Of a DNA stretch of 64,000 nucleotides, positions 1 to 64,000 are shown in pieces. Each line of letters begins with the position of its first letter. Within the stretch, counting starts at the first letter, position 1. A program made the position numbers and the translations under genes. The notes below the pieces were generated by a model. It was not told the origin of the DNA. It did no database searches and worked only from the letters and a program-made list of their open reading frames with translations. The stretch is from IMG/VR virus record IMGVR_UViG_3300027736_000023. One strand, given 5' to 3'. Source of the stretch: an uncultured virus (IMG/VR IMGVR_UViG_3300027736_000023). Its lineage: Duplodnaviria; Heunggongvirae; Uroviricota; Caudoviricetes.

Positions 1-1578
1 GTAGACACAATTACAGTTTGGGATAATGGCGGAATACCAGTAGTTCAACACCCTGATCATAAGGTTTGGATTCCTGAATTAATTTTCTCTAATCTTAGAG
101 CCGGTTCAAATTTTAATGATGAAGAGGGCCGGACTGTTGCTGGTACAAATGGAGTAGGTGCCTCATTAGTTAATATCTTTTCAAAGAAATTTATTATTGA
201 TACCGCAGATGGAAAGAACAGGTTGCTACAGACGTTTACCAATAATATGGCAAACCGAACCCCTGCTAAAATTAGTCGCAGCAGTCAAGGTTTTACTGAA
301 ATTACCTATGTGCCAGACCTGGCTAGATTTGAAATGACTGAGATTAATACCAGCAATTGGAAAATGATGCGTAAGCGGGTAATTGATATTGCGGCTGCCA
401 ATCCAGGCCTTAAGCTTGAATTTAACGGAGAAAAGTTTAAGTTTAAAACATTTAAAGAGTACGTTGATCTCTATGTAAAAGATTCAGTTTGGGAAAAGTC
501 AAAGGATTGGGAATTTGCAATGGGAGTCTCAAAGGACGGTTATCAATCAATTTCTTTTGTTAATTCAATTGGAACTAAAGACAGCGGAACTCATGAAACC
601 TATATTTTAAATCAGGTTATTGACTACTTACGAACTATGATTAAAAAGAAACATAAGGTTGAAGTTAAACCTTCTGAAATAAAAAATCATATATTTCTTT
701 TTATAAATTGTACAGTTCTTAATCCAGCATTCTCGTCTCAAACCAAAGAAAAATTAATTACTGAGCCGAAGGATTTTGGTACACAACACACAGTAACTGA
801 AAAATTTGCAAAGGCAGTATTTACATCAGAGGTAATTCAGTCGCTATTGGATTGGATTGAGCAAAAGAAAAGTGCAGATGAGCGAGCTGAACTTCGTAAA
901 CTAAACAAGTCTCTTGGCAATACTAAAGTCTTAAAGTTAATTGATGCAAAAGGCAAGGACCGAAATAAATGCGTGCTTGGAATATTTGAAGGAATGTCTG
1001 CGCTCTCAGCAGTTCGTAAGTTTAGGGACCCTCAAAGTTTTGGAGCATTTCCGCTAAAGGGTAAGTTTATAAATGTTAGTGAAATGTCTAACTCTAATGT
1101 CATTCAGAATGATGAAGCTATTCAGCTTATGGCATCATTAGGAATTAAATTAGGAGAGGAACCAGGTGACTTGCGATATGGAAAAGTATACATATATACT
1201 GATGCAGATCCAGATGGAGACTCTATTGCAGGTTTATTAATAAATTTCTTTAATAAGTATTGGCCTGAACTATTCGGTAGAGGTTGTATATTTAAAGTAA
1301 TGACCCCATTAGTTGTTGCAAAAAAAGGCAAAGAGGTTATTCCGTTCTATTCAAATGAAGAGTACTCGGTATGGGAAAAAAAGACTGGTGCAAAGGGTTG
1401 GGATACTGAATATAAAAAGGGTTTGGCCGCACTTGAGGATTTTGAGTATCGAGAAATTATACATAATCCAGTGCTTATAAAAATTCAAAATGATAAGCTA
1501 TATAAAGATAGCCTAAATGATTGGTTTGGCACTGACTCAGCCATGCGTAAAGAAAAATTACTTAAATTATCAGTCTAA
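1..1578 (+). CDS. DNA topoisomerase II large (GyrB-like, T4 gp39+60) subunit, 5'-truncated by window
   Basis: Frame is open from base 1 (VDTITVWDNGGIP...GSNF...AGTNGVGASLVN, GHKL ATPase motifs); TOPRIM motifs EGMSA, PLKGKFINV, TDADPDG and YKKGLA. Confidence 0.95.
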   Translation, partial: VDTITVWDNGGIPVVQHPDHKVWIPELIFSNLRAGSNFNDEEGRTVAGTNGVGASLVNIFSKKFIIDTADGKNRLLQTFTNNMANRTPAKISRSSQGFTEITYVPDLARFEMTEINTSNWKMMRKRVIDIAAANPGLKLEFNGEKFKFKTFKEYVDLYVKDSVWEKSKDWEFAMGVSKDGYQSISFVNSIGTKDSGTHETYILNQVIDYLRTMIKKKHKVEVKPSEIKNHIFLFINCTVLNPAFSSQTKEKLITEPKDFGTQHTVTEKFAKAVFTSEVIQSLLDWIEQKKSADERAELRKLNKSLGNTKVLKLIDAKGKDRNKCVLGIFEGMSALSAVRKFRDPQSFGAFPLKGKFINVSEMSNSNVIQNDEAIQLMASLGIKLGEEPGDLRYGKVYIYTDADPDGDSIAGLLINFFNKYWPELFGRGCIFKVMTPLVVAKKGKEVIPFYSNEEYSVWEKKTGAKGWDTEYKKGLAALEDFEYREIIHNPVLIKIQNDKLYKDSLNDWFGTDSAMRKEKLLKLSV

Positions 1579-1626
1579 TATTAAGATAGTTTAGTATAAT
1601 AATACTGTAATCTTATTATATTAAAA

Positions 1627-1863
1627 ATGAAAGCAAAACTAAAATTTAATCTAGAATTTCCAGATGAGCGTAAAGCCCATATGCGGTGTGTTAAATCAAC
1701 TGATATGGCAATTGTGCTATTTGATATATTATATAATGCAAAAAAGAAGATTCATCATCAAAATGAAAGTGAGGCCTTTGTAGAAGGAATTGACTCAACT
1801 CTAAACTATATTCGCGAATTATGCGAAGACCGAAATATTAACATAGATGAATTACTTGATTAA
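1627..1863 (+). CDS. hypothetical phage protein
   Basis: 78 aa ORF in a tightly packed run, downstream of AGTATAAT at 1593-1600. Confidence 0.75.
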   Translation: MKAKLKFNLEFPDERKAHMRCVKSTDMAIVLFDILYNAKKKIHHQNESEAFVEGIDSTLNYIRELCEDRNINIDELLD

Positions 1864-1867
1864 CCGT

Positions 1868-1984
1868 ATGGAACCAACTGATAAAATAATTGAAGCCATT
1901 ATAAAAGTCATGGCAATTGTAGTAATGTTTATCTGCATAGGCCTGCTAACTAAAATTAGAAACAATGAAAAAGAAGAAAAATAA
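1868..1984 (+). CDS. small membrane protein (38 aa, not in ORF track)
   Basis: Read manually: MEPTDKIIEAIIKVMAIVVMFICIGLLTKIRNNEKEEK; one hydrophobic stretch; fills the gap. Confidence 0.55.
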   Translation: MEPTDKIIEAIIKVMAIVVMFICIGLLTKIRNNEKEEK

Positions 1985-2093
1985 TAAAAAATCACTAACT
2001 CTACTTGAAGTTATGATGATGATTGGGGTTGGACTAGCCTCTATCGCTATTGCACTGTCCGCAACGTACGTATTAAACCTACTAACAAAATGA
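1965..2093 (+). CDS. small membrane protein with prepilin-like N-terminus (42 aa, not in ORF track)
   Basis: MKKKKNNKKSLTLLEVMMMIGVGLASIAIALSATYVLNLLTK; stop overlaps next start (ATGA). Confidence 0.6.
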   Translation: MKKKKNNKKSLTLLEVMMMIGVGLASIAIALSATYVLNLLTK

Positions 2094-2404
2094 GCAAACT
2101 AGAAGAACGGACAAAGTACAGGGCTGACTCGGTAGTTGCTAGAGAACAGGCCGGTATATATATTTTAAAAAGATTAAATGACGGTTTAACTCATACCGGA
2201 TATAAAGTTCAGTATGTTGAATGGAATGAAGACGAGACTGCAAAAGAATCGTATGATAATATTCAGGTAGGAAGATCCTTGATATTAGACCCAAGATTTA
2301 ACTACACTTGGCTTACAACGGTAATTACTGAAATAGTAGAACAACGAGAAGGCTATATTAAATTTGCAACAAAGAATTCAACTTACGAACTAACAACTAA
2401 ATAA
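2090..2404 (+). CDS. hypothetical phage protein
   Basis: 104 aa ORF, translationally coupled to neighbours. Confidence 0.75.
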   Translation: MSKLEERTKYRADSVVAREQAGIYILKRLNDGLTHTGYKVQYVEWNEDETAKESYDNIQVGRSLILDPRFNYTWLTTVITEIVEQREGYIKFATKNSTYELTTK

Positions 2405-2405
2405 C

Positions 2406-2639
2406 ATGAGTGGAGGACATTTTGATTACCATCAGTATCGCATCAGAGAAATCGCAGAAAGTGTTGAAGACATTATTCAAAACTATAAAGGTCCACCTGA
2501 AGTACTTGAAAAAATAAAAGAAGGGTTAGATGCACTTAAAAAGGCTGAAATCTATACTCAACGGATAGATTGGTTAGTAAGTGGAGATGACGGGCCTGAA
2601 ACGTTTTTAGAAAGATTAAAAGAAGACTTAAGCGGATAA
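2406..2639 (+). CDS. hypothetical phage protein (MSGGHFDY...WLVSGDDGPETF type)
   Basis: 77 aa; this motif pattern is familiar from phage hypothetical proteins. Confidence 0.8.
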   Translation: MSGGHFDYHQYRIREIAESVEDIIQNYKGPPEVLEKIKEGLDALKKAEIYTQRIDWLVSGDDGPETFLERLKEDLSG

Positions 2640-2641
2640 CT

Positions 2642-3130
2642 ATGTATATTGTAAACCACATTAAAAGCCATTATCATAGATTGTGTAGAGCAATTGCATT
2701 TGGTAAAAAGGCATATTCAGGATATGATTGGGACTATTCCTATTCAATAGACATATTCAAATTCAGCCTTGAAAGATTGGCTAAGAATTTAGAAGAAAAA
2801 GGAACACACGAATCAAGTAGTGATAGTGCTCAACGTATCAATATGATATGTAAACTAATGGATAAAGTACAAAATGGTGATTACGAATATGAACACTATA
2901 CGGAAATGGAAAAGACATACGGTAAATCAGAAATGACATTTAAAGATATAGGAGATGGTTCGCATGAATATACTGGACAGGTTTGGGAAAAGGCGGTTGA
3001 TGAAACTCACAATAACGAGATTAATAGTATATTATCTAAAAGACGGTGTATAGGTTATAAAAAGCAAGAGCGTGCTGATATATTGGTATGGAAACTGATA
3101 CAGCATAACATTAGAAATTGGTGGCATTAA
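2642..3130 (+). CDS. hypothetical phage protein
   Basis: 162 aa with DWDY motif and C-terminal WW. Confidence 0.75.
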   Translation: MYIVNHIKSHYHRLCRAIAFGKKAYSGYDWDYSYSIDIFKFSLERLAKNLEEKGTHESSSDSAQRINMICKLMDKVQNGDYEYEHYTEMEKTYGKSEMTFKDIGDGSHEYTGQVWEKAVDETHNNEINSILSKRRCIGYKKQERADILVWKLIQHNIRNWWH

Positions 3131-3141
3131 AAAGAAATAAC

Positions 3142-3885
3142 ATGAAAATTTGGCACATAAGTGATACACACACATATCATGGGTTATTAGATATCCCAGA
3201 AAACATAGACATAGTAATACATAGTGGCGATGCTACTAATCCAAAAGATCCACATCTAAGTGAAGATGAAATGCAAAACTTTATATATTGGTATAGTTTA
3301 CTACCAATCAAACATAAAGTATTTGTAGCAGGTAATCACGATGTTTGTATCGAAAGAAACTTTATTAAAAAAGATGACTTTGAAAGAGCAGGTATTATAT
3401 ACTTGGAGAATGATTGGATTGAAATAGACGAAAATGATGGTTGGGCTAGTTTAGCAAATAGTGATAAAATAGGATCAACTATTGTACCACGTAACACTAT
3501 TAAAATATGGGGTTCTCCAATCACACCAAGCTTTGGTAATGGATGGGCATTCAATAAGAATAGAGCTAAGACTTCTGAAGTTTGGAAGCACATTCCTGAT
3601 GATACTGATATTGTAGTTGTACATGGACCACCAAAAGGAATACTAGATTTATCTTATGATGTAACTGGTAAATTAGAATTTTGTGGTGATGCTTCACTTA
3701 AAAAGCGTATGTTAAGTGTAAAACCTAAACTATGCCTGTTTGGTCATATTCACAACTGTGAAGACATTACTAATGCAGGAACAATGAAACTATCAATAAG
3801 CAATACAATATACAGTAATGGAAGTGTAGTAACCGACCGTAAGTTTGGTAAATTAAGTAGTAACGGAAATCAATTTGAAATATGA
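3142..3885 (+). CDS. calcineurin-like metallophosphoesterase
   Basis: Motifs ISDTH, HSGD, GNHD, HGPP, FGHIH; start moved to the ATG at 3142 (MKIWHISDTH). Confidence 0.9.
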   Translation: MKIWHISDTHTYHGLLDIPENIDIVIHSGDATNPKDPHLSEDEMQNFIYWYSLLPIKHKVFVAGNHDVCIERNFIKKDDFERAGIIYLENDWIEIDENDGWASLANSDKIGSTIVPRNTIKIWGSPITPSFGNGWAFNKNRAKTSEVWKHIPDDTDIVVVHGPPKGILDLSYDVTGKLEFCGDASLKKRMLSVKPKLCLFGHIHNCEDITNAGTMKLSISNTIYSNGSVVTDRKFGKLSSNGNQFEI

Positions 3886-3909
3886 AAACACTAAACAAAT
3901 AAGACTAAT

Positions 3910-4467
3910 ATGAAGAAAAAAGAATTAAAAATAGCAATAAATACATACACAGTTGCTTATAAAAAAGGCTACACCCAATGCCAAAAAGATATGTCTGAAG
4001 AAGCTGAATTAAAAGATTGGGATGTAACGTTAAATGATGGGTTAGAAAATGAACCATACGTTTCAGATGACTTTCAAATTGGTCCAGATGGAGCATATGA
4101 ACACACTGAGGATACAACACCAAGAGAGAAAGCAAAAAGTGAATTAATTAATCTATTACTTTATCAAATAATGGACTTAACAACAATGTCTAAAATTGAA
4201 TTAGGTGATGATGTAATTGCTGAGATTAAACGATTAAAAGATATTATAAAAATTGGAGAACAAGAAATAGAAAAAGCTATGACACCAAGAGAAAAAGCAT
4301 CTGAGTTAGTTGATAAGTTTTCAAATAAATGTCTATTGACAACAGATGGAGGTAAGGTTGCGGCCTTAATAGCGGTTGATGAAATTAAAAGAATACTATA
4401 TGACCAAGACTCAATGATACGTTATGACTATTGGTTTGAAGTAAAAAAAGAAATAGAAAAGTTATGA
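3910..4467 (+). CDS. hypothetical mosaic protein
   Basis: 185 aa; TPREKA occurs twice. Confidence 0.7.
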   Translation: MKKKELKIAINTYTVAYKKGYTQCQKDMSEEAELKDWDVTLNDGLENEPYVSDDFQIGPDGAYEHTEDTTPREKAKSELINLLLYQIMDLTTMSKIELGDDVIAEIKRLKDIIKIGEQEIEKAMTPREKASELVDKFSNKCLLTTDGGKVAALIAVDEIKRILYDQDSMIRYDYWFEVKKEIEKL

Positions 4468-4781
4468 AATACGAAAAATTTAAAGCAATTATTGACTATC
4501 AGATAAGTCACAATAATAAAATGGATGAAGTTTACAAATGTAAAATTGATCTATTAGACGTCATGAATGACATACAAAGAGCTGTTGAAGTACTTTGGGA
4601 GGAATTATTAACTGAAGATGGTAATGAATGGTTAAACTGGTATCTTTATGAAAAAGATGGTGTCTCAGGTAAACCGCGAAAAGATCTCACTGCAAATGAT
4701 AAAGATGGTAAAGAGATATGTAAAGACCTAAAAGGTTTACATGCTTTTCTAGTTAAAGAAAAATACTTTATAAACCAATAG
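4464..4781 (+). CDS. hypothetical phage protein
   Basis: 105 aa, WLNWYLYE motif; ATGA overlap. Confidence 0.75.
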   Translation: MKYEKFKAIIDYQISHNNKMDEVYKCKIDLLDVMNDIQRAVEVLWEELLTEDGNEWLNWYLYEKDGVSGKPRKDLTANDKDGKEICKDLKGLHAFLVKEKYFINQ

Positions 4782-4899
4782 AAAATTATGAACAAACCAA
4801 AAACACCACCGTGCATAGGACACGATCATGAAACCGAAGTATTAGAAGAGATAGCCGTAATTATACCTAATAATTAAAGCACCATTATCAAATTAAGTT

Positions 4900-5724
4900 A
4901 TGACCAAAATCATTGAGATATTTAAACAATACAGGCATCAATTAACATGGATATATGCGTTTATGTTACTCACTGAACTTTCTATAGTATCAACTCCATT
5001 CTTACTTGGAAAAAGTATTGATGGATTGATTGTTGGTAATTGGTATTGGATGGTACTGTTAGGTATTTCTTATTTTTTATCAAACTTCTTTAATTACAAA
5101 CGAATGGTTTATGATACAAAAGTCTACACTACCATTTATAACAATATAGCACTAAAATTTCTTAAAAAAGATGAGGTTGATGTTTCAACTAAAGTAGCCA
5201 GAACAGATATGGCATATGAAGTTGTCCATGTCTTAGAAGGTCATGTACACTATTATATTGCAACACTGGTAACTATAATCGGCTCACTTATTTTTATCTT
5301 TTCTGAGAATTGGCAAGTTGGTGTCCTAATCAGCTTTGCGGTTGTTTTTATTATAAGTGCAGTATTTATACTTTATAAAAAAATAAAACAAGGTATTAAT
5401 ATATTTAATAATCATTATGAGAAAAAAACAAAGTCAATTGAATGTGGATATGCAAGTTCTGAATCGTTCTTTAACAGAAGACGAAAGATAGAAATATGCC
5501 AATCAACCATACAAGGCAAGAATTGGTTTCTTGTAAACTCTATTAAGTATGTGTTTTTAATTTTATCAATTATATTATTGATCACTACAACAAAAAATAT
5601 TACAATAGGTAGTGTCGTAACTGTATACTCATATGTAAATAACTTTCTAATGGCACTGTTATCTGCGCCAGTTGCAATTGAAATGTGTTTGCGCATTAGT
5701 GATGTAGTAAAGAGATTAAATTAA
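4900..5724 (+). CDS. ABC-exporter-type transmembrane domain protein (no ATPase domain)
   Basis: About 5-6 hydrophobic helices; PFLLGKSIDG and ITIGSVVTVYSYV resemble ABC exporter membrane domains. Confidence 0.65.
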   Translation: MTKIIEIFKQYRHQLTWIYAFMLLTELSIVSTPFLLGKSIDGLIVGNWYWMVLLGISYFLSNFFNYKRMVYDTKVYTTIYNNIALKFLKKDEVDVSTKVARTDMAYEVVHVLEGHVHYYIATLVTIIGSLIFIFSENWQVGVLISFAVVFIISAVFILYKKIKQGINIFNNHYEKKTKSIECGYASSESFFNRRRKIEICQSTIQGKNWFLVNSIKYVFLILSIILLITTTKNITIGSVVTVYSYVNNFLMALLSAPVAIEMCLRISDVVKRLN

Positions 5725-5736
5725 AAAACACAAATT

Positions 5737-6438
5737 ATGAAAAGTATAAAAATAGAAGCTCTACTTATATCAGATGTACATTTAGGCAGTAGAGGATCTA
5801 ATGCAAAAGAGTTACTTCAAACTTTAAAACTATATAAACCTAACTATTTATTTATAGTTGGTGATTTCATTGATGGTTGGTTATTAAAAAAACGACACTA
5901 TTGGACTCAAGATTATACCAATGTTATTCGTAAAATATTGTCATATTCAAAGAAGGGAACTCAGGTAATTTATATAACGGGTAATCATGATGAATTTCTA
6001 AGAAATTATTCGCCTAGTGAATTTGGAAAAAATATTAAAATAGTTAATGAATATATTTGGAATGATTATTATATTACGCATGGTGATCTATACGATGGGG
6101 TTATAAAATTAAAATGGCTTGGAATATTAGGTTCTATTGGTTATGAGTTTGCAATTATTATTGATCGAACACTTAAGAAATTTGGATATAAAAAATCTTT
6201 ATCTAAATGGGCAAAGGATAAAGTTAAAAATGCAATTAGCTTTATTACATCATTTGAAAATCAATTAGCATATCAAGCAAAAATTAAAAATTGTAACGGA
6301 GTTATTTGCGGGCATATTCATAAACCTGAAGATAAAATGATTGACGGGATCCATTATTTAAATTGTGGAGACTGGATTGAAAATAACAGCTATATAACAT
6401 ATGATAAAGGAGTATTTAAGCATTGTAATTCCTTGTAA
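5737..6438 (+). CDS. PlcP/LpxH-like metallophosphoesterase (UDP-2,3-diacylglucosamine hydrolase family)
   Basis: ISDVHLG, GDFIDGW, GNHDE, HGD, GHIH, NCGDW. Confidence 0.85.
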   Translation: MKSIKIEALLISDVHLGSRGSNAKELLQTLKLYKPNYLFIVGDFIDGWLLKKRHYWTQDYTNVIRKILSYSKKGTQVIYITGNHDEFLRNYSPSEFGKNIKIVNEYIWNDYYITHGDLYDGVIKLKWLGILGSIGYEFAIIIDRTLKKFGYKKSLSKWAKDKVKNAISFITSFENQLAYQAKIKNCNGVICGHIHKPEDKMIDGIHYLNCGDWIENNSYITYDKGVFKHCNSL

Positions 6439-7105
6439 AAACGAGGAATTTTATATTTTAAAAACATTAGAATCAATTCAACAACAAAATTTTTCTAATG
6501 AATTACAGATTATTATAGCAGATGCACAATCTACTGATAAAACTAGAGAATTAATTAATCAATTCAAACAAACCTCTAGCTTAAATATTAAAATTATAGA
6601 AGGCGGACCAGTTTCATACGGTCGAAATGCTGGTGCAAAATTAGTAACAACAGATTGGATTTTATTTATGGATGCTGACTCTATTTTATTTAATAAAAAT
6701 ACACTAGTTGAGTCTGTATATCAAACGTTCAAAGGTAATCTATTAATTACATGTAAACAACAAGCAACCGTTAAAAATTTTAAATTATCTATAATATTAT
6801 GGATATTTAATTTAGTACAGCGATTTATGTCAGAAACTTTTTCAACTGGGGTTTATATGATGGTTAATAGAAAAGAGTTTGAAAAACTTGGAGGATTTAA
6901 CGAGGCTCTACATCAGTCTGAAGACTATATTTTCTCAAGACAAATTCCTAAAAACAAGTTTAAAATTTTAAAGTTAACAGTAGGTCAAGACGATCGCCGT
7001 TATAAAAAAATAGGTTATTTTGGAATGATTAAACTTGTAATTTTAAACTGGTTTAATCGAAATAATCTAGATCATTTTAAAAAAGATATTAATTATTGGG
7101 TATAA
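6401..7105 (+). CDS. glycosyltransferase family 2
   Basis: SIVIPCKNEE, ADAQSTDKT, GRNAGA, FMDADS, GGFNE...SED. Confidence 0.9.
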   Translation: MIKEYLSIVIPCKNEEFYILKTLESIQQQNFSNELQIIIADAQSTDKTRELINQFKQTSSLNIKIIEGGPVSYGRNAGAKLVTTDWILFMDADSILFNKNTLVESVYQTFKGNLLITCKQQATVKNFKLSIILWIFNLVQRFMSETFSTGVYMMVNRKEFEKLGGFNEALHQSEDYIFSRQIPKNKFKILKLTVGQDDRRYKKIGYFGMIKLVILNWFNRNNLDHFKKDINYWV

Positions 7106-7114
7106 TAATAACGT

Positions 7115-8470
7115 ATGAATCAATTACAAAATAAAACAGTTACTGAATATCTCGATCAAGACTATGCAATGTACGGAATGTACACGTTAGAGAATCGAGC
7201 AATACCATCCGTAATAGATGGATTTAAGCCAACTGCTCGTAAGATTATTTTTATTGCAGATAAAGTATGGCGTACTGGTTCAGAAAAACCACTAAAGATA
7301 TTTCAACTAGGCGGAAGAATTGCATCAGAGGCTCATTATCATCATGGTGATGCAAGTTTATCTGGCGCAATAATTGGAATGGCACAGTCTTTTAAAAATT
7401 CGTTACCTCTATTGGAAGAGATTGGCCAGTTTGGTTCAATCAGATCGCCTGAGGCTGGAGCTCCTAGATATATTTCAACTAAATTAACCAAGAACTTTAG
7501 ACTTTTATATAAAGATTTTGAATTATTAGAAAATCAGGTAGAAGAAGGCAATGTTATTGAACCTAAATTTTTCTTACCAATTATTCCAACTGTTCTGTTA
7601 AATGGCAGCTCCGGTATTGCAGTAGGTTTTGCAACAAATATTTTAAATAGAAATCCACTTGACTTAATTGATGCCTGTATTAAAGTGCTTGATGGCAAGC
7701 GAGTTGGTAAACTATTACCATGGTTAAAAGACTATAATGGGCCAATTGAACAGGTTGGAACCTCAAACCAATATATTATGAGAGGCCTATATCAAATTAC
7801 AAATACAACAACAGTTACGGTTTCAGAATTACCACCATCTGTTACTTTTCAAAAATATGAAGCTCATTTAAATTCTTTACAAGATAGAGGTATTATCTCT
7901 TCATATGAAGATAATTCAGCAAATGGTATTAACTATATAATTAAATTTGCCAGAGCAACCCTAACTAACTTAATTGAAAAGGATAAATTAGATCAAACTT
8001 TAAAAATGGTTGAGACTGAAACTGAGAATTTAACCTGTCTAGATGAACGAGGTAAATTACTTATCTTTGAAAATATTCCGCAAATCGTTGAGTACTTTAC
8101 AAATTTTAGACTTTCATTTTACTCAAAACGAAAAGCTTTCTTGATTAATAAGTATAATGAAGAGTTAACCTATCTTTCAAATAGAGCAAGATTTATAAAA
8201 CTTATAATAGATGGAAAATTAAAAGTAAATAACGTTCCACGTAAAGAAATAATTTTATATTTAGAAACAAATAAGTTTGATCAAGTTAATGGTACCTACC
8301 TGTATTTGTTAAACATGCCAATCCACTCTCTATCTAAAGAAACATACGAGGCTTTATTAAAAGAGGTATCTGAAAAGCAGGCTGAATTAGCCGAAATTAA
8401 AAAGAAGGACCCAACTGATATGTATAGAGAAGACTTAAATGAATTAAAAAAGAATCTTAAAACTAAATAA
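7115..8470 (+). CDS. DNA topoisomerase II medium (GyrA/ParC-like, T4 gp52) subunit
   Basis: RAIPSVIDGFKP, YHHGD, catalytic APRYI, LLNGSSGIAVGFAT. Confidence 0.95.
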   Translation: MNQLQNKTVTEYLDQDYAMYGMYTLENRAIPSVIDGFKPTARKIIFIADKVWRTGSEKPLKIFQLGGRIASEAHYHHGDASLSGAIIGMAQSFKNSLPLLEEIGQFGSIRSPEAGAPRYISTKLTKNFRLLYKDFELLENQVEEGNVIEPKFFLPIIPTVLLNGSSGIAVGFATNILNRNPLDLIDACIKVLDGKRVGKLLPWLKDYNGPIEQVGTSNQYIMRGLYQITNTTTVTVSELPPSVTFQKYEAHLNSLQDRGIISSYEDNSANGINYIIKFARATLTNLIEKDKLDQTLKMVETETENLTCLDERGKLLIFENIPQIVEYFTNFRLSFYSKRKAFLINKYNEELTYLSNRARFIKLIIDGKLKVNNVPRKEIILYLETNKFDQVNGTYLYLLNMPIHSLSKETYEALLKEVSEKQAELAEIKKKDPTDMYREDLNELKKNLKTK

Positions 8471-8471
8471 T

Positions 8472-8705
8472 ATGACATACGATTACTCGCATTTTAAAAA
8501 AGATACTAAAGTAAAAACACTAATGGTTACATCTTCAGCCGAAGAGTCAATTGGTATAAAAATACTTAAGTCAGGTTGGGAAAAGCTGTATCATGTCATT
8601 ATTGAATACGGAGAATATTCAGAGTCTGAATATTTTTTAATGAATGATGCTGATATTTTTAATAAATTTAAAATTAAGATAGAGCCAGCGTATTTTATAG
8701 GCTAG
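8472..8705 (+). CDS. hypothetical protein
   Basis: 77 aa ORF coupled to the topoisomerase gene. Confidence 0.65.
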   Translation: MTYDYSHFKKDTKVKTLMVTSSAEESIGIKILKSGWEKLYHVIIEYGEYSESEYFLMNDADIFNKFKIKIEPAYFIG

Positions 8706-9790
8706 TCTTTTTTACCTTCGGATGCATATTTTACACCCATTAGGGTTCCTACTATACTAAAGGCATTGGTCAATAGTATACCAAACATATTAGACCAGGT
8801 TGATCCAATTATTTGAGTGTCTTTAGCTAGTATCATGGCCAGTGCATACATTAAACTTGTAATTATTCCGACTCCTACTATTACGTATAAGGCAACTTTA
8901 ACAATTGTACCGATTAAAGCTGTTTGTGATTTTTTTTGTAATACATCTAAATCGCTTAAGGCCAAGGCTTTTGCCTCTTCGGCCTGTTTCCATGCCTCCT
9001 CAGCCGCAGCTTTTGAAATTAAGGCCTCCTCAGCTAAATTCTCTGACTTTATACTCTCAGCAACGGCTGCATCCTTTGCCGCGATTGCGGCCTTCTTTGC
9101 AACTTCAGCTTCAGTTAGTGCCTTTTCTACCTGTCGATTAATACGTGCATTTTCTTTTTCAGATCTCTGTAGCTCTATATTCTTCTCATCAGCTTTTGCA
9201 GTTATGCAGTTAATTATTTTAACAGAGTAGGCGAATGAATACAGAGCAGCTAGCATTTGTACAAAATCAATTTCAGGCTTTAGCCAATATCTTGAAGTAA
9301 GGTTTTCAATACAGATAACGCCGATTACTTCACCTCTATAAATGATTGGAACATCAAGCATTGATTTAATACCTAACGGTTTAAGATATGTTTCATAAAA
9401 ACAAGAGGTTGCTGGGTGAACTTGGGCCTCTTCGGCTACAATAATTGGATCAGTTAACAGTGCATTAAAATACGGCTCATAGTCTTTTTTGTTTAATTCA
9501 GTATCTTGATACCACTTATCATCAGCTCTAACATATAGCTGTTGACAAATAAGTGTTGTTTTATTATTATCATTTAAGAAATCAGCACCATTTTTATGCT
9601 GGTTAATATGCTGATTATCAGCCAGTGCAATACCGTATAGCCAAATAGAACAACGGTCTACTTCAAGAGATTTAGTTACCTGTTTGGTTAATGACTTGGC
9701 ACCCTCAATAATATTGCCTTCATAAAATAACGGATCACTTGATGCAGCTACTAATACTGAGGTAAGTTTTTCAACATATTTAATTGCCAT
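8702..9790 (-). CDS. GAF domain - coiled coil - two-TM membrane protein
   Basis: GAF motifs LEVDRCSIW, LGIKSMLDVPII...VIGVICIE...W; Ala/Lys/Glu-rich coil; two C-terminal hydrophobic helices. Confidence 0.8.
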   Translation of the reverse strand: MAIKYVEKLTSVLVAASSDPLFYEGNIIEGAKSLTKQVTKSLEVDRCSIWLYGIALADNQHINQHKNGADFLNDNNKTTLICQQLYVRADDKWYQDTELNKKDYEPYFNALLTDPIIVAEEAQVHPATSCFYETYLKPLGIKSMLDVPIIYRGEVIGVICIENLTSRYWLKPEIDFVQMLAALYSFAYSVKIINCITAKADEKNIELQRSEKENARINRQVEKALTEAEVAKKAAIAAKDAAVAESIKSENLAEEALISKAAAEEAWKQAEEAKALALSDLDVLQKKSQTALIGTIVKVALYVIVGVGIITSLMYALAMILAKDTQIIGSTWSNMFGILLTNAFSIVGTLMGVKYASEGKKD

Positions 9791-9812
9791 CGTATATAAA
9801 AATTAACTGTAT

Positions 9813-10205
9813 TTAATTTAATATTTTTTGACCTTGGTCAATAACCTTTAAGCCATTGTTGCGGTCAATATACATATACTCACATGAAATTAAACCAAGT
9901 ACTTTAAAGTGATCTAATACTTCGTCTGTTGAAAAGTCAGAACATGAGTAGATATCAAATTGAAAAAATGCAGGGTCCGGTTTATCCCAAATATGAATTG
10001 CAGCATGTGATGTTGCTAAGGTAATTGTTCCAGTAATACCTTCATTACCTGGTTCAGCTACATAAACCGAAGTAGGGCCGGCAACAACTACCATTCTAAC
10101 TTTTTTAACAAGATCAATTAACCATTGATTTAAAACAGCTTCATCTTTTATTGGATCTTTAATATATCCTTTTACTAAGAGGTGGAGGTGATTTGGAGTA
10201 AACAT
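9813..10205 (-). CDS. speD: S-adenosylmethionine decarboxylase family (pyruvoyl) proenzyme
   Basis: HLLV, GITGTITLATSHAAIHIW, FDIYSC. Confidence 0.85.
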   Translation of the reverse strand: MFTPNHLHLLVKGYIKDPIKDEAVLNQWLIDLVKKVRMVVVAGPTSVYVAEPGNEGITGTITLATSHAAIHIWDKPDPAFFQFDIYSCSDFSTDEVLDHFKVLGLISCEYMYIDRNNGLKVIDQGQKILN

Positions 10206-10220
10206 ATAGCAATTATTTAG

Positions 10221-10862
10221 TTATTTTAAAAGATTATAATATTCAGTAAAGTGTTTTAGTCGGTCCGGTAAACCAATTGTTCCACCATTAACTCGTTTGG
10301 TTACCGCAGTTACGGTAGCAACATCGGCTCCTTTGTCACAAATTGCCCAAAGATTATTTGAATTAAAGAAGAATGCAGCTGAGGCCAATGGATATTTAGT
10401 TGAAATAAGATCTGGATTTGCAACAGTATCTTCTCCAATAAATTTAGCAAAATTAGAATAGTTACTCTTACCAGTTAATTGGATATAGCCACGACCTCTA
10501 AATTTATAACCTTCGCCACTTGACTCTGCACCATTACCCATACGGTTTCCATATACTAGGTTTGCAATTTTTTCTGGTTTACGTTCGTATTCAATAGCCT
10601 TTGCCTCGGTTAAGAAATATTTACTAAAAATACTGCGTAAACCCTTAGCTCCATAGTTTAAATTTTCTGAAACTGCTTTAAAACCGCCGCTTTCATGGCC
10701 ACATTGGGCTAAAAAATGAGCAAGTCTTAATGGTGTTGTAATATTAAATTTATTTGCTGTGTCTTGAATTTGAGAAATTACTGCAGCTGGAATATGACCA
10801 GTAAGTGCAGTTAATTTAAAGTTAGGACTTTTGGGTGAACCTGATGAACTTTCTAATGCCAT
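10221..10862 (-). CDS. glycoside hydrolase family 19 (chitinase-like) endolysin
   Basis: AHFLAQCGHESGGF, ENLNY, YKFRGRGYIQLTGKSNY, VNGGTIGL. Confidence 0.92.
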   Translation of the reverse strand: MALESSSGSPKSPNFKLTALTGHIPAAVISQIQDTANKFNITTPLRLAHFLAQCGHESGGFKAVSENLNYGAKGLRSIFSKYFLTEAKAIEYERKPEKIANLVYGNRMGNGAESSGEGYKFRGRGYIQLTGKSNYSNFAKFIGEDTVANPDLISTKYPLASAAFFFNSNNLWAICDKGADVATVTAVTKRVNGGTIGLPDRLKHFTEYYNLLK

Positions 10863-10879
10863 AATTGAGAAGTTTATTG

Positions 10880-10888
10880 TTATTTATT
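10880..10888 (-). promoter_or_regulatory. putative late promoter (AATAAATAA) for the endolysin operon
   Basis: T4 TATAAATA-like box shortly upstream of the GH19 start. Confidence 0.5.
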
Positions 10889-10942
10889 TAAGGCATATAC
10901 TGCAATACTCTAATAAATAATAAAGAATTAATCTAATAAATA

Positions 10943-11323
10943 ATGAAAAATTTAGTATGTCGTAAAAGTGCCCTACTTACTCTAGAGTGGTGTATTACTA
11001 AATATGGACCTAGTAAATTTTCAAAATTAAATACCCTAACTGTTAAGCTTAACTCTAAATTAAAATCACTGGGTCAATATGATGAAGTTGATAATATCAT
11101 TTATTTAAATCCTAAACTACATACCAACTTAAAAGATTGGGTATCAACCATTATCCATGAGTATACTCATTTTAAACAGCCTATCCATAAAAAATATAAT
11201 CAGTATTTAGAAGAGTACGGCCGCAACTATAATAATCATCCATACGAAATTACTGCAAATAACAAGGCTTGCCGAGACACAGTTACGGCAACGGAATGGG
11301 TTTTTGGAAAAATAAAAATGTAA
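10943..11323 (+). CDS. putative zinc metallopeptidase
   Basis: TIIHEYTH (HExxH) plus downstream HPYE. Confidence 0.7.
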   Translation: MKNLVCRKSALLTLEWCITKYGPSKFSKLNTLTVKLNSKLKSLGQYDEVDNIIYLNPKLHTNLKDWVSTIIHEYTHFKQPIHKKYNQYLEEYGRNYNNHPYEITANNKACRDTVTATEWVFGKIKM

Positions 11324-11341
11324 TAAGATAGATAACTTTTT

Positions 11342-11368
11342 AAACTATTATGACCAGTTTAGTATAAT
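11342..11368 (+). promoter_or_regulatory. putative promoter AAAC-N15-AGTATAAT
   Basis: Member of a recurrent intergenic motif (see findings). Confidence 0.6.
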
Positions 11369-11402
11369 ATAACTAGTTAATAAAAATAAAAACAAATACC
11401 CT

Positions 11403-11603
11403 ATGAAAACCACAATTTGTGTAATGGCAATGGCCATATTAGTGTTGGTAACAAGCTGTAATTCAGGCACGGCACCAGCTGTTGAAACTGTGCTTGATAG
11501 CACTGCAGTTTGCGCAGATTCATGTGCAGCAGCCTGTTCTACAGTACAAAGCACTGATTCAGTATCTGAAGTAACTCCGGTTGCAACAGTAACAGTTAAG
11601 TAA
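11403..11603 (+). CDS. small lipoprotein
   Basis: Signal peptide ending in lipobox LVTS-C; low-complexity T/V/D/S tail. Confidence 0.7.
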   Translation: MKTTICVMAMAILVLVTSCNSGTAPAVETVLDSTAVCADSCAAACSTVQSTDSVSEVTPVATVTVK

Positions 11604-11644
11604 TTTACCTAGAGTAAATCAGAACGCGAATCTTTTAGATTAAT

Positions 11645-11676
11645 AAGGAGCCTAACGGCTCCTTTTCTGTTTTTTT
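11645..11676 (+). terminator. Rho-independent terminator
   Basis: AAGGAGCC-TAAC-GGCTCCTT hairpin followed by a T-rich tract. Confidence 0.85.
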
Positions 11677-11680
11677 ATAT

Positions 11681-11708
11681 AAACTTAATTATTAAATTAA
11701 AGTATAAT
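11681..11708 (+). promoter_or_regulatory. putative promoter AAAC-N16-AGTATAAT
   Basis: Recurrent motif, directly after the terminator. Confidence 0.6.
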
Positions 11709-11734
11709 AGGTATATTAATATAAAAATAATATT

Positions 11735-12058
11735 ATGGAAACACTATTAGCTAGAGTAGAAAAAGAAAGCAGTAATTACTCAACTGCTGAACATGCAGCA
11801 ATAGACCATTTAAAAATGGCTCAGGCACACCTATTTGAAGAAACCGAAGGAAGAAATATTGATAATTGGTTGTCAGATATCGATATAATAATTCAAAAGT
11901 TAGAAAATAGACTTGAAGGATTAAGTGCACAGTTTGAAAATGATATTCTAAAATCTGCTGAGTATGACGCATTTAGGCTAGCCAATCCAAGCGAATCAAT
12001 TAAAGCACTGTATACGAAATCGGCATTAACTGAAAAATTAAATAAACTCATAATTTAG
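11735..12058 (+). CDS. hypothetical protein
   Basis: 107 aa ORF. Confidence 0.7.
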   Translation: METLLARVEKESSNYSTAEHAAIDHLKMAQAHLFEETEGRNIDNWLSDIDIIIQKLENRLEGLSAQFENDILKSAEYDAFRLANPSESIKALYTKSALTEKLNKLII

Positions 12059-12062
12059 CAGT

Positions 12063-12290
12063 ATGGACAATCAATTACGAGTAGGTTTAGAAAATTCAAC
12101 CGCAATCATTTGTGAATCATGTAGTAATAATACATTTATTGAAGCAAATTATATTAGAAAAATATCAAAGCTATTAACTGGTTCCCCGGAAGATATGATT
12201 GTACCAATACCAACCTTTGTCTGTACCAAGTGCAGTCATGTTAATGAGCAATTTAAGATAAAAATGCCAGAGCCTAAAATATTAAGTTAA
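12063..12290 (+). CDS. zinc-ribbon protein
   Basis: CESC...CTKC. Confidence 0.75.
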   Translation: MDNQLRVGLENSTAIICESCSNNTFIEANYIRKISKLLTGSPEDMIVPIPTFVCTKCSHVNEQFKIKMPEPKILS

Positions 12291-12291
12291 T

Positions 12292-12993
12292 ATGAATGAT
12301 TCAATTTGTTTAGTAATAGCACATACCGATACTAATTATAGAAAACGGTTATTAATTGAATGCTTGAGCTCTATTGAGTTACCGGTTATTTTATCTACAA
12401 ATTATCCAGTTAGCGAAGACACTCAACTATTATGTAATTATTATGTATATAATAAAAATAACCCATTACTATATAAAGAAGACTTTAGTAAATATAATGT
12501 AAGTTATAATTATTGGTATATAGATGGTGATGGTAATAGAGTAGTTGTTCCATTTAATTTTGAGCACGGGTATGCCGTGTATTCTTTAATACGAGAAGGC
12601 TTGGAATTTATACAAAAATTAGGTTATAAAAAAGTTCATATTATAAACTATGACTATAATATATCAACCAAAACAATTAGTGATAATTCAAATTTGTTAA
12701 ACGACTATGATATGGTTGTGTATAAGTATAATGATGATGAGCATGATCAAGCTAGCTACTGTTCTGGGTTTATATCATCAAACTTAGAACACATATTACA
12801 GTTCTTTACTAAATTTAAAAATAAAGAATCTTATTATTCAATTGAAGAACCGTTTAGTATTTTAGAAATAAAGTTAAAAAAATATTTAGACCATCAAAAT
12901 TTAAATATATCTAAAAAATTAATCGACTCTCTAAAAGAGAGTAATAAATTAAATCAAGAAGGGCTTCTTTACTTTTCAAAATCAATCGACTAA
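12292..12993 (+). CDS. putative glycosyltransferase-like protein
   Basis: GT-A-like layout with HIINYDY; paralog of 13667; sits in a glycan-modifying cluster. Confidence 0.5.
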   Translation: MNDSICLVIAHTDTNYRKRLLIECLSSIELPVILSTNYPVSEDTQLLCNYYVYNKNNPLLYKEDFSKYNVSYNYWYIDGDGNRVVVPFNFEHGYAVYSLIREGLEFIQKLGYKKVHIINYDYNISTKTISDNSNLLNDYDMVVYKYNDDEHDQASYCSGFISSNLEHILQFFTKFKNKESYYSIEEPFSILEIKLKKYLDHQNLNISKKLIDSLKESNKLNQEGLLYFSKSID

Positions 12994-12998
12994 CATAT

Positions 12999-13679
12999 AT
13001 GATGAATACATTTAAACAATTGGGTACTAAATATAACACCGATAAAACCATGCACCATGGCTATCATTTTTTTTACCCTAGATTTCTTGAACATTTAAGA
13101 AATGAAACCTTTACAATGTTAGAAATTGGATTAGGTACATTTGAAGATAATACTGGAAAAGCAGGTTGCGTCGGTAATTCTCCTAAATTATGGAAAGAAT
13201 ATTTTTGTAATGCTAAGGTATTTGTAATGGATATTGATTATGAATATACGGATGAATATGGAACCGTAATTAAAGGTGACCAATCTAATATAGATGATAT
13301 AATTAGAGTAGCTAACCAGGTTGGCCCAGCTAAATTTATTATTGATGACGGCAGTCACCATGCTGAACATCAGCTGCTTACGTTTAACTACCTATTTCAA
13401 AATTTATTAGAACCAGGCGGTGTTTATATTATAGAAGATATAGAGTGTTCTTATTGGAAACCGGATGCTGATATTTATGGCTATAGAATAGGTCATTTAA
13501 ATATTATTGACTATTTTACTAAGTATCAACATGACCTAAATTCGGAGTTTCATCATGGTAAAAATAATTTAGAAATATCTTCAATATCATATGGTCAAAA
13601 CTGTATTATAATAACTAAACAAACTGAAGAAGAAAAATCATTTTATAATAGACAATATCGGTTCGGATGGAAAATTTAA
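12999..13679 (+). CDS. class I SAM-dependent (sugar O-) methyltransferase
   Basis: TDK, LEIGLG, GDQS, IIDDGSH, LEPGGVYIIED. Confidence 0.85.
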   Translation: MMNTFKQLGTKYNTDKTMHHGYHFFYPRFLEHLRNETFTMLEIGLGTFEDNTGKAGCVGNSPKLWKEYFCNAKVFVMDIDYEYTDEYGTVIKGDQSNIDDIIRVANQVGPAKFIIDDGSHHAEHQLLTFNYLFQNLLEPGGVYIIEDIECSYWKPDADIYGYRIGHLNIIDYFTKYQHDLNSEFHHGKNNLEISSISYGQNCIIITKQTEEEKSFYNRQYRFGWKI

Positions 13680-14602
13680 AAAAAGTTGCATTAATAAGCA
13701 CATACTGTGATACTCAAGAAAAATTAGATATTCTTGAAAAAAATATTGATAATATTAAAAAATTAGCAATTGATGTTATTGTTATTAGTCCAATTTTTTT
13801 ACCTCAATATATTCAAACTAAATGCGACTATTTTTTCTTAACTAAAGATAATCCTGTATTAGATTGGCCGCAAAAAGCAATGCAGGCTTGGAAAAATATA
13901 TCGATTAACGGTAAATCAGTTACGGTTGCCAGAACCTATGCTGATTATGGATGGGCCGGTTTATTTCAAGTTAAAAAATTAAGTGAACTTGCCCTGACAT
14001 TAGACTATGATTATTTTTATCATATGATATATGATTTAAAGTTTGATGAAACTGTTATTGAAGGACTAAATGGTAAAGGTGAATGTGATATATATTCTTC
14101 AAAAAGAGATGCTCAAATATGGGAGGTTGGATTGCATTTTATGGTATTCAATAGAGAAAATTTACAAAAATTTATACCGCATATTACTTTAGAAAATTAT
14201 TTAACTTCAAAAGGCGGAGATGCTTTTACTTGGCTACTAGATCTTAAATCAGTTTTTCCATACCACACTATCCATAAACCAGTTGAGGATGAGATTTATT
14301 ATTATGAAGGCCATGATTTTTTTAACTCATCGCCAATTGCTGATTTGCCATTTTTTATTATTAAAGATGATGAACACTTAGATAATATTAAACTCTTGTT
14401 TTATTTAAGCATTGAGAATATACCATTTCAAATTATGATTGATGACCTTATCATGGATGAGGTTAGCGAAAACTTTAAGATTATTGATTTGGGTTTTAAT
14501 AAACTATCGCCAAAATCAGTTCAAATAACATATAATGAAACCGTATTTGATATTACTGATACAATTAATAAACTTAAACACAGTACTTTTAGATTTAATT
14601 AA
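13667..14602 (+). CDS. putative glycosyltransferase-like protein
   Basis: Paralog of 12292 (CDYFFLTKDNPVL, HMIYDL). Confidence 0.5.
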   Translation: MENLKKVALISTYCDTQEKLDILEKNIDNIKKLAIDVIVISPIFLPQYIQTKCDYFFLTKDNPVLDWPQKAMQAWKNISINGKSVTVARTYADYGWAGLFQVKKLSELALTLDYDYFYHMIYDLKFDETVIEGLNGKGECDIYSSKRDAQIWEVGLHFMVFNRENLQKFIPHITLENYLTSKGGDAFTWLLDLKSVFPYHTIHKPVEDEIYYYEGHDFFNSSPIADLPFFIIKDDEHLDNIKLLFYLSIENIPFQIMIDDLIMDEVSENFKIIDLGFNKLSPKSVQITYNETVFDITDTINKLKHSTFRFN

Positions 14603-15148
14603 ATGGAAAACTTACACTTATGGAAAGCCGATAGTGGAACCTATTTTGATAGAACGGTTAACATAATTTCATGGAGTGATACCTACCTAATTAAAACTGG
14701 CAAATACTGTTCAATTGGAAGAGACTGTACCTTTTTCTTACATGCAAATCACAGACACGATTGGATAACAACAAGTTCTCAGCTCTTAGGGCCAGTTACT
14801 TCAGAAATTGCAGACTTACATATGCAAATGGGTCATCCTAGCTGTAAAGGCGATATTATAATAGGTAATGATGTATGGATTGGTGCAAAGTCAACAGTTA
14901 TGTCAGGTGTTACAATTGGAGACGGTTCAGTAGTTGCTGCCGGTTCTCTCGTTACAAAAGACGTTGCCCCATATTCGGTAGTTGGTGGAAATCCAGCAAA
15001 ACATATAAAATATAGATTCTCAACTGGTCAAATTAATGATCTATTAGATATTGCCTGGTGGAATTGGGAAGAAGGTAAAATTAAAGAAGAGGCCATGACC
15101 TTATGGAGCACAGACTTAACCCATTTTATAAAAAAACATAAAGGATGA
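14603..15148 (+). CDS. CatB/Vat-like hexapeptide-repeat O-acetyltransferase
   Basis: GKYCSIG, KGDIIIGNDVWIG, GSLVTKDVAPYSVVGGNPAK, WWNW. Confidence 0.92.
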   Translation: MENLHLWKADSGTYFDRTVNIISWSDTYLIKTGKYCSIGRDCTFFLHANHRHDWITTSSQLLGPVTSEIADLHMQMGHPSCKGDIIIGNDVWIGAKSTVMSGVTIGDGSVVAAGSLVTKDVAPYSVVGGNPAKHIKYRFSTGQINDLLDIAWWNWEEGKIKEEAMTLWSTDLTHFIKKHKG

Positions 15149-15996
15149 TTACAGTTACATATAGTGCAGACGGTATCCACGTTAAGGCTGATGAAATAAG
15201 TAAATATAATAAAAATTTACCGTTAACTGTAAATATTAAAAAGCACGTTAGTGGTGAACTACAGTGGTCAGGTGTATTAAATGATAATTGGTTTGCAACC
15301 TATCCAAATACTGAAATGTTTGATATTGAAATTACTGACTCAAAGGCTAATTTAATTTATATTAAAACTTGGGATATTATGGAACACGGTACGCACTTCT
15401 ATAAATCACTATGGCTATATAATAAACACCTATTAGCAGGTGGTATTTTTCCAAGAGGGCTTGTTATTGGAACACATGATGGAGAATTTGGTGAGTGGGT
15501 TCCGGTTGTTAAAAAAAGAGAATGTGAAGTTGTGCTTGTTGAAGCCTCAGACTCTCAATTCCAAAAATTAAAACAAAATTACCGTAATAATTCTAGAGTT
15601 AAACTGGTTCAAAAATTAATAACTCCAACCGGCGGTGAAGTTGAGTTCTTTGAAGGAGGTAAAGGCTATACAAATAGTGTAGTTGAGTCAGTTATTAAAA
15701 ATTGGGAAACTGAAGAAATTAGGTCAACCCGAAGAGAGTCAATAGGTATTACTGACCTGATTTTAAATGAATGTGGTGGCCGTATTGACTGGCTACACCT
15801 AGATGTTGAAGGTTTGGATGCTGATCTGATTATGGCGATTGACCAAACCAGGGTTTTATTACCCCATTTTATAATATTTGAAGACTATAATTTATCAACA
15901 GATAAAAAGAGTCAAATTTATAATTGGTTAACGGATAAAGGTTATCAAATTTATTCAAACGGTGGAATTTGCGAAGCCATATTCCACAATAAATAG
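15145..15996 (+). CDS. FkbM-family methyltransferase with N-terminal extension
   Basis: VIGTHDG, LVEA, IDWLHLDVEGLD, IIFE. Confidence 0.8.
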   Translation: MITVTYSADGIHVKADEISKYNKNLPLTVNIKKHVSGELQWSGVLNDNWFATYPNTEMFDIEITDSKANLIYIKTWDIMEHGTHFYKSLWLYNKHLLAGGIFPRGLVIGTHDGEFGEWVPVVKKRECEVVLVEASDSQFQKLKQNYRNNSRVKLVQKLITPTGGEVEFFEGGKGYTNSVVESVIKNWETEEIRSTRRESIGITDLILNECGGRIDWLHLDVEGLDADLIMAIDQTRVLLPHFIIFEDYNLSTDKKSQIYNWLTDKGYQIYSNGGICEAIFHNK

Positions 15997-16027
15997 TATA
16001 TTAACTAAGTAACAAAATACCATATAT

Positions 16028-16351
16028 ATGAAACCAGATAATACAATTAGTTTTACAGAGCGTAACTATTTAGAAAACGAAGAGTTCAATAAAAAGAACC
16101 AAGATGAGGTAATAATTAAAGTAAGCAAGGCTGTTGTCTTTAAAAAAGCCCATGGTTATTCATTAACCTTTAGTAAATTAATGAAGAAGTGGAATTGCTC
16201 AACCCCAGATGCATGGAGAGAATTACGCCGCCAGCATAAAAAGGAAAATTATATTGGGCCAAAGCGTGAAAAGAAAGTGGTTGAGGCTGCTCCAGTTCAG
16301 AATAACAACTGGAATAATAAAAACAAAAACGGCCAGCGGTCTAAATACTAA
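16028..16351 (+). CDS. basic hypothetical protein
   Basis: 107 aa, K/R-rich, immediately upstream of the ncRNA array. Confidence 0.7.
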   Translation: MKPDNTISFTERNYLENEEFNKKNQDEVIIKVSKAVVFKKAHGYSLTFSKLMKKWNCSTPDAWRELRRQHKKENYIGPKREKKVVEAAPVQNNNWNNKNKNGQRSKY

Positions 16352-16356
16352 TACTG

Positions 16357-16478
16357 ATCAGGTTTGTCCGTGGTAACCATTCGCCCTAACTAACAAGTTA
16401 ACGGCTGGTGTCCTTAGTCAAAATCCAAACACTGATTCTCTGGTGATTGGGCTAAATGAGAAACAAAAACGGTCACCA
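16357..16478 (+). ncRNA. putative structured RNA A (possible pseudoknots)
   Basis: Stems ATCAG-GTTTG/CAAAC-A-CTGAT, TAACT/AGTTA, TGGTGATTG/CGGTCACCA; loop GGCTAA and GAGAA are complementary to upstream TTAGTC and TTCTC. Confidence 0.5.
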
Positions 16479-16540
16479 ATTTAATAAAGAACTAGTATAG
16501 TGTAATTACGAAACTCTTCACAGTTTTTATACTATTAAAA

Positions 16541-16690
16541 CCCAGCCACTGTATTCCCAAGGGATGGTGTGGTGTCGAGAGCTGCAACCTGCTAAACGGT
16601 GAAGGAGGGTACCCAAGCCTCTCAAAAGTAGAAACAACGTCTCCCCAGTTTCTTGTTCTGTGCACGGAAAGGATTTATAAGGAGCGCTAT
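16541..16690 (+). ncRNA. putative structured RNA B
   Basis: GC-richer non-coding stretch with stems GCCAC/GTGGT, GAGAGCT/AGCCTCTC and AGAAAC/GTTTCT. Confidence 0.4.
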
Positions 16691-16796
16691 AGTCAGGTGG
16701 CGGAATGGCAGACGCAATTAGAAAGTTCCTATAACGCAACGGTTAATGTCGTGGAGCTTTGATATTAACATACAGGTTCGATTCCTGTCCTGACTA
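16691..16796 (+). ncRNA. tRNA-like element 1 (no canonical anticodon arm)
   Basis: Acceptor AGTCAGG/CCTGACT-A, Leu-type D arm GCGGAATGGCAGACGC, T arm ACAGG-TTCGATT-CCTGT; the central ~56 nt is non-canonical. Confidence 0.75.
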
Positions 16797-16820
16797 CATG
16801 TTCTGTTATTAGCAGATAAT

Positions 16821-16999
16821 GTGCCCTACATGATGAGAAACGGAGTGATGTCCGTAAGATGGCTTGGTATCACAGTAAGACTGTGTGTGATTTGTTCAGT
16901 CACCTCAATAAGGGGAAGAGTTTGTAGTAACCGTTGAACTATTCCTAACCCAGCAATGGGGACAACCTCAACACCTGTAAGTTGGATAAAGTAGGGTGT
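16821..16999 (+). ncRNA. putative multi-branched structured RNA C
   Basis: Closing stem GCCCTAC/GTAGGGT; hairpins ACGGA/TCCGT, CACAGT/ACTGTG, GTTCAG/TTGAAC, CCCA-GCAA-TGGG (GNRA), CAAC/GTTG. Confidence 0.65.
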
Positions 17000-17004
17000 T
17001 AAAT

Positions 17005-17091
17005 AGTCAGGTGGTGTAATTGGTAACACCTTTCATTGTCAGGCCCCGTAAGGCTGGAAAGACGATACTTGTTCGAATCAGGTCCTGACTA
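17005..17091 (+). ncRNA. tRNA-like element 2 (Asp-like GTC loop with 12 nt insertion)
   Basis: Same acceptor AGTCAGG/CCTGACT-A; D arm GTGTAATTGGTAACAC; T arm ACTTG-TTCGAAT-CAGGT; enlarged anticodon loop. Confidence 0.75.
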
Positions 17092-17115
17092 CAAAAATAA
17101 GGTAGATAATACACT

Positions 17116-17186
17116 TGTCGGTTCGTCTAAGGGCAGGACAGAAGTTTTTGGTTCTTCTAATGGTAGTTCGAATCTATCACCGACAA
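17116..17186 (+). tRNA. tRNA-Gln(TTG)
   Basis: TGTCGGT/ACCGACA acceptor; anticodon arm GAAGT-TTTTGGT-TCTTC (T-T at 31-39); T arm GGTAG-TTCGAAT-CTATC. Confidence 0.85.
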
Positions 17187-17222
17187 CCCAAATCTTTATT
17201 AAAAATTAAAGTACTATAGTAT

Positions 17223-17489
17223 ATGAAAGGTTCACAAATAAAATCAAAGGCTGAACAGGTTGAACTTAACCGGCTGTTGGCAGAGTTTTCTGAAAAACTA
17301 GAAACTGATCCATATCAGCCTGGAATTGTGCATCCGCATCTGTGTTCTGATGATTTACAGGATGTAATTGAGGACCTATTATGGATTAGAGGAAATTCTG
17401 AAATTACCGTTAAAATTAAAAAAGAGTCTGACATTGACCGAATTTCAATAGAGATACTTGACCGTAAAAATACCTTAACCAATGAATAA
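17223..17489 (+). CDS. hypothetical protein
   Basis: 88 aa ORF. Confidence 0.65.
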   Translation: MKGSQIKSKAEQVELNRLLAEFSEKLETDPYQPGIVHPHLCSDDLQDVIEDLLWIRGNSEITVKIKKESDIDRISIEILDRKNTLTNE

Positions 17490-17796
17490 GAGACGGGCTG
17501 TCTTTAATAAAATAGTTAAAGAATATAAAGATGCAACCGTCCATGAAATATGGGAAGGGGTTCGTGATAATTTTATATTTGGATTAATTGGGGCAACCTT
17601 AGTTGTTTTTATTGCAACTCGGGCAGACCTGGCTGTTTTAATTGGCTATATTAGTTACTATTTTTTCATGGGTAAAATTGTAAACCGACCTAAATACGTA
17701 ACTGACCTTGGCAAATTAGTGGTATTTCCTATACCTTCTGCGCTTGGCGCATTTGTTGGTTATAAATTATCTTACTGGCTAATGCAATTTATTTAA
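17482..17796 (+). CDS. membrane protein
   Basis: 104 aa with about 3 hydrophobic segments. Confidence 0.75.
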   Translation: MNKRRAVFNKIVKEYKDATVHEIWEGVRDNFIFGLIGATLVVFIATRADLAVLIGYISYYFFMGKIVNRPKYVTDLGKLVVFPIPSALGAFVGYKLSYWLMQFI

Positions 17797-17805
17797 CCGG
17801 TATCG

Positions 17806-17814
17806 GATAAATAA
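17806..17814 (+). promoter_or_regulatory. putative late promoter GATAAATAA
   Basis: Recurrent ATAAATAA box upstream of virion-like genes. Confidence 0.55.
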
Positions 17815-17831
17815 TAATAAATTTAAATAGT

Positions 17832-18326
17832 ATGGCAGGAGCAGGAAATATTACCGACTTTGCAATTTGTATTGATAGAAATACTGTAATTGGAACTTTA
17901 CCAACTGGTACAGTTAGAGCAAACACCACCGGTGAATCTCAAAAAATAGTTATCGGAAAGGCGGCAAGCATGGCTGGGCCATTTTGTAATGGAATTGATG
18001 CAGGTGGAGAGATTGGAATTTTACCGTTCTTTGCCCTACCGGCCGGTACTAATTTTAGTGGACAATTTGTGATAATCGGTAGAAATGGCTCAGTGCCTAC
18101 CTATTGGGGTTGTACTGATGTTACTGAACTTGTTGCACAGTGTACAGCGTTAAACGGTGGATCCAATGAGTATTCGATTGTTGCAGAGCCTTATACCGGT
18201 TATTTGGATGCTCAAGGCGGTGATTCTGCCGCTAAAATTGCTAGTTGTAAACTATTTTTAGATACTAATGGCTATGCACTAAGTAATAGTGCAGGCAATA
18301 GTTTTTTAGCTAGTTATTTTCCATAA
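17832..18326 (+). CDS. putative virion accessory protein
   Basis: G/A/T-rich; shares motifs with the N-terminus of 18343. Confidence 0.55.
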   Translation: MAGAGNITDFAICIDRNTVIGTLPTGTVRANTTGESQKIVIGKAASMAGPFCNGIDAGGEIGILPFFALPAGTNFSGQFVIIGRNGSVPTYWGCTDVTELVAQCTALNGGSNEYSIVAEPYTGYLDAQGGDSAAKIASCKLFLDTNGYALSNSAGNSFLASYFP

Positions 18327-18342
18327 TTTATTATAACCTTAA

Positions 18343-19257
18343 ATGGCAACAGCTCGACCGTTTGCAATAAACCTTGGCGGACCAATAAGTGGAACAACTC
18401 AAGTTGGAAATATCGCAATAGGCACTAATCCTCTTAACTATGCAAATTTAGGCGGAGCAACTTGGTATATGGGACCAGATGAAGATCTTGGCTATATTAT
18501 TGCTGCTCAAAATGGAGCTGATCCTACTTTTTGGAGATCAACATTAAAGACTGAGGCTAGTTTTATACAAATTGTTAACTTACTGCCAGCAAGACAAGGC
18601 TTAACCGCATTCACCAATTCATTTGCTGCACAGGCCTGGTTGACTGCAAACGGTTATGCAACTCCGAATTTTAATTTTACAACCACAACTACCTCAACCT
18701 CTACCACTTCTACTACATCAACCACTTCTACCTCGTCTACTACATCAACCACAACCGCTGGATATAGTGCAGGTCTCTATAAACGAACCTATTCTGGCTA
18801 TTTTGCAGATAATGTTAGTTTCTTTGCAACAGCAACACAACAGACATTTGGTGCTAATCCAGGGGCATCAGTTCAGACGACTGCAATCTCTGAACCGGGT
18901 ACAGACGATGGATCTACCTTTAGTTGCCAATGGTTAGGCTATTTTAAACCAGCGAGTACTGAAACCTATACATTCTATACATCAAGTGATGATGCCTCGT
19001 ATATGTGGATTGGTGCAAATGCCGTAACTGGTTTTACAACGGGCAATGCAACAGTTAATAATGGTGGACTACACGGAACTCTAGAAAGATCAGGAACCGC
19101 AGCCTTAACATCAGGTACTTATTATCCTGTCCGAATACAATTTGGGGAGCAAGGCGGTGGCGATGTTTTAACTTTTAACTACTCAACTCCAAATATTGCT
19201 AAAACCACTAATGTTACTGGGTTAGTTTTTTATAATGCTGCAACTACTGGTCACTAA
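18343..19257 (+). CDS. PA14/GLEYA carbohydrate-binding domain protein with Thr/Ser linker
   Basis: WLGYFKP...YTFYTSSDDASYMWIG...YYPVRIQFGEQGGG; ~28 residue T/S tract. Confidence 0.85.
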   Translation: MATARPFAINLGGPISGTTQVGNIAIGTNPLNYANLGGATWYMGPDEDLGYIIAAQNGADPTFWRSTLKTEASFIQIVNLLPARQGLTAFTNSFAAQAWLTANGYATPNFNFTTTTTSTSTTSTTSTTSTSSTTSTTTAGYSAGLYKRTYSGYFADNVSFFATATQQTFGANPGASVQTTAISEPGTDDGSTFSCQWLGYFKPASTETYTFYTSSDDASYMWIGANAVTGFTTGNATVNNGGLHGTLERSGTAALTSGTYYPVRIQFGEQGGGDVLTFNYSTPNIAKTTNVTGLVFYNAATTGH

Positions 19258-19262
19258 CCGGT

Positions 19263-19291
19263 AAACCACTCTTGATTTTTTTTAGTATATT
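19263..19291 (+). promoter_or_regulatory. putative promoter AAAC-N17-AGTATATT
   Basis: Variant of the recurrent motif. Confidence 0.5.
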
Positions 19292-19314
19292 AACCTAAAC
19301 TAAAATTAATAAAT

Positions 19315-19638
19315 ATGAATAGAACAGTTGTAATAGACACTTTAATTAATAAATTAAAGTCTTTTGTAAAAACAGTTAGTAGTATATTAACCATTGCCCT
19401 TGCCATGCTGGCCGGTTTTTTTATTGGGTATTATTATTGGATTATGATTGCGGCCAAGAAGGAGTCGCCACTTAATCATACGCGACACTTATCAACTACT
19501 TCAATTGCAATCAATGAGCGTAATGAATTACTAATTATTGATAGGGCAAATGGTGTATACAGTGTATATCAAGACTCAATTGGTATTGCTATTTTTAATA
19601 TGTATGCAAATACTAAATACGAACAAACAATTAAATAA
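19315..19638 (+). CDS. membrane-anchored hypothetical protein
   Basis: N-terminal TM helix; precedes the transglycosylase. Confidence 0.75.
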   Translation: MNRTVVIDTLINKLKSFVKTVSSILTIALAMLAGFFIGYYYWIMIAAKKESPLNHTRHLSTTSIAINERNELLIIDRANGVYSVYQDSIGIAIFNMYANTKYEQTIK

Positions 19639-19639
19639 T

Positions 19640-20146
19640 ATGAAATTAAATAGCATTATTATTATTGCTAGTATCACTATTATTAGCTCAGCGTGGTCAT
19701 ACTGTAACTTAACCGTGCCTAATGAAACTCTAGATTTAACCGGCGTAGACCTTAAAAAAGCTCCACCGTGTATACAGTTGCATGAGCATATTAAAGTATA
19801 TTCAAAACAGTATGGAGTTCCTCTAGCTATTGCACTGGGTGTGGCTAAGGCAGAAAGCGGCTATACTGGACCATTTCATTGGGCCTATAATCCAAAATTA
19901 ACCTCCTCAGCCAGTGCATATGGGGCAATGCAAATACAGGTACCAACTGCAAGCTATATATGGGGTAAAAAGGTTACCTCAAAACAGTTACTAACTGACC
20001 TAGACCTGAATGTACATATTTCAATGAAGTTGCTCGCACTATTACATAAAAAGTATGGAGACTGGGGACTTGCGCTTGGTGCATATAATACCGGCAGACC
20101 GGTAGTTAATGGATATGCAATTAAAATATTAAATAAAAATTCATAA
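19640..20146 (+). CDS. lytic transglycosylase (SLT domain) with signal peptide
   Basis: AES, AYGAMQI, ALGAYNTG; likely start MKLNSIII at 19640. Confidence 0.88.
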   Translation: MKLNSIIIIASITIISSAWSYCNLTVPNETLDLTGVDLKKAPPCIQLHEHIKVYSKQYGVPLAIALGVAKAESGYTGPFHWAYNPKLTSSASAYGAMQIQVPTASYIWGKKVTSKQLLTDLDLNVHISMKLLALLHKKYGDWGLALGAYNTGRPVVNGYAIKILNKNS

Positions 20147-20147
20147 T

Positions 20148-20396
20148 ATGGCAGACTTTTGTAATAAGTGTAGTACCGAAATAGCCGGAGACACCGGTGG
20201 AGCAGAGATTGATATTTTAAAACTATCTGAATCTCTTGCGCCTGATACGTATATACCAGTTCTATGTGAAGGCTGTGGTATGCGAGCGGTTGGTAAAACA
20301 GAGACTGGCGAAATACTAATTGCATTTAATGTAAATGAAATAGAAACAGGTTATGAAGTCCACTGGATTTCATATGCCGACTGGGCTAAAGCCTAA
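20148..20396 (+). CDS. small Cys-rich (zinc-binding) protein
   Basis: MADFCNKC...LCEGCG. Confidence 0.75.
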   Translation: MADFCNKCSTEIAGDTGGAEIDILKLSESLAPDTYIPVLCEGCGMRAVGKTETGEILIAFNVNEIETGYEVHWISYADWAKA

Positions 20397-20406
20397 AATA
20401 TAATTT

Positions 20407-20485
20407 GCTCCATTGGCGGAATTGGTTAGACGCGCTAGCCTTAGGAGCTAGTCTTCGGGTGCAGGTTCGAGTCCTGCATGGAGTA
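20407..20485 (+). tRNA. tRNA-Leu(TAG)
   Basis: GCTCCAT/ATGGAGT acceptor, CTAGC-CTTAGGA-GCTAG anticodon arm, short TTCG variable arm, GCAGG-TTCGAGT-CCTGC T arm. Confidence 0.92.
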
Positions 20486-20498
20486 CTAAATATAATTA

Positions 20499-22235
20499 AT
20501 GAGTAAATTACAATCCGAGTTTGAACAATTTGTATTGGGTAAACACCCAAATTTCAAGTTTAGGCCTCAACAAAAAGAGGCCGTGCTGGCTATTATAGAG
20601 GCATATGACTCTGATCCAAATGGAATTTTTTTACTAGACTGCCCAACCGGCGGAGGTAAAAGTATTATTGCAATGTTATTTGCAGACTTTATCTCGTTTA
20701 AAGGTAACCGGGGTTATATCCTTGCATCAGACCTTGCACTACATGAACAGTACGTTAAAGACTTCAGAAATATGCAACTCTGGAATTGGGGTAATATTAA
20801 AGGTGTTGATAACTACGAGTGCTCAGTTAATGGAGAAAGATTTTCAATTGGTGACTGTAAAAGTAAAGGCCTATCATATGATGCAGCCGAGGCACTACCG
20901 TGTTTTAAACACTGTGGCTACTTAACTGCCAGAAAAAAATCCATTAAGTCACCAGTTACTCTATTAACCTATCCGTATGCTCTTATTCAAAGAAATTATG
21001 TAGATAACCCGACAGCTGGTAAAACCAAAGCTCCACCGTTTCCAAAAAGAGATTTTGTAATATGTGATGAGTCTCATAAATTATTAGATATTGTACAGAG
21101 CCATTTTAGCCCAAATGTATCAACTGATATCCTTAAAAAGGTTGAAAAATTAATGGAGAGTTTAACTGATTTTGGATTTAAAATTCCAAGTATCAATACT
21201 GACCTACTTAAAAAGTCAATTGAAAATATCTATACTGAAGAAGAGAATTCAATTTTATTAAAAAATCTACAACAAATAACCAAGATACTTGGAGAATTAA
21301 CCAAGTCAACCTCTGATATTAGGGAATATGCAGGCAAGGAATTTGAAGAGGGGTCAGTGCCTAAAGAGTGGTTGGCTATTTTTAATTTAACCGACTGGTT
21401 AAAAGATACTCACTGTAAATTAGAAGACTATTGCGAAATTATCAAAAAAACTGGTTTGGAAAAAATGGTTAAAAATCCAGGCGAAAATTCAATTGTTTTT
21501 AACTGCATTGACGAGTACTATTTATTGCATAGACATTTTTTTAATAAATTTGGATTTAAAGTATTAATGACTGCCACCATGGGTAATACCAAAGAGTTTA
21601 TGCATAATCATGGCATTAAAAATGCAAGCTATTTTAAAATAGACTCTAACTTTAATTGGGATAAATCGCCTATTATTTTTTATCCAGGTAAAAAGTTATC
21701 AGCCAGATTTGTTAATGATAATTTAGAATGGGCTGCAGCAACAGTTACCAATATCTTAAAACTACACGCTGGTGAGTCTGGTATTATTCATACGGGTTCA
21801 TATGAATTGGGCCAAAAGCTATGGAAGGCACTACCAAAAGAGAGTAAGAAACGGGTACTGTTATATAAAGGCTCAGAAGAAAAAGAAAAGGTATTAAAGA
21901 AGATGAAGAAGACCAAAGGCTTTGCAATAATGGGGCCAAGTCTATTAGAAGGACTAAATTTAGTAGATGATCTTTCTAGATTTCAAATATTTTTAAAGGT
22001 ACCATATCCTCATTTAGGCGATAAATTCGTAGCGGCTAAACTTAAATATTCACAAGCCTGGTACACCTGGAAAACTGCAATCCATATATTGCAAGGAGTG
22101 GGTCGATCAATTCGTACCCCAGAGGACTGGGCTGTGACCTATTTAATCGATGGTTGTTTTGCTGACCTGTTTAAGAGTGCCGGCACACAATTTCCACCAG
22201 AGTTCAGGTCTAGAGTTAAGGTTGAGTATAAATAA
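20499..22235 (+). CDS. DinG/XPD-family SF2 helicase
   Basis: Q motif FRPQQ, PTGGGKS, four Cys (possible Fe-S), DESH, TAT, KVPYP, QGVGRSIRTPEDWA. Confidence 0.88.
   Translation: MSKLQSEFEQFVLGKHPNFKFRPQQKEAVLAIIEAYDSDPNGIFLLDCPTGGGKSIIAMLFADFISFKGNRGYILASDLALHEQYVKDFRNMQLWNWGNIKGVDNYECSVNGERFSIGDCKSKGLSYDAAEALPCFKHCGYLTARKKSIKSPVTLLTYPYALIQRNYVDNPTAGKTKAPPFPKRDFVICDESHKLLDIVQSHFSPNVSTDILKKVEKLMESLTDFGFKIPSINTDLLKKSIENIYTEEENSILLKNLQQITKILGELTKSTSDIREYAGKEFEEGSVPKEWLAIFNLTDWLKDTHCKLEDYCEIIKKTGLEKMVKNPGENSIVFNCIDEYYLLHRHFFNKFGFKVLMTATMGNTKEFMHNHGIKNASYFKIDSNFNWDKSPIIFYPGKKLSARFVNDNLEWAAATVTNILKLHAGESGIIHTGSYELGQKLWKALPKESKKRVLLYKGSEEKEKVLKKMKKTKGFAIMGPSLLEGLNLVDDLSRFQIFLKVPYPHLGDKFVAAKLKYSQAWYTWKTAIHILQGVGRSIRTPEDWAVTYLIDGCFADLFKSAGTQFPPEFRSRVKVEYK
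22227..22235 (+). promoter_or_regulatory. putative late promoter TATAAATAA
   Basis: Exact T4 late consensus upstream of a run of motif-bearing proteins. Confidence 0.6.
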
Positions 22236-22257
22236 CCTAAAATAACTTTAACCAATC

Positions 22258-22629
22258 ATGACGTATATTCCTGGGTTTAAAGGCTTTAGCCTAATTACTG
22301 AAAAGATTGATAGCGAAACTTTTGAAAAATTTGTAAGTAACCGACTCGCTGGAGCAATTAAGATTGCTGATGCGACAAAAGCAAAAGGTGGAGACTCTTT
22401 ACTAACATATCAGCACTATAAAGTTAAGTTACCCTATTATAAAAAAGCTGCGGCTGGTAAATTTAATATTGACGAAGCTAAAGCTGAACTAAAAAAATTA
22501 CACACAGAGCTTCACTCAATCATTGATAAATTTGAGGCAAAGGGTCAAAATCCATTTCAACAAGTAATGGGCAAGATTGAAGTAGTTGGTGAATTAATTA
22601 TTAAACACAATGAACTTACAAAGATTTAA
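22258..22629 (+). CDS. hypothetical protein (putative internal head protein)
   Basis: N-terminal IPGFKGFSLITE motif. Confidence 0.7.
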   Translation: MTYIPGFKGFSLITEKIDSETFEKFVSNRLAGAIKIADATKAKGGDSLLTYQHYKVKLPYYKKAAAGKFNIDEAKAELKKLHTELHSIIDKFEAKGQNPFQQVMGKIEVVGELIIKHNELTKI

Positions 22630-23533
22630 TGAATTTATTTTAGAGGCACTGGACCGTACCGAGCACTATGAGACCAGAGTAGATGAAAGAATTTACAATT
22701 TAAGAACGGTTAAGCTTGCCACACGGGTTGAATCCTATATTCATACACTAGGATTAGATGCAGTAGATATTAAAAAGTCAATTATTGATAAAATATCTAA
22801 TGAATTTAAAATAATAAACACTAGGCTTGAAAAAACAGTTTTTTCACCAGGGCATAAAGTGGTACCAATGCTAGAAACCTTTATTAAAACTGATACTGGA
22901 ACCTATCCAGTTAATATGACGGTTTACTCAAATACATATGATTCAAACGGGGTAAAAACCGGAGAAAAATCATATTCTGGAGAAATATTATATGGATATA
23001 TTTCAAACCAGGCCTTAACTACTGTAAAAGTATGGCCGCACGGTACGGAACTTAATGATATTGAAAAAAATGCAAAGGATCACTTGCGTAGAGAATCAAG
23101 ACGTGATGATGTTACAGTATTTGAAATAGATGAATCAACTATTTATAAAATATTTGAAATTGACTCAACTGGCGAGCTTAATCCGGTTGACTTTGGTTTA
23201 AAAAATAGAGGTTATATCGCAAATGCAAATCAACAATACATATTGTCGCCAGGCCGAAAATTAAAGGTATGGATTCCATTTAAACAGGCATTTGTTGAGG
23301 TAAAGATTATAGAAATTTTAAATGAAGAAACGTTTAAGGACGATAGATTTATTAAATTATCAATATTATCAGCAGATAATACTAAATTAGTAAAAACTTT
23401 AAAACCAGGTGATACTGTTGAATTACCGATTGGCGCAAATAATACATGGGTTACTACTAAAATATCAGATTCACTATACATATACGATAAGAGGTTGGAG
23501 TATCCAATTTCACTAAACGTTACAACCATTTAA
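22610..23533 (+). CDS. hypothetical protein (putative internal head protein)
   Basis: N-terminal LQRFNEFILE motif. Confidence 0.7.
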   Translation: MNLQRFNEFILEALDRTEHYETRVDERIYNLRTVKLATRVESYIHTLGLDAVDIKKSIIDKISNEFKIINTRLEKTVFSPGHKVVPMLETFIKTDTGTYPVNMTVYSNTYDSNGVKTGEKSYSGEILYGYISNQALTTVKVWPHGTELNDIEKNAKDHLRRESRRDDVTVFEIDESTIYKIFEIDSTGELNPVDFGLKNRGYIANANQQYILSPGRKLKVWIPFKQAFVEVKIIEILNEETFKDDRFIKLSILSADNTKLVKTLKPGDTVELPIGANNTWVTTKISDSLYIYDKRLEYPISLNVTTI

Positions 23534-24090
23534 TGAAATATCTAAAGAAATATACCGTATTTGAAAATTATCATCTTGATGAAGACTGGTTTGATGTTGA
23601 ATCTCGATGGCATGACTCATATGGTTATGATTTATCTTATTTAAAACAAGTAAAGAAAAAGGTAGAAAATTGGGAATTTTCAACACTATCAAATAGCGAA
23701 ATTTCAAAAATCATAGACAGTGAGCTGGTTGAGATTGGAGTAGTTGATATAGAGACCTTATTAAATGGTCCACATGCTGAAGCCAATACAATAAGGGTTA
23801 AGTCAATAACTGGAACAATGGATGAAGAGTATTCTGATTTTCAAATAGACTTTTCAAACGGTGACTATATTGATGCTGATATCTTTTTAACGAGTGGACC
23901 TGATGTGCGTAAGGATTATGCTAATGTTAAAGCAAATATTCTTGGAGGAAAATTAATAACTTTTCCAAATTTGATTGATGAATATAATATGTTATTAGAG
24001 AGTTATAGTGATCCAATTATTTCACAGCTTGAATTATATAAAAAACTGGTAATTACTTCAATCAAGTCAAGGTTAACAGCCCAGCGCTAG
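23533..24090 (+). CDS. hypothetical protein (putative internal head protein)
   Basis: N-terminal MKYLKKYTVFENYHLDE. Confidence 0.7.
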   Translation: MKYLKKYTVFENYHLDEDWFDVESRWHDSYGYDLSYLKQVKKKVENWEFSTLSNSEISKIIDSELVEIGVVDIETLLNGPHAEANTIRVKSITGTMDEEYSDFQIDFSNGDYIDADIFLTSGPDVRKDYANVKANILGGKLITFPNLIDEYNMLLESYSDPIISQLELYKKLVITSIKSRLTAQR

Positions 24091-24092
24091 TA

Positions 24093-24120
24093 AAACCTTA
24101 AATTTTAAATACAGTATAAA
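24093..24120 (+). promoter_or_regulatory. putative promoter AAAC-N16-AGTATAAA
   Basis: Variant of the recurrent motif. Confidence 0.5.
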
Positions 24121-24199
24121 ATATTGGAATATAGAGCGCTTGCTCTGGATGTCTTGGGCTTAAGAGCCTTTGAGTAATCATAAAAGGTTATAAAAAGAT

Positions 24200-24946
24200 A
24201 TGCAAAATAATAAACAAGCTATGTACCAACAGACAAATACACTAAATAGTGATACGATAATTACCTATTCAACCACAAGTCAAAAGCCTGAGGCCTGGAT
24301 TACAAAAAAACAGGGTAGATTAAAAGTATATGGGCCAAATGTCTTTTTAAAAGACGGAGCCTATTTTGAAATTGAATTATTTAATCCAACAAGTTCACGG
24401 GTATTGGCAAAAATTAAGGTTAATGGAATCTCTATTTCAAGCGGTGGAATTATTGTAGACCCAGGTCAAAGAGTCTATCTTGAAAGATTCATTGATGAAA
24501 ATTGTAAATTTAAGTTTTCAGTATATGAGGTTGAAGATATTGAGTCAGCAACCTATGCAATTAAAAATAATGGTAATATAAAGGTTGATTTTTATTCAGA
24601 ATTAACATATCATCAGCCTAATTTTCAAGGCCTTGCCTATCATCACTTAGCAACTTCAACCTATCCACATACAGTTCCATCCATAAACTGCTCTACCTCA
24701 ACCGGTACACCGGTTTTTGAAACCGGTAAAGTTGAAAAGGGTTTAAAATCTAACCAAACTTTAAAATCAGGTTATGGGACATTTAATGAATGGCCGTGTT
24801 CAGTATATCACTATAAGATTTTACCGGAAAGTCAAAAGACCGTAAAATATGGTGAAATTCGTAGTTATTGTACGGACTGTAGTACTCGAATTAAAAAAAG
24901 TACCTGGAAATTTTGCCCTAATTGTGGAACTTCTACAAATAACTAG
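24200..24946 (+). CDS. hypothetical protein with C-terminal zinc ribbon
   Basis: Beta-rich N-terminal domain; CTDC...WKFCPNCG. Confidence 0.75.
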   Translation: MQNNKQAMYQQTNTLNSDTIITYSTTSQKPEAWITKKQGRLKVYGPNVFLKDGAYFEIELFNPTSSRVLAKIKVNGISISSGGIIVDPGQRVYLERFIDENCKFKFSVYEVEDIESATYAIKNNGNIKVDFYSELTYHQPNFQGLAYHHLATSTYPHTVPSINCSTSTGTPVFETGKVEKGLKSNQTLKSGYGTFNEWPCSVYHYKILPESQKTVKYGEIRSYCTDCSTRIKKSTWKFCPNCGTSTNN

Positions 24947-24984
24947 TACTAAATAGATAAATAAACTAAATTATAAGTACGAAT

Positions 24985-25323
24985 ATGAATCATGAAGTAA
25001 ACAATACAGAATTAATGCCAATGGCTAATACTGGATTACACAATACCGCTGAACCAACAAATACTAAGCCTAAAAATATTCTTAGTTTTCAAGAATTTGT
25101 AGCTGGTGGAGCCTCTGATATTGAAAATTTACCGGTTCCGGCCCAACAAATGGATGGACCAACTAATCCTGGAATGGATTTAACATTTATGGATGAGCCA
25201 GCTACTCAAGATACTGAAACTGCACCTGAAGAGACTGCACCTGAAGAGACTGAGACTGAAGAAACTGAGACTGATAATACTGAAACTGAATCAGATAGTC
25301 AAAATATGGATCAACAAGTTTAA
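24985..25323 (+). CDS. acidic low-complexity protein
   Basis: ILSFQEF motif; TAPEE/TETE repeats; GATAAATAA box at 24956-24964. Confidence 0.7.
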   Translation: MNHEVNNTELMPMANTGLHNTAEPTNTKPKNILSFQEFVAGGASDIENLPVPAQQMDGPTNPGMDLTFMDEPATQDTETAPEETAPEETETEETETDNTETESDSQNMDQQV

Positions 25324-25351
25324 CTTATTAAATTTAAAAAGTTACTAATTT

Positions 25352-25750
25352 ATGCCACATACTAATCGTAACTCTGGAGTTAGTGTAGACGATATGATGA
25401 ATGAGATTATTGAGGCTCTTGATCTTATTAAAAATACATTACCTGCTAGTGAGATTCAATCAATAAAAGATCATCTTGAACTAATTGACTTAACTCAAGC
25501 TGATATTAAAGAAGACTTGCGATCAATTAAAAAGCAATTATTGGATCCAGAAGATGGTATTGTTGTCCGAGTTAATAAAAACACAGATTTTCGCAAAAAG
25601 AAAATTCAGGATGAACCGGTTTATAGCAAACTAATTGATGAACATAAAGAATTAATATCTTGGAAAGAGACTGCAACCCGAGTATTGTGGATTCTATTCA
25701 CAGCAGTAGTTGGAATTATTGTAACTCTATTATTCGGAAAACACAAATAA
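25352..25750 (+). CDS. coiled-coil protein with C-terminal TM helix
   Basis: Heptad-like region, then VLWILFTAVVGIIVTLLF. Confidence 0.7.
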   Translation: MPHTNRNSGVSVDDMMNEIIEALDLIKNTLPASEIQSIKDHLELIDLTQADIKEDLRSIKKQLLDPEDGIVVRVNKNTDFRKKKIQDEPVYSKLIDEHKELISWKETATRVLWILFTAVVGIIVTLLFGKHK

Positions 25751-25775
25751 TTATTTTTATTTAATATATTGTAAC

Positions 25776-26861
25776 ATGAAATACTTAAAAGCATACGACC
25801 AATTTAGACTTATTTTAGAGGCTGCTGAAAAAAAGGATAATACTATTCTTTATAGCCTTTCACGAGGTGGTGAAAAAACACTAATACTTTTACCAGGCGC
25901 TGGTAAAGATGGTGGACAAGGCAGAGATGATTTCAAATCATTGGCAAAATCATTAGGTAAAGACTTCTCTGTATATAGTGCAGACTTTAAAAATGAATTT
26001 AATGTAAGAGACTATGCTAAAAAAATCGCTAATGAGATAGAAGCAAATGATGCTATAAAACAATGTGCGGTCGGTGGATTCTCAATAGGCGGTGCAATCG
26101 CTTGGCACTTAGCTATGGCATTAAAAGCTATAGGATCAAAGAAGTTCAATAACCAATTGTTCTTTATTGATAGCGGTATACCTAATTCAACAGAAGAGTT
26201 TGCAGAAGGTATAGTTAAAGGCAATACTCCAAGACTAGCATTCGCAATTCCAGTTGGCTTGATAAAGAAAGCTAGATTAGGAATAGACCTTACTAAAGAA
26301 GAAGAAAAATCAGTTAAGAGTATATATACAGAAACCGAGTTGAAAGATTTCAAAGAAAAGAATAACGGAAACTACATAGAATATATGGGTAAAGATTTCC
26401 CACCTACTAATACTGATTTAGATTTAGCAGCCAAAGCAATAAATAAGAAAACTCCAGATAAGGTTTATGTAATAGAAGATAAGTATGACACGACCGACTT
26501 CGATAAAAGATATAATGTTATGCCAAAAGAAGTAGAAAGTATGACGTTTAAAGAAGGTGATGTTATCAATCTTAGAGCTTTTGTTGAAAAGGACACATTA
26601 AAGAAGGTAGGACTGGGTAGAGAAACACCAGGAGGAAAAATGCTATCTGCATTGAATGGTGTAGAAGTAATCTCTTTAATCGCAGGTAATAAAGAAGGTA
26701 AAGCTAGACCGGAAGAAGATATAGAAGCGGTAAAAAAAGAAGCTAAAGGATCTACTAAAGGTAAATCAAAGTCGATTGTCATATCTGGCACAGACCATGG
26801 TAATATAACTAAATCTCCAAACTTGGCTACAAATATATCATCAATCTTTACATCTTTATAA
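25776..26861 (+). CDS. alpha/beta-hydrolase (thioesterase-like)
   Basis: LLPGAG, nucleophile elbow GFSIGG, FFIDS, C-terminal DHG; N-terminal MKYLKAYDQFRLILE motif. Confidence 0.78.
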   Translation: MKYLKAYDQFRLILEAAEKKDNTILYSLSRGGEKTLILLPGAGKDGGQGRDDFKSLAKSLGKDFSVYSADFKNEFNVRDYAKKIANEIEANDAIKQCAVGGFSIGGAIAWHLAMALKAIGSKKFNNQLFFIDSGIPNSTEEFAEGIVKGNTPRLAFAIPVGLIKKARLGIDLTKEEEKSVKSIYTETELKDFKEKNNGNYIEYMGKDFPPTNTDLDLAAKAINKKTPDKVYVIEDKYDTTDFDKRYNVMPKEVESMTFKEGDVINLRAFVEKDTLKKVGLGRETPGGKMLSALNGVEVISLIAGNKEGKARPEEDIEAVKKEAKGSTKGKSKSIVISGTDHGNITKSPNLATNISSIFTSL

Positions 26862-26870
26862 TATCAGCTA

Positions 26871-26899
26871 AAACCATTTCACTTACTATATAGTATAAT
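26871..26899 (+). promoter_or_regulatory. putative promoter AAAC-N17-AGTATAAT
   Basis: Recurrent motif. Confidence 0.6.
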
Positions 26900-26921
26900 A
26901 TTAATAATAAAGTTAATTATT

Positions 26922-27197
26922 ATGAAATATTTACTACATAATGCTGGCACATACCTTTTTGTTATTTCAATTATATTGGTTAATATGTTAGTTTTATATT
27001 CAGAAGAACACTTAACTAAAACTACCGTATACGAAACGCGATATGTAATAGTTAGTAAATTTAGACAAAATCCAAAAAGTGTACACGAAGAAATTTCTCC
27101 AAAATGGAGAGCTATTTTATCAAATGGTGATACTGTTCCTTGTAATAAATACTCTGCACTAGGAGATACGGTTGTATATCAAATAGTTAAACACTAA
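26922..27197 (+). CDS. membrane-anchored hypothetical protein
   Basis: N-terminal hydrophobic helix. Confidence 0.65.
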   Translation: MKYLLHNAGTYLFVISIILVNMLVLYSEEHLTKTTVYETRYVIVSKFRQNPKSVHEEISPKWRAILSNGDTVPCNKYSALGDTVVYQIVKH

Positions 27198-27198
27198 A

Positions 27199-27402
27199 AT
27201 GGAAAAGACTACTCAAATTAGTATTTACGATGAATGTATTAAATTACATGCACTTAAATGGTTAGCAAACTACAAAGATCTAAACATAATAGAGTATATT
27301 GAATTACATGGAGGATCGATATTAACCTATTACATAGGTGAACTTGGTCCAAATCATATAATTAATGATATTAATAAACAAATAGAATCTGAACTTAATT
27401 AA
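27199..27402 (+). CDS. hypothetical protein
   Basis: 67 aa ORF in operon. Confidence 0.55.
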   Translation: MEKTTQISIYDECIKLHALKWLANYKDLNIIEYIELHGGSILTYYIGELGPNHIINDINKQIESELN

Positions 27403-27418
27403 TAAAAAAGTTTTTTTG

Positions 27419-28006
27419 ATGGAGAAAACAATAGGCAGAAGAGAAATTATTTCTTTTCCTGATTTAATGGTTGATAAGATAAAGGCAAAAATTGATACTG
27501 GTGCTTATGGAACAGCCGTGCATGTTGATAATATCGAGATAATAAATGATGCACTGACATTTACTATAAATAATAATACCTTTACTTATACTAAATTTAA
27601 AATAATTAAGGTCAAGAGTTCATTTGGTAAAAAACAAAAAAGATTTTCTATTTTTACAAAAATTAAAATAGGAGATTTAACTTATAAAATTTGGGTTTCC
27701 TTAACCAATAGAAAAAATATGAGATATCCAGTTTTGATAGGCCGCAGATTTTTATATAAGTTTAACTACTTAGTAGATGTTAGAAAAAATAATGTAAATA
27801 ATATTAAAAATAACCCTATCGATATTTATAATTGGATAATAGAAATAATTGACTCTAGTACAAATGCTGAACATGAAAGAGTTTGCAGTCGACTAGCTGA
27901 TTTATTTAAAACTAAATTTATGACGGCGTCTAATAATTGGACCTTAACTAACTGTTTATATCTAGATATCCTTACTCATATTAATAAACTTGAATATACA
28001 AAATGA
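27419..28006 (+). CDS. RimB-like retropepsin-type protease (ATP-dependent zinc protease family)
   Basis: IGRRE, AKIDTGA, SLTNR...MRYPVLIGRRFL. Confidence 0.85.
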   Translation: MEKTIGRREIISFPDLMVDKIKAKIDTGAYGTAVHVDNIEIINDALTFTINNNTFTYTKFKIIKVKSSFGKKQKRFSIFTKIKIGDLTYKIWVSLTNRKNMRYPVLIGRRFLYKFNYLVDVRKNNVNNIKNNPIDIYNWIIEIIDSSTNAEHERVCSRLADLFKTKFMTASNNWTLTNCLYLDILTHINKLEYTK

Positions 28007-28203
28007 CAAATCCTGAACCATCTATTTTAAAAATTGCTAATGAATATGCAGAGCATACTGTTAAATCATTAGCCCACTCCCAACGAATGGGGCTTGTATC
28101 AAATGAAGAGGAATTAACACGCCTAATCTCGGCTGGTATTGAAACTGCACTTGAGGAATATTCCTCACAATTAAAAAATAATCCATTAAATGGAAACACC
28201 TAA
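28003..28203 (+). CDS. hypothetical protein
   Basis: 66 aa, overlapping neighbours. Confidence 0.6.
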   Translation: MTNPEPSILKIANEYAEHTVKSLAHSQRMGLVSNEEELTRLISAGIETALEEYSSQLKNNPLNGNT

Positions 28204-28528
28204 ACAAATAAATAAAAAAATGAAAAATTACAGAGCACCAAGTAAAAAAACGACTAATTTAGTAAGTACTGAACCTAATCTTAAAGTTGAAAATATAAGT
28301 CATAATAATACACAAGTAGTATTTAAAATAACCATGGTTAAGCCAGATATTAAATCGGTATTTAGAAGACTAGTTGAAGTATTTTTGCCGACTAAATCGG
28401 CTGAAGTAATTACAAATATTGATAGACTAGAGGCAAAGACAATTTCAAAATACATTCATACATGTATACTTGAGTCAGATGCTGCATATAAACTAGAAAA
28501 TCCAAAGACTCAACCAGTTAAAAAATAA
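28190..28528 (+). CDS. hypothetical protein
   Basis: 112 aa ORF. Confidence 0.6.
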   Translation: METPKQINKKMKNYRAPSKKTTNLVSTEPNLKVENISHNNTQVVFKITMVKPDIKSVFRRLVEVFLPTKSAEVITNIDRLEAKTISKYIHTCILESDAAYKLENPKTQPVKK

Positions 28529-28546
28529 ATTAGTATAATAGCTAAT

Positions 28547-28975
28547 ATGCAAACGATCTCTAATTATCATAAGTTTAGGCGAACTTCTCAAAAATTAATT
28601 ATATCATTAATTAAATTAACTGAGCCACCTAATGAAAGGCGCACGCCTGAACAAAAAGATAATGAAAAGGATGCAAGTTTAATATTTTATAAGTTAATTA
28701 AAAATAAAGAGAGCGAACTCTTAATTAGTCCACTTAGCAATAAGTGCTTTATTAAAAATGATGATGGTAATATTTTAATTATATTAGAAGCATACGAACT
28801 AACTATAATTAACCATGTATTTGGATATAATATTAAATTATCAAATATAACCTACCATAAACTATATAAGGCATTTAATGTAGAGGTTGAAAACCGTAGA
28901 ATTAAAATGGAAGATAGTTTTAGAAAAAATGTTAAACACTCACTACAAACTCTAATTTCAAAGATCCATGAATAA
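28547..28975 (+). CDS. hypothetical phage protein
   Basis: 142 aa; AGTATAAT box 7 nt upstream of ATG. Confidence 0.7.
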   Translation: MQTISNYHKFRRTSQKLIISLIKLTEPPNERRTPEQKDNEKDASLIFYKLIKNKESELLISPLSNKCFIKNDDGNILIILEAYELTIINHVFGYNIKLSNITYHKLYKAFNVEVENRRIKMEDSFRKNVKHSLQTLISKIHE

Positions 28976-29249
28976 GTATAACCAATTAGCTATATCTGGA
29001 ATGATATTAATATTAGTACCAAGTATCTTATTACTACTTGGGTTGTATTATATTGCAGTTGGAGCCTTTATTGATACGACAACAATTAGGCCTGAGCCAA
29101 TTACTAAAAATGTGATTATAAAAACTGACACGGTTAAGATTGAAATTCCATGTACCAGGACTCATTGCGATTCGCATAAGTCCAAAAAACATCACCGCGA
29201 TACTCTAACTAATCGCGCAGTGAGTAAAGAATTAACTGATACCCTATAA
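28968..29249 (+). CDS. membrane-anchored hypothetical protein
   Basis: N-terminal TM helix. Confidence 0.65.
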   Translation: MNKYNQLAISGMILILVPSILLLLGLYYIAVGAFIDTTTIRPEPITKNVIIKTDTVKIEIPCTRTHCDSHKSKKHHRDTLTNRAVSKELTDTL

Positions 29250-29251
29250 TT

Positions 29252-31231
29252 ATGGCAAAACCATCTCAAAGTAAAACTCCAATGCTTGACTCATTCGGAA
29301 AGGACCTAACTCAATTAGCTCTAGAAGGCAAACTTGATCCAGTAGTAGGCCGCGATTCAGAAATTAAACGCTGTATTCAAATTTTAGCTAGACGAAAAAA
29401 GAATAATCCAATTTTAATTGGAGAACCTGGAGTTGGTAAAACTGCAATTGTTGAAGGTTTGGCTGAAATGATTGTTAAAAAGACCTGTCCTAGAGTTTTA
29501 TTTGATAAAAAAATAATTTCTCTTGAACTTGCAAATTTAGTAGCCGGTACAAAATACCGTGGTCAATTTGAAGAAAGAATTGAGCAAATAATTCAAGAGG
29601 TTCAACAAAGCTTAAATATTATCTTGTTTATTGATGAGATTCATACGCTAATCGGAGCAGGCTCTGCAAGTGGCTCGCTAGATGCTGCAAATATCTTGAA
29701 ACCAGCGCTTAGCCGTGGTGGAATTCAGTGTATTGGTGCAACTACAATTGATGAATTTCGAGGTTCAATTGAAAAAGACGGGGCTCTTAGCCGCAGATTT
29801 CAACAAGTTATGGTAAATCCATCAAGCTTAACCGAGTCTAGGCAAATACTTGAAAATATCAGAGAAAAATACGAAGATCATCATTCAGTACACTATACTG
29901 ATGAGGCACTTGATGCATGTGTTAGATATAGTGATCGATATATTCAGGACAGATTTTTACCAGATAAAGCAATTGACTTAATGGATGAAGCTGGATCAAA
30001 TGTGCATATCAGTGGAGTACTTGTTCCAGAGTCAATAAAAATACTTGAAGATAAATTAGTTACGGTCTCTAATAAAAAAACAAAGGCAGTAGTTAGCCAA
30101 CAATATGAAGCTGCTGCAAAATTAAGAGATGAAGCTTTAAAAGTAATAGATGAAATTTCCGAAGAAAAAATCAAATGGGAAGAGTCATTAAAGATTAACC
30201 GACTATCGGTAAATGAGAGTGATATTGCAAATGTTGTGTCAACCATGACAGGGATTCCAGTAACTCGACTAAAAGGCTCAGAACTTGAAAAGCTATCAAA
30301 TATGGAAAAAACTTTGAATAGCACATTAATTGGCCAGGCTGATGCAGTTAAGAAATTAACCAGAGCAATTCAAAGATCTAGAGCAGGCTTAAAGTCTAAA
30401 ACTAAACCAATTGGTACCTTTATATTTCTAGGCCCAACTGGAGTTGGTAAAACTGAGCTGGCCAAACAATTAGCAAAGTTTATGTTTTCTTCTGAAGATT
30501 CTTTAATTAGAATAGACATGTCAGAGTATGGAGAAAAATTTACAGCAAGTAAAATGATGGGAGCTCCTCCAGGCTATGTCGGCTATGAAAATGGTGGTCA
30601 ATTAACTGAAAAGGTAAAGCGTAAACCATACTCGGTAATATTATTAGATGAAATTGAAAAGGCTCATCCAGATATTTTTAATACCCTATTACAGGTATTA
30701 GATGAGGGTCATATGACCGACGGTACAGGTAGAAAGGTTGATTTTAAAAATACTGTTATTATTATGACCTCTAACGTTGGAGTAAAACAGCTACAAGAGT
30801 TTGGAAGTGGTATTGGTTTTGGTTTTGCAACAGCCGCAAGCGTTGAAAAACAAAAGGAATTAGCCAATCAAATACTTGAAAAGGCAATTAGCAAACAGTT
30901 TGCTCCAGAATTTATAAACCGGATAGATGATATTATTATATTTAATTCATTAGAAAAGTCTGATATTGGAAAAATAATTGATATTGAATTTGCGGATCTA
31001 TATGAAAGGGTTAAAGAAAATGGATATACGGTTGAAGTTACTAAATCTGCCAAAAAATTCTTAATTGATAAAGGTTATGATGAAAAGTTTGGAGCTAGAC
31101 CACTAAAGCGGGTGATACAGTCACACTTAGAGGACCTAATTGCTGAGGCTTTTATAGACAATAAGATAAAGGATGGCGATCATTTAGTGATAACCCATAA
31201 GGCGAACGACGATAAGTTAACAATCAAATAG
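29252..31231 (+). CDS. clpC: ClpC/ClpA-like AAA+ chaperone lacking the N-domain
   Basis: GEPGVGKT, LFIDEIH, RFLPDKAIDL, UVR-like YEAAAKLRD, GPTGVGKT, GAPPGYVGYE, FGARPL. Confidence 0.92.
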   Translation: MAKPSQSKTPMLDSFGKDLTQLALEGKLDPVVGRDSEIKRCIQILARRKKNNPILIGEPGVGKTAIVEGLAEMIVKKTCPRVLFDKKIISLELANLVAGTKYRGQFEERIEQIIQEVQQSLNIILFIDEIHTLIGAGSASGSLDAANILKPALSRGGIQCIGATTIDEFRGSIEKDGALSRRFQQVMVNPSSLTESRQILENIREKYEDHHSVHYTDEALDACVRYSDRYIQDRFLPDKAIDLMDEAGSNVHISGVLVPESIKILEDKLVTVSNKKTKAVVSQQYEAAAKLRDEALKVIDEISEEKIKWEESLKINRLSVNESDIANVVSTMTGIPVTRLKGSELEKLSNMEKTLNSTLIGQADAVKKLTRAIQRSRAGLKSKTKPIGTFIFLGPTGVGKTELAKQLAKFMFSSEDSLIRIDMSEYGEKFTASKMMGAPPGYVGYENGGQLTEKVKRKPYSVILLDEIEKAHPDIFNTLLQVLDEGHMTDGTGRKVDFKNTVIIMTSNVGVKQLQEFGSGIGFGFATAASVEKQKELANQILEKAISKQFAPEFINRIDDIIIFNSLEKSDIGKIIDIEFADLYERVKENGYTVEVTKSAKKFLIDKGYDEKFGARPLKRVIQSHLEDLIAEAFIDNKIKDGDHLVITHKANDDKLTIK

Positions 31232-31277
31232 TTTAATATAGATTTCATATAAATAACTTTATAAAAAGTTAAATAAT

Positions 31278-32372
31278 ATGGGAAAATTCGGAAAACGCAA
31301 ACTTCCAAAATTTTTAGAATTAGAATCTACCGAGGTATTGGACGAAAACTCTAATTTAAGTAGAAATGACCGCCGGGCAGAAATTGAAGCATTAAAGGCA
31401 ATTGGAATCAGCACAGGTAATGAACCTGGCACAATTATTGAAAGTTATTATAGAATAGAGGATCTTCGTAACTCTGGACTTGAAAATCCACCGGCTAAAA
31501 TATTATGGAGTGATTTATGGATTAAGTTTATTGACATTGACTATGATGAACAAATTGTAAATTTTAAAGTAGTTGAAGATAGCATTGATATGGATGAAGA
31601 CTATAATTCATATCCAAATGAAGATGACATGTATGATGAATCCTATAGTGGGACTGCTACATTTACGACCGTAGTTAATGATGTTGAATATTCAATAGAG
31701 TGTTATATAAGTGGAAATGATGGACAATTTACGGTTGATGACTATATGACTCCAAAACTTAAAATAACTGAATTAACCGAAGACGAGGCTAAGCGCCGTG
31801 AATTTAATAATAAACCCGCAGCATACCGTGACCGCATTGAGAAAAATGATCCGGGTTATTTTAGTAAAATATTTAATGAAATTAAAAAAACTGCCCTTCG
31901 TCATAGTGCAAAATCTGTTACTTTTAATATATTCAAGGACGGCAGGTCAGCTGAACTGACGGTTACCGATTTGGAAGCTCAACTCGATGAAACCCTTGGG
32001 GATATAATTGGAGATTCAGGTGATATGTATAGTTATGATGATGTTGCCACAATGAGGTTTAATTCATCTACCTCACCAAGTTTATCCAGCGATCCAACAA
32101 ATATTAGCTATCATGCATATCAATCAAATAAAGCAAACGAAAGCTTTAATTCATTTTTAAATGAGTGTTGGTCGCCAATTGATGAAAGTTATGTTCCAGG
32201 TCTATCTGATAGTTCTAAACTTGCAATAAAAAGACTATGCGAAGCCGTTTTAATACATGAGGCTCATACTCATGATATGTCTGAGGATCCTGCTCAAACA
32301 TATGAAACCTATTTAAATGAATGTTATGAATATATTACTGAGTGTATGATGCACGCTTCTCAAAAAATATAG
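31278..32372 (+). CDS. acidic hypothetical protein (putative internal head protein)
   Basis: TATAAATAA at 31248-31256; LPKFLELE and ESFNSFLNE motifs. Confidence 0.7.
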   Translation: MGKFGKRKLPKFLELESTEVLDENSNLSRNDRRAEIEALKAIGISTGNEPGTIIESYYRIEDLRNSGLENPPAKILWSDLWIKFIDIDYDEQIVNFKVVEDSIDMDEDYNSYPNEDDMYDESYSGTATFTTVVNDVEYSIECYISGNDGQFTVDDYMTPKLKITELTEDEAKRREFNNKPAAYRDRIEKNDPGYFSKIFNEIKKTALRHSAKSVTFNIFKDGRSAELTVTDLEAQLDETLGDIIGDSGDMYSYDDVATMRFNSSTSPSLSSDPTNISYHAYQSNKANESFNSFLNECWSPIDESYVPGLSDSSKLAIKRLCEAVLIHEAHTHDMSEDPAQTYETYLNECYEYITECMMHASQKI

Positions 32373-32381
32373 TATGAAATA

Positions 32382-33176
32382 TTGAAGTCGTTAAAGCATA
32401 TTGGAATATTTACTGGTAAATTTAAACCGCCACACATAGGTCACTATTCTAGTATTTTACAAATAGCCGAGGATAATGATGAAACTTATATTTTCGTAAG
32501 TCCAAAAAGCGAAGGCTCTATTACTGGAGAAATGGCAACCGCTATTTTAAAACTTTATTTTAGCAAAAAGCCCGATATTCATATCCGCCTAGCTGAAGTT
32601 ACACCAGTTAGGTCAGCATATGAATTTGTTGAAGAACTAGGTAAAAATAAAAGTGGAGCACATTTCAAAGTTAAGCTGTATGCACTACCTGAAGATATGA
32701 ACCGGTTTGGGCAAATGGAAAAATGGCTAGGTGAAAATACAGAAATCGAAAGAATTGAAACAGACCGGCCTGAATTTATAGACTCCTCAACTGAAACCAA
32801 TAAGGACCCTGACGGAGTTTCTGGCACGCTAATGCGTAAGTTTGTTAATGACAATGATAAAACTAGTTTTTTTAAAGGTTTACCGGATTCGGTAGATAAG
32901 AATAAAGTTTGGAAAATTATTAAGGCGGATGTTACTGAGAATGGAACCTATTCAATTCCAGCAGACTCATTTAATCAGGCTAGAGATATGAATATTCAAC
33001 CCTCTTTGATTAATGTTCAAACTGGCGGAATTCCTAGACACTGGTCACCAAGCACACGGTATTCACGAATAGATCTTAAAAATAACCAAATAGCAAAGTC
33101 TACATCAAAAATGGTAAAGACATTTAGTGAATTTATTGAAGAGCCTCAAGCTATTAATAACGTGTTTAATAAATAA
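32382..33176 (+). CDS. HIGH-motif (cytidylyltransferase-like) nucleotidyltransferase
   Basis: GKFKPPHIGH, VSGTLMR; C-terminal VKTFSEFIEE. Confidence 0.82.
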   Translation: MKSLKHIGIFTGKFKPPHIGHYSSILQIAEDNDETYIFVSPKSEGSITGEMATAILKLYFSKKPDIHIRLAEVTPVRSAYEFVEELGKNKSGAHFKVKLYALPEDMNRFGQMEKWLGENTEIERIETDRPEFIDSSTETNKDPDGVSGTLMRKFVNDNDKTSFFKGLPDSVDKNKVWKIIKADVTENGTYSIPADSFNQARDMNIQPSLINVQTGGIPRHWSPSTRYSRIDLKNNQIAKSTSKMVKTFSEFIEEPQAINNVFNK

Positions 33177-33194
33177 CAAAAAGAACCTGATAAA

Positions 33195-33383
33195 ATGAGT
33201 AATAAGATTCTAAGATTTGCAGATTTTAAAAATGGTAATTCATTACAAGATCCAAAGAAGCATGCATTAACAACAAAAGGTGAACCTAAGCCTAAAAAAG
33301 AAAAATCAATAGATCCGATTAAAAAATCAAATTTAGGCAAGCTTACAGTAACTCAGCCGGACTATTCAAAAACTCAAAAATAA
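33195..33383 (+). CDS. small basic protein
   Basis: ILRFADF motif; AATAAATAA at 33168-33176. Confidence 0.65.
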   Translation: MSNKILRFADFKNGNSLQDPKKHALTTKGEPKPKKEKSIDPIKKSNLGKLTVTQPDYSKTQK

Positions 33384-33398
33384 AATTAGCAAAATTAA

Positions 33399-34133
33399 AT
33401 GACTCAGTCTGACTTAATATTAGATATTCAAAATGAGCTTACGTTCGCGAAGGCTCTACCGTATTCAATTCCTGAGCAAGAAATTATTCGTATTATAACA
33501 ATTGCCGAAAGGTATTTTTATGATAATTGGAGACATGCAATTGAGCCTAGATATTTATTAATTCCATTAGAAATTTTTAAAAATCCACTATTTTTAAAAG
33601 AGCGAGCAATTCAAATGCCAGACTGTGTACAGTTTGTGCACCAAGTTAGAGAAGCAAAAGGTGGAACTATGTTTGGCACAATTGATCAAGATTTTGCGGA
33701 TAATAAATTTATTGGATCTGAGATATTTTTAACACCATTTATTGGTGAGTCAATTATGTACAGAACAATTTTATTTTCATTTTTAGATCTTACTAAATCG
33801 ATGACCATTGATACACTAGCCTATGATTTTAATAAAAATACTCATAAAATAACAATAATGGGTAGAACTCCAGCAACAGTAGTTGTTGCTCAAGTTGCTA
33901 AAAAAATTGATGCTGAATACCTATACGAAGACGAACTATTTCAAAGATATGTTAGAGCAAAGTCCAAAGTTAAATTGGGCGAGTTACTAACATCATTTGA
34001 CTTTAATATACCTGGCGGAATTAAACCTAATTATGCAACAATGGTAACCAAAGCAGAGGCAGAGTTAACGGCAGTTGAGGCAATGATGAAGACTGAAAAT
34101 ACTGGAGATTTTTTATATCTCATAAATTTTTAA
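33399..34133 (+). CDS. neck protein (T4 gp13-like)
   Basis: C-terminal LFQRYVRAKSKVKLG...FNIPGG...AEAEL matches the gp13 pattern. Confidence 0.75.
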   Translation: MTQSDLILDIQNELTFAKALPYSIPEQEIIRIITIAERYFYDNWRHAIEPRYLLIPLEIFKNPLFLKERAIQMPDCVQFVHQVREAKGGTMFGTIDQDFADNKFIGSEIFLTPFIGESIMYRTILFSFLDLTKSMTIDTLAYDFNKNTHKITIMGRTPATVVVAQVAKKIDAEYLYEDELFQRYVRAKSKVKLGELLTSFDFNIPGGIKPNYATMVTKAEAELTAVEAMMKTENTGDFLYLINF

Positions 34134-34141
34134 TATACGAT

Positions 34142-34516
34142 ATGATTGACTTTTTTTTTAGAAACCCGCTTGATCCAAACTACCGACCTGGTATATATGA
34201 GTCAAGGGATCAAATTGAAAATACCATTAGTCAAATTAGAATGACTCTGCTAACTAAAAAAGGAGAAGTATTGGGAGAACCTGAATTTGGATTTGATGCA
34301 ACTGGATATCTATTTGAATTTGAAGGAGAGCCGCTTGATCGTATTGAAAAAACTGCCGATGAACAAATTCATAATTATGTAATGATGTCTAAACTTTTTA
34401 CGATTGAGGCTAGGGCATTTACCCTAAATGATCTATCTGATAGTTATAAATCCGGATTAGGAATTAGTATTGAAATTAATGGAAATAGAGCATTTGCTGC
34501 ACTATATTCGGATTAA
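34142..34516 (+). CDS. baseplate wedge / sheath initiator (T4 gp25-like)
   Basis: IRMTLLTKKGEVLGEPEFG...YLFE. Confidence 0.75.
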   Translation: MIDFFFRNPLDPNYRPGIYESRDQIENTISQIRMTLLTKKGEVLGEPEFGFDATGYLFEFEGEPLDRIEKTADEQIHNYVMMSKLFTIEARAFTLNDLSDSYKSGLGISIEINGNRAFAALYSD

Positions 34517-36193
34517 TTATAATTGACCCTTTGCTCCCAACTCTGTCTTAAATTCACCAGATTCTCCAGCCGCAGCAGCGGGAGCAGCTCCACCCTTACC
34601 TCCACCAGCTTCTCCACCAGCGGCTTCAGCGGCTTCAGCCGCAGCTCCATAACTAGCTAAATAGTCTTTATTCTTTTGAATAGATTCATCACTAAGCTTC
34701 ATGTGTTCTTTAATTAAATATTCAGTAGAGAAATACGGAGTCTTATCATCATTTGCAACTGCCTTAAGTGCATTAACTGTTGCAATACGTTTGTTAATAA
34801 GATCCTGCTCTTTAATCTCTTCAAACACATTATCATTATGCCATCTTAAACCAACTGCATTTGGAAACTTAGGATCATTTCTAAGCTCTTTTATATCTAG
34901 GCACATTTGTAGATAAAGAGGTTTTGTTAATAACTCTTTATAGGCAGAGCGCAATCGTTGTATAAATTTATTATATCTAATCTCTTCACGACTAATACCT
35001 TCAGCTGTTAAAGTAAATGTACCGCCGCCTTCAGCAAACCTTGAACCTGGAATTTTTGAGTCCATTTGAAGTTTTTGATTAAAGTATTTTAATAATTCTG
35101 AGCCTGATAAATTAGGGCCTTGATATTCTAACGGAGTAATATCAACCTTTTGACCATCAGCATTTGCTGGAACTACATAGTTTTTATAGAATAGGATATT
35201 TGGTTTTCCATCAACTTTAAGTTCGCCAGATGATCCATCAAAATAAATGTCTTCTTTTAATGAGTTTGTAAATTCTCTAACATCCTCTTTTGCTTTCTGC
35301 AGTGACTTTGTTCCAATCGGAACGGTTGTTACTAATCTGATAGGGGCATGCATTGTGTGCCAAATAATCTTTGAGTGTTCTAGAATTCTTAATAAATTAA
35401 ATGACCTAACTAACCGCTCAACAAAACTAACCCGTTTGGTTCGCATATGATTAGAATACGAAATATAGATTATTTGAGAATCAGTTAAGGTTTTAACTGA
35501 CTTAGAGATGGGATCACGTTGAGACCACTGTAGTTCAATTTTTCCACCTGCTCCATTCTTCATTTCCGGATATAGAGTAGATGGATCCAATTCTTTAAAT
35601 CCAATTATTTCTTTTGGATTAACTAAATCATCATAAATTATTTCAAATGCCAAATGGCCTTCAATTAAAAATTGATAAAAATATTGCCAGGCAGAAATTC
35701 CTTGATCAAAGCCCCATTTACTGTATATCTTTTGAAAATTATTAGAATACTTCTCTATTACTTTTTCTTGAAACTGTAGTCGCTGTGCCTTATTTGAACC
35801 GCTGTAGTTTAATTCTCCAACCAGGTCATTTGCATAACAAAAACGATTGTCTTCATCAAATACAATAGAGTCATCAGCAATGGTCTCAATAATAAATTCA
35901 ATTTCTCCGTTTGATGCAATATCTCTGAGCCTTTCACGCTTTGATACATAATCCATTTGAAAAAACGCAATTGATTTTGTTTTTAATGAACTTGTTGTAT
36001 CAGATAGGGCAAGGGTTGCTCGCATAAGATCATTTTCCATACCGGAACCCGTTCCGCCCATTTGACCTTCAATAAATCCAATTGCTTGTGAATTTTTAAT
36101 TAAGAGATCATTATATCTCATACCATAATTTCCAAGTTCACTAAGTCGTGATCTAAGAGACTTGATTGGGTTTGCATCTAAAAATCCTGCCAT
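34517..36193 (-). CDS. portal protein (T4 gp20-like)
   Basis: IIGFKELDP, FNLLRILEHSKIIW, KIPGSRF, ISREEIRYNKFIQRLR. Confidence 0.9.
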   Translation of the reverse strand: MAGFLDANPIKSLRSRLSELGNYGMRYNDLLIKNSQAIGFIEGQMGGTGSGMENDLMRATLALSDTTSSLKTKSIAFFQMDYVSKRERLRDIASNGEIEFIIETIADDSIVFDEDNRFCYANDLVGELNYSGSNKAQRLQFQEKVIEKYSNNFQKIYSKWGFDQGISAWQYFYQFLIEGHLAFEIIYDDLVNPKEIIGFKELDPSTLYPEMKNGAGGKIELQWSQRDPISKSVKTLTDSQIIYISYSNHMRTKRVSFVERLVRSFNLLRILEHSKIIWHTMHAPIRLVTTVPIGTKSLQKAKEDVREFTNSLKEDIYFDGSSGELKVDGKPNILFYKNYVVPANADGQKVDITPLEYQGPNLSGSELLKYFNQKLQMDSKIPGSRFAEGGGTFTLTAEGISREEIRYNKFIQRLRSAYKELLTKPLYLQMCLDIKELRNDPKFPNAVGLRWHNDNVFEEIKEQDLINKRIATVNALKAVANDDKTPYFSTEYLIKEHMKLSDESIQKNKDYLASYGAAAEAAEAAGGEAGGGKGGAAPAAAAGESGEFKTELGAKGQL

Positions 36194-36209
36194 ATATTAT
36201 TAGTATTAT

Positions 36210-36788
36210 TTAAAGTTTTCTTATTATATTATTTGAATAGTTAATCTTAGTCAACTTCGGAACATCCGGCCAGTCAATTAAAGTTAAATAACTCATATCC
36301 TCTCTTCTATATTTATCAATCCAGTATTCATATTTACTAAAATAGTCTCGATTAACAAGTCTAGATAGTGAATTGTTTGCAGGTAGCTTAATTCGCTCTG
36401 CCAAATCAATGAAATTTCCATCTGAGTCAACTATTTTATCCAACATTGGGGTTATAACTTTAAGATAAGATCTAACCAATTCTTCAGTAAGTCGAGTAGG
36501 CATCACTTTTAAATTAAGACCAAGTTCGGTTGACCCTTCTTCTTGGCCTAATGATATAAAAATAGGCTGGTTATCTAAATATTCAGATTTACTGGTTTCA
36601 AACCATTCATCAACCGACAAAGTTTTTCCAATTTGACTTATTGACTTAAATGTGTAAATGTGGCCACTCAGACAGGTTCGGTGGTCTACTGGAATTGAAA
36701 CCTCTTCTAAATAGTTATTTGCACCGGCTGAGCTAAACTCTGGAATTTGACCGTCTTTTATAAATTCTTTTAATTTAGCTAACTGCAT
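36210..36788 (-). CDS. putative DNA end protector (T4 gp2-like)
   Basis: GHIYTF...PIFISLG...LGLNL; adjacent to gp4. Confidence 0.55.
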   Translation of the reverse strand: MQLAKLKEFIKDGQIPEFSSAGANNYLEEVSIPVDHRTCLSGHIYTFKSISQIGKTLSVDEWFETSKSEYLDNQPIFISLGQEEGSTELGLNLKVMPTRLTEELVRSYLKVITPMLDKIVDSDGNFIDLAERIKLPANNSLSRLVNRDYFSKYEYWIDKYRREDMSYLTLIDWPDVPKLTKINYSNNIIRKL

Positions 36789-36797
36789 TTACCTATT

Positions 36798-37304
36798 TTA
36801 TATTGACTTAAACAAAAAGTTTTCAGTGATTATTCCAAATTTCATACCTCTGTGAATTGCAAAATCCTTAGCGGCCTCAAACTTAGCTTTATTTACAATA
36901 AACTGCTTTGCTGCATATACGTAATTTGCAGTCTGTTTATCAGTCATTCGCTTCGGCACAACTGGAGCCTTGACGTACTTATCAGGTTTAACCTCAATTA
37001 GCCACTTTTGATCATTACCATCTGCATCCCGAGTAACAATATAGAAATCTACATAATATGTGTGACCTCTTTTATCAAGTGGACTGTAATAGCTGATTCC
37101 AACCGGTTCAGAAGAATATTGAATAATAGTTGGGCTTAAATCACACCATTTTAGGAACTTAAATTCCCAAGAACTTCTAAAAATAATTTGAGAAATATCT
37201 CCAATATATTTGTCAGGGTGAGCGGGTTTAAAATAGCCCTGCTTGATTGCGCCAGCCCGCGGTTTTAAAAACGTTTTAATACTTTTTGACTCTTTAGGTT
37301 TCAT
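36798..37304 (-). CDS. head completion nuclease (T4 gp4, TnsA-like)
   Basis: YFKP.HPDKYIGD, FRSSWE, SSEP, YYVDF, IEVKP, NKAKFEAA. Confidence 0.92.
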   Translation of the reverse strand: MKPKESKSIKTFLKPRAGAIKQGYFKPAHPDKYIGDISQIIFRSSWEFKFLKWCDLSPTIIQYSSEPVGISYYSPLDKRGHTYYVDFYIVTRDADGNDQKWLIEVKPDKYVKAPVVPKRMTDKQTANYVYAAKQFIVNKAKFEAAKDFAIHRGMKFGIITENFLFKSI

Positions 37305-37308
37305 ATAG

Positions 37309-37317
37309 TTATTTATA
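37309..37317 (-). promoter_or_regulatory. putative late promoter TATAAATAA for gp4-gp2-portal
   Basis: Exact T4 late consensus 4 nt upstream of the gp4 ATG. Confidence 0.65.
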
Positions 37318-38434
37318 GATAAACCATATCATAAACCGATTCACTAAAGTTTGTATTAATCCATTTGTTAAATGTTGCCAATGAATAGTCAGGGTTTGAC
37401 TTTCGTAAAAATGAAAACAGGTCGTTAATATCTTTTATCTGAGTTAGCCTAATGAATTCAGATGAGTTCTGGCACAAAGGCTTTAATTCGCTTATTGCTT
37501 TATTCCATAGGAATATTGAATAACCCTGCTTTATAAACTGCATCATCTGGGTACGGCCAGCCTTGTCTTTATCAAATATAATTTTTATTCCACTCTTTGC
37601 TCCAAGATTAGACATAATACTCTTTGCTTTTGAAACACCAGAGGTGGCAATACAATTATCGAGTAATAGTGAGTCGAATTGACCCTCAGCCAATAAAATA
37701 GGTTTAGCGAAATCAATATTTAAAATATTAAAATAATTATTTAAAAAGTTTGCATCTTCAATTACCTGTTTATTAAGACCTTTTTGACTAAAAATTCCAG
37801 CAAGATCAGTATAGGTTTTAATAATATATTTACGATCAGAATTTGGGTCAAGGCTTCTCATTGAAAATCCCAAGACTCGGCCTGATCGCCTATCAAAATT
37901 AAAAATATAAATTTTATTGTCAGCTGAGTCTGAATAGAGATAGTCTCCGTATTCTTCAATTAGAGCCAGGTCTCGGCCATTAATATAGGACAGGGCACGA
38001 GACTCAGTTTCTAACTGGTCAAGCCGCTTAAGCCCGAACCGGTTAATTATATCGGTTATTTTAACCAGCTCACTGGTATCAGAGGTTATAAACCTGACTA
38101 ATTGATTGTCGTCTCTGGCTTTTTTAACTGGTTTATATTCAACATCAAGCACAAAGCTCGGCAGCATAATACCATGATCTTTACTCATTTTGGCAACAAA
38201 TTCGCCAAGCGTCATATAGGCCATGCAGCCATCGTTAAAGCACTTATATGCTCCAGTATCTAAATATAGATTACCACGTTTTTTAGATGATTTTTTCTCA
38301 GAGTCTCCACAGATTGGACACGCAAAATTTAATTTACGGTCAGTATCATTATCAACCTTTTGTTTTTCAAAATTATCATGAAATCTTTTGCGTAATAGTG
38401 TTGTAACAAAATGTATTAGTTCTTCGCGCTTCAT
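37313..38434 (-). CDS. DNA primase (T4 gp61-like)
   Basis: NFACPICGDS...KKRG...YKCFNDGC; TOPRIM EGQFDS, FDKD, KDIND. Confidence 0.92.
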   Translation of the reverse strand: MKREELIHFVTTLLRKRFHDNFEKQKVDNDTDRKLNFACPICGDSEKKSSKKRGNLYLDTGAYKCFNDGCMAYMTLGEFVAKMSKDHGIMLPSFVLDVEYKPVKKARDDNQLVRFITSDTSELVKITDIINRFGLKRLDQLETESRALSYINGRDLALIEEYGDYLYSDSADNKIYIFNFDRRSGRVLGFSMRSLDPNSDRKYIIKTYTDLAGIFSQKGLNKQVIEDANFLNNYFNILNIDFAKPILLAEGQFDSLLLDNCIATSGVSKAKSIMSNLGAKSGIKIIFDKDKAGRTQMMQFIKQGYSIFLWNKAISELKPLCQNSSEFIRLTQIKDINDLFSFLRKSNPDYSLATFNKWINTNFSESVYDMVYL

Positions 38435-38438
38435 TTAG

Positions 38439-39908
38439 TTAAAACGAAATTTGAGTTTGTTTTAAGTCAGCCTTCTTTTTTGACTTTGGTGCAACAGTAT
38501 TATCTTGAGGCTTTTCAATTTTAATGCCTTTTTTCTTGGCAATACGCTCTCGGTATTTATGAAGCTCGTGCTTTGGAACAATTACCGTATTTAAACCATA
38601 TTTAGAAATAGAAGAAATATAGACTATGAATAGTTCAGTTGGTACTTTTTTATCAGATGATTCAATATATTCTTGGCATATTTCTGGAATTTCACAATAC
38701 TCCAGCGATTCTGAGTTTACTGAATATAGCGGATAGGTCTCTTCAGTTGTAAACTCTTTAGTTCGGCTCCGGGTTTTAATTATTTCAACTTTTCGAGTTA
38801 GGATTGCGGTTAATTCCGGATAGCCCATTGCAACCAGTAATTTATTAATAGGTTCAATAATTAGTCTAAAAAATTGTTGTTCACGATCAAGCGGCACGGC
38901 AAATTCAATTGGAAATGAGCCTGGTGAATATGCAAAAATATCAAAATTGTGTTCATTCGGCGAGGCATAGTAGAATTTAATTTTAGAACCGCTACGAATT
39001 AATGAATATTTTTCGCTTTTTGTCTTTTTGATAAGATGGTTATGATAGGCTGAGGCTCTACCGTATATTGGCATACCCTTTTCCATAACCAATGGCAATA
39101 GGCTTGTTAAATAGTCTTCGTATACTCTTACTGAAAAGTTAAATGCAATATCCTCAATTGGTAAAGCATCACATTCAGTTTTTAATATTTGTAATTTTGG
39201 AATTAAATCCGTTTCTAAATCAATAGAATAGCCTTTATCTAAAATATAGGTATATAATTTTTGTAAATGAGCACGTGCCCAAATTGGATATGATGCCTGA
39301 ATTGCCTCTAACCCTTTTATAATTAGCGATTCTTTTTCTAATAGTCGCTCATTTTTATTATCTTTATATGAAACGGTTAAGATATATTTCTTTTTAGCTA
39401 ACCAAATGCCAGACCTAGATAAATTTTCTAATTCAAAATTTTGTCTGTTATCTGTATTAAAATGAGTTGCATATTTTTCAAATGCCTGTTTAAAATAGTC
39501 ATTTAATCGGTGGCGGTTAAGTGCCAAACAAAATTCAAGTGACTTTTTATTGTCAAGTGATAAACCTTCAACTGACTGTAGTGCATAGTCAAAGCAGACA
39601 TAGACACTATCGGTATCAGTATAAATTGCGGCCTCTTTCTTAATTTGATTAATTTTCATATTAGATATGCCTAATATTTGGTGTAGTTCTGAATCTAGGT
39701 GCCACTTATTTTGAAAATAGTGATTAACTGCCTTGATTGAAAACTTTATTAGGTCTTGACCCTGTAGAGTAATTGACTGGGCAATATCATTATTATGAAA
39801 ATAAAAGTAGCGATTGCCAAATGCTCCATAAAAAGAATTAATAAGGATTTTTATTGCATTTTGCTTAAGATCTAATGATTTTATCTGGTTCTCTAAAATA
39901 TGGCTCAT
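38439..39908 (-). CDS. family B DNA polymerase, C-terminal subunit (split gp43)
   Basis: KILINSFYGAFGN, ITLQGQ, YTDTDS, KKKY, KGLE; no exonuclease domain or motif A. Confidence 0.9.
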   Translation of the reverse strand: MSHILENQIKSLDLKQNAIKILINSFYGAFGNRYFYFHNNDIAQSITLQGQDLIKFSIKAVNHYFQNKWHLDSELHQILGISNMKINQIKKEAAIYTDTDSVYVCFDYALQSVEGLSLDNKKSLEFCLALNRHRLNDYFKQAFEKYATHFNTDNRQNFELENLSRSGIWLAKKKYILTVSYKDNKNERLLEKESLIIKGLEAIQASYPIWARAHLQKLYTYILDKGYSIDLETDLIPKLQILKTECDALPIEDIAFNFSVRVYEDYLTSLLPLVMEKGMPIYGRASAYHNHLIKKTKSEKYSLIRSGSKIKFYYASPNEHNFDIFAYSPGSFPIEFAVPLDREQQFFRLIIEPINKLLVAMGYPELTAILTRKVEIIKTRSRTKEFTTEETYPLYSVNSESLEYCEIPEICQEYIESSDKKVPTELFIVYISSISKYGLNTVIVPKHELHKYRERIAKKKGIKIEKPQDNTVAPKSKKKADLKQTQISF

Positions 39909-39914
39909 ACTAAT

Positions 39915-39942
39915 ATTATACTAATTATTTAAAAAATAGTTT
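39915..39942 (-). promoter_or_regulatory. putative promoter AAAC-N16-AGTATAAT (polymerase gene)
   Basis: Reverse strand; 6 nt between box and ATG. Confidence 0.6.
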
Positions 39943-39978
39943 GACCGGTAGTGAAATATAAGTTAGATAAATAACCAT

Positions 39979-40560
39979 ATGAAGTATCTGCAACTATTTG
40001 AGAACTGGAATCCCTTATCTAAATCTGATATAGAGTCAGTGCGGGACCTAAATTCAATTGGGGTTGTTTCAGATAAGGAATTCAGAGACCTACGAAGTCG
40101 GATGGGGATTGAACAGATGATTCTTAATTATGATCCTAAAGGTCACAATGATACAAATGGAATTGGAAACTTATACATAAGAAGCAGCACAGAGTTAACC
40201 GGTTTACCTGATGGGTTAAAGGTTTCAGGCTACTTAGAATTAAGTGATTGCCGAAATTTAAAGAGTTTAGGAGCAGGTTTAGAGGTTGAAGGGGACTGTC
40301 ACCTATATGGCTGTATTAATTTAGAGAGTTTACCTGCCGATTTAAAGGTTGGCGGAAGCTTAAACTTACGTGACTGTATAGGTCTAACCAGCTTAGCGGC
40401 TGGGTTGGAGGTTAGAGGAAACTTATACTTAAGCGGGTGTACAGGTTTAAGGAGTTTACCTCATGATTTAAAGGTTGGAGGAAATTTATCCTTAGGCGGC
40501 TGTACAGGTTTAACCAGTATACCTGATGACCTAATGGTAGATGGTCGTATATTTGTATAA
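39979..40560 (+). CDS. leucine-rich repeat protein
   Basis: About six 22 aa repeats LxLxxCxxLxSLPxxLKVxG; N-terminal MKYLQLFENW; GATAAATAA at 39966-39974. Confidence 0.85.
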   Translation: MKYLQLFENWNPLSKSDIESVRDLNSIGVVSDKEFRDLRSRMGIEQMILNYDPKGHNDTNGIGNLYIRSSTELTGLPDGLKVSGYLELSDCRNLKSLGAGLEVEGDCHLYGCINLESLPADLKVGGSLNLRDCIGLTSLAAGLEVRGNLYLSGCTGLRSLPHDLKVGGNLSLGGCTGLTSIPDDLMVDGRIFV

Positions 40561-40603
40561 TATTAATTATAAATAGATTAAATCGCTAATTTTAATAAGT
40601 ATA

Positions 40604-41212
40604 ATGATAAGCTCAATAAGTAAAGAAAAATATTTAATTAATAGAATATTTCCAATTTTAGAAAATTTTCCATTTAGTGAATTTAATATTGAAATGGCAG
40701 AGTCTCCAAGTATTAGAAATCTATTAGACCTTGATGAGCCTTCCGATTTATATAATAGAAATCATCAGTTAATTAAATTTGTATATACTGAATCTGACCT
40801 ATCTAAACTTTCAATTGTTATATTTGAACAAGAGCTTAACTGGATTATAAACGTTTCATCTAACATAACCAATTTAGATAAAATTTCAAAAACCTTAACC
40901 CGGGCAATAAAGTCAAAGAATTTATTGGTAAAGAGAAATGCAGCACAGGTTGCTGAAGCCTGGTGTAGCCAGTTAAAAGATAACCGAACGGCCTTGAGCT
41001 ATTCAACAATGGGAGAAATTTTATTAAAATTAACAGACAGTCAAGCTGAGTGTATTTCAATAATAAATAAATTAGGAATACTCTCTACTAAAACCGGTAT
41101 TGTTAGCCTAAATAAATCTGAGTATCAGATTATATTAACATATTATCACTTTCAATTAATTTATGCAAAACTGCTATTGGGATTAGTGATATCAACAAAA
41201 ATATCAATATAA
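40604..41212 (+). CDS. hypothetical protein
   Basis: 202 aa ORF; start uncertain. Confidence 0.65.
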   Translation: MISSISKEKYLINRIFPILENFPFSEFNIEMAESPSIRNLLDLDEPSDLYNRNHQLIKFVYTESDLSKLSIVIFEQELNWIINVSSNITNLDKISKTLTRAIKSKNLLVKRNAAQVAEAWCSQLKDNRTALSYSTMGEILLKLTDSQAECISIINKLGILSTKTGIVSLNKSEYQIILTYYHFQLIYAKLLLGLVISTKISI

Positions 41213-41215
41213 AAA

Positions 41216-42292
41216 ATGGAACAACCAATTGATTCGTTTATTGAATATTTATTTATAATTGAAGAAGGGCATGATATGTTAACCGCTGACCAAGTACAAA
41301 AACTACAAATAATCAAGACTAAAGTAACTGAAATTGTAAATAATATACAGGTAATTAAACAGCCGGCTGCACTAATACCGGTTATGGCAGAGTCCCAAGT
41401 AATTAGATTTAATGAATATACTCTGTTAAATGAAAAAATTGCAAAAAGAGGTAAGTCTTGGATTGTTCTTAACAAAGCCGGTACTGAGGTATTAGGAACT
41501 CATCCCAGTAAAAAAAAAGCAGTTAAACAGTTACAGGCAATCGAAATAAGTAAAGCTAAATTTATAAATGAGTCATTTTATAAAACAGATTTTGAATTTT
41601 CACCGGCTGACTTTAACGATTTTGACTTTGAAAAACAGTTACCAAGTTTAATTGCTGAAGTTGCTGAATATTGGAATACATTACGTGATGATTATGAGTG
41701 GAATAGAGAGTCTAGAGAGTTTAGGCGAGATCATTTTGCCCTAAATGTAAAAATACATGTTTTTCCAGATTTTGATAAGTGTAGAGAGATTTTAGGCGAT
41801 TCAGACGTAACCGATGATCAAATTGATCAAAAATGGTATCAGTTTATAGAAGATAGTCGTGAAATGTATCAAGAAGATATCGAAGAGATATATCCATGGA
41901 TTGAGAATACTGGTTTTGGTGGAAGAAGTGGTGGATGGTTAGTAATTGCGGTAAATTCAGCAATAACAAATATAGAAGAAGATGTTCAAACCATGATTTA
42001 TGAATATATTGAAATGAAAGGTGATATGAAAACTGACGATGATTGGCAAGAAATGGTAGACTTAGCAAATGCGGATCACTATAAGGATCTTATGGAAATT
42101 GGAGTAGCTGATTATCCAGGAGAGCTTATTAACTTAAAAAATGAGGCTCTAAAATTTAAGGCATCTTTGGCTGATAATTTAAATACCATGCAGAGAATAA
42201 GTCAGGATCTTGAGGATATTTGGATGAGATCTAGAAAATTTGAAGAGAATGCTGCCAAATATTTCTATGAGCAGCTATCATATGAAGATTAA
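41216..42292 (+). CDS. multi-module hypothetical protein (putative internal head protein)
   Basis: Basic module EKIAKRG...LGTHPSKKKAVKQLQAIE flanked by FNEYTLLNE and KFINE; C-terminal GGRSGGWL domain. Confidence 0.7.
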   Translation: MEQPIDSFIEYLFIIEEGHDMLTADQVQKLQIIKTKVTEIVNNIQVIKQPAALIPVMAESQVIRFNEYTLLNEKIAKRGKSWIVLNKAGTEVLGTHPSKKKAVKQLQAIEISKAKFINESFYKTDFEFSPADFNDFDFEKQLPSLIAEVAEYWNTLRDDYEWNRESREFRRDHFALNVKIHVFPDFDKCREILGDSDVTDDQIDQKWYQFIEDSREMYQEDIEEIYPWIENTGFGGRSGGWLVIAVNSAITNIEEDVQTMIYEYIEMKGDMKTDDDWQEMVDLANADHYKDLMEIGVADYPGELINLKNEALKFKASLADNLNTMQRISQDLEDIWMRSRKFEENAAKYFYEQLSYED

Positions 42293-42310
42293 AAAACAGT
42301 TATAAAAATA

Positions 42311-42380
42311 TACGGACTTAGGACCGTAGGTAGTTTCGGCTATCTGAGCCTCTTATGATCGCTATCTAAGAGGCTCTTTC
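42311..42380 (+). ncRNA. three-hairpin RNA, Flavo-1-like, ending in a terminator-like stem
   Basis: TACGG-ACTTAGGA-CCGTA; AGGTAGT-TTCG-GCTATCT; GAGCCTCTTA-TGATCGCTATC-TAAGAGGCTC-TTT. The family name is from recollection and unverified. Confidence 0.6.
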
Positions 42381-42381
42381 A

Positions 42382-43911
42382 TTAGATAAATTTAGCTAAA
42401 TCAAACGAGTGTTTAGAGACAATAAATTGCTCTTTTAAATAAATTTTTTCCCTAGCACTGCCGTGCTTTACAATATATCCACCAAGATCATCAATTAGGT
42501 CGTATACCGTTACTTTATGTTTACCGGCAAGCTTACGCATACCTCTACCAATCGACTGACGTATTGTAACTTCAGATTTGTAACTTTCAGCAAAGATAAT
42601 GTGGTTAACATTTTTTAGGTCAATGCCGGTTCCAAAGGTTGCAAAACTCGCAATCAATACAACACCTTGACCCTTTTCCATCTCTTCTCGATAGTCATTA
42701 CGTACAGTATCTTTAACTCCACCGTCTATATAGTAGGCATTTGAGTTTTCTTCTTTGATTTTATCGCATATCCGCTGGCCGTATTGGTCCTTTACGTTTA
42801 TGAATAAAATTAACTTATTGCCGTCTAATTTACTACACAGGCCTGCAATAAATTTTATACGAGGTTCATATGAAATAATAAAATCACGCTCAGCCGTAAA
42901 CATATCTTTGCCAGCCTGGCCCATCTTTTTAAGTTCGTAATATTTTTTAACAAAAGGCTCAGACTCTGGATACTTAAGTGACAGCATTTTAATAAAGACA
43001 TTAGGCGAATGGGCTTGATCGATTAAGAAATTTGATTTAAGAACCATACTTAATGGCCCTAAGAATTCTTGAATTTTAAAAAAATCAGAATACTCCTCTT
43101 CAATTTGAATTGTTCCAGACAAGCCAAGTTTATATTCAACATTTTTACAAGCCAATAGAATATCTCGAATTGAGGCTCCTCGCGAGGTATGTGCCTCATC
43201 GATACAGAGTACGCTGAATTTTTGAAAAAAGTCAGCACCTTTATTTTTAAGGCTTTGATAGGTAGAAATAACAAGATCAGAAGACTCAAAAATAGAGTCT
43301 GAGTACTTATTGGATCCGCCTATTTGTAAAACCGCCCAATCCAATAGGCCAGTTTTATAGTCGGTTTCAAATTTTTCAGCAGTTTGGCTAACCAGCGAAA
43401 TATTTGGAACAACAATAAGGGCTTTTTTGGTTTTGCTAAGTATGCCTTTACGTTTTAAAAAAGAAAGATATAAAAATAGAATTAGGGTTTTACCGGATGA
43501 GGTTGCAAGTTCCTGTGAACAGAATTTATATTTGAGGGCACGGTGAGCTGCTTCTAACTGATAGTCCCGAACCTCAATACCTGAGCCATCAAATAAAACT
43601 GATGAAAATTTTTCTAATTGGTCCTTGGTAAATGCTAAATTTAATAATGAGTCAAGGCCTTCAATGGTTATTTCGTAATCATACTTTTTTCCAAAATTTA
43701 GGATCTCTTTCCATAAACCCACTCCAATATTAAGATCTTTATCAATAAATTTATCATAACCATCCCATAATTTACGTTGATATAGTCGGTTAAAGTGATA
43801 ACCCTTTTGCCTCTTTTTAAAATAGAGCTGAAGATCTTTTAATTCGCCTTTGGTATCATGACTTATGAGTTGAAGATGCTGCCGATCCGCAGCTAATTTA
43901 AAAGTTAGCAA
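42382..43911 (-). CDS. uvsW: UvsW helicase
   Basis: WDG, RDYQ, ATSSGKT, DEAH, GLSGT, QSIGRGMR, VYDLIDD. Confidence 0.92.
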   Translation of the reverse strand: MLTFKLAADRQHLQLISHDTKGELKDLQLYFKKRQKGYHFNRLYQRKLWDGYDKFIDKDLNIGVGLWKEILNFGKKYDYEITIEGLDSLLNLAFTKDQLEKFSSVLFDGSGIEVRDYQLEAAHRALKYKFCSQELATSSGKTLILFLYLSFLKRKGILSKTKKALIVVPNISLVSQTAEKFETDYKTGLLDWAVLQIGGSNKYSDSIFESSDLVISTYQSLKNKGADFFQKFSVLCIDEAHTSRGASIRDILLACKNVEYKLGLSGTIQIEEEYSDFFKIQEFLGPLSMVLKSNFLIDQAHSPNVFIKMLSLKYPESEPFVKKYYELKKMGQAGKDMFTAERDFIISYEPRIKFIAGLCSKLDGNKLILFINVKDQYGQRICDKIKEENSNAYYIDGGVKDTVRNDYREEMEKGQGVVLIASFATFGTGIDLKNVNHIIFAESYKSEVTIRQSIGRGMRKLAGKHKVTVYDLIDDLGGYIVKHGSAREKIYLKEQFIVSKHSFDLAKFI

Positions 43912-43926
43912 TCATTATTGATTATT

Positions 43927-44373
43927 TTAGTGACCGTCTAATAATTTTTGGACATCAAGTCGGGTTTTTACCCCAAATAAGACAGCATCAACCGTTTTAA
44001 TTGATTCTGAATAAAATGCAATTTGATTTTCAATTTGTTCAAGGCGCTCTTTAATAGTTGCAGTTCGGCCATCAACTATTGTATTTTTTTCGCTAGAGTT
44101 AAACCGAACTTGATGACTTTTTGAGGCCTCGACCCATTCCTCACCTTTTTTCTCTCTATAACTCTTTTTTAGTTGAGTAAAGTGTTCAATTAGGGTATGA
44201 TTTTCTTCAAGCAGTCGCTGTCTAAGACTTAAAAATGTAACTTGAGCCTCTGGCATTTTTCTAATATTTTCAAGCAGTTTAATACCTACGTAAATTTCAC
44301 CTGAAAAGGTTTCACGTTTATCTCTAAATATTTCAGAAATTGTTCTTTTGGGTTGTGCTACTGGTTCTTCCAT
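43927..44373 (-). CDS. putative UvsY recombination mediator
   Basis: 148 aa helical protein directly upstream of uvsW, as in T4-like phages. Confidence 0.55.
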   Translation of the reverse strand: MEEPVAQPKRTISEIFRDKRETFSGEIYVGIKLLENIRKMPEAQVTFLSLRQRLLEENHTLIEHFTQLKKSYREKKGEEWVEASKSHQVRFNSSEKNTIVDGRTATIKERLEQIENQIAFYSESIKTVDAVLFGVKTRLDVQKLLDGH

Positions 44374-44406
44374 TTAAAGTATTTTACCTATAAACGAAGC
44401 TAAGTT

Positions 44407-44877
44407 TTAGTGAATAAAGGTATAGTAAATACTTTCAATTTGATAAAAATCACTATTAAATTCCTGCATTTGATTACTTGAATAAATTGAACTGCCGATT
44501 GAGTGATGATTACCGTCTTTGTAAAAAACCGAGATAGCCCCGTCATACAGACACACAATTGAGTCTAATTTATAGTGAGAAATTGACTCTTTTATAATTT
44601 TCTTAAAATCATCTAATTTAATATTGGTATCTTTATTGGTAACAAAAATACTTGGGTATACCATTCTTAGTTTATGGCGTTGTTCAGCTAAAGAAGTTAT
44701 GGTTTGCAGACAGTAATTTAATTTACCAAATGAATCTAGGTCATTTAAAAATTGATTATACTGTTTTGAATTGGTAAAGTTATAAATCGCAAACGGGGTT
44801 TGATATTGAACGCAATCTCTAATTAAATGATAGCGATTGCCATTATATTCTTGAGTATTTCGTAAGAGCCTAGTCAT
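44407..44877 (-). CDS. hypothetical protein
   Basis: 156 aa; GATAAATAA box at 44911-44919 on the minus strand. Confidence 0.7.
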   Translation of the reverse strand: MTRLLRNTQEYNGNRYHLIRDCVQYQTPFAIYNFTNSKQYNQFLNDLDSFGKLNYCLQTITSLAEQRHKLRMVYPSIFVTNKDTNIKLDDFKKIIKESISHYKLDSIVCLYDGAISVFYKDGNHHSIGSSIYSSNQMQEFNSDFYQIESIYYTFIH

Positions 44878-44933
44878 TATTATTTAAGTATATTAGTTAA
44901 AACTACAAAGTTATTTATCAGTAAAAAACTTAA

Positions 44934-45470
44934 ATGCAAGACGAAACTCATATTAATATATTTGATTTTGATGAAACTCTATTTCGCATTCCAAATTATA
45001 CAGCCAGTGAGGCTAAAGGTATTGAACCATATGACTGGTTTGATGATCCTCAGTCATTAGATGATAGATTCAATATTAAGGGAATTAAAAATACCCTAGA
45101 TGAAACTAGAGGATCTGGGTCTTTAAATTTCTTGGTAACCCATAGAGTTTTAGCCTGCAAACCGGCCGTATTACAACTTTTAATGAATCACGGTGCTAAA
45201 TTTGATGATGTATTTTTTCTTGGCCGGGCTGAGAGTAAATCAGTAATTGTTAGCAAGATTATATTAGATCACGTAAATATTAAAGCGGTAACAATATACG
45301 AAGATTCGCTATTTGAAATTATAAAATATACTGAAGAATTTACTAAGTCTGGATTAATTGATAAAGTCCGGTTTAAATTCGTAGATAAGAGTAAAATAAT
45401 AACATTAGATACCAGTGCAGTAAAATCACTGACCTCAGCATATAAACTAGATAAACTTAAGTTAGAATGA
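44934..45470 (+). CDS. HAD-superfamily phosphatase
   Basis: IFDFDETLF, VTHR, K, IYED. Confidence 0.8.
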   Translation: MQDETHINIFDFDETLFRIPNYTASEAKGIEPYDWFDDPQSLDDRFNIKGIKNTLDETRGSGSLNFLVTHRVLACKPAVLQLLMNHGAKFDDVFFLGRAESKSVIVSKIILDHVNIKAVTIYEDSLFEIIKYTEEFTKSGLIDKVRFKFVDKSKIITLDTSAVKSLTSAYKLDKLKLE

Positions 45471-46075
45471 TACTATTCATAGAAGGTCCCAGACACTCAG
45501 GTAAAACCTACTTAATAAACAATTTTTTATCAGTATGTAATGATCCTAGAATAGAATATTATAAATTTTATTTTGCAAATCACATAAAAATGCTGGATTT
45601 AGTTAAGCTTGATGATTCTGCAGCCCTTCACTATTTTAGTCTAGGTAATATCATGACAATTATGGAAATGAATTTAAGGCCAGAATATAGAGATAAAATC
45701 TGGATATTTGATAGAGCAATTTTATCTGCCTATGCTTGGGCAATACTTAGAGGCAGACTATCAAGCGAGTCAGCCAAGCGCGAATATTCAAAATTAGTTA
45801 GTTCAGAGCTATTTAGTAATTGTAAAACATTAATGGTATCAGTTACACAACAGACTGATGATATAACCCGAGTTAAAGACACTTGGGATGGAATTCACTC
45901 AACCTCCGAAGAACAAGACCTATTAATTAGGCTATTTAATTATGAATTCGGTAATTTAAATGATCAGAGTAAGCTAAATTTAAGTTCAAATATAGTTAAT
46001 AATTTTGATATAAATTCAACCAGTGAGTTTAATATTGAATGTTTTAAACTTTTAGGAATAGCGGCTAATAAATAA
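45467..46075 (+). CDS. P-loop nucleotide (dNMP/thymidylate-like) kinase
   Basis: IEGPRHSGKT, IFDR. Confidence 0.75.
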   Translation: MILFIEGPRHSGKTYLINNFLSVCNDPRIEYYKFYFANHIKMLDLVKLDDSAALHYFSLGNIMTIMEMNLRPEYRDKIWIFDRAILSAYAWAILRGRLSSESAKREYSKLVSSELFSNCKTLMVSVTQQTDDITRVKDTWDGIHSTSEEQDLLIRLFNYEFGNLNDQSKLNLSSNIVNNFDINSTSEFNIECFKLLGIAANK

Positions 46076-46092
46076 TAAAAAAGTAATATATA

Positions 46093-46512
46093 ATGAAAGT
46101 TATTAAAAATTTTATAAATTATATTAATGAGTCGTCTGATTCGGATAAGAAATTAATTGACAAAATATTTCGCATATTACCGGCTAGTAGAAAAACAGTA
46201 GATTGGGATCACCGAGGCCGACTATATCTTCCATCAGTCAATGGAGAAGATTCAAAGGTTCATATTTTATCAAGAGCAGATATGTCGGACTGGGAATCTG
46301 AGTTTATGGAAATGTATGGCGAAACTCCTAGATATAAAGTAGAATTAACTGATAAAGATCTAGACTATAATGACTTTCACCACATTAATGATGTTCAGTC
46401 AGTTAAGATTGAAATTACAAATGAAATTTTTAAAGAAAAAAAGGACCGTTTTTCAAGAGGTAAAAGCAAATTTTTAAATGATCCAGATTTTCCAAATTCT
46501 TCAAAAGATTAA
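46093..46512 (+). CDS. hypothetical protein (putative internal head protein)
   Basis: MKVIKNFINYINE; AATAAATAA at 46067-46075. Confidence 0.7.
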   Translation: MKVIKNFINYINESSDSDKKLIDKIFRILPASRKTVDWDHRGRLYLPSVNGEDSKVHILSRADMSDWESEFMEMYGETPRYKVELTDKDLDYNDFHHINDVQSVKIEITNEIFKEKKDRFSRGKSKFLNDPDFPNSSKD

Positions 46513-46515
46513 ATT

Positions 46516-49500
46516 ATGGCAGGACTATCACACTTAAGAGACGTTTATGATAAGCGGGGTAAGGACTTTTTAGAAGGCTTACTAAATAAAACGGTTATTG
46601 TAAATGAAAAAATGGATGGAGCATTTTTTGGTGCTCAAAAAAATCCTGAAACTAATAAATTTAAATACTTTAAAAGAAATGCGGAAATTACGCATATTGA
46701 CCGGGTGCTTAGTAAATACTATGAGCCTGCGATTAAACATTTTGATGGGCTTGACTCTAATACAGTTTCACAAATTCCAAACAATTACCATTTTGGTATG
46801 GAATGGTTTACCAGCCCAAAGGCTCAAACTATTGCATACGATAGACTTCCAAAAAATGGCTTGATACTTAGTTATATTCATATATTAGATGAATCGGGCC
46901 AAATATCAGAGACCGTTCAAGATAAAGAAACTCTTGATAAATGGGCCGGTATTTTAAATATTGAACCACCGCCAATTGTATTTCAGGGTAAATTAACCGA
47001 TTTTCAAAAAGAAAAAGTTCAAGAATTTATCTACACTCCGTTTTCTGAATTGGTTGATCGATTTAAAACAACATCATTTACTAAATATATTATATCGGTA
47101 TTAAATCCTGAGATGGGAGCCTCTTTTCTTAGGGATACGCTAGACCAAGATATTGAAGGTTTGGTATTTAGATTTTACGATCCAAAAAATAAATCTGAGG
47201 ATTCTGTATTTTTAGCTAAATTGGTAGATCCAGTATTTCAGGCAAATGCAAAACAAAAAGCACAAGACCGGGTTCAAAAAAAATCAGATGACTATATTTG
47301 GATTATTGTAATTGACTTAATGAATTTTATTGAGAGAAATTCAGTTAGTGAGCTTAGATCAATAAAGCTATCTGGTAAGTCGTATGAAGAGCGCTATATT
47401 TCATTGGTTAATCATATTTATTTAAATTTTATTTCTGAGTTTGGAGAAAAATACACAGATTTAGATATTCAAATTCCTGAGTTTTTACAGAGAGAAGAAT
47501 TTGGTGTTAATTTTAAAATGATTAATAATAATAAGGTTACTAAAATACTTGAATCAAATCATAATTTTAAAGAAATTTACCGAATTTTCTTAAATATCTT
47601 TAGAAAAAAGTCAGTACGCGTTAGCTCAACATTCTTTACTAAAGAGATGCGAGCCAACTTAGTTTCTCAAATTAATAAACTAAGTAATGTAATACTAGGA
47701 GATTCAGTTTTTGAAAATTATTTTCCAACCTTTGGCGAATTTGTAGGAGAAGATAAAGATCCTGGATATTTTGAAAGTTATGCAGAAATTCCTGAGGAGA
47801 AAAAAAAAGCCAAACGGGTAAACGTAATAATTTCTGACTTTCAACCAATTCACCCAGGCCATATTAAGTCTGCACAAAAGTTATTTGATACAAACGGTCT
47901 GCCGTGTCTATTTGCATGCATTCATAGTGGATCAACAAATAAGTCTAAACCATTTAAAAAAGAAACAGTTTCTAATATTTTAGCTAAATTGGTAAATCAA
48001 CACCCAAGTTTTATTACAGGTTGGGTAATAGTATCTGATAATGAAGTTGAGAATCTGTTAAGAGAAATTAAACCTGCATATGATCCAGTTATTGTAGCTG
48101 CATCTAAGAATAGAATAAAAGATATTGCTCTACAGTTAGAATTAGCAAGAAAAAGGTCACGAAATTTAAATTTTAAAAAGGATTTGAAATTAATTGAATT
48201 GCCACCAGCCGGCCTAAAAGATTCAATTATGAAACACATTAAAAATCAAGACTATCTTAATTTTAAAGTAGATGCCCCAAATGAAATTCATTCTGAGTTT
48301 TTTAATATGAATAGGGATATGAATGAGTCTGTAAATGAAGCAGTTGAGGCAAGCTTTGCAAATGAAGGTCCTCAGTCAGACGAGTCAATTGCTGACGTTG
48401 TTAAAAAACTTACTGATCTAAAAGAAACGCGCCCTGCTCAATATCCTGAATTAATTAATTTAATTAACCGAAGAATCGATGCGTTAACTATGGATACACG
48501 TGAGCTAATTATTAAAGAAATTATAGCCCGACAATATAATAAAGTTGATTCAGATAAATTTTATAGCACGCTACTAGATACGTCAGTGCCGGTATCTGAT
48601 ATTAAGTCATTTAGCGAGTATATACAAAATGGTGGAGGTTATGATTTAAAAGATGAGATTGATAAAGATAAGACTATTATATTAGAAGCTAGCAATTTTA
48701 AAGCTAGCAATTTTGAAATGTCAGAAGATATGTTTAGAGAAATTATTAGTTATAAGCTAATAGGCGAAACAGGAAAAGGCGAATTATCTGCTATTTTATT
48801 TAAGACTGGAAAAAAGCAAAGTGTGGCAGGTGATATTAATATAAATGAGAAAAAAATTGAAGTAAAGGCATACGATGGAAAGCTTCAAAATACTTCAGTC
48901 GGTAATAATTATGCAGATGCAAGCAGTAATGTGATGGGTGTCAAATTAGAAGAACTTAAAGACCTAATTAAGGAGGCTGCTGCGACTACGGTAATTGATG
49001 CCACTGCCGGCCTGGATGAACTTACTGCGCAAGTAGATGAGGAGAAAAAAGAAATTAATCTGAGCTCGATTACATCGAAAGATTTAAATATTGGTACTAC
49101 AAAGTTAAGAGAGAGTTGGTTAACACTAAAAAACATTGCTAGTGAGAGCGGTCTTTCTGATATTAAATTTGCTGAGTGGTTTGCCGGTATATTTTATGGA
49201 GGAATTTGGAAAACCGAAACCGGTTATAGCCCGGTTTTAGTGACTCAACTTAAAAAAGAAACTGAAGATTATTTTGGAAAAAACACCCGCACTAAGGAGG
49301 AGGCTCAAAGTTTTTTAAATAAATTAGGGTGGCACTCTTTACGATATTATCAAAAATGTGATAACTTTGATAAATTATTATATGTAAATATTAATAATAA
49401 AGAAAATAGTATTATTATTTATGATCCGCTGAAGGCTACTGAATCTGAATTTAGTGAAAGGTTTAGAATTTTAAATGGTCCAAGCTGGACAGATGCCCGA

Positions 49501-49557
49501 AGTAATAGCAGTTTTAGATTAAGAGCTAAATCCGAACCATCCGAACCATCTATCTAA
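46516..49557 (+). CDS. multidomain protein: RNA ligase-like + HIGH nucleotidyltransferase + PD-(D/E)xK-like domain
   Basis: NEKMDG, GMEWF, EGLVFRF, LAKLVD; FQPIHPGH; GKGE...GDI...IEVK. Confidence 0.7.
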   Translation: MAGLSHLRDVYDKRGKDFLEGLLNKTVIVNEKMDGAFFGAQKNPETNKFKYFKRNAEITHIDRVLSKYYEPAIKHFDGLDSNTVSQIPNNYHFGMEWFTSPKAQTIAYDRLPKNGLILSYIHILDESGQISETVQDKETLDKWAGILNIEPPPIVFQGKLTDFQKEKVQEFIYTPFSELVDRFKTTSFTKYIISVLNPEMGASFLRDTLDQDIEGLVFRFYDPKNKSEDSVFLAKLVDPVFQANAKQKAQDRVQKKSDDYIWIIVIDLMNFIERNSVSELRSIKLSGKSYEERYISLVNHIYLNFISEFGEKYTDLDIQIPEFLQREEFGVNFKMINNNKVTKILESNHNFKEIYRIFLNIFRKKSVRVSSTFFTKEMRANLVSQINKLSNVILGDSVFENYFPTFGEFVGEDKDPGYFESYAEIPEEKKKAKRVNVIISDFQPIHPGHIKSAQKLFDTNGLPCLFACIHSGSTNKSKPFKKETVSNILAKLVNQHPSFITGWVIVSDNEVENLLREIKPAYDPVIVAASKNRIKDIALQLELARKRSRNLNFKKDLKLIELPPAGLKDSIMKHIKNQDYLNFKVDAPNEIHSEFFNMNRDMNESVNEAVEASFANEGPQSDESIADVVKKLTDLKETRPAQYPELINLINRRIDALTMDTRELIIKEIIARQYNKVDSDKFYSTLLDTSVPVSDIKSFSEYIQNGGGYDLKDEIDKDKTIILEASNFKASNFEMSEDMFREIISYKLIGETGKGELSAILFKTGKKQSVAGDININEKKIEVKAYDGKLQNTSVGNNYADASSNVMGVKLEELKDLIKEAAATTVIDATAGLDELTAQVDEEKKEINLSSITSKDLNIGTTKLRESWLTLKNIASESGLSDIKFAEWFAGIFYGGIWKTETGYSPVLVTQLKKETEDYFGKNTRTKEEAQSFLNKLGWHSLRYYQKCDNFDKLLYVNINNKENSIIIYDPLKATESEFSERFRILNGPSWTDARSNSSFRLRAKSEPSEPSI

Positions 49558-49592
49558 TTATTTTTGTCTTTTTCATTAATAAATAACATAGT

Positions 49593-49775
49593 ATGGAAAA
49601 GACTCATAAAAACGCTGAAAATTGGAGAAATGGTAAAGAGCCGTTAAGAAATGCGGTTATGCAGCATCCTGAAGGAAATGACGTATATGATTACTTGCAA
49701 AAGAATATTGAACGTAATTTCTGGGTGACCCCATTTAAATCCTGGGAAAAGCGACAAAAATTACGTAAATCATAA
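49593..49775 (+). CDS. small hypothetical protein
   Basis: 60 aa after AATAAATAA at 49578-49586. Confidence 0.65.
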   Translation: MEKTHKNAENWRNGKEPLRNAVMQHPEGNDVYDYLQKNIERNFWVTPFKSWEKRQKLRKS

Positions 49776-50194
49776 TGTTTGGAATGGAAGACTTAACAGA
49801 GCCACAAGGTCAATCTGAGGTAACTATTAGCTATTTTATGCTATCTTTATTACAGATAGCTGATCAGTCAAAAATATTACATTGGCAAACAGATTATGAT
49901 ACTGAACATCGTCATTTTGGACTGTTTTATGAAACCTTTATTGAGCAAATGGATACTCTAATTGAAGCTATTGCTGGTAAATACGGTAAGCATACCCTTA
50001 AATTTGGTGAAGCCGCAATTACAGTTGGAGATTATGAATTAAATCGTGACTCTTTCTTTAAACAGGTTGACTATATTTTTCGTGAAAACTTTAGTCAATT
50101 ATTTGATAGAGAAACTGACTCTGAACTATATAATTTAGCGGATGAGATTTTAGATCTTAAAAATAAAGTGCAGTATTTATTGCAACTACGATAA
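49775..50194 (+). CDS. ferritin/Dps-like protein
   Basis: LHWQT...EHRHFG.FYE...D.LIE; C-terminal YLLQL. Confidence 0.75.
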   Translation: MFGMEDLTEPQGQSEVTISYFMLSLLQIADQSKILHWQTDYDTEHRHFGLFYETFIEQMDTLIEAIAGKYGKHTLKFGEAAITVGDYELNRDSFFKQVDYIFRENFSQLFDRETDSELYNLADEILDLKNKVQYLLQLR

Positions 50195-50195
50195 T

Positions 50196-51680
50196 ATGTT
50201 TATAAAAGTAAAACGTTTTCAGCACGTAGAGTCATTACTATTAGAGGCACAAACAATTGAGCTAAATACTAAATTTGATGCAGCAATCGCTGACTTTACC
50301 AAAAACACGGCAGCACCGGATTACACAAAATTTGATAATTTAATTGTATCCATGTTAGATTTACAAATTGAAAATCACCAAGCATTTATTAATAAGTTTG
50401 GAGAAGATAAAGCTGCTAATTTAATTACTGGCTATTTAGGATATTGTGATGCTCGGTTAAAAGCATTAACTACAAAGATTGTAACTGAATACCAGAGTGG
50501 TGTTCCAGATTTAGAAGAAATTAAAAACAATCAAGAATTGTTAGGAGTTATGAATGCTAGAATTGATAAGTTAACTACGATCTATGAAGAATTAAAGATT
50601 AGAAATCCTAGTAGTCAAATAATTGCAGGGATTACTCAAAAAATAAAAGACGTTACAAAGACTGTGGTTGACTCAATGGACTCAGTACTTTATGGAATAA
50701 GCTTAACTGTAAAAAAAGGACAAACTGATATGGCAGCGGCCGTAACCGATGAAGAAAAGCTGAAATTTGCAAACTTAACATTTAATAAATTTAATACATT
50801 AGTGCTATATTCAAAGAGCTTGCCTGGCAAATACCAACAAGAAATTAACAGTGCAAAGGTTGAAGCTGACAGTAACATAGAACGAGCTACGGGTATGGAT
50901 CCTAATCAACTATCACAAGCTATTAACTTGACTGGAGAAATTAAACTGAAAATTGCTAAACTCCAAATGACTAATTGGAAAACAGTTGAGGAACTTGAAC
51001 TTGAGTATGAACAAATTAAGAGTCAAATTAATTCGTTAAAAGGAACAGGTGCTGAACCTAATATTGAAATTTTAACTGAGCAATTAGAGATTGATGTTAA
51101 TATTATTCGTGAAAAAATAAAAGATAAATCGCTTGATCTAGATAAAACCAAAGGAATTCATTTTGATTTTAATATAAAATTAAAATTATATGAAAAAACA
51201 GTGTTACCGGTAACCGGTCAACAAATTGCGGATAATTCAAAAATTACTAAATTTAAAAACGCGCTAGTCTCATTTCTTTCATTTCTTGGAACACCAGAAC
51301 CATATACTCCACGCGAGCAAGCATTGTCTAATCTAGGAAAGAAAATACATGATACCTATGCAAAGGTTTTAAATACATCGGCTAAGTTTATTGGAAAAGC
51401 ACTAGGCGGTAAAGAAGGAAAATTAAAGGCTGACGGTCTCTCTAGAATTTTTATTCCTAACACCGACGTATTAGATAAAAAACCGGTAGCTGAAGAATTA
51501 GGAGCAGGTTCAGCTCCAGGATTAAGCGTACAGGTGCCGGGCTCAATTGGTTCAATGGGGCCAATTACTCCGCCTACCCAAACAACATTTGGTTCAGGAG
51601 ATAATTTTTCACCAAAAAAGAAAAAATCCAAGTCTAAAATTCTTGGATTTAGTGAATACTTAAAAGAGAATAAATTTTAA
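50196..51680 (+). CDS. helical hypothetical protein (putative internal head protein)
   Basis: N-terminal VKRFQHVESLLLE and C-terminal KILGFSEYLKE. Confidence 0.7.
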   Translation: MFIKVKRFQHVESLLLEAQTIELNTKFDAAIADFTKNTAAPDYTKFDNLIVSMLDLQIENHQAFINKFGEDKAANLITGYLGYCDARLKALTTKIVTEYQSGVPDLEEIKNNQELLGVMNARIDKLTTIYEELKIRNPSSQIIAGITQKIKDVTKTVVDSMDSVLYGISLTVKKGQTDMAAAVTDEEKLKFANLTFNKFNTLVLYSKSLPGKYQQEINSAKVEADSNIERATGMDPNQLSQAINLTGEIKLKIAKLQMTNWKTVEELELEYEQIKSQINSLKGTGAEPNIEILTEQLEIDVNIIREKIKDKSLDLDKTKGIHFDFNIKLKLYEKTVLPVTGQQIADNSKITKFKNALVSFLSFLGTPEPYTPREQALSNLGKKIHDTYAKVLNTSAKFIGKALGGKEGKLKADGLSRIFIPNTDVLDKKPVAEELGAGSAPGLSVQVPGSIGSMGPITPPTQTTFGSGDNFSPKKKKSKSKILGFSEYLKENKF

Positions 51681-51695
51681 AAAATAATAATAATA

Positions 51696-52148
51696 ATGAA
51701 AAATTTAATAAAAACATTTGAATCATTTGATCATAATTCCAAATTAGGAAATATTGAAATTGAGCAAGAATCACATCATGAAGTTAATCACTACATGTTT
51801 TTTGGTAATCTTGAAACAATTAAGAGATATGTTGATGCAATGTTAGAAATGGATCCTGTTACAGTTAACGAATTATTAGATAATGGTCATGATTGGGCAG
51901 CCGATCATATTGCAACATCAAAGGATGATATTGAAGAGGTTGCAAATTTCCTTATGAATAAAATGCACGAGTCACCTGATTCAGAAGATGAAATGTTTGA
52001 ATATGATGAATCCTATGAATCCGATAAATACGTTGGTGAGAAATACTCATGTAATGAGTGCGGTATGACTTATGACGGCAGTATGTATGAAGACAGTGAA
52101 CCGACTTCAGTATGCGAAGCTTGTGGAGGTAGAGTTACACGAATGTAA
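51696..52148 (+). CDS. hypothetical protein with C-terminal zinc ribbon
   Basis: MKNLIKTFESF; YMFF, GHDWAADHI; CNEC...CEAC. Confidence 0.75.
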   Translation: MKNLIKTFESFDHNSKLGNIEIEQESHHEVNHYMFFGNLETIKRYVDAMLEMDPVTVNELLDNGHDWAADHIATSKDDIEEVANFLMNKMHESPDSEDEMFEYDESYESDKYVGEKYSCNECGMTYDGSMYEDSEPTSVCEACGGRVTRM

Positions 52149-52154
52149 TTAGCT

Positions 52155-52709
52155 ATGATAAATCCCCGTATAATTTCTGAAAATTTAAAGTACCATATAG
52201 AGCGTGGAATGTCAGTGGCCGAGTCTATTTTTAGACCAGGCAGTACTGCACATATTCAGCTATTAGTTGAGGCTCGTAGTCAATTTGACGCTGGTGAAAT
52301 GAATTTTACTGGAGTTGATACAATTTTATTTATTGAAACTGATCTAGGTAAAACTGATATTTTTAATGGTAAAATAGTTGCACTCGATTTTCCAATTGAA
52401 GAATTTGAGTTATATGAGGCACAGTATCATGGAAAAGAGGTTAGGTTAGGATATCCGCAACGAGGCGGAGCAAAAAAATATCACGTTTTTGTAAAAGACC
52501 CAGCCTCTGGTAAAGTTAAAAAGATTGCCTTTGGTGATGTACACGGTGGATTAACTGCAAAAGTAAGTAATCCCAAAGCCAGAGCCTCTTTTGCTGCGCG
52601 TCATCAGTGTCATCTTAAAAAAGATAAAACAAAAGCTGGGTACTGGGCATGTAGAAGTAACAGATATGCTCATTTATGGGGAGGTAAAACCTATCCTGGA
52701 TTCTGGTAA
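52155..52709 (+). CDS. conserved phage hypothetical protein
   Basis: KVKKIAFGD...ARASFAARHQC...AGYWAC, familiar from large phages. Confidence 0.75.
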   Translation: MINPRIISENLKYHIERGMSVAESIFRPGSTAHIQLLVEARSQFDAGEMNFTGVDTILFIETDLGKTDIFNGKIVALDFPIEEFELYEAQYHGKEVRLGYPQRGGAKKYHVFVKDPASGKVKKIAFGDVHGGLTAKVSNPKARASFAARHQCHLKKDKTKAGYWACRSNRYAHLWGGKTYPGFW

Positions 52710-52726
52710 AAATAAAATAGAATAGT

Positions 52727-53518
52727 ATGAACTACCGACACACATTTGAAAGCAACAAAGATAAAAGTTTAGTAAGAGCAATTGCTGAAGACCTACTTCC
52801 ATATATACAAAAGATTAAAGATGAAACTGGAATCTATACAGTAGGTGAGTTTGAAAACTTAATGAGTGGCCGCGGCGGGGATATGGGATTAACTGATGAA
52901 GTTATTTCAGAACTAGTAGATATGGGATTTGAATTTGATGAGGACCAGGATTCAGCAGGTTCTGAACCAGATAGTTTCGAAGGATATCCTGGAATAAAAT
53001 ATAGTCTAAATGAAAAAGGGACTAAATTAAGTGATAAAAAGAGTCCATACTTTAAAGGTTTAAACCCTGATCAAAAATCTAAAAAACAGGCTCAAATGAA
53101 GCGTCAAGCTAAAATGAGTGATTCAGATTCAACTGCATATAAACCAATGGCTGGAGACCTAGATAAAAAAGGTAAGTTTAAAGGTTCAAAAGTTAAGAGC
53201 TCATATACTAAAGAGGTTAACCGTGATCTATCTGAAACTAAAGTTTTTAAATTTACAGAATGGATGCAAGTTAATGAATCAGGTCCAGCAGATACCTCAT
53301 TAAAGGCAAAGGCCAAAAAATATAAAATGCCATTTGGTATATTAAAACAGGTATTTAATAGAGGCATGGCTGCCTGGAAAACAGGTCACCGACCTGGTCA
53401 AAGTCAACAGGCTTGGGCACATGCCCGAGTAAATTCGTTTGTTACAAGGTCAAGTGGAACTTGGGGCAAGGCGGATAAAGATTTAGCTCAAAAGGTAAGA
53501 GCATCCAAGAAAAAGTAA
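52727..53518 (+). CDS. multi-module phage hypothetical protein
   Basis: C-terminal ILKQVFNRGMAAWKTGHRPG...WAHARVNSF; internal FKFTEWMQVNE. Confidence 0.75.
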   Translation: MNYRHTFESNKDKSLVRAIAEDLLPYIQKIKDETGIYTVGEFENLMSGRGGDMGLTDEVISELVDMGFEFDEDQDSAGSEPDSFEGYPGIKYSLNEKGTKLSDKKSPYFKGLNPDQKSKKQAQMKRQAKMSDSDSTAYKPMAGDLDKKGKFKGSKVKSSYTKEVNRDLSETKVFKFTEWMQVNESGPADTSLKAKAKKYKMPFGILKQVFNRGMAAWKTGHRPGQSQQAWAHARVNSFVTRSSGTWGKADKDLAQKVRASKKK

Positions 53519-53527
53519 TCCATAATA

Positions 53528-54658
53528 GTGCAACACATATTACACTATATCGATTTTTTAAACGAGGCAGCAACCGAATCATTTTATCCAAATTATTTTA
53601 ATCTTCCATATGTTATTCCGGAAGATAGATTTAGAGATGGATTATTAAAAAATATAGATAGTCGTAAGGGAAAATCATTAACTAAACGAAACATTTCGTT
53701 AGATCGTGCTACATATCCAAATAAAGAAGCTTTCTTAGATGATGCTTCAATTTCTGCAATCGAGACCGGTGTTTATTCAACGATCAATAGAGTTATTAAA
53801 TTTATTGAAAATAATCCACTTACTGGAAAAACAATTAAAGCAAAATATTTATCTAATACTTCAATTAGTGAGTATTTAGAATCAGGCCTTGATGAAGATA
53901 TTAACCTTGGTACAATTGAAACAAATTTGCCATTTTTTACCTTTGACATCCGAGTTGACTATGATATTTATAAAAATATTCCAGTTTTTACTTTTTGGGC
54001 AGATGGAGATCTTTTTTATTACTACACAATTTTTACATTGGAACCAAATGATGTTCTTGGTTCAGGAGAATTTCATACATATATTACGGCTGACGAATTT
54101 ATTAATAGCCTATTTTATGAGACTGTTTGGCGAGCAGCAATATCTGAGATATATGAAACAAATTATGAAATTTTTGAAAAACTAGGTTTTTCAGAATCAA
54201 CATATGAAATAGCAAGTAATTATAATTATCCTAGTAAAATAACAAATAATTATTTTAATAAAAAATTTGTAAGCCTATTAAAAACCTGGATATCTTCTGG
54301 CAACCTAGTATCTACAAATGGTAAACCGCCTATATTTGACGCACACACAGCAATTCCATCCTTTGCATTAATGAGTATGCCTGGAGAATTTGGAAAACTT
54401 GTTAAAACTCAACCTGGACCGACTCAAAATAATTATACAATTCGACTACTACCAATTGATCAAAATAAATATTTAGCTCTTAAATTTATATTTAATAATA
54501 ACTATCTAATATCTATTGAATCTGCTAATTATTCTACTGGTTTTGATTGGGATTCAATTATATGGGAACCTTTATCTCAACACGAAGTAAATAAATTATA
54601 TTTTATTGACAATAACACCGGAAAAGCTATGTATATACAAAAATTTATGAAATCTTAA
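53528..54658 (+). CDS. hypothetical protein (putative internal head protein)
   Basis: GTG start; ILHYIDFLNE. Confidence 0.7.
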   Translation: MQHILHYIDFLNEAATESFYPNYFNLPYVIPEDRFRDGLLKNIDSRKGKSLTKRNISLDRATYPNKEAFLDDASISAIETGVYSTINRVIKFIENNPLTGKTIKAKYLSNTSISEYLESGLDEDINLGTIETNLPFFTFDIRVDYDIYKNIPVFTFWADGDLFYYYTIFTLEPNDVLGSGEFHTYITADEFINSLFYETVWRAAISEIYETNYEIFEKLGFSESTYEIASNYNYPSKITNNYFNKKFVSLLKTWISSGNLVSTNGKPPIFDAHTAIPSFALMSMPGEFGKLVKTQPGPTQNNYTIRLLPIDQNKYLALKFIFNNNYLISIESANYSTGFDWDSIIWEPLSQHEVNKLYFIDNNTGKAMYIQKFMKS

Positions 54659-54659
54659 T

Positions 54660-55520
54660 ATGAAATATTTAAAAACATATCAATTATTTGAAAATATTAC
54701 AAGTGAAAAATTATATCACGGTAATAGAAAAGGCGATTTTCCGCCTACTATCAAAAAATTTGGTGCTATATTTTTAACCAGTAACTTAAATTTTGCAAAA
54801 TCGTTTGCAGCACAAGATCAAGATGAGAGAGAAGAGTTTCCAGATGGAGGAGTTTGGGAAGTAAACTTAAAACCTAATCTAAAAATTTGTGAACCCAGCC
54901 AAATAGAAACAATGAAGGAATTGGATTTAAAATCAATATTACAAAAAATGATAGATGATGAATATGTAGATCCAGTAAATGGTAAAAAATTCAAATCAGA
55001 TAGAGGCAAAGAATACAAAGGATTTGATTATGATACCGAAAAAGAATTTGACTTAGAAGATACCTCACAGACTGTTTATTATTATCTTAGGCAAATAAAG
55101 TATGGCGGTTGGCTGATAATAGAGTGCCAACCTATCATTAATGCAATTAAGGATAGACAATACGATGGGTATGAGGTTACTGAATTAGGTTCTAAAAATG
55201 TAGCAATATTTGAAGAGTCATCAATTGAAAGTTTTGATAAAATAATTACAAATAAAGATTCTTTAATTAGTGAATCAAAAAAGCCAAAAGGCTCTCCAGC
55301 CTGGCATGACTCGGATGCGCCTGATGCAAACGGTAAATTTAAAACACTTGGAATAAAGGAGCTTGCCGCCTGGTTAATAAGAACCAGAAATAAAGATATG
55401 CAAAAGATTACAGGTAGCATTAACCAACAGGTTGTGTTTAACCGTAAAAAGAATCCAGCTTATGCAAAAAAGATGGAAAAGGTTAGAGCTGAAGTAAAAC
55501 GTCAACTTGGTAAAAAATAA
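54660..55520 (+). CDS. ADP-ribosyltransferase-like protein plus C-terminal basic module
   Basis: LYHG, AIFLTSN..FAKSFA, VWEVNL, YDG, VAIFE. Confidence 0.6.
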   Translation: MKYLKTYQLFENITSEKLYHGNRKGDFPPTIKKFGAIFLTSNLNFAKSFAAQDQDEREEFPDGGVWEVNLKPNLKICEPSQIETMKELDLKSILQKMIDDEYVDPVNGKKFKSDRGKEYKGFDYDTEKEFDLEDTSQTVYYYLRQIKYGGWLIIECQPIINAIKDRQYDGYEVTELGSKNVAIFEESSIESFDKIITNKDSLISESKKPKGSPAWHDSDAPDANGKFKTLGIKELAAWLIRTRNKDMQKITGSINQQVVFNRKKNPAYAKKMEKVRAEVKRQLGKK

Positions 55521-55526
55521 TAACCT

Positions 55527-55802
55527 ATGAGTCTGCCATTTCAAGAAACCGAGCTAGACAGTACAACCTCGATTAGGGTATTCGGTGCAGACATTGATCC
55601 GATTGAGCTTATGTGGCACAGAGACGATGAGGCCCGCACAATTGAACCTATTAATTTTACAGATTGGCTCATACAATTAGAGAATTGTTTGCCTTTTGCA
55701 ATAGATCACTCTATAAATATTAATAGACATGAATGGCACCGACTAATTAAGGGATCAGGCAGTTTAACCCTAAAAATTATAAAACATAAATATGAAACTT
55801 AA
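55527..55802 (+). CDS. small cupin-like protein
   Basis: ELMWHRD...WHRLIKG. Confidence 0.6.
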   Translation: MSLPFQETELDSTTSIRVFGADIDPIELMWHRDDEARTIEPINFTDWLIQLENCLPFAIDHSININRHEWHRLIKGSGSLTLKIIKHKYET

Positions 55803-56169
55803 TATTGGCGATAAGGTTATTTTTCGAGCCAGTGCCGAGGAGCAACAAAATGCACTATTTGAATTAATAGATGGAGCATCAGCTACGGTAACTGAAGTTG
55901 ACTCGCCAATTTATGCACCGCATATTAAGTTTGTTGAGATAAAATTAGATGAACCAGTTGAACTTAACGGAGAAATGATTAAAATAGTTACTGGCTTAGA
56001 CCCAGATAATATTGAAAAATTAGATGCAGTATCTGAATCTAAATTGGCCAGAAATAAAGATAAAAAGTCTTTAAAAATAAAGAAAAAATCGGACCGTAGG
56101 CTAATTTCTGAATTAAATGAACTTGCTGTCTATAAATTTAGTGATTGGGAATTAACTAAACTACTTTAA
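55792..56169 (+). CDS. hypothetical protein (SH3/KOW-like N-terminus)
   Basis: LNIGDKVIF...ATVTEV...VEIKLD. Confidence 0.6.
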   Translation: MKLNIGDKVIFRASAEEQQNALFELIDGASATVTEVDSPIYAPHIKFVEIKLDEPVELNGEMIKIVTGLDPDNIEKLDAVSESKLARNKDKKSLKIKKKSDRRLISELNELAVYKFSDWELTKLL

Positions 56170-56186
56170 AATAATATAACTAGATA

Positions 56187-56660
56187 ATGATATACGCAAA
56201 TTCTTTTAGTCAATTTAACGAGGCTAATTCAACCGAACCTGAAGAGCCTATTGAATTATTTTGGTATTATGGAATAGCCGACTGTCACGGCCTTGAGTCT
56301 TTTATTAAAGAACCTAATCGTGAGGTATGGACCGAAGTTGACTTTTTAAATTCAATTGGGGTATCTGATATAAGTTCAGCCAATTTAGACGATAAAAAAG
56401 CATTTAATGGTCAATTAAATATGATGCAGATGCGGTGTAGCGCAAATATGCAGAGACACCCAGTTATATACCGAGTACTAATGGAAACAGATGATGCAGA
56501 TATGGTACAAGATCAACTAGACCGTGGTGACTATATTATGGGACTTAAGATTGTAAAAGCAAATTCCAAAGAGATTCAATTAGCTAGAGGAACTGGTAGA
56601 AATCTTGAAAAACAGTGGGCAAAGATTCCAAATCCTGAGTTGGATCCTATGCACGGGTAA
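56187..56660 (+). CDS. hypothetical protein (putative internal head protein)
   Basis: SFSQFNE; GIADCHGLESF. Confidence 0.7.
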   Translation: MIYANSFSQFNEANSTEPEEPIELFWYYGIADCHGLESFIKEPNREVWTEVDFLNSIGVSDISSANLDDKKAFNGQLNMMQMRCSANMQRHPVIYRVLMETDDADMVQDQLDRGDYIMGLKIVKANSKEIQLARGTGRNLEKQWAKIPNPELDPMHG

Positions 56661-56691
56661 CGTGCAGTTATTTCTATATTAATTTTTCGCT

Positions 56692-56700
56692 AATAAATAA
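56692..56700 (+). promoter_or_regulatory. putative late promoter AATAAATAA for the baseplate operon
   Basis: Recurrent box upstream of structural genes. Confidence 0.55.
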
Positions 56701-56722
56701 TATTAAATAGAAATTTTAATCT

Positions 56723-58753
56723 ATGTCATTTTCAGATTTTTTAGGTAGTTTATTTGCTGGGCCTATTACTCAACCGTCAGGTATTACGGAAGACTTTGCG
56801 GTCAACACGTCAGTTGATAAAATATTTAGTGGAATTAATTATTTACAAGCACTGTCGCAGGTCAAATCAAGAGCGGAATTAAGTACTTATTTAGATGAAG
56901 GGAAACTTGAATATGCTCCTAAAGCCGGCGGGTCTCTTCAATCTTCTACAACTGACTCTATTTTTAATAAATTTGCAATTTTTCGGTATCAAAATTTTAT
57001 GGGAGGCGGCAAATATAGGCCAGAACTTCATTTTATTGGAGCAAATAATGCCAATACGACCTTAGACAAAGATGAAGCTAGTTTTGATTCTAAAGTTAAT
57101 TTAGACGCGGCCGCTGCCGCAATATTAAATGAGCAAATTGGACAAAGGCCAGAAAGCGGGTTTAATAAAAAAAGAGGAGCGGCAGATGCTGATATACGAA
57201 GAACCGCTACAACATTAATAAATCCAAATGTTAAAAATATTATTGAATGGGCAAATAAAACTTCATCAATTTCAGTAACAGGTTATCAGCCGTATGCAAT
57301 GACTGATTTTATGTTTTGTAGAAATTATGGAAAAATTCCAAATAATAGGCTGGTTACACTTAGACGATATCCATTTCCAATAGATGATCAAATTAAAATT
57401 TTTCAAAAGGACGTCTATAAAAGCCCAATTCCAATAGCCCAAGCGGTAACCTGGTTTGGCGGAGATACTGGAAATACGCTAGCCGGAATTGGCGTACAGA
57501 ATTGGGGTATGTTTTTTAAAGATATAATAGTAACACCGCAAGATATTACAGGTAATGAAGTAACCATTAAAGAGCTTCAAGCGCTGGTTAGCGGTCTTGC
57601 TGGAGCAAGCGAAAATGCAAAAGCGATAGTCAAAAATCTTGGATTATTAGCAGTTTCATTAGGTGGTACTGATGCAAACCTGCAACAAGCTAGTGGAATG
57701 GAAGAAAAGTTACAAGAATTTGCTAAAAATCAACTATATACAAATGGACCATATTGGAATAGAATTTTTGGACCGGTTAATGTAATTGATCGATCATCCC
57801 AAAGAGCTAGAGGAATGCAACCGGGTTGGAATACTACCTTTGACCTAAATTTTCATTATCAATTTAGATCATTTAATGGACTAAGTCCAAAGATTGTTGC
57901 CCTGGATCTTATTGCCAGCTTTTTAAATTTAACGTATAATGATGCCCAATTTTTAGGGCAATTGGCTAGATATTTTCCAAGACCAGGTTTAAAATTTAAC
58001 CCAACTATTACTGAACAACTTGGTGCCTTAATAACCAGTGCAGGAACAACATTTGATGCTAATATAACAAGTCAAATACTTGCACTCATTAGCTCAGCAA
58101 CGGCAGCAATGTCTGCGGCTACCGGTTTGGAAAAATCCGAAACTTTGCTTGCTAAAGGTCTTAAAACTGCAAAAAAAGCTGCACAAGTATTTGCAGCCGA
58201 TACGCTAAAGGCGGCATTGCCTGACATATTAATAGCTAAGTCAACCCTATCTGATAGACCAGTTGGTGAATGGCACCTAGTAGTAGGAAATCCAATGAAT
58301 CCTATTATGGTAATGGGGGATTTATTATGCAGTAAATGTGTAATGACATTTGATACAGAAATTGGTCCTGAAGACTTTCCAACTGGTGTAACCTTTAAAG
58401 TTACTCTACAACAGGGTAAACCTAGAGATAAGGTGTCAATTGAAAGAATGTTTAATTTAGGAGAAAGTCAATTGATGTCAACTAAATTAACTCCAACCTC
58501 TAGTGAAAAGGATACATTTGGAGAGGACAATACTAAACTATTTACTGAATTAACAACTGGCACGCCAACATCAGTAGTGAAGGCTCTAGAAGCCAATAAG
58601 TATTTTACAAACTATAGAAATAGAGTTAGGGGATCGTATGGTTATAGTGCAGCTACTGACGCTAAAGGCGAGCCAGTAACGGAACAATCGCAAGGTCAGG
58701 TTGATGATTCATTGTTATATATGTATTTTAGTAAATTACTAGATCGTCAATAA
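56723..58753 (+). CDS. putative baseplate/tail-tube initiator structural protein
   Basis: First gene of the baseplate operon; C-terminal WHLVVGNP...DFPT..TFKVTL resembles tube-fold proteins (inference). Confidence 0.55.
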   Translation: MSFSDFLGSLFAGPITQPSGITEDFAVNTSVDKIFSGINYLQALSQVKSRAELSTYLDEGKLEYAPKAGGSLQSSTTDSIFNKFAIFRYQNFMGGGKYRPELHFIGANNANTTLDKDEASFDSKVNLDAAAAAILNEQIGQRPESGFNKKRGAADADIRRTATTLINPNVKNIIEWANKTSSISVTGYQPYAMTDFMFCRNYGKIPNNRLVTLRRYPFPIDDQIKIFQKDVYKSPIPIAQAVTWFGGDTGNTLAGIGVQNWGMFFKDIIVTPQDITGNEVTIKELQALVSGLAGASENAKAIVKNLGLLAVSLGGTDANLQQASGMEEKLQEFAKNQLYTNGPYWNRIFGPVNVIDRSSQRARGMQPGWNTTFDLNFHYQFRSFNGLSPKIVALDLIASFLNLTYNDAQFLGQLARYFPRPGLKFNPTITEQLGALITSAGTTFDANITSQILALISSATAAMSAATGLEKSETLLAKGLKTAKKAAQVFAADTLKAALPDILIAKSTLSDRPVGEWHLVVGNPMNPIMVMGDLLCSKCVMTFDTEIGPEDFPTGVTFKVTLQQGKPRDKVSIERMFNLGESQLMSTKLTPTSSEKDTFGEDNTKLFTELTTGTPTSVVKALEANKYFTNYRNRVRGSYGYSAATDAKGEPVTEQSQGQVDDSLLYMYFSKLLDRQ

Positions 58754-58771
58754 AAATATTAATTTTTATAA

Positions 58772-59359
58772 ATGTTAAATTTTAGGATACTATTAAATAA
58801 AGAGTCAATTACTAAACTAAATGGAGAAGTTGTTGTTGATTTAATTAGAAGATCAGTTTCTTTTTTAGGAATTAAATTAAATTCTGGTATGATATGTGTA
58901 GTAAATGAGGATACGGCAATGAGATCTGACCTTATTGCCAAAGCTTATTACCAAGACGCATCAATTTGTGATTTATTATTAAAATATAATGGTTATTCCA
59001 ATCCATTTGCACTAGATGTTAATGATGTAATTAGAATACCTGAAGTTTTACAATTAAGTAACTTTGTAAAACCTGGTGCACTATTAGAAATTGGAAAACC
59101 TCGTAAAAAGAAAGCAACCAATGTATTTCAACCAACTACTAAAAGGGATAAACGTAGACTTGATTTTTTAATTAAAAAGGCTGGAGCAAGGGCTGCCCCA
59201 ATTCCTCCAAATATTGCAATAAATAATGGAGTTACTCTTTCAAATGGTAAAATTATATTTGGAACAGATGTTACTAATATTAAAAAAGAAGACTGCCCAG
59301 AACCAATTTCTCGAACTAAATTAAAGGAATCACTGCTTAAAAATAAAATAAAAAATTAA
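58772..59359 (+). CDS. baseplate wedge protein (gp53/LysM-like)
   Basis: RSDLIAKAYY...LLKYNGYSNPF.L...DVIRIP. Confidence 0.75.
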   Translation: MLNFRILLNKESITKLNGEVVVDLIRRSVSFLGIKLNSGMICVVNEDTAMRSDLIAKAYYQDASICDLLLKYNGYSNPFALDVNDVIRIPEVLQLSNFVKPGALLEIGKPRKKKATNVFQPTTKRDKRRLDFLIKKAGARAAPIPPNIAINNGVTLSNGKIIFGTDVTNIKKEDCPEPISRTKLKESLLKNKIKN

Positions 59360-59360
59360 A

Positions 59361-60890
59361 ATGGCAATTATTTTAAAAAAGCTTGATCCAAAAATTCAGC
59401 CTAGTACAATTGAAGTTCCAGATAATGAGTCTACAAAGGCTAAAAAAGAGGCTAAAATTATGTCGCCGGCTACCGTTGGCTTCAAGCAAAATAATGGATT
59501 AATTGAACCGTTAATAAAAATAGGAAGTATTATATTATCCCCTGGCAAAATTAAGTCACTAAAAATTTGGCAAGATGAATTAGTTCCAAGAATACTAATT
59601 ACAATTATTGATCTTGATTCAGAATTTAGTGCTGGAAGATTTCCTATTTCAAATATATTAATTAGTGTATTTATAAAATCACCTATTAAAAATCTTAAAG
59701 GAATGGCTTGCGATTTTATAATAACTAATGTAAACTCATTTAATATATCAGATAGGCAAATTCAATATACATTCACTGGAGATATGCATATTCCAAAATT
59801 GCATACGAATATATCAAAAGCTTTTAGCCAAGTTACATCAGTTGATGCACTATTACTAATTGCAAATGATTTACAACTTGGATTTTCAGACAATTTAACT
59901 GAAAATACCAATGATAAAATGACCTGGTTAATTCCAAATTATTCATATAAATCTGCAATTACTCATATTTGTAAAATGGCATACGGTAATGAACAACAAT
60001 TTTTTGACTGTTTTATTGATAGATATTATATGCTAAATTTTATTAATGTAGAAAAACAGTTTGAAAAAATGGATGAGGCACTAAATATTGCATATATTAA
60101 TCAAGATTTAAGTAATATTGGGGATTCAAATAGAGCAGATCCTGAAAAGGATTCAACCGAACCGGCTGAGGCGCCATTACGAATTACTAATCATCCAGCT
60201 TTTGCTAAAACTGAGCTTTATATAATAGACTATTCACTAGTTAGTAATCATGGAGAAATTTTAAAAAATAATTCACTAAAGCGAAATTTATATTGGTATG
60301 ATCACGGCGGAAATATTAAGGATGACTTAACTAAACCTGAAATTGGCGAAGGAAGCAAAGACTCGGATAATTTTAAAGAACAGTTTATTGAGCCCCTAAC
60401 TGGAAAACAGGATGAGGACGGAACATTTCCTCAAACAGCTAATGTTTCTGAATTTTTAGATAAAAAAACAGTAGTTGGTCAATGGGTTGGGATTGATTAT
60501 GGAAATGCCCATGCTCAGTATAAATTTTCACAATTAATAAATGATCATAATCATAAAGATATTGAAAAAAATATGTTAAAGGTTAAATTATCCGGATTTA
60601 GTAATAATATTATTAGAGGAAGTAGATTATCAGTTGACATTTATCTTGATCGAGTGGCAGCAAGTATGGCTGATAATAGTCGAACTGGTCCTGACTCAAC
60701 TGAGGCTCAAAAAAATATCACAGAAGCTGATAATAAAAATAAGGATAGAATATTACGCGATAAATTTTTATCAGATGCATACTACGTTAAAACAATTAGT
60801 TATAGCTATATGAATGGACTATTTGAAACTGACCTATTATTAACTAAACGAAATTGGATACCTATAGCTACTAAAAAAATTGAAACCTAA
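59361..60890 (+). CDS. putative baseplate hub protein (gp27-like)
   Basis: Lies between gp53-like and gp5-like genes; C-terminal LSDAYYVKTISY...LLLTKR. Confidence 0.5.
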   Translation: MAIILKKLDPKIQPSTIEVPDNESTKAKKEAKIMSPATVGFKQNNGLIEPLIKIGSIILSPGKIKSLKIWQDELVPRILITIIDLDSEFSAGRFPISNILISVFIKSPIKNLKGMACDFIITNVNSFNISDRQIQYTFTGDMHIPKLHTNISKAFSQVTSVDALLLIANDLQLGFSDNLTENTNDKMTWLIPNYSYKSAITHICKMAYGNEQQFFDCFIDRYYMLNFINVEKQFEKMDEALNIAYINQDLSNIGDSNRADPEKDSTEPAEAPLRITNHPAFAKTELYIIDYSLVSNHGEILKNNSLKRNLYWYDHGGNIKDDLTKPEIGEGSKDSDNFKEQFIEPLTGKQDEDGTFPQTANVSEFLDKKTVVGQWVGIDYGNAHAQYKFSQLINDHNHKDIEKNMLKVKLSGFSNNIIRGSRLSVDIYLDRVAASMADNSRTGPDSTEAQKNITEADNKNKDRILRDKFLSDAYYVKTISYSYMNGLFETDLLLTKRNWIPIATKKIET

Positions 60891-62431
60891 TGGCTTTATT
60901 ATCAACACCAATAAACGGAATTAACCGAAATAATACGTTTATTAAATCAGCAACGGATGATTTACAAGATCCATTATTTTTAACATTTAGACTTGATTTT
61001 TTTCCAGAAAGAGAGCAATATCCAGTAGGGGATGGCTTATATAATAGTAGTTTACTTAAACAGCCCGGCAGATTTAATGCAAGCGGCGATGGAGATGATA
61101 ACGGATCTACTGTTGAATATTCTACCCAAGACTGGTTAAAGCAATATTACGGCGCTGACTATCAAAGTGATAATATTAAAGTAGGCCACCCTAATCCATA
61201 CCTAGCGCTATATAAATTTAGAGAAGGATTGCGAGTATTACAAGATATGCCATGGTATTTTCAGTCAATTGGTGGAATTGGAGATCTTTGGAAAAGTGCA
61301 CAGGTTGGAATAACCGATGGAAGTAAGAAAATAACTGGCTTAACAATTAACTGTTTGGAATCAGTAATGCAGCCGTTGACTGATCTAGTTGAAAATTATA
61401 GATACGCAATATACGATCAAGACCGATTAGCATATCGAGTTCCAGAAAATTTAAGATGGTTTGATTTGGTAATTGACCTAGTTGAAATTAGAGAGATTGT
61501 TGATCGTGGTGATAATATATTTAGAAAGGACTCTGAAGGTCGTCTATTACAGGGACTAAAGGTAATTCAATTTAGGTGTAAAATGTGTGAATTTGACTTT
61601 AGCGATTTTTTAAATCCAGTTGGGGCACTTGATTATTATGCATATAATACAGATAAACCATTTTATCCAAGTTTTAAAATTAAAGTAGGTTGGGTTAATC
61701 AAGAAGTGGTTAATTTACAGGATGCAGCTGACCTGAAAACAATTGGATTATTTTCAGCACTATCAAATATTGTAGGTAATCGAATTAATAAATTTGTGCA
61801 AGGAGCCAGTAGATTGCCAGGGCAATTAATTGGGTCAGTACTTAATCCATTAACCTCAGCACTTGAAAGTAGCGTATTTGGTAATGCATATGAAGGTCTT
61901 TCTTCAGATCTTAAAAATATACCAAGAATAATGAATAAAATACAAGGTGTTACACCAACGGCTGATGTACCTATTCCATATGATACTGCTATCCTGTCTG
62001 GAACGGCTGATGTCTATCCAGATTCAATTGAAAATTATCCGGAAGTTAAAGAAGGACCACCGAATAGATTTAATCCAAATCCGCCTCCTGAAAATATATA
62101 TGACGATAAGGTATTAGCTGGAACAGCCGATGTATATCCAAATTCAACTAGAGAGCCGGTAGTTGGACCGCCAACTGGAACTGTTTATTCTAATCAAACG
62201 GAGTCAGTAGCTGAACCAACTGGAAATGCTTATCCTAATCAAACTGAGCCAGTAGCTGGACCGCCGACTGGAGATGTTTATCCTAATCGAACTGAGCCAG
62301 TAGCTGAACCAACTGGAAATGTTTATCCCAATCAAACTGAGCCAGCAGCTGGACCACCAACTGGAGATGTTTATCCTAATCGAACTGAGCCAGTAGCTGG
62401 ACCGCCGACTGGAAATGTTTATTCTACGTAA
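60890..62431 (+). CDS. putative tail/baseplate protein with C-terminal Pro-rich tandem repeats
   Basis: PWYFQSIGG, ITGLTINCLES; repeat tail. Confidence 0.55.
   Translation: MALLSTPINGINRNNTFIKSATDDLQDPLFLTFRLDFFPEREQYPVGDGLYNSSLLKQPGRFNASGDGDDNGSTVEYSTQDWLKQYYGADYQSDNIKVGHPNPYLALYKFREGLRVLQDMPWYFQSIGGIGDLWKSAQVGITDGSKKITGLTINCLESVMQPLTDLVENYRYAIYDQDRLAYRVPENLRWFDLVIDLVEIREIVDRGDNIFRKDSEGRLLQGLKVIQFRCKMCEFDFSDFLNPVGALDYYAYNTDKPFYPSFKIKVGWVNQEVVNLQDAADLKTIGLFSALSNIVGNRINKFVQGASRLPGQLIGSVLNPLTSALESSVFGNAYEGLSSDLKNIPRIMNKIQGVTPTADVPIPYDTAILSGTADVYPDSIENYPEVKEGPPNRFNPNPPPENIYDDKVLAGTADVYPNSTREPVVGPPTGTVYSNQTESVAEPTGNAYPNQTEPVAGPPTGDVYPNRTEPVAEPTGNVYPNQTEPAAGPPTGDVYPNRTEPVAGPPTGNVYST
62133..62428 (+). 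repeat. coding tandem repeat of alternating 48 and 45 bp units
   Basis: Encodes YPNQTEPVAGPPTGDV / YPNRTEPVAEPTGNV, about 6 copies. Confidence 0.9.
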
Positions 62432-62451
62432 ATAAAAAAGTGCTAAATAAT

Positions 62452-62478
62452 AAACCCATTATTAAATTATAGTATAAT
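62452..62478 (+). promoter_or_regulatory. putative promoter AAAC-N15-AGTATAAT
   Basis: Recurrent motif, 5 nt before ATG. Confidence 0.55.
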
Positions 62479-62483
62479 ATTAA

Positions 62484-63302
62484 ATGAATTACCACGAAGC
62501 CCAATCATCATCAAACACGGATCATAATTTTAATGCCTATTATGTAGGAACCGTTGAGGCAATAGACGATCCTAAATTTGAAGGGCGTTGTAAAGTTAAA
62601 GTATTTTCGCTATTTGATGATATTGATATTTCTGATTTACCATGGGCAACACCGGCCGCTAAACCTACAGTTTTCGGACAAGATGCGCGAGCTGGGTCTA
62701 TTTCAATTCCAAAAATAGGGGCAGTAGTTGGTATTAAATTTAATAATGGAGATATTTATTCTCCAGAATATTCTCAAATTCAAGAATTAGGAGAGGATAT
62801 TAAGGAAGAATTACAAAAAGGTAATACTCCTGAAACATTTAGAAAAAAATATGAAGGTTCTCATTTTATCCTATTTGATGGTGATGAAGAAATTAAATTT
62901 TGGTTTGACCGAGAAATTGGTTTACAAATGGAACTTAAAAAGTCATTTATTAGAATTGATAATGCAACTTCAAATATTTTAATAGAACACAAAGACAATC
63001 TCTCTCAAATTGGACTAGAAGATACAATTATTAGAGTAATTGCCGATTCTGAAGTTAGAATAACTGCAGGCACTAAAATTACTGCAACTTCAAAACTGGC
63101 TCATATAAATTCACAAACAACAATAGTTGGGGCAAGTGGAGTACAATATAGTGCAGTATTGGGAGAACCTCTTTTTGCAATACTTAAAGTAATGGCTGCA
63201 ACTATTGATGCAAAAGTACCGTCTACTGCTGGGGCACTAGGCGAAGCAGTCGATGCAGCAAAAGTTCAAGTTCTGTCTAGAACAGTAACAATTGGAACTT
63301 AA
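62484..63302 (+). CDS. baseplate central spike (gp5/gpV-like OB-fold, no lysozyme domain)
   Basis: YVGTVEAIDDPKFEGRCKVKVF...LPWA...IPKIGAVV. Confidence 0.85.
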   Translation: MNYHEAQSSSNTDHNFNAYYVGTVEAIDDPKFEGRCKVKVFSLFDDIDISDLPWATPAAKPTVFGQDARAGSISIPKIGAVVGIKFNNGDIYSPEYSQIQELGEDIKEELQKGNTPETFRKKYEGSHFILFDGDEEIKFWFDREIGLQMELKKSFIRIDNATSNILIEHKDNLSQIGLEDTIIRVIADSEVRITAGTKITATSKLAHINSQTTIVGASGVQYSAVLGEPLFAILKVMAATIDAKVPSTAGALGEAVDAAKVQVLSRTVTIGT

Positions 63303-64000
63303 AAAACTATCTTAAATTCATTTTCACAAGAGATTAAGGGCGTAGATTTAGTAATTGAGTCTAGATCGCCAAGGTGAGCACCTTTAAATTGAAGCAGTCC
63401 TGTTAATTTTGCACTGTCAATACTATCTGCCATTTCAGAAAGCTTATTTCGGTCTGGAAAATATCGACTTGATGCTAAATATTTAGATAAGAGGTCAGCC
63501 CTAACCATTTCCATATGATGCATTGAAATTTGACTACGCTCAAATATTCTAGACTTAAAATACGAATCGTCTATCATTCCGCGAGTAGGGTCAATGCCTG
63601 AAAAAATAAATTGACTTGCATGGTGTCTGGATTGTGAGGTTATTCTGTAAATAAATGGAACTCTCCATCTGGCATGACCACGGTGTAAAGTTGGAGTAAC
63701 ATAGTTTATATAGTGAACCGCTGTTGCATCTAAATTAAAAGTTTCAATTTCAGCCTTGGCCCAGCTAAACTCAGATTCTCTATAAAACTCGTCTGCATCC
63801 ATTGAAAGGTAATGAGTTGCACCTAATTTAAAGGCAAGCTCAAGACAACCTTGGCGCTTTACTAATTCAAATGACTTTGCCTGTAAAACTTCAGCTGGCG
63901 AAATTAATGAGCTTGGCTTAAAATTTTTAAATTCAATAAGTTCATCAATTAGGCCCAGATTTCGTAGCCGGGTAAGAGTCGGAATAAGTTCTGGCGTCGC
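63299..64000 (-). CDS. glycosyltransferase (GT2-like), 5'-truncated by window
   Basis: Frame stays open to the window end, adding ...KRQGCLELAFKLGATHYLS before MDADEFY (DxD motif); MHHM near C-terminus. Confidence 0.7.
   Translation of the reverse strand, partial: ATPELIPTLTRLRNLGLIDELIEFKNFKPSSLISPAEVLQAKSFELVKRQGCLELAFKLGATHYLSMDADEFYRESEFSWAKAEIETFNLDATAVHYINYVTPTLHRGHARWRVPFIYRITSQSRHHASQFIFSGIDPTRGMIDDSYFKSRIFERSQISMHHMEMVRADLLSKYLASSRYFPDRNKLSEMADSIDSAKLTGLLQFKGAHLGDLDSITKSTPLISCENEFKIVF

What the first reader, a model, noticed from the sequence alone, without database searches (positions are those of the whole stretch)
16357..17186. Non-coding RNA array: structured RNAs punctuated by tRNA-like elements
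Seen: ~840 nt with no credible ORF and higher GC than the flanks, arranged as RNA A (16357-16478), a small stem (TAGTATAG/TTATACTA, ~16493-16534), RNA B (16541-16690), tRNA-like 1, RNA C (16821-16999), tRNA-like 2 and tRNA-Gln. RNA C is bracketed by the two tRNA-like elements. Established: RNase P and 3' tRNA-processing nucleases recognise the acceptor/T-arm shape rather than the anticodon. Inference: the anticodon-defective tRNA mimics may act as processing signals that release discrete phage ncRNAs from one transcript. I cannot assign RNAs A-C to a known family.
Basis: partly seen in the sequence, partly recalled or inferred. Interest (0 to 1): 0.82.

Follow-up and report, generated by a model that had tools for sequence, protein, structure and literature searches.

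The report
Phage ncRNA cluster with tRNA look-alikes
An uncultured lake phage related to T4 carries, next to a glutamine tRNA, two tRNA-shaped RNAs that cannot read codons and at least two other conserved folded RNAs; all belong to families that recur in many related phages, and their job is unknown.

Summary
The ORF-free gap 16352-17222 is real and holds several genuine RNA genes. The two tRNA-like elements (16691-16796, 17005-17091) belong to a large phage family with a nearly fixed tRNA-Leu-type body and a hypervariable core: the acceptor stem, D arm, T arm and A73 are constant. I found 195 distinct elements falling into 158 core types. "RNA C" is really 16797-17001. It is a ~200-nt pseudoknotted RNA found in 64 viral loci, with strong covariation. 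It starts right after a tRNA(-like) 3' end in 34 of 46 distinct contexts. "RNA B" is a composite of three recurrent modules. RNA A and the small stem have no support. None of these RNAs matches Rfam 15. Lake metatranscriptome contigs carry RNA B and RNA C sequence, but they cannot show RNA ends.

The punctuation idea is plausible and has old precedents in the T4 and T5 tRNA regions, where tRNA-like and other "stable RNAs of unknown function" lie head to tail with tRNAs. Cleavage itself is untested here. The tRNA-like elements are more than punctuation, because their cores are conserved and covary within subfamilies.

Verdict: a new variant of a known but unexplained kind. Earlier notes of this scan report similar anticodon-less tRNA look-alikes in other phages.

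The parts
16355..16487 (+). 'RNA A': unverified. This 133-nt stretch is absent from one related sequence variant.
   Evidence: Fold z -1.39. No relatives found. One metatranscriptome contig joins 16354 to 16488 (table 5). A TAATA repeat lies at both edges.
16488..16540 (+).
   Evidence: -8.2 kcal/mol, z -1.34. No promoter or terminator was called here.
16541..16579 (+). Hairpin module carrying the motif UUCCCAAGGG (first part of 'RNA B').
   Evidence: The same 10-mer sits in a conserved hairpin with covarying flanks at 7 places (5 distinct) in 414 kb of related loci. The window copy is diverged.
16580..16623 (+). Module B1, a conserved 44-nt element with a hairpin.
   Evidence: 8 distinct copies aligned (A5). 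Covariation is inconclusive: 75 of 500 shuffles reach the observed score. In other RNAs it is carried by lake RNA contigs of word depth 213-242.
16624..16687 (+). Module B2, a conserved ~64-nt element with a long-range helix and a hairpin whose loop is a 6-nt palindrome.
   Evidence: 17 viral loci; 13 copies aligned (A4). 4 of 10 pairs have double changes; covariation 0.268 against 0.178, 0 of 500 shuffles.
16691..16796 (+). tRNA-like 1: a tRNA-Leu-type body with a 57-nt non-anticodon core.
   Evidence: Model R2 74.6 bits, E 6e-16. Not called by ARAGORN. Fold z -3.02. The core is a singleton among 195 elements.
16797..17001 (+). RNA C: a ~205-nt pseudoknotted RNA with a conserved 5' domain (P1, P2, P3, pseudoknot), a variable centre and a conserved 3' domain (hairpin plus terminal hairpin with a 17-nt conserved loop).
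   Evidence: 64 of 68 pattern loci carry it. On A1, 95.8% of cells are paired, 16 of 26 pairs have double changes, and covariation is 0.406 against 0.203 (0 of 500 shuffles). Model R1 scores 65.9 bits at 16797-16869.
17005..17091 (+). tRNA-like 2: the same body with a 37-nt core.
   Evidence: R2 63.1 bits. Rfam tRNA 42 bits with a 14-nt insertion in the anticodon loop. Not called by ARAGORN.
17115..17190 (+). tRNA-Gln(UUG), an ordinary tRNA.
   Evidence: ARAGORN; Rfam 48.4 bits.

Best explanation
This is the tRNA-region RNA gene cluster of a large T4-like lake phage. It lies on the same strand as its flanking genes and is probably transcribed as one precursor.

It encodes the following, in order:
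- a hairpin module, followed by RNA modules B1 and B2;
- a non-decoding RNA built on a tRNA-Leu-type body (tRNA-like 1);
- the pseudoknotted RNA C;
- a second non-decoding tRNA-body RNA (tRNA-like 2);
- tRNA-Gln.

Shown: the families are real, conserved and structured, and they fit no catalogued family.

Inferred: the host's tRNA-processing enzymes cut at each L-shaped body. RNase P would cut at position 1, and a 3' nuclease plus the CCA-adding enzyme would act after A73-C74. That would release the tRNA-body RNAs as stable molecules. It would also set the 3' end of B2 and both ends of RNA C.

On this reading the tRNA bodies have two roles. They are punctuation for their neighbours. They are also a stabilising chassis that carries a variable, structured core, which is the working part.

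The cellular target is unknown. I think binding or titrating a host factor during takeover or counter-defence is the most likely job.
For: Phage identity: T4-type portal, UvsW, family B polymerase and topoisomerase II. The nearly identical record is estimated at 14% complete at 38 kb.

Scaffold family:
- 140 of 167 distinct matches also have the 5' strand AGTCAGG upstream, and most have the same D arm. Neither was part of the pattern.
- There are 195 distinct elements of 69-182 nt. ARAGORN of them, with scattered and odd anticodons.
- The cores fall into 158 clusters, 136 of them singletons.
- Acceptor variants are almost all single wobble changes.
- The best non-family match of model R2 is the phage's own tRNA-Leu, at 34.4 bits. 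Other tRNAs score 13-34 bits; the highest is T5 tRNA-Met at 33.5.
- Cores covary within subfamilies.
- Each of five 240-310 kb genomes has 1-5 copies, clustered in one or two regions.

RNA C: covariation, including the pseudoknot. Its junction with a tRNA(-like) 3' end is fixed. In one locus it is followed by a terminator-like hairpin.

Expression: parts of the stretch are held by 14 runs recorded as RNA. In runs X3 and X4, contigs of word depth 157-242 carry B1 and RNA C, and the flanking ORFs have no cover. Sequencing adapters abut at 16619, 16655, 16810 and 16996.

Precedent: in T5, RNA1 (tRNA-like), RNAI, RNAIII and tRNA-His lie with gaps of only 0-4 nt. In T4 the order is tRNA-Arg, rnaD, rnaC. 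T4 RNAC and RNAD are expressed and of unknown function (PMC9697503, passages).
Against: No read-level 5' or 3' ends exist, and contig depth is a poor measure of expression. DNA carry-over in the RNA libraries is not excluded.

The adapter-abutted ends (16810, 16996) do not coincide with the predicted cleavage sites (16796/16797, 17004/17005). One RNA contig bridges a tRNA-like element and RNA C.

12 of 46 RNA C contexts lack an upstream tRNA(-like) element. 25 of 43 have no tRNA-like 5' half within 16 nt downstream.

No promoter or terminator was found for the cluster.

Stems conserved at the sequence level are not needed for RNase P recognition, so something else also constrains them.

The window cores show no antisense match to the window beyond shuffled controls. 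No obvious partner protein is encoded in the window.
Confidence: 0.6

Rival explanations
1. The tRNA-body RNAs are the only functional units. They would act as mimics or decoys that engage a host tRNA-binding factor, such as a defence nuclease, a synthetase, a modification enzyme or a toxin. Their position next to RNA C and B2 would reflect only the clustering of RNA genes in the tRNA region, not a processing role.
For: Most family members stand alone between ORFs. The body is fixed while the cores are extremely diverse (158 clusters from 195 elements), as expected in an arms race. Cores covary within subfamilies. RNA C can occur without them (12 of 46 contexts).
Against: The spacing to RNA C is fixed to within about 2 nt in 34 of 46 contexts. 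All three RNA C copies in two large genomes abut a scaffold element. The cores contain no anticodon-loop mimic that a known anticodon nuclease would recognise.
Confidence: 0.22
2. The conserved halves of the tRNA body matter mainly as DNA. They would be recombination or homing-endonuclease target sites that let phages swap RNA cassettes. This would explain why stems are conserved in sequence and why module order is shuffled.
For: Acceptor and T stems are nearly invariant in sequence although structure alone would allow covariation. Module order differs between phages: B1-B2 in some and B2-B1 in others, with different neighbours of RNA C. T4 SegB recognises a 27-bp site that includes the T-psi-C motif of tRNA genes (PMC2330249, abstract and passages). 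T5 has HNH endonuclease genes among its tRNA genes.
Against: No endonuclease gene lies beside the window's cluster. The nucleotides kept are those needed for tRNA tertiary folding: U8, A14, GG in the D loop, the T loop and A73. The elements are found in RNA libraries. This reading does not exclude an RNA role.
Confidence: 0.1
3. The tRNA-like elements are decoding tRNAs with unusual anticodon arms or short introns that are removed after transcription.
For: Rfam's tRNA model passes its threshold for tRNA-like 2 and for many relatives at 31-45 bits. A few family members look like normal tRNAs, for example two tRNA-Lys(UUU). The window encodes a 1013-aa protein with an RNA-ligase domain.
Against: ARAGORN finds no tRNA in 156 of 195 elements, and its 39 calls scatter over many and odd anticodons on one and the same acceptor stem. 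Neither window core has a 5-bp stem with a 7-nt loop at the right place. Inserts range from about 15 to over 100 nt with no common splice motif.
Confidence: 0.04
4. The elements are decaying tRNA pseudogenes, and the RNAs between them are meaningless spacers.
For: RNA A and the small stem show no conservation. Some relatives are reduced to a bare acceptor-stem hairpin (loci L160 and L187).
Against: The body is kept nearly unchanged across at least 139 loci. RNA C and B2 covary. Cores covary within subfamilies. RNA contigs carry them.
Confidence: 0.03

Closest known systems
Phage T5 tRNA-region stable RNAs. RNA1 and RNA2 are annotated 'tRNA-like stable RNA with unknown functions', RNA3 'putative tRNA-like RNA', and RNAI, RNAIII, RNAIV and RNA2H 'stable RNA with unknown functions' (NC_005859).
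   Same: The architecture is the same. tRNA-like RNAs and other small stable RNAs lie 0-18 nt apart from each other and from tRNAs, on one strand inside the phage tRNA region: RNA1, RNAI, RNAIII, tRNA-His; and RNA2, RNAIV. Their function is unknown.
   Different: No specific sequence relationship was found. The scaffold model scores T5 RNA2 at 20 bits, like ordinary tRNAs, and does not report RNA1. The RNA C model finds nothing. T5 is not known to have many cores on one fixed body.
Phage T4 rnaC (species 1) and rnaD (species 2) (NC_000866).
   Same: They lie directly after tRNA-Arg in the tRNA cluster. rnaC ends in a T arm plus an acceptor-like stem. rnaD starts with AUGAGAAAC, a hairpin and UAAG, like the junction and P3 of RNA C. 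They are expressed and of unknown function (PMC9697503).
   Different: The RNA C 5'-domain model scores rnaD at only 11.2 bits (E 0.23), no better than background. rnaC scores 21.5 bits with the scaffold model, like other T4 tRNAs. T4 rnaD lacks P1, P2 and the pseudoknot.
Class II tRNA-Leu.
   Same: The scaffold's D arm and T arm resemble those of the phage's own tRNA-Leu(UAG) at 20407-20485. That tRNA is the best non-family match of the scaffold model, at 34.4 bits. A73 and an A15/U48-type core are kept; their role as LeuRS identity elements is recalled, not tested.
   Different: There is no anticodon stem-loop and no regular long variable arm. The acceptor stem begins A1-U72 and is the same in all members.
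tRNA-punctuated RNA maturation: mitochondrial tRNA punctuation, MALAT1-mascRNA, gammaherpesvirus MHV68 tRNA-miRNA units and archaeal or plant t-elements.
   Same: A tRNA-shaped element next to another RNA lets RNase P or RNase Z define that RNA's end.
   Different: None of those cases is in a phage or uses a fixed body with variable cores. Cleavage was not tested here.
Engineered tRNA scaffolds for expressing recombinant RNAs (recalled).
   Same: A foreign structured RNA replaces the anticodon arm of a tRNA. The L-shaped body gives processing and nuclease resistance.
   Different: That is a laboratory design. Here the arrangement is natural, and its purpose is unknown.

Membership tests
Canonical tRNA (Rfam RF00005) | 7-bp acceptor stem, 5-bp T stem with a GTTCRANYC-type loop, and a D arm with GG. 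| tested here: met
   Both elements have them.
Canonical tRNA (Rfam RF00005) | 5-bp anticodon stem with a 7-nt loop (U33, anticodon, purine 37). | tested here: not met
   ARAGORN calls neither element. The Rfam alignment of tRNA-like 2 needs 14 extra nt in the loop. tRNA-like 1 gets only 15 bits, to tRNA-Sec.
Canonical tRNA (Rfam RF00005) | Score at or above Rfam's gathering threshold (29 bits). | tested here: inconclusive
   tRNA-like 2 scores 42 bits and passes. tRNA-like 1 does not appear.
Phage scaffold family defined here (model R2) | Acceptor AGUCAGG/CCUGACU plus A73, a tRNA-Leu-type D arm, T arm ACAGG-UUCGAAU-CCUGU, and a variable core. | tested here: met
   74.6 and 63.1 bits. tRNA-like 2 has a variant T stem and D stem. 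Both window elements were in the alignment the model was built from, so these scores are partly by construction.
T4/T5-type stable RNAs of phage tRNA regions | Encoded inside the phage tRNA gene region, on the tRNA strand, abutting tRNAs. | tested here: met
T4/T5-type stable RNAs of phage tRNA regions | Accumulate as discrete stable RNAs cut out by tRNA-processing enzymes. | not testable with these tools
   Only assembled contigs of RNA runs were available.
T4/T5-type stable RNAs of phage tRNA regions | Sequence or structure homology to T4 rnaC/rnaD or T5 RNA1-3. | tested here: not met
   R1 against rnaD: 11.2 bits, E 0.23. R2 against rnaC 21.5 bits and T5 RNA2 20.1 bits, no better than ordinary tRNAs. 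R1 finds nothing in T5.
Any Rfam 15 family for RNA A, B or C | cmscan match. | tested here: not met
   No family other than tRNA reaches E <= 0.1 in 16200-17350; the sR52, tRNA-Sec and CrcZ matches (E 0.35-8.8) lie far below their gathering scores. Only tRNA and tmRNA pass their gathering scores in 15 related loci; three plastid cis-reg matches (E 0.0006-0.045) lie on tRNA or tRNA-like elements and fall below threshold.
tmRNA | tRNA-like domain plus a tag reading frame. | tested here: not met
   ARAGORN and Rfam find none in the window. A related phage has a true tmRNA elsewhere (L223).

The most novel reading that the evidence does not exclude
Lake phages, probably of Bacteroidota, use one universal tRNA-Leu-type chassis to display more than 150 different structured RNA inserts. 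A single partner would recognise the chassis, and it might even be charged by LeuRS. This would be a natural counterpart of laboratory tRNA scaffolds. It would act as a fast-evolving library of RNA decoys or aptamers against host factors. The same chassis would also cut out companion RNAs such as the pseudoknotted RNA C and the possibly dimerising B2.
Probability: 0.25. Interest if true: 0.85.

Novelty: new variant of a known kind. Interest (0 to 1): 0.68.

Why it matters
Small stable RNAs in the tRNA regions of T4 and T5 have been known for about fifty years (date recalled), and no function has been assigned to them. This window shows that the phenomenon is much wider than those two phages.

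It also gives comparative material that T4 and T5 never offered:
- a fixed tRNA body carrying very many different cores;
- a new pseudoknotted RNA of about 200 nt with strong covariation;
- small shuffled modules that appear in lake RNA libraries.

That makes the old question testable. The fixed body points to one recognisable partner. The fixed junction to RNA C predicts exact cleavage sites. The covariation gives structures to mutate.

If the cores prove to be decoys or aptamers, this would be a new class of phage counter-measure and a natural precedent for tRNA-scaffolded RNA engineering.

Tried and rejected
- BLAST of 16300-17250 against 50,697 phage records found no match at 1e-5. A short element query found only generic T-arm hits in ordinary tRNAs. 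The families were therefore not seen in cultured phages at that sensitivity.
- Homology of RNA C to T4 rnaD was not significant. Nothing was found in T5.
I modelled the 5' domain only.
- RNA A: an exact 18-mer scan of viral contigs found only the near-identical record. BLAST against all fetched loci gave only 15-nt matches.
- Antisense targets of the cores, RNA B, RNA C and RNA A inside the 64-kb window were no longer than in shuffled controls.
- ATGAGAAAC occurs only twice in the window, both times in this region. However, 27 of 100 shuffles also have two or more matches.
- Partner proteins: Pfam scans of 77 ORFs found no Ro60/TROVE, RtcB, CCA-adding enzyme or homing endonuclease near the cluster.
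- Metatranscriptome contigs cannot show starts, ends or strand. The uncovered parts (tRNA-like cores, tRNA-like 2 and tRNA-Gln in X3 and X4) prove nothing. Contig breaks at 16797/16798 are explained by the repeated scaffold.
- A scaffold-model hit at 61263-61382 (18 bits, E 0.033) lies inside an ORF and was not pursued.
- Literature: six answered searches found no description of these families. PMC10690425 predicted 8,495 candidate structured RNAs from IMG/VR, including tRNA-like ones (abstract and passages). A search of its supplements for six contig numbers gave 0 hits, but three files could not be searched. Prior listing there as an unnamed candidate is therefore not excluded.
- The T4 genome review (PMC150520) is not held.
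Full report
**Setting.** The window comes from a large T4-like phage. It encodes a T4-type portal, UvsW, a family B DNA polymerase, both topoisomerase II subunits and a ClpB-like ATPase. A viral record identical over the region except for two bases is rated 14% complete at 38 kb. Lake and freshwater RNA and DNA runs hold parts of the stretch. All flanking genes lie on the + strand.

**Observation.** Between the stop codon at 16351 and the start codon at 17223 there is no ORF above 70 aa on either strand. GC is 0.41-0.455, against 0.265-0.31 just upstream (15800-16199) and 0.325-0.36 downstream.
- ARAGORN finds only tRNA-Gln(UUG) at 17115-17190, plus a tRNA-Leu(UAG) at 20407.
- Rfam's tRNA model also matches 17005-17091 at 42 bits, but only by skipping 14 extra bases in the anticodon loop.
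- 16690-16796 reaches only 15 bits, to tRNA-Sec. Nothing else in 16200-17350 matches convincingly: three further matches at E 0.35-8.8 (sR52, tRNA-Sec, CrcZ) lie far below their gathering scores.

**The tRNA-like elements are members of a large family.**
- Size. Of 167 distinct matches, 140 also have AGTCAGG at tRNA distance upstream. Most have the D arm TGGCGGAAT(T)GGTAGACGC, which the pattern did not ask for.
- Diversity. Over all loci I collected 195 distinct elements of 69-182 nt, median 105. ARAGORN of them, scattered over more than 20 anticodons, many of them odd. Only a few look like normal tRNAs, for example two tRNA-Lys(UUU). With the scaffold stripped, the cores fall into 158 clusters, 136 of them singletons. 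Both window cores are singletons.
- Fixed stems. Among 299 tRNA-shaped elements in the fetched loci, 195 have exactly AGTCAGG/CCTGACT. The commoner variants are single wobble changes. This count is biased, because most loci were fetched with the 3' half. In the loci fetched through RNA C, which are independent of that pattern, the same stem or one-base variants still dominate.
- Model. I built a covariance model from 50 elements: 48 of the 128 elements of 75-118 nt, picked for distinct cores, plus the window's two (A3). It scores the window elements at 74.6 and 63.1 bits, partly by construction because both were in the training alignment. It finds no third member in the window. Its next hit is the phage's tRNA-Leu at 34.4 bits. 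T4 tRNAs score 17-25 and T4 rnaC 21.5.
- Genomic distribution. Five 240-310 kb phage records have 1, 4, 5, 5 and 3 members, clustered in one or two regions. The 24-nt 3' half occurs in only 20 contigs among representative genomes of 185,579 species. All 20 are MAG contigs, 10 of them labelled Bacteroidota, and all are variable-core elements, none a normal tRNA. The body is therefore phage-borne and is not a copy of a known host tRNA.
- Structured cores. In a four-member subfamily, RNAalifold finds an 8-bp stem in place of the anticodon arm and an inner hairpin, with compensatory changes in both core helices. A three-member subfamily shows one more compensatory change.

**RNA C.** BLAST of the segments against the first loci showed relatives of RNA B and RNA C next to scaffold elements.
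- A conserved 18-mer from the 3' hairpin loop of RNA C gave 68 viral loci. 64 have the 5' motif at the right distance, giving 44 distinct sequences. Three of the other four are chance matches inside coding sequence. The fourth, L186, is a real copy that my filter missed.
- I aligned the window with 33 of the 44 sequences, dropping 11 near-duplicates chosen by eye (A1).
- RNAalifold predicts 24 pairs, 15 with compensatory changes.
- I then counted my own structure: P1, P2, P3, a hairpin in the 3' domain, the terminal hairpin, and a pseudoknot between the P2 loop and the bases after P3. It gives 95.8% paired cells, 16 of 26 pairs with double changes, and a covariation score of 0.406 against 0.203 in shuffles (0 of 500) and 0.04-0.10 when slid. 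Three of the four pseudoknot pairs show compensatory changes. The fourth pairs in only 14 of 34 sequences and I do not count it.
- The centre of the RNA is variable and comes in several types.
- A model of the 5' domain was built from 33 sequences, with L157 dropped as too divergent (A2). It places the window copy at 16797-16869 with 65.9 bits.
- RNA C is not universal. It occurs in 2 of the 5 large records, twice in one of them, and each copy starts where a scaffold element ends.

**Junctions.**
- Among 46 distinct RNA C contexts, 31 have a T loop ending 11-16 nt before the RNA C start by a strict pattern. Three more (L153, L164, L173) have variant tRNA 3' ends by eye. That makes 34 of 46.
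- The other 12 contexts have AT-rich sequence or a terminator-like hairpin upstream.
- Of the 43 contexts with enough downstream sequence, 18 have a tRNA-like 5' half within 16 nt of the RNA C end.
- One copy is followed by a clear terminator-like hairpin.
- The element always reads ...CCTGACT-A-C, and RNA C then begins (C)ACG. The bases ACG are also kept where no tRNA-like element precedes.

**RNA B is a composite.**
- A pattern from its 3' part gave 17 viral loci.
- Reading them shows three units: module B1 (16580-16623), module B2 (16624-16687), and upstream a hairpin with UUCCCAAGGG (16541-16579). In other phages these units occur in other orders and next to other partners.
- B2 (13 copies) has modest covariation support. 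4 of 10 pairs have double changes, and the score is 0.268 against 0.178 (0 of 500 shuffles).
- B1 (8 copies) is inconclusive.
- The B2 hairpin loop is a 6-nt palindrome in 11 of 13 copies: GUGCAC in nine, AUGCAU in one and GCGCGC in one. This would fit loop-loop dimerisation, but I did not test it.

**RNA A and the small stem.** Neither folds better than shuffles, and neither has relatives. One RNA-library contig joins 16354 to 16488, so a close variant lacks RNA A entirely.

**Expression.** 14 runs recorded as RNA, all from lake or freshwater samples, hold parts of the stretch at shares of 0.12-0.37. I laid four of them, all as assembled contigs.
- In X3 and X4, contigs carrying B1 have word depths of 213 and 242, and contigs carrying RNA C have 157-164. 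The flanking ORFs have no cover in those runs.
- In X1 and X2 the whole region has low cover, with contig word depths of 2-12 (binned sums reach 62 at the repeated scaffold).
- Adapter sequence abuts at 16619, 16655, 16810 and 16996. Short contigs of X3 also end at 16994-16995.
- One X4 contig runs from a tRNA-like element of another core type straight into RNA C.
- Contigs cannot give ends, strand or level, and DNA carry-over is possible. I take this as support for presence in RNA libraries, and as no more than a weak hint of an RNA C 3' end near 16995.

**Comparison with what is known.**
- In T5, the record annotates RNA1 ('tRNA-like stable RNA with unknown functions'), RNAI, RNAIII and tRNA-His separated by gaps of only 0-4 nt. 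It also annotates RNA2 (tRNA-like) next to RNAIV, and RNA3 next to tRNA-Asn.
- In T4, tRNA-Arg is followed at once by rnaD and rnaC. rnaC ends in a T arm and folds far better than shuffles, with z -4.57. [quoted passage not shown]
- Homology is another matter. rnaD shares with RNA C only AUGAGAAAC, a hairpin and UAAG, and it scores 11.2 bits (E 0.23), which is background level. T5 has no RNA C relative. T4 rnaC and T5 RNA2 look to the scaffold model like any other tRNA.

**Mechanism.**
- Shown: the elements exist, they are conserved and structured, they sit at fixed junctions, and they occur in RNA libraries.
- Inferred: co-transcription, cleavage by RNase P at position 1 of each body, cleavage by 3' nucleases after A73, and CCA completion after the encoded A-C.
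- The body keeps the whole tRNA elbow and core, not just a minihelix. It also keeps its stems in sequence. This suggests a sequence-specific partner beyond RNase P, or homogenisation at the DNA level.
- SegB of T4 recognises a site that includes the T-psi-C motif of tRNA genes (PMC2330249, abstract and passages). A DNA-level cassette role is therefore a live rival.
- I found no antisense targets in the window and no obvious partner gene.

**Novelty.**
- No Rfam 15 family fits.
- Six answered literature searches found no description.
- A 2023 survey predicted 8,495 unnamed candidate RNAs from IMG/VR, including tRNA-like ones (PMC10690425). I could not fully search its supplements.
- Earlier notes of this scan describe comparable anticodon-less tRNA look-alikes in other phages and name T5 and T4 as closest. 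I checked the T5 and T4 records myself.
- I therefore class the finding as a new variant of a known, unexplained kind. Two components look new: the fixed-body, many-core family, and RNA C.

Noticed in passing
window 16660-16667 and A4: The B2 hairpin loop is a 6-nt palindrome in 11 of 13 copies, and it changes while staying palindromic (GUGCAC, AUGCAU, GCGCGC). This fits a kissing-loop dimer. The comparison with retroviral dimerisation loops is recalled, not tested.
   Followed up: partly
window 16355-16487: A close variant in a lake RNA library lacks exactly this 133-nt stretch (join 16354 to 16488). TAATA lies at both edges, so RNA A behaves as an insertion/deletion unit.
   Followed up: partly
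L160 and L187, just 3' of RNA C: Some relatives carry only a bare acceptor-stem hairpin: AGTCAGG, an 11-nt loop, CCTGACT, A. They have no D or T arm. These are a minimal or decayed form of the element.
   Followed up: no
L223:229-601 (-): A related phage encodes a full tmRNA (Rfam 92.5 bits) beside modules B1 and B2 and a scaffold element. The window has none.
   Followed up: no
L228-L247; window 17191-17225: Scaffold elements are often followed by an A-rich leader without a Shine-Dalgarno sequence and then ATG. Half of the MAG contigs that carry them are labelled Bacteroidota. This hints at Bacteroidota hosts.
   Followed up: partly
window 46516-49557 (+): A 1013-aa ORF carries an RNA-ligase domain at its N terminus (Pfam PF09414, E 2e-7). 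It is a possible RNA-repair enzyme in a phage rich in tRNA-shaped RNAs.
   Followed up: no
window 36798-39908 (-): A TnsA-like endonuclease ORF (36798-37304) lies two ORFs downstream of a 489-aa ORF that matches only the C-terminal two thirds of the family B polymerase profile. A 373-aa ORF with no Pfam match (37313-38434) separates them. This may be a split or invaded polymerase gene.
   Followed up: no
window 16456-16464 and 16833-16841: ATGAGAAAC occurs only twice in 64 kb, in RNA A and in RNA C, and T4 rnaD starts with it. On its own this is not significant: 27 of 100 shuffles have two or more matches.
   Followed up: partly
L109, L211, L214, L226: Module B2 is tandemly duplicated in some phages. 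It is followed there by a further conserved ~50-nt element (GTGAGATTGGGTGACG...) that the window lacks.
   Followed up: no
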